This document shows, piece by piece, positions 1 through 12,022 of a stretch of DNA of 12,022 nt. Position 1 is the first letter of the stretch. Each line of letters starts with the position of its first letter. Source of the DNA: Candidatus Wukongarchaeum yapensis (GTDB lineage Archaea > Asgardarchaeota > Wukongarchaeia > Wukongarchaeales > Wukongarchaeaceae). The notes beneath the pieces are model-generated. The model searched no databases and was not told where the DNA came from. It worked only from the letters and a program-made list of their open reading frames with translations. Both the position numbers and the translations under genes were made by a program. The DNA is taken from the NCBI GenBank assembly GCA_016840425.1, contig JAEOSI010000047.1, positions 1-12,022 of the forward strand. Direction: 5' to 3'.

Positions 1-474
1 TTCTTTTAGAACCCTTTTTAAGAGTTCGTTGTTTGTTGTCGTCGTAAAGACTCTTGGTTTTCTTGTAAGGGGTATTCCTATGGCGAAGCCTCCGAGAGTC
101 CATATTTCTTTTACCTTATATTTTTGGGCTAGTTCTATGATTTTTCTTGATAACTCGTACTGGCCTTCTACAGTTTGGCATTGTGCGTCTCCTGTGATGA
201 CCAAAAAGTCTCTCTTTTGGTTTCCGGCGTCAAAGCTCTTTACATGATGGATTTGTAGTCTTGGTAGTCTAAGGATGCCGTTTTCTACAAATACGTGATG
301 GGGTAGGGTTGGTCCCAATATTTCGGCTATCAGCTGGGATTCGCCTTGGCTTATCAGATGATCTGCTGCTATTTTGCCGACTAAGGCGCATCCTGGTAGT
401 CCGCTTATCATTACGGGAAAGTCTAGAGTTTCTGGATCAATGTCGTTGACTATCTTTACAACCAGCTCTTTCAA
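1..474 (-). CDS. PAC2-family proteasome assembly chaperone (archaeal COG2047/TIGR00162-like), 5' part; truncated by window edge
   Basis: Not in the ORF track because it has no stop inside the window. Manual translation of the minus strand: MKELVVKIVNDIDPETLDFPVMISGLPGCALVGKIAADHLISQ...ILGPTLPHHVFVENGILRLPRLQIH...DFLVITGDAQCQTVEGQYELSRKIIELAQKYKVKEIWTLGGFAIG. The GLPGxxxVGKIAADHL, GDxQ and TLGG blocks are PAC2 hallmarks. Start is TTG at 474 (or GTG at 477), downstream of SD GAGGAG (486-481); an in-frame TAA at 537-535 bounds the ORF. Confidence 0.9.
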   Translation of the reverse strand, partial: MKELVVKIVNDIDPETLDFPVMISGLPGCALVGKIAADHLISQGESQLIAEILGPTLPHHVFVENGILRLPRLQIHHVKSFDAGNQKRDFLVITGDAQCQTVEGQYELSRKIIELAQKYKVKEIWTLGGFAIGIPLTRKPRVFTTTTNNELLKRVLKE

Positions 475-855
475 CACGTTCTCCTCTTTAAAAGCTATTA
501 TTTTCAGTCCTTTAATAGGGTTAATTTCTAAATTTTATAAATTATTTTTTGTTTGACCTTAATACATCTTTTTCTTATTTCTCTTAGTTTTTTTTTCCTT
601 ATTTTTATTGTTTCAAATCTTTTCTTTTTTTATGTTTGTTTTTTTGGGTTTCATGGTTCAAATAGTTATCCTTTAAAAGAGTAAATGTTTTGAAAAGGTT
701 TTAAGTTATTTTATAATGGGTCGTTTAAGGTTGGAATTAAATGGATTGAGAACAACAAACATAAAAACCATGAAAGTTAAGTTTTCCAATTGCTAAAATT
801 GTTTGCTTGTCTGGCTTTTAATTTCATGTTTTTTTTCTCGTCTTAAGGAGTAGAG

Positions 856-2070
856 TTGGAAATGTCTGGTTTAAACAATGATAACGAGGGTAATGGTGAT
901 AATGAGGAGTTTGTGGTAACGCCTTGGGAAGTTCGCGGAAAAATTGATTATGATATGCTTGTTGAAAGGTTTGGCACTCAGCGTGTTGATGATTCTTTGT
1001 TAGGGATGATAGAATCCCGGGTGGGCGAGTTGCACCTGCAACTTCGTCGGGGAATTGTTTATTCGCACCGCGATTTTGATTTGATTCTTAAAAGGTTTGA
1101 TGAAGGAGAAAAGTTTGCCCTCTACACTGGTAGAGGTCCTTCAGGCGGTGTTCATTTAGGTCACATGCTCCCTTGGTTTTTCACCAAGTGGTTACAAGAC
1201 AATTTTGATGCAGATCTCTATTTTCAGATGACTGACGACGAGAAGTTTTTGTTTAACCCAGATCTCACACTGGAAGACACTCAAAAGTTTTCTTTGGATA
1301 ACGCTTTAGACGTTATGGCTGTAGGTTTAAACCCGAAAAAAACATTTATAATGATCGATACACGGTGCTCCAGAACCCTTTATAATCTTGGTATAAAGTT
1401 TTCTAAACATGTCACATTCTCAACTGCGAAAGCCGTTTTTGGTTTTAAAAACTCTGATAATATCGGCATGATCTTTTTCCCTACAATCCAGGCCATGCCT
1501 TGTTTTTTGCCCTCGTTGGTTGAAGGGAAAAATGTCCCCGTATTGATTCCAGCTTCTATCGATCAAGATCCATACTGGAGAGTTACACGCGATGTAGCCC
1601 CCAAAATAGGCTTTTATAAACCCTCTCAACTTCATGGCAAATTGCTTCCTGGGCTTTCTGCTTCGGGGAAAATGTCTGCTTCACAACCTGAAACTGCGAT
1701 TTTCACCAAAGATTCGCCTGAAGAAGCTAGAAAGAAAATATGGCGTGCTTTTACTGGCGGGAGAGTCACGATAGAAGAGCAAAGAAAATACGGGGCTAAT
1801 CCTGATATTTGCGCAGTTTTCGCCTATTATTACTTCCTCTTTGAGGAAGATGATGAAGCCCTTAAAGAGCGAGAAAGAAGGTGTAAGACGGGCGATCTTT
1901 TATGCGGCGATTGCAAAAACGATCTAATCGAAAGAATAGTAAAATTTTTGCGTGAGCATCAAAAGAAAAGAGAGAAAATGAAAGACATACTAGACCAAGT
2001 TTTGATCGATGATAGTTTCTTTGATTCTCGTATAAAAAGTGCCGCAGAAAGAGGCTTTCCCGATGGTTAG
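856..2070 (+). CDS. trpS: Tryptophanyl-tRNA synthetase, archaeal/eukaryotic type
   Basis: TPWEV N-terminal motif, YTGRGPS, HLGH (HIGH), IDQDPYW, GKMSAS (KMSKS) and C-terminal LLCGDCK. SD AAGGAG at 845-850 precedes TTG 856; alternative ATG at 862. Confidence 0.98.
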   Translation: MEMSGLNNDNEGNGDNEEFVVTPWEVRGKIDYDMLVERFGTQRVDDSLLGMIESRVGELHLQLRRGIVYSHRDFDLILKRFDEGEKFALYTGRGPSGGVHLGHMLPWFFTKWLQDNFDADLYFQMTDDEKFLFNPDLTLEDTQKFSLDNALDVMAVGLNPKKTFIMIDTRCSRTLYNLGIKFSKHVTFSTAKAVFGFKNSDNIGMIFFPTIQAMPCFLPSLVEGKNVPVLIPASIDQDPYWRVTRDVAPKIGFYKPSQLHGKLLPGLSASGKMSASQPETAIFTKDSPEEARKKIWRAFTGGRVTIEEQRKYGANPDICAVFAYYYFLFEEDDEALKERERRCKTGDLLCGDCKNDLIERIVKFLREHQKKREKMKDILDQVLIDDSFFDSRIKSAAERGFPDG

Positions 2071-5000
2071 TGCCGATACCTTTATGAGCAAGCATAGAGG
2101 CTTTTTCGACTTTGATTCTTTTAATGAGGTTCAGCTATCTGTTTTTGATTCGGCTTTTAACACTGATGATAACGTGATAGTGGCAGCTCCTACAGGCGCG
2201 GGGAAAACTGTAATAGCGGAGTTAGCGATGTTGAGGGAGTTTAGTGAGGAAAAGGTTCGGGATAGAGGTTTTAGAGGTAAATGTTTATACCTTACACCTT
2301 TTCGAGCACTCAGCTATGAAAAAGAAAAAGATTGGGTAATGAGGTTTGGTAGAAAAGGTTTTAGTGTCTTGGTTTCTACTGGTGAGCGTGAAATTACCCC
2401 TAGGGAAGGGGAAAAAGCGGACATCATCATAAGTACCGTAGAGAAATGGGATTCGATCACGAGAAAGTGGCGGCAACCTAGAAACCGTTTTGCAACCGAA
2501 GTCACTCTTGTAATCATAGATGAAGTGCATTTGTTGGATGAGGATAGGCGGGGTGCTACCCTTGAAGTTTTGATCTCTCGTTTGAAGAAGATCGCTGAGG
2601 AACAGGGCAGAAGGTTGCGCGTAATTGCTCTGTCCGCGACTATGCCTAATTTCAAAGAGATAGCTGAATGGCTTGAAGCCAAACCTAACAGCACTTACTT
2701 TTTTGACGAGTCTTTTCGCCCCGTGAAGCTTTATGCAGATGTATGGTATTATAAGCCTGCTGATAACCCTTTCTACGATAAGTATAGGCGCTTATATAAG
2801 GTTCTCGATCTAGCTTCTAGACATCTTAATGAAGGAGAGTCTGTTTTGGTCTTTGTTTCAAGCCGCTCTGACACCGTTTTGGCTGCTAAAAAAGTGTCTG
2901 AAATTTGGGCGGAACACGGTTTTCCTTTTATTACGAGCAAAGATAGAGAAAAGCTTGCTGATCTCGCTCAGAGGGTAACTAATCCGAGGTTAAAAGCTGT
3001 TTTGCCTTCTGGGGTTGCTTTCCATAACGCTGGTCTAAAGATCAATGATAGGCAACTTATTGAAAAAGCTTTCAGGGAAAAAACCGTGAAGCTCTTATTT
3101 TCAACAAGCACGCTTTCTTGGGGCGTTAATCTACCTGCCAAATGCGTGATCATTCGGGATGTAACGGTTTACGACTCAATCGTAGGGGAAAAAGAAATTT
3201 CTCCCATAGACTTGATACAAATGCTAGGCAGAGCTGGTCGCCCAGGGGAAACTGATGAAGGATACGCTTGGATCATTATCGATAAGGAGAAAGCTCCCAC
3301 TTATAGGAAGTTGATAACTGAAGGAAAAGCGATAGAATCACGCTTATTAGAATCATTAGCAGAGCATATCAACGCGGAGATACAGCTCGGCACGATTAAG
3401 GCGTTGAAAGATTTAGAAACATGGATTCAAGACACATTTCTCTTTATTCGAGCGAAGCATAATCCGGAGCTTTACGGTTCTATAAACATTAAAAGTGAAG
3501 CTTTAAAAGCCTTAAACAGTCTCATAGAGGATCAATTCGTTGAGAAAAGTGAGGATGGAGTTTTCAGTTCCACGCCTTTAGGTCAACTTACCTCCATTTT
3601 TTACATGCGGTTAGAAACCGCGAAGCTTTTTCATAAAAATTGCATAGACGGCGTTTTAAAAAGCGACGATGATCTCCTCTGCACCGTTGCTATGGCTAAA
3701 GAATTTTCAGACGCGGTGCTAAGACGCGGCGAAAAAAAATACTTTAAAGAATTTTTAGAAAAAGTCTCTTCCAGTCTATTCAAAGGTTTATCTTCTGGAA
3801 ACAAAAAAGTGCTTGGAATCTTTCTTTCACTTTTATCCCGCCAATTATGGGAAGGGTTTCGCAGCGATGCTTACGTCTTAAAGAATAATGGGACAAGATT
3901 GCTCCACGCTTTATCCAGCTTTATTGGAGAATTCATGCAAGATCAAAAAATTGAGCTTCGCGCAAGAATCCTTTCCATACGCCTTAAACATGAAGCTCCA
4001 GAAGCTTTAGCTTTCCTACTACAAGTAGCCGGTATCGGTTACAAAGGTGCAACAATACTTGCTTCAAAAGGAATAACTCAACCTAACCAACTCATTTCCC
4101 AAGTCTCAGAAAAAGGATTGGATTGGCTATTATCGCTGGGTTTGAGGAGGATTAACGCGGAACGCGTAGTGTCATTCGCAAAGAAAGCCGCTTTAATAGA
4201 AGTTGAATGGGTAAAAGTGCCCGAAAAACTGCCTGAAGGCGAGAACACGAATTTCGAATTCAAAATCAAATGTCTTAACGGTTACCCAAAACTCGGAATT
4301 ACTGCCTCCCTCAACGATAAAACCTTAATCCGCCAAACTATGCGCCTCAAAAAGGGCGATACTTATACTTTACCTTTCGGAATATCTGTTCCAAAAGGTG
4401 TTTATTTAATAACAGCCAAAGTCGACATCTTCGTCCAAGATGCGCAGTTCTCCTATCCTATAACGAGCCAAAAAGTTATCGAGGTTCAAAAGCCTCCAAA
4501 AGCACCGTCTAAACCAATTTTCAAAGAAACACAAACAAAAGCACCTTCCAACGCCGAAAAAACGGTTTTCAAAACCGCTGAAGAAGTGCTAAAACCGCCT
4601 GAAGAAAAACCATCAGAACAATCCATAATAGCTGTAGGAGCCACCTCCTACTCTGTAAAAGATGCCAACATAAACATAAAATGGCCGGAGGCCCTCGTAA
4701 TAATCTCACCACATCAAGGTGGAAAAATCAAAATAATTAACCTGCAAACAATGGAAGAAATAAGCAACGAAATGAATTTTAGTGAAAGCGAAATAGAAGT
4801 CTCCGGTTCTAATGTTGAAGGAAAACTAATGACAAAGGCTGGAGAAGCAATACTCACCATCGCTTCAGAAACCGTTATGCGAGCAAAACCAGAGTACGAT
4901 GAAAAAATAACAAAAACCGCGCTCATTCAAGCCTTAACGCCTCTAAAACAAGAAGTAATCCAATTTGAAGAAAAAAAACCATCTTTTTTCGCGTGCAAAT

Positions 5001-5431
5001 GCGGCGGTCATCTCATTGAAAACAAAACACAAAACGCGATGTTAATCCAATGCGATCACTGTAAAGCCGAATATAAACTTCCGCGAAAGGCCTCTATTAC
5101 CAACGAAAAATGCAATAAATGCGGACTTCCTAAAGCTAGATTACCATACGTATACGACCTCTTAATATGCATTGATAGATCATGCGAAAGCATGGACGAA
5201 ATCATAAAGAACAAGTTCGAATCAGAAGGCTGGAAGTGCACGGAATGCGGCAGTCCCTTGATAGTTATTCGGAGAAAAGGACTCGTTGTCGGTTGCTCGA
5301 ACTATTACAAAGGATGCAAAACTGCATATAAGTTTCCAGATGGCGTTATCATAGGTAAATGTGAAAGATGCGGTTTACCGAAATTTAAACTTAAAACAAA
5401 AACCCGCTGCTTGAACTCAAAATGTGTTTAG
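2063..5431 (+). CDS. Ski2-like SF2 (DEVH) helicase of Mer3/HFM1/Brr2-like type, with Sec63-like region and four C-terminal C4 zinc ribbons
   Basis: APTGAGKT (2186-2209), TPFRALSYEK, EKWDSITRKW, DEVH (2519-2530), SAT, LVFVSSR, STSTLSWGVNLP, QMLGRAGRP, EHINAEIQLGTI, HhH-like VAGIGYKGA, beta-rich region about 4200-4490, and 8 Cys pairs at 4994-5425. Start placed at ATG 2063 (GAGG at 2051-2054, 8-nt overlap with trpS) rather than GTG 2039. Confidence 0.93.
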   Translation: MVSADTFMSKHRGFFDFDSFNEVQLSVFDSAFNTDDNVIVAAPTGAGKTVIAELAMLREFSEEKVRDRGFRGKCLYLTPFRALSYEKEKDWVMRFGRKGFSVLVSTGEREITPREGEKADIIISTVEKWDSITRKWRQPRNRFATEVTLVIIDEVHLLDEDRRGATLEVLISRLKKIAEEQGRRLRVIALSATMPNFKEIAEWLEAKPNSTYFFDESFRPVKLYADVWYYKPADNPFYDKYRRLYKVLDLASRHLNEGESVLVFVSSRSDTVLAAKKVSEIWAEHGFPFITSKDREKLADLAQRVTNPRLKAVLPSGVAFHNAGLKINDRQLIEKAFREKTVKLLFSTSTLSWGVNLPAKCVIIRDVTVYDSIVGEKEISPIDLIQMLGRAGRPGETDEGYAWIIIDKEKAPTYRKLITEGKAIESRLLESLAEHINAEIQLGTIKALKDLETWIQDTFLFIRAKHNPELYGSINIKSEALKALNSLIEDQFVEKSEDGVFSSTPLGQLTSIFYMRLETAKLFHKNCIDGVLKSDDDLLCTVAMAKEFSDAVLRRGEKKYFKEFLEKVSSSLFKGLSSGNKKVLGIFLSLLSRQLWEGFRSDAYVLKNNGTRLLHALSSFIGEFMQDQKIELRARILSIRLKHEAPEALAFLLQVAGIGYKGATILASKGITQPNQLISQVSEKGLDWLLSLGLRRINAERVVSFAKKAALIEVEWVKVPEKLPEGENTNFEFKIKCLNGYPKLGITASLNDKTLIRQTMRLKKGDTYTLPFGISVPKGVYLITAKVDIFVQDAQFSYPITSQKVIEVQKPPKAPSKPIFKETQTKAPSNAEKTVFKTAEEVLKPPEEKPSEQSIIAVGATSYSVKDANINIKWPEALVIISPHQGGKIKIINLQTMEEISNEMNFSESEIEVSGSNVEGKLMTKAGEAILTIASETVMRAKPEYDEKITKTALIQALTPLKQEVIQFEEKKPSFFACKCGGHLIENKTQNAMLIQCDHCKAEYKLPRKASITNEKCNKCGLPKARLPYVYDLLICIDRSCESMDEIIKNKFESEGWKCTECGSPLIVIRRKGLVVGCSNYYKGCKTAYKFPDGVIIGKCERCGLPKFKLKTKTRCLNSKCV

Positions 5432-5501
5432 AACCCGCAAATACCCCCGCATTTTATGATTATTTAACCGTCTACTGGAAGTTTGTATCATTCAGGTGAG
5501 T

Positions 5502-5585
5502 ATGAGGGTGATATTGGTTTTTTTAGTCTTAGTTTTTTCTAGGTTTGTAATGTTTTTCCTTGCCTTTATCTTTCATTTAATTTGA
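5502..5585 (+). CDS. Possible small hydrophobic protein (25-27 aa)
   Basis: MRVILVFLVLVFSRFVMFFLAFIFHLI*. SD-like AGGTGA at 5494-5499 lies 8 nt before in-frame GTG 5508; the stop abuts the SD of the next gene. T-rich DNA gives hydrophobic ORFs by chance, so support is weak. Confidence 0.25.
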   Translation: MRVILVFLVLVFSRFVMFFLAFIFHLI

Positions 5586-5595
5586 CGGTGATTTT

Positions 5596-5997
5596 TTGGT
5601 TAAAATAGAAAGCGAACAAGAGTTTTTTCATAAGTGTACAAAGTGCGAAACTGTTTTTTCTTCAAATTTTGAAGACCTTATTTCTGGATGTCCTATCTGT
5701 AAAAATATGCTGTTTAAGCTAATCATCAAGAAAAACCCCGCGGATAACTCCAAAAGGGTAGAGGATAAAGTAAATCATGAGAAGAAATCTGAAAACAATG
5801 CCCAAAATTTTGAGAAAAAGAAAGAAGTGAAACGGGGAGAAGAAGCGGTTAAAGAAGCATGCGAGGTTGAAGGGATAAAAGTTCTCGAACCAGGTGTTTA
5901 TCTTTTGGATATCAATAAGTTGGTAACGGAAGAAACAATAGTCTTGGAGGAAAAAGAGGGAGTGTTTAGAATAGCGATTCCCTACGCAAAAAAATAG
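5596..5997 (+). CDS. Zn-ribbon protein, DUF2072 (OapC/ArvC-like) family
   Basis: N-terminal HKCTKC-x14-CPIC, a charged variable linker, and C-terminal VEGIKVLEPGVYLLDINKLVTEETIVLEEKEGVFRIAIP, matching the recalled DUF2072 pattern (ESIRIxxPGxYELNL...EEGxYxI). TTG start with SD GGTGA at 5587-5591. Confidence 0.85.
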   Translation: MVKIESEQEFFHKCTKCETVFSSNFEDLISGCPICKNMLFKLIIKKNPADNSKRVEDKVNHEKKSENNAQNFEKKKEVKRGEEAVKEACEVEGIKVLEPGVYLLDINKLVTEETIVLEEKEGVFRIAIPYAKK

Positions 5998-6009
5998 TTT
6001 TAATCACAA

Positions 6010-6171
6010 ATGATCAAAAATTTAAACGGTAAAAAGGTTGAAACCGGTTATGGGATTCATAATCGCAATCAAAATTTTGATCATTTCGTAAAAATCGCTG
6101 AAAAATACGGATTTAAACTTATTGACCAGAAAGTAAATGACAAAATATTTTATATTCGGCTAAAGAAATGA
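6010..6171 (+). CDS. Small orphan ORF (53 aa), possibly a C-terminal remnant of a larger protein
   Basis: MIKNLNGKKVETGYGIHNRNQNFDHFVKIAEKYGFKLIDQKVNDKIFYIRLKK*. Protein-like helix-GF-strand-strand pattern; starts 12 nt after the DUF2072 stop; in-frame TAA at 6001; no clear SD. Confidence 0.4.
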   Translation: MIKNLNGKKVETGYGIHNRNQNFDHFVKIAEKYGFKLIDQKVNDKIFYIRLKK

Positions 6172-6285
6172 TGAATCAAACTCCGATTTCCATATTATGT
6201 CGTATTTTGTGAAATTGAATAAGATGAATAGGAGTTCTGCTGTCGCTTCGAATTTCAAAAAATTTTAAATCAGTGAAAAGGTAAG

Positions 6286-6326
6286 TTTTATTATAAACCC
6301 TTAAAGTCTTTAAAGGGATTAAGGGT
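6286..6326 (+). promoter_or_regulatory. TATA-like box followed by nested inverted repeats upstream of the HD gene
   Basis: TTTTATTATAAA (6286-6297) preceded by purine-rich GAAAAGG; ACCCTTAA (6297-6304) / TTAAGGGT (6319-6326) inverted repeat; TTAAAG-T-CTTTAA palindrome (6301-6313). Confidence 0.35.
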
Positions 6327-6356
6327 GATTTTTTCATTTTTTTTGAGGATATTACA

Positions 6357-6953
6357 TTGACAAAATCTGGAAAGGAGACCCGGAGTATACCCAACTACTC
6401 AGAAGCTCTTACTCTTCTTCATGTTTTAAGAGTTCCATGGAATGTTATAAAACATTCGATTTTAGTCGCTAGTTTTGCTAAGAGAATAGTTGAGTCTTTA
6501 AAAAATGATAATTCAATTGATGAGAATCTTGTTTTTGCGGGTGCTTTGCTTCATGATGTGGGAAGAACAAAGAGTCATGGGGCAGACCATGGAATTATAG
6601 GAAGAAAAATATTGTTAAGTTTAGGTTTTCCTGATCGCCTTGCTCGTGTATGTGAAACTCACACGATTTTTTCTGTAGAAGATGAAGAAACTTCAAACAT
6701 GTTAGGTATACCTGTAGGAGAATATTTACCAAAAACCCTTGAAGAAAAGATCATAGCCTACTCTGATAAAAGAATACATGGCGAAAGAATACTTTCATCG
6801 GTTGAAGAGCGGTATGAGTACTGGTTTAAAAGATTCGGCGAACAAAAGGTTCTTGTTAAAGGGTTAAAAATTTGCAAAGAGATAGAAAAAGAATTAGCCG
6901 TCCTTGCTGGACAAAAAAAACAGTTATTCGTAGGAAAAGTAAGATGGGCATGA
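6357..6953 (+). CDS. HD/HDIG-domain metal-dependent phosphohydrolase (archaeal TIGR00295-like)
   Basis: HSILVA...ALLHDVGRT...HGIIG...ETH...YSDKRI metal-binding motifs; TTG start with SD GAGG at 6345-6348. Confidence 0.9.
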   Translation: MTKSGKETRSIPNYSEALTLLHVLRVPWNVIKHSILVASFAKRIVESLKNDNSIDENLVFAGALLHDVGRTKSHGADHGIIGRKILLSLGFPDRLARVCETHTIFSVEDEETSNMLGIPVGEYLPKTLEEKIIAYSDKRIHGERILSSVEERYEYWFKRFGEQKVLVKGLKICKEIEKELAVLAGQKKQLFVGKVRWA

Positions 6954-7029
6954 AAAATTCTTTTTATTAAAAATAAGTAAAGAGTTATCTTTAAATTAGT
7001 AAAATATTTTATAAAAATGGGTATCCCAA

Positions 7030-7563
7030 ATGAAAGAGACCAAAGATTCGTCTAAAAAGACGAACAAAATGAAAAAAGTATTCATGTTTGGGAGCGAAAA
7101 CGAGTTTCAAATTCTATATAGTATTATGGTTCTTGTAGACATAGTTCTCGTAATAGCATTCGGTATACGGATTTTAGGAGAAGTTGTAATCGAGTTAGAA
7201 GTAGAATATTGGATCCTTATTGTCATAATTTTAACTCTCTTCGTTGATAAAATAAAAACGGCTTTAGCACTCGCCTATCAAAGTATTGTAAACATTACCG
7301 ACTTTTTAAGCCAAAAAGTCCTTGAAGAGAACCCCAAACTCAACCTCGTCAAAAGCTTCATAATCACCGGTATTCTCACCTTTGCAGTCTGGTGGTATGA
7401 TTTCTTGAACTCATGGATTGATTGGGTTAAAGATCATAGTGATTTTTGGTATTTAGATGTGATTCTTTTGGGTGGAATCGTGTTTCTGACTACGTGGTTA
7501 GTAGTCTCTTTAATAGTCTACGGGACAAGTAAAAGCATCCCCACTCCTTCTGCTAAAAAATAA
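7030..7563 (+). CDS. Hypothetical integral membrane protein (about 4 TM segments)
   Basis: 177-aa ORF with a basic N-terminus and four hydrophobic stretches (QILYSIMVLVDIVLVIAFGI; YWILIVIILTLFV; FIITGILTFAVWWY; VILLGGIVFLTTWLVVSLIVY). No family recognised. Confidence 0.75.
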   Translation: MKETKDSSKKTNKMKKVFMFGSENEFQILYSIMVLVDIVLVIAFGIRILGEVVIELEVEYWILIVIILTLFVDKIKTALALAYQSIVNITDFLSQKVLEENPKLNLVKSFIITGILTFAVWWYDFLNSWIDWVKDHSDFWYLDVILLGGIVFLTTWLVVSLIVYGTSKSIPTPSAKK

Positions 7564-7589
7564 AGTACTAAAGCTGTTTAAAGAAACCA

Positions 7590-7609
7590 TTTTTTGCCTC
7601 CGCTTTTTT
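7590..7609 (+). terminator. Putative archaeal oligo(T) terminator between convergent genes
   Basis: Two T6 tracts (7590-7595, 7604-7609) within about 45 nt downstream of the membrane-protein stop at 7563. Confidence 0.4.
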
Positions 7610-7611
7610 CA

Positions 7612-9567
7612 CTATTTTTTTAGTTCTTTTTCTACCTTTGTTTTTTCTTTCTGTTTATTCAAAATCGTTTCTTTTAAGTCTTCGATGGTTTTTTCCATCG
7701 ATTCAAGCTTGCCTAAAAACGTAGTTTTTAACGCTTCTTCCTTATGGGATGTGCCCAAAGTTTTTATGTTTTCACGAAGTCTTTCCTGTTCCCTGTAGAG
7801 AGTTTCTAATTCCTCTTTCAAAGCGGTAATATCTTGCTCCAAGATTTCGCGTTCTTTTATGAGTTTTCGTTTATTCATTAGCTTTGCAAAAATTTCCTCG
7901 TCTATTACGCCTTCTTTCTTTAACTTTTCAAGCTGTTCATCAGTCAACTCTTCCAATCTTCTATAAGTCTTCACTATCCGCTTCAATGTCACCCCAAATC
8001 TTCGCGTGGCTTTTCTCTCAACGTTCACAAGCCACCTATAAGCTTGGGGAGTCTCTTGGTAAAGTTCTGGCGCTTCAAACGGCTCAAACACCTCCCCATA
8101 CCAATGTTTTGAATGTTCCAATATCACTTCCGCATCCTCATCTTTACTGTTTGATATAATGTATGTGGTTTCAAGCACCTTTGAAACCGATTCCACGATC
8201 GATCTATACTTTTTATCTAAGGTTACGCTCGTAATTTCCGTCTTTTCCTCCCTTTCAACATTGATGTTTATCTCCTGTTCTAAAACGAAAGGTATGAGCC
8301 TTTCATTCTCCTTTTTCATGGTGGGAAGTATCCCCTCACCAGAATAAGCCCCGTCTGCAAAAAGGGTAATTGGTCCTTCTTCAAGCATTGCTTGGCTCGT
8401 GTTTTTCAGCTCGATGCACATTAACGGGTTTTTTAAATAAGCTTCCTCGTTGAAAAGATAGCGTTTTTTAGTTTCAACCTCTTCCCTCAAAATTGGCACA
8501 AGGGCAGATTGGTTGCGCTTAACTGTCACCGGCTTATTTACCGAATAGGCAAAGAACTCTCCCAATTCCACTGTTGTAGTTTCAACTTTTACATCACTCT
8601 TCGCTCTAACGGGATGTCCTCCCAACTCTTTATCCATGGCAACACTGGCAAGGGCGGCTCTAGGGCTTGGAGGCGGCATAGCTTTGGGGGCATAATATTC
8701 CTCTTCCACCTCTTCTGCCTTCGCTTTTTCTAATTCTGCTTCAGGGATTATCGGTCGAAGCCCTATGTCTTCCCTGCGTTTGACCACTGGTCTTTTCATC
8801 CATAAGGGTGAATAGCTATCATATTCAAAGCTTATCGGGAGACCTGTTACAAGGGTTAGCTGAACGTCTTCCCAGTCAATTCCCCGCGGGTTGTCCACTA
8901 TCGCAAATCCTTCCAAAAAACTCTTTTCTTCAATACTTGTTTTAAAAAGACGATAAGTCGTCTTCCAAGCAGGACTTTCTATGGCGTAGCGAATAAGCAC
9001 CTCAAAGGGAGGTTCTCCATCAAAATGTATCGTTACAGGTTTCATCGTTCTTTTTTTTGCTTCAGCCTGCGTTTCCAGATAAAAAGCAAAATCTTTTGCC
9101 TTTTCCAAGTCTAAAAGTTCCATGCTTTCAATCCTATCAACGTTGATGAAAGCAATGTTTTTCGTTTTTTCATCATAAAAAGAAACCATGACACGTCCTT
9201 CTTTCTCTTCCGCAAACTCTTCAACCCCGATTATCCGACCTTCTTTTTCCTCCTCTCCTGAAATTTTTATCCTAACCCTTTCCCCAGTAAAGGTCTCAAA
9301 AAGGGTCTTAATCCCTGATTCAGGCGATATCGATATTCCTGTCCTTTCTAAAATTTCTCCCACGTCTATTTTAGAACCGAACTGAACAGATACCACTCCC
9401 GCTTCTTTTTCACCATAACAACTCACAGCAAAACTCTTTAACAGATCATTCATGTCATCCTCTTCAAAAAACAGCCTAGCAATTTTTTCCTCCAAAGTCC
9501 CCGTCATCTCTATAAACGCTATACCATGACGATAAATTATCACCCTTGAAACTTTTAACTCAGTCAT
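7612..9567 (-). CDS. DUF4139-type protein with long C-terminal coiled coil
   Basis: N-terminus VSRVIIYRHGIAFIE and DMNDLLKSF, central PAWKTTYRL, GFAIVDNPRGIDWEDVQLTLVTGLPISF, FAYSVNKPVTVKRNQSALVP, and C-terminal EQERLRENIKTLG heptads; these resemble recalled DUF4139/DUF4140-like proteins. Start placed at ATG 9567 because SD GAGGGG is at 9583-9578 (the track's TTG 9585 overlaps it). Confidence 0.8.
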   Translation of the reverse strand: MTELKVSRVIIYRHGIAFIEMTGTLEEKIARLFFEEDDMNDLLKSFAVSCYGEKEAGVVSVQFGSKIDVGEILERTGISISPESGIKTLFETFTGERVRIKISGEEEKEGRIIGVEEFAEEKEGRVMVSFYDEKTKNIAFINVDRIESMELLDLEKAKDFAFYLETQAEAKKRTMKPVTIHFDGEPPFEVLIRYAIESPAWKTTYRLFKTSIEEKSFLEGFAIVDNPRGIDWEDVQLTLVTGLPISFEYDSYSPLWMKRPVVKRREDIGLRPIIPEAELEKAKAEEVEEEYYAPKAMPPPSPRAALASVAMDKELGGHPVRAKSDVKVETTTVELGEFFAYSVNKPVTVKRNQSALVPILREEVETKKRYLFNEEAYLKNPLMCIELKNTSQAMLEEGPITLFADGAYSGEGILPTMKKENERLIPFVLEQEININVEREEKTEITSVTLDKKYRSIVESVSKVLETTYIISNSKDEDAEVILEHSKHWYGEVFEPFEAPELYQETPQAYRWLVNVERKATRRFGVTLKRIVKTYRRLEELTDEQLEKLKKEGVIDEEIFAKLMNKRKLIKEREILEQDITALKEELETLYREQERLRENIKTLGTSHKEEALKTTFLGKLESMEKTIEDLKETILNKQKEKTKVEKELKK

Positions 9568-9602
9568 AAATAAACAACCCCTCAAAAATTTAGAGTAAAA
9601 AC

Positions 9603-9610
9603 TTTATAAA
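9603..9610. promoter_or_regulatory. Palindromic TATA-like box in the divergent intergenic region
   Basis: TTTATAAA at 9603-9610, about 36 nt upstream of the DUF4139 ATG; it reads identically on both strands. Confidence 0.3.
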
Positions 9611-9712
9611 AAACATTCTTGTGTAACAAAGTTGATAAAATTATCAAAAAATCGCCTAAATTTCGTGTAAAAATCTTTTAACCTTTTTGTTTTTTGACTC
9701 TGTAGAAACCGT

Positions 9713-9935
9713 ATGATTGTCTTGTTTGAGTTTAAACCTTATGCTAGTATACCTCTTCATGACCATGTTGAAGGGCAGACGAACATAGTTTTGAGGGTTG
9801 GAGGAAATTTTGAGATAGGGGAAGAGATTTACCATGTTAGGGAGAAGACGGCTTATCATAAGGCTTCTGGTGTTTCTCACCGCGTAGGAATGGGGGAGAA
9901 TGGGGCATTTACTTGATATTTTAAGCCCTCACTAA
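9713..9935 (+). pseudogene. Degenerate cupin-domain gene (Cupin_2-like)
   Basis: MIVLFEFKPYASIPLHDHVEGQTNIVL...FEIGEEIYHV...SGVSHRV follows the cupin pattern (P-L-H-x-H, then motif-2 His). The frame stops at TGA 9914-9916, but the family-like continuation LDILSP appears in the +1 frame (9912-9929). No intact N-terminal strand region, with an in-frame TGA at 9695. Confidence 0.6.
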
Positions 9936-9990
9936 AGACTTATAAAAGATAGGAAATTAGGAGTCATTGATGGATATTGGGGGAATTTTA

Positions 9991-10953
9991 GTGGTTTTGG
10001 AGGTAATAAAAGCAGAGGAATTAGTAAAATATTATGGGGATACTTTGGCCCTTAACAATGTATCTTTTTCTGTGTATAGGGGAGAGGTTTTTGGTTTTTT
10101 AGGGCCGAATGGTGCTGGTAAAACTACTACTGTGAAGATTTTGACTACTTTAATAAGGCCTAATAGAGGGTCTGCTTATGTTTTGGGTTTTGATGTTTTG
10201 AGTGAAGGGAATGAAGTGAGGAAGAGGATAGGGATGGTTCAGCAGCAGTTGAGTTTTGACCATTTCCTGTCAGTTGAAGAAAATATTGAGATGTATGGTA
10301 TTTTGAGGGGGGTTCCAAAGAGGGAGAGAAAAGGGAAAGTTGAAGAATTGTTGGATGAGTTTGGTTTAGTGGATGTGAGGAAAAAACATCCCCTTGAACT
10401 TTCTATTGGGCAGAGGCGGAGGATACAAGTGGCGAGGGAGTTTATCCATAACCCTGAGGTGCTTTTTTTGGATGAGCCGACTATAGGGCTTGATCCCTAT
10501 GCGCGGCGAAAAACCTTAGAACTCATAAAAGATAAGGTGATGGGAGGGTTGACCGTGTTTTTCACCACGCATCTTTTAGAAGAGGCCGAGTATTTATGCG
10601 ACCGTGTGGCCTTAATAAAGAGGGGCAGGATTGTTCTTTTAGACAGGGTAAAGGAGCTTAAGGAGCAGTTTTCTAAAAGGGGAGAATTGGTCGAAGTGAT
10701 CATAAACGGGGCGGATAAGGCGTATTATAATAATCTTCAGAAGCTACCAAGCGTTATCGCAGTTTTTACTCCCCAAGATTTGGGGGATGAACCTGTGAGT
10801 TTGTGTGTTAGGAATGCTGAAGATGTTCTTTCTGAGATTTTAGACCTTGTTACAAGGGATGGGAAACGGTTGAAAATTTTTAACATTAAAGAGATCACGC
10901 TGGAAGATATTTTCATTCAGATTACAACAAAAAGCAACAGTAATAGTGTGTGA
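9991..10953 (+). CDS. ABC-2 type exporter ATP-binding subunit (DrrA/NodI-like)
   Basis: Walker A GPNGAGKTT, Q-loop MVQQ, signature LSIGQRRR, Walker B LFLDEPT, H-loop TTH, C-terminal regulatory extension ending ITLEDIFI. Start placed at GTG 9991 (GGGGG at 9979-9983); the track's start is 9967. Confidence 0.95.
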   Translation: MVLEVIKAEELVKYYGDTLALNNVSFSVYRGEVFGFLGPNGAGKTTTVKILTTLIRPNRGSAYVLGFDVLSEGNEVRKRIGMVQQQLSFDHFLSVEENIEMYGILRGVPKRERKGKVEELLDEFGLVDVRKKHPLELSIGQRRRIQVAREFIHNPEVLFLDEPTIGLDPYARRKTLELIKDKVMGGLTVFFTTHLLEEAEYLCDRVALIKRGRIVLLDRVKELKEQFSKRGELVEVIINGADKAYYNNLQKLPSVIAVFTPQDLGDEPVSLCVRNAEDVLSEILDLVTRDGKRLKIFNIKEITLEDIFIQITTKSNSNSV

Positions 10954-11735
10954 GCTGGTTTGTCGTGATTTCAGTTTTTAGGTTGGTAAATCGGGATATG
11001 AAGATGATGCTTACTAGGGGTAATTTGGGGTTGCAGCTTATTTCCCCTTTAATGTATATTTTTGTTGTGGGATTTATTTACTCTTCAATAATTGAGGAAG
11101 TGGAGATTAATGGGGGTAAGGAGATTTCTTATACGGCTTTTTTAGCTTCGGGGATCATAGTTATGCAGATAATGTTTTCTAGCATGTCTGCTGGCGTCAT
11201 GTTTTGGGCTGATAGGAGGTATGGGATGTTTGAGCAGATATTAACCTGTCCTTTTGAGCGTTTTGAATATATTTTAAGTAAAATTTTGAGCGCTATGTTT
11301 CAAGGCATTATCAGCGGGCTTGTCGTGTTAATTATAAGCTCACCGATTCTAGTAGGAGAAGGTCTAGAGATCTCGGTTCTTGGAACGCTTTATGTCATTT
11401 TTGGATTTGTTTTTGGCGCTTTTTTCTTCGGAGCATTAACCTTAACCATCTCCGTTCTGGTTAAATCTAATGAGACTTTTAACATGCTTATTGGTGTCAT
11501 GTTTATGCCTTTTATCGCTTTTTCCACCATTTTCTACCCCATAAGTCAAGCACCTTCGCTACTAAAAATCATAGCCTATATAAACCCCCTAACTTATGCT
11601 TCAGACATATTAAGAACGGGGCTCTTTGGACTTGGAACAGAAAAGCTTTTGTATAAAATGTTTTTGCTTTTTGGCGAGAGCCTTATCATGTTCTACATAG
11701 CGGTTATAGGGTATAAAAAACATGTAGAGATCTAA
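10950..11735 (+). CDS. ABC-2 type exporter permease (DrrB-like)
   Basis: About six TM segments, SYTAFLASGII, DRRYGMFEQILTCP, STIFYPI and INPLTYASDILR motifs typical of ABC2 membrane proteins; GTGA 4-nt overlap with the ATPase stop. Confidence 0.95.
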   Translation: MSWFVVISVFRLVNRDMKMMLTRGNLGLQLISPLMYIFVVGFIYSSIIEEVEINGGKEISYTAFLASGIIVMQIMFSSMSAGVMFWADRRYGMFEQILTCPFERFEYILSKILSAMFQGIISGLVVLIISSPILVGEGLEISVLGTLYVIFGFVFGAFFFGALTLTISVLVKSNETFNMLIGVMFMPFIAFSTIFYPISQAPSLLKIIAYINPLTYASDILRTGLFGLGTEKLLYKMFLLFGESLIMFYIAVIGYKKHVEI

Positions 11736-11804
11736 TACCCTAAAAAACAATACATAAAAAGCAGAATATGTAAAAATCTTTTAGAGAATCTATAATGCTG
11801 TTTT

Positions 11805-12022
11805 TTAAACTTTTTTGATTTTTAAAGCCTTTCTAGCTTTTCTAAAAGGACCCACAAGCGTGTAAAGTTCCCTACCCGTAATAAAAGATCTCCCTATAAC
11901 ATTCTTAAAAGCATCAATTGCAGCTCTTTTTTTATGAGGTTTCATGCCTAAAAGATCCACAAGACTCTCAAAGGTTTTCATTAAAATCTCCCTTTCCTCC
12001 TTATTAGCAAGCCTATAAAACC
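11805..12022 (-). CDS. TrmJ/TrmH (SpoU) family RNA 2'-O-methyltransferase, C-terminal end; truncated by window edge
   Basis: Manual minus-strand translation from 12020: FYRLANKEEREILMKTFESLVDLLGMKPHKKRAAIDAFKNVIGRSFITGRELYTLVGPFRKARKALKIKKV* (TAA 11807-11805). The RLAxxEE...GR.FI(S/T)GRE.YTL.G.FRK pattern resembles recalled archaeal TrmJ-like C-termini; the catalytic SPOUT domain lies outside the window. Confidence 0.75.
   Translation of the reverse strand, partial: FYRLANKEEREILMKTFESLVDLLGMKPHKKRAAIDAFKNVIGRSFITGRELYTLVGPFRKARKALKIKKV

Follow-up and report, generated by a model that had tools for sequence, protein, structure and literature searches.

A single-cassette Brr2/ASCC3-type helicase with a four-zinc-ribbon tail in Asgard archaea, and its separately encoded counterpart in Halobacteria

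Overview

The window analysed here is the whole of a 12,022-nt stretch of contig JAEOSI010000047.1 from Candidatus Wukongarchaeum yapensis; the contig is short, and the MAG to which it belongs (assembly GCA_016840425.1) is fragmented. It encodes a protein in which a helicase of the Brr2/ASCC3 type is joined to a C-terminal array of four zinc ribbons (Table 1). Comparison across archaeal genomes shows helicase and ribbon array to be a conserved pair that presumably works as a unit. We put at roughly 0.7 the probability that they form such a pair with the tethered ribbons holding a single strand beside the motor.

Table 1. Features of the helicase gene and its upstream neighbour; nucleotide positions are those of the window.
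Feature	Residues	Position (nt)	Strand	Evidence or remark
trpS (tryptophan--tRNA ligase)		856..2070	+	NF008927, 524 bits vs cut-off 478
Whole gene, Brr2/ASCC3-type single-cassette helicase with four-zinc-ribbon tail		2063..5431	+	1122 aa plus stop
RecA1 (DEAD/DExH)	22-199	2126..2659	+	PF00270, E 2.9e-27; motifs I AAPTGAGKT, II DEVH, III SAT
RecA2 (Helicase_C)	315-395	3005..3247	+	PF00271, E 3.6e-11; motif VI QMLGRAGRPG
SNRNP200-type winged helix	425-493	3335..3541	+	PF23445, 46 bits vs cut-off 27
Sec63 helical (ratchet) part	503-625	3569..3937	+	PF02889, 47.6 bits vs cut-off 25
Helix-hairpin-helix of Sec63 unit	651-708	4013..4186	+	PF14520, weak, 18 bits
Ig/FN3-like beta-sandwich	712-815	4196..4507	+	AF2 all-beta, pLDDT about 60-74
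Pro/Lys/Glu-rich flexible linker	816-872	4508..4678	+	Visually low-complexity; pLDDT below 50
Lineage-specific insert of ~100 aa	873-972	4679..4978	+	Low-confidence beta-hairpin and helical hairpin; AF2 pLDDT 27-80
Four-zinc-ribbon array	974-1122	4982..5428	+	16 Cys; net charge +14; AF2 pLDDT about 96
Zinc ribbon 1		4994-5062	+	Cys4 ribbon
Zinc ribbon 2		5111-5185	+	Cys4 ribbon
Zinc ribbon 3		5237-5317	+	Cys4 ribbon
Zinc ribbon 4		5360-5425	+	Cys4 ribbon

Integrity of the gene

The gene can be read from an ATG at 2063, with AGAGG upstream, or from an alternative GTG at 2039, and its stop codon is at 5429-5431. The initial annotation, made from the sequence alone, had placed helicase and tail in a single frame, in the order helicase, Sec63-like unit, Pro/Lys/Glu linker, extra domain and Cys-rich tail. 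Both points are borne out: the frame from 2063 to 5431 has no internal stop and gives 1122 residues from the ATG, and the domain layout follows that order. The annotation had also raised the possibility of a missed stop or a chimera at 4490-4620. An artefact of this kind (assembly chimera, missed stop or frameshift) has a negligible probability, since nothing was found in its favour beyond the nature of the contig itself, and it is refuted by independent assemblies. The 90% identity cluster of the protein has 10 members from separate assemblies, all of 1122 aa, with 96.5-99.9% identity and no indels, and there are contigs from other work that cross this region without gap or joint, one (X2) spanning 1800-4938 and another (X7) spanning 3941-5600, and thus the tail as well. 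Fused orthologues in other families and in another phylum also count against an artefact. One genome of the same genus shows a clean deletion of the helicase gene, which is dispensable in that genome.

Helicase core and family assignment

The DEAD, Helicase_C, SNRNP200-type winged helix and Sec63 domains each exceed their Pfam cut-offs, and helicase motifs I, II, III and VI are intact and invariant in aligned orthologues. Pfam scans find one helicase cassette, not a tandem. The Sec63 match (PF02889) ends at model position 123 of 252; the helix-hairpin-helix (HhH) region can be aligned with haloarchaeal and Asgard orthologues, and an Ig-like domain, kept in the haloarchaeal orthologues, occupies the place of the third Sec63 subdomain of Brr2 and ASCC3. 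Foldseek searches with this domain retrieve generic beta-sandwiches, with Brr2 (7dco_D) only at rank 44, and when AF2 was run on residues 710-1122 without an alignment, the Ig-like domain alone folded.

Among PDB sequences searched with phmmer, ASCC3 scores 583 bits, Brr2 550 (N-terminal cassette), Slh1 541 and Hel308 202. In phylogenetic trees, which were built without Mer3/HFM1 sequences, the protein falls in an archaeal Brr2-type clade that is separated from the Hel308 outgroup with 100/100 support and branches outside both eukaryotic cassettes, before the split of ASCC3 and Brr2. Hel308 (Hjm) belongs to the same superfamily and shares the five-domain plan through the HhH, but is about 30-36% identical to the window protein and has neither the Ig-like domain nor the tail. 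Hel308 equivalog models (NCBIfam NF040935 / PRK02362 and relatives) reach 217-320 bits against cut-offs of 887-1216. Hel308 identity was rejected on the scores (about 200 bits versus 540-583 for ASCC3, Brr2 and Slh1) and on the missed equivalog cut-offs, and a separate Hel308-like gene is found in the same genome, on another contig (C136). Brr2/SNRNP200 resembles the window protein in the match to the SNRNP200-type winged helix and, probably, in a Sec63 unit with an Ig-like domain; the window protein differs in being single-cassette and in having no PWI or plug region. To our knowledge, archaea have no spliceosome.

The window protein is thus a member of the archaeal "Brr2-Ski2" family and not a Hel308; the family itself has already been described (Batista et al. 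2024, PMC10946056). In that study the group was confined to Halobacteria, two Methanocellales and a single Heimdall genome, and transfer from eukaryotes was proposed. What is common to its group and to the protein studied here is the DExH core, winged helix and Sec63, and clustering with eukaryotic Brr2-type helicases apart from Hel308. The paper gives no function, tail or partner, whereas the family as sampled here also occurs in several Asgard families and uncultured Halobacteriota, and has zinc-ribbon or NucS_N plus HRDC tails, a split partner and endA/trpS neighbours. ASH-Ski2, an archaeal Ski2-like helicase with a Cys4 zinc module treated in the same paper, differs in belonging to another subfamily (COG1202), with one N-terminal zinc finger and no Sec63 unit. 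A haloarchaeal helicase of about 780 aa with shared motifs, mentioned in the initial annotation, does exist: this 794-aa protein matches the window protein at 39% identity across 779 aa and contains both DKYRRLY..LDLA and VFVSSRQDTVQAAKK. Among haloarchaeal members of the family, identity to the window protein is 39-43%.

The zinc-ribbon tail, linker and insert

The 16 Cys of the tail form four CxxC...CxxC-type ribbons (residues 978-1121, nt 4994-5425), in agreement with the ribbon start at 4994 noted earlier. All 16 are invariant in three aligned fused proteins, and they are at least 93% conserved over 44 tails. These Cys4 units resemble the ribbons of type IA topoisomerases. The structural model of the tail finds as best match in the AFDB clusters a 251-aa stand-alone form (E 1e-11, rmsd 2.1 Å over 151 residues), followed there, apart from a few unnamed entries, by Zn-finger arrays of type IA topoisomerases. 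Against the PDB, Foldseek places topoisomerase I on top, weakly (E 0.016), and a topoisomerase tail is among the sequence matches. In a wide structure search with the tail model (VIA-align), generic matches to one helical hairpin (915-973) predominated. The PF01396 model has a cut-off of 32 bits; the window tail reaches 17 and a relative (P0011) 32.5. The Cys4 ribbons of type IA topoisomerases bind single strands. They have the same fold in tandem (E. coli TopA 4rul; TOP3B 9cah; PF01396), but the window protein has no catalytic domain and its four-ribbon unit has conserved motifs of its own. Fused tails have a net charge of +5 to +14 and conserve four aromatic positions, as well as Arg positions; the haloarchaeal copies are acidic overall. 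Fold and charge suggest that the ribbons bind nucleic acid and not protein.

A small stand-alone haloarchaeal protein with the motifs of the tail had also been mentioned in the initial annotation, and was recovered as proteins of 245-316 aa that combine a NucS_N domain (PF21003) with the same four ribbons, with YxLP, CGLP, C(I/V)DRxCE, WxCPxCG and RCLD motifs.

Orthologues differ in the length of the linker. The insert that follows it had been described as NucS-N-like, a description that the searches do not support: it has no Pfam match at E values up to 10, hhalign against two NucS_N profiles gives a probability of 0.1%, and a six-frame PF21003 search of the window found no match. Homologues of the insert were found only within its own species cluster; it is missing from two aligned fused orthologues (G037/G040), other fused relatives show no similarity to it, and an ESM Atlas search returned no usable match. 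Over 10 strains 7% of its columns vary, comparable to other non-core domains. A helical hairpin is modelled at 918-970, and AF2 confidence across 850-920 is too low for fold comparison.

Distribution of fused and split forms

In Halobacteria the helicase (~780 aa) and the protein with NucS_N and four ribbons (~245 aa) are encoded by separate neighbouring genes. Haloarchaeal loci were gathered with a NucS_N alignment; in 62 of the 80 loci the helicase lies within 10 kb of the ribbon gene, nearly always on the same strand, and in Halobacteriaceae the two are directly adjacent, with gaps of 35-55 bp. Fused forms come from 4-5 Asgard families and from non-halophilic Halobacteriota, the latter amounting to about 20 genomes in a Halobacteriota sample of 401. 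Across these 401 genomes, 83 have both helicase and ribbons, 10 have a helicase without ribbons, 2 have ribbons without a helicase and 306 lack both, so that both occur together in 83 of the 95 genomes that have either. The Rosetta-stone relationship proposed in the initial annotation is therefore upheld by neighbouring genes in one group, a single gene in others and co-occurrence. Methanocella helicases have a tail of NucS_N and HRDC in place of the ribbons. The NucS_N module is a real accessory of the helicase family, being fused in Methanocella and carried by the split partner in Halobacteria. Complex prediction for a haloarchaeal helicase and its NucS_N-ribbon neighbour gave a score of 0.00, which speaks neither for nor against binding.

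The direction of evolution appears to be the reverse of that first claimed, which was that two proteins had been fused here. In the tree, fused Halobacteriota are sister to split Halobacteria (94/96) and fused Asgard sequences lie outside both, a topology which suggests that the fused gene is ancestral and was split in Halobacteria.

Gene neighbourhood

The neighbours of the gene in the window are trpS, whose last 8 nt, stop codon included, coincide with the beginning of the helicase gene, and oapC. The adjacency of trpS and helicase is older than the genus. The haloarchaeal order is helicase, NucS_N-ribbons, endA (which encodes the tRNA-splicing endonuclease), trpS, with endA adjoining the ribbon gene in 76 of 80 loci and trpS present there in 67 of 80; in fused Halobacteriota, the helicase gene is the divergent neighbour of endA-trpS in all seven loci (7/7). 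These two arrangements may differ by no more than a local inversion and hence are only partly independent. The endA/trpS link is missing at the four Methanocella loci and at the other Asgard loci, and no neighbours common to the Asgard loci were found. There is no sign of block transfer of trpS and helicase from Halobacteriota, the window TrpRS being 50-58% identical to other Asgard and to Halobacteriota TrpRS alike. A search of the MAG with aragorn gives 29 tRNAs and no tRNA-Trp, and hence has no bearing on an intron-bearing tRNA-Trp. In Haloferax volcanii, endA-trpS1 reportedly forms a bicistronic unit that has a start site to itself (PMC7714728); a literature search on HVO_2953 to HVO_2956 found no relevant paper.

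Proposed mechanism and alternative readings

We propose that a motor composed, in order, of RecA1, RecA2, winged helix, Sec63 ratchet, HhH and Ig-like domain would translocate 3' to 5' on a single strand, as expected from its relatives, and that the flexible Pro/Lys/Glu linker and species-specific insert of ~100 aa would tether to it the four Cys4 ribbons as a rigid and strongly basic unit. The tethered ribbons would keep single-stranded nucleic acid, be it the loading or the displaced strand, beside the motor, a form of help that may be likened to that given to ASCC3 by the zinc finger and ASCH domain of TRIP4. Since endA and trpS are the only conserved genomic partners, RNA is as likely a substrate as DNA. 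There is about an even chance of a role in the processing of bulge-helix-bulge RNAs (pre-tRNA, pre-rRNA) or in some other translation-linked task, and a role in DNA repair may be considered at somewhat longer odds. Counting against a lean to RNA, topoisomerase-type ribbons, NucS_N and HRDC are all best known from DNA enzymes, and DNA is the substrate of Hel308, Mer3 and, to some extent, ASCC3. The proposal is further weakened by the loci that lack the endA/trpS link, by the separate start site of endA-trpS1 in H. volcanii and by the dispensability of the gene in one genome of the genus.

A more specific DNA pathway, in which helicase and ribbon module act on branched or mismatched DNA, either alongside NucS/EndoMS or by mimicking it, was the initial proposal and we consider it unlikely. 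It can draw on the NucS_N domains of the split partner and the Methanocella helicases, in the latter joined to HRDC, a RecQ-type module, on the likeness of the ribbons to those of topoisomerase IA that bind ssDNA, and on the DNA repair function of Hel308, the nearest archaeal family. However, no member of the system has the NucS nuclease domain, and Pfam scans of the ORF find no RecB-like nuclease domain. The nucS gene of this genome is on another contig (C124), as the sole match in a six-frame NucS_N search of the genome, and no nucS was seen beside the helicase gene at any locus examined; the conserved neighbours are endA and trpS instead, and the insert has no detectable NucS_N likeness. 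The trpS linkage, being translation-related, would fit an archaeal counterpart of RQT/ASCC, in which stalled or collided ribosomes are cleared by the helicase pulling on mRNA, with the ribbon module in the role of TRIP4/Rqt4. ASCC3 and Slh1 are the best PDB matches and have a full Sec63 unit (8alz, 7zpq), and ASCC3 requires a partner in which a zinc finger is combined with a beta-barrel domain that binds nucleic acid (PMC10076317); NucS_N and ribbons recall this architecture. Nevertheless, we regard this reading as very unlikely. Where the window protein has a single cassette, its eukaryotic relatives have a tandem pair, together with long N-terminal regions. Pfam scans find no TRIP4-type zinc finger or ASCH domain (and those of TRIP4 are, as far as tested, not homologous to ribbons or NucS_N), the ubiquitin-binding partner is absent, and the branching of the archaeal clade precedes the split between ASCC3 and Brr2, which means that a specific function is not transferable.

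There is similarly little probability that the ribbons are a protein-interaction or oligomerisation module, docking on EndA, the ribosome or another copy of the helicase without binding nucleic acid. Zinc ribbons frequently mediate protein contacts, those of E. coli topoisomerase I also contact RNA polymerase (9gd* entries), and the haloarchaeal copies are acidic. This acidity, though, is in line with halophile proteomes generally, and the positive charge and conserved aromatic and Arg positions of the fused tails argue against docking, as do the alternative Methanocella tails, NucS_N and HRDC, which are nucleic-acid binders.

Implications for the family

The fusion is the first functional lead for the archaeal "Brr2-Ski2" helicases. 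Fusion, split pair and alternative tails together point to a partner module, and the endA-trpS neighbourhood supplies a concrete hypothesis; Haloferax volcanii is genetically tractable and has both genes. The presence of the family in several Asgard lineages and its branching outside both eukaryotic cassettes reopen the published suggestion of transfer from eukaryotes to archaea. Brr2/ASCC3-type helicases are used by eukaryotes in the spliceosome and in ribosome rescue. It is conceivable, although rather improbable, that the ribbon-tailed single-cassette helicase represents the prokaryotic stock of Brr2, ASCC3 and Slh1 from before the cassette duplication, working with EndA on intron-bearing or bulge-helix-bulge RNAs. 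If this were true, the association of a Brr2-like helicase with RNA splicing or processing would be older than the spliceosome itself.

Integrity and layout of the fused gene

Helicase and Cys-rich tail are encoded in one uninterrupted frame (2039/2063 to 5431), as the initial annotation had read it, on a 12-kb contig of a 2.16-Mb MAG. The ATG at 2063 stands just after AGAGG, and the gene overlaps the stop of the upstream trpS by 8 nt. A missed stop or assembly chimera at 4490-4620 can be ruled out: the 90% cluster of the protein has ten members from separate assemblies, each of 1122 aa, 96.5-99.9% identical and without indels, and contigs from two other studies, spanning 1800-4938 and 3941-5600, differ from the window by substitutions alone. 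The window DNA was found in 19 runs from 13 studies of marine sediment, seawater, mangrove and marsh. A 104-aa fragment at the end of another contig of this MAG (C79:2-313) is 97% identical to the window TrpRS, which suggests strain heterogeneity within the bin.

Domain layout of the window protein (Pfam calls, four domains above cut-off) and position of a helicase with an alternative tail
Feature	Position	Strand	Basis or remark
DEAD	residues 22-199	+	Pfam, above cut-off
Helicase_C	residues 315-395	+	Pfam, above cut-off
Winged helix, SNRNP200-type	residues 425-493	+	Pfam, above cut-off
Sec63	residues 503-625	+	Pfam, above cut-off
HhH	residues 651-708	+	weak Pfam match
Ig-like all-beta domain	residues 712-815	+	predicted structure
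Pro/Lys/Glu linker	between Ig-like domain and insert	+	
Insert, ~100 aa	residues 873-972	+	no Pfam match
Four ribbons, sixteen Cys	residues 978-1121	+	
Methanocella-type Brr2-Ski2 helicase	L143:7527-10457	+	likewise in L144, L145, L146

Family and phylogeny of the helicase

Sequence comparison places the window helicase in the archaeal “Brr2-Ski2” group, described in 2024 by Batista et al. from Halobacteria, two Methanocellales and one Heimdall genome (PMC10946056). Against the PDB, residues 1-830 score 583 bits with ASCC3, 550 with human Brr2 and 541 with yeast Slh1, and only 202 with Archaeoglobus Hel308; Hel308 identity is thereby ruled out, the NCBIfam Hel308 models also giving 217-320 bits against cut-offs of 887-1216. 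A separate Hel308-like gene is carried on contig C136 of the same genome. The catalytic motifs are unbroken and invariant across orthologues.

In a maximum likelihood tree (IQ-TREE, LG+C20, 49 rows, 759 columns, Hel308 outgroup), Halobacteriota with fused genes are sister to the Halobacteria with split genes (support 94/96), and two fused Asgard clades fall outside both, so that the split would most simply be placed on the haloarchaeal stem. The sister of the archaeal clade (89/95) is a 100/100 clade in which eukaryotic ASCC3 and Brr2 cassettes, N- and C-terminal alike, are placed. A topology that groups the archaeal sequences with the C cassettes is rejected (AU p 0.0005), and one that groups them with the N cassettes is weakly rejected (p 0.03), in a tree whose groups were named after it was seen, whose haloarchaeal rows are of biased composition, and which includes only two Brr2 proteins and no Mer3/HFM1. 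Batista et al. proposed that archaea acquired Brr2-Ski2 from eukaryotes (PMC10946056); the tree speaks against a transfer that came recently from crown eukaryotes, and would be compatible with an early one.

The zinc-ribbon tail and its split partner

A phmmer search of 1.84 billion representatives, with residues 860-1122 as query, gave just 47 matches, none of which, except the window protein itself, covers residues 860 to ~955. Those to the Cys-rich part form two sets, long helicases (980-1114 aa) and small proteins (89-316 aa). Small proteins sharing the Cys spacing and motifs of the tail had been described in the initial annotation, and they are found here as proteins of 245-316 aa, in which NucS_N (PF21003) precedes the same set of four ribbons and those motifs are present. 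The AF2 model of residues 974-1122 (44-row alignment) has a pLDDT of about 96, and among AFDB clusters it best matches a 251-aa protein of the stand-alone kind (E 1e-11, rmsd 2.1 A over 151 residues). Nearly all other cluster matches, apart from a few unnamed entries, are zinc-finger arrays from the C-terminus of type IA topoisomerases; a topoisomerase is also a direct sequence match to the tail, and E. coli topoisomerase I ranks first, as a weak match, in a Foldseek search of the PDB. Fused tails have a net charge of +5 to +14 and conserve four aromatic and three Arg positions. Given this ribbon fold, charge and conservation, the simplest reading is that the tail would bind single-stranded nucleic acid.

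The Rosetta-stone pairing of the helicase with the ribbon module is real. With the stand-alone protein's NucS_N part as query and one genome per species, 492 relatives were found, and the loci of the best 80, all from Halobacteria, were analysed by tblastn. The order is helicase, NucS_N-ribbons, endA, trpS on one strand. Two loci depart from it: L056 has the helicase inverted, and in L081 endA-trpS lies on the opposite side and strand. In Haloferax volcanii the NucS_N-ribbon gene stands upstream of endA (HVO_2952). Within 10 kb of the ribbon gene are the helicase (62/80 loci), endA (76/80) and trpS (67/80). From helicase stop to ribbon-gene start there are 35-55 bp in Halobacterium, Salarchaeum and Halarchaeum; in Natrialbaceae the two are separated by other genes, over as much as 7.4 kb. 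When 401 genomes were sampled evenly from the haloarchaeal phylum, both genes were present in 83, the helicase only in 10, ribbons only in 2 (on cut contigs) and neither in 306; since these genomes are mutually related, the counts are a description and not a statistical test.

Fused forms are spread more widely. Of 400 genomes from the window's phylum, seven, in four families, have the true tail, in each case as part of a frame of 987-1131 aa or truncated where the contig ends; the Brr2-type helicase is present in eight or nine. NCBI names on fused homologues include Lokiarchaeia, Promethearchaeota and Sigynarchaeota. About 20 small, non-halophilic-looking genomes of the Halobacteriota sample, labelled “Halobacteriota archaeon” at NCBI, have fused genes of 970-1046 aa. 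One Asgard genome, G316, has two paralogous fused copies (C44:1889-4831 and C40:43752-46694, frames of 995 and 1015 aa). Another, G037, encodes about 1.5 kb downstream of its fused gene a stand-alone 74-aa two-ribbon protein (L115:1501-1722, minus strand), 57% identical to tail ribbons 3-4.

Alternative tails and the window insert

Seven further Halobacteriota genomes have long helicase frames without ribbons. All four examined at locus level (L143-L146, 990-1022 aa, two from Methanocella) end in a NucS_N-like and then an HRDC-like stretch in place of the ribbons, confirmed by Pfam in two (PF21003 34-37 bits, PF00570 63-70 bits). The helicase family therefore carries interchangeable nucleic-acid-binding tails, and NucS_N is one of its genuine accessories.

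The association of NucS_N with the helicase holds for the split partner and the Methanocella-type tails, but is not supported for the window insert, which had been called NucS-N-like. Besides giving no Pfam match, the insert was not found when the genome was searched in six frames with PF21003, the sole match being the true nucS on contig C124, and hhalign gives it a probability of 0.1% against both a haloarchaeal NucS_N profile and a broader one taking in Methanocella and the genome's own NucS. It is absent from two aligned Asgard orthologues (G037 and G040) and nothing similar to it is present in the other fused relatives; its low-confidence model is a hairpin plus a helical hairpin. By eye, the Gly-to-“SPH” spacing (ALVIISPH) equals the Gly-to-“KPD” spacing of NucS_N, and the insert sits where NucS_N does in the split partner, a likeness that is a lead and not evidence.

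Gene neighbourhood and possible substrate

The suggested link to nucS is likewise not supported: the conserved neighbours are trpS and endA, the tRNA-splicing endonuclease gene, and in 7/7 loci examined from fused Halobacteriota the gene lies next to endA-trpS in divergent orientation. G001, the genome of a sister species in the same genus, has PAC2-trpS-oapC, with ~18 bp in place of the 3.4-kb gene. Compared with window 2063-2083 and 5432-5460, its locus (L147:5640-5720) shows a clean gene-sized deletion between trpS and oapC that rejoins ~6 nt past the stop. Since the helicase ATG and first seven codons are kept there (six identical, MVNADTF), it follows that the gene was deleted in G001, that its place beside trpS is older than the genus, and that it is dispensable.

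Downstream of the helicase, window 5596-5997 (+) encodes an OapC/ArvC homologue (PF09845), a Zn-ribbon protein whose Haloferax gene is in one operon with that of ArvA, a vesicle-forming GTPase (PMC10927574). An Arf/Ras-like small GTPase follows the helicase orthologue of G040 (L005:180-776, minus strand). The window further encodes an HD-domain protein (6357-6953, +), which among NCBIfam models best matches TIGR00295 and, by its HD half, an archaeal fusion protein with tRNA (cytidine56-2'-O)-methyltransferase, both below cut-off, a 177-aa ORF without Pfam or NCBIfam match (7030-7563, +), and a 657-aa ORF with a weak DUF4139 match only (7612-9585, -). Among the 29 tRNA genes called by aragorn in this fragmentary MAG, most with introns, tRNA-Trp was not found.

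Topoisomerase-type ribbons, NucS_N and HRDC are each best known as parts of DNA enzymes. This, the absence of the endA/trpS link at other Asgard and at Methanocella-type loci (neither gene lies near the helicases of L143-L146), and the own start site reported for endA-trpS1, a bicistronic unit in Haloferax volcanii (PMC7714728), weaken a strong functional reading of the neighbourhood. We adopt a model of a tethered single-strand binder, in which the ribbon tail would assist the motor, after TRIP4 on ASCC3 (PMC10076317), and place RNA slightly ahead of DNA as the putative substrate. The helicase family itself is already published; the literature searched makes no mention of zinc-ribbon or NucS_N+HRDC tails of Brr2-Ski2 helicases, the split partner, the endA-trpS neighbourhood or the spread among Asgard lineages. 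Tails, split partner and neighbourhood together provide a testable hypothesis for a published helicase family.
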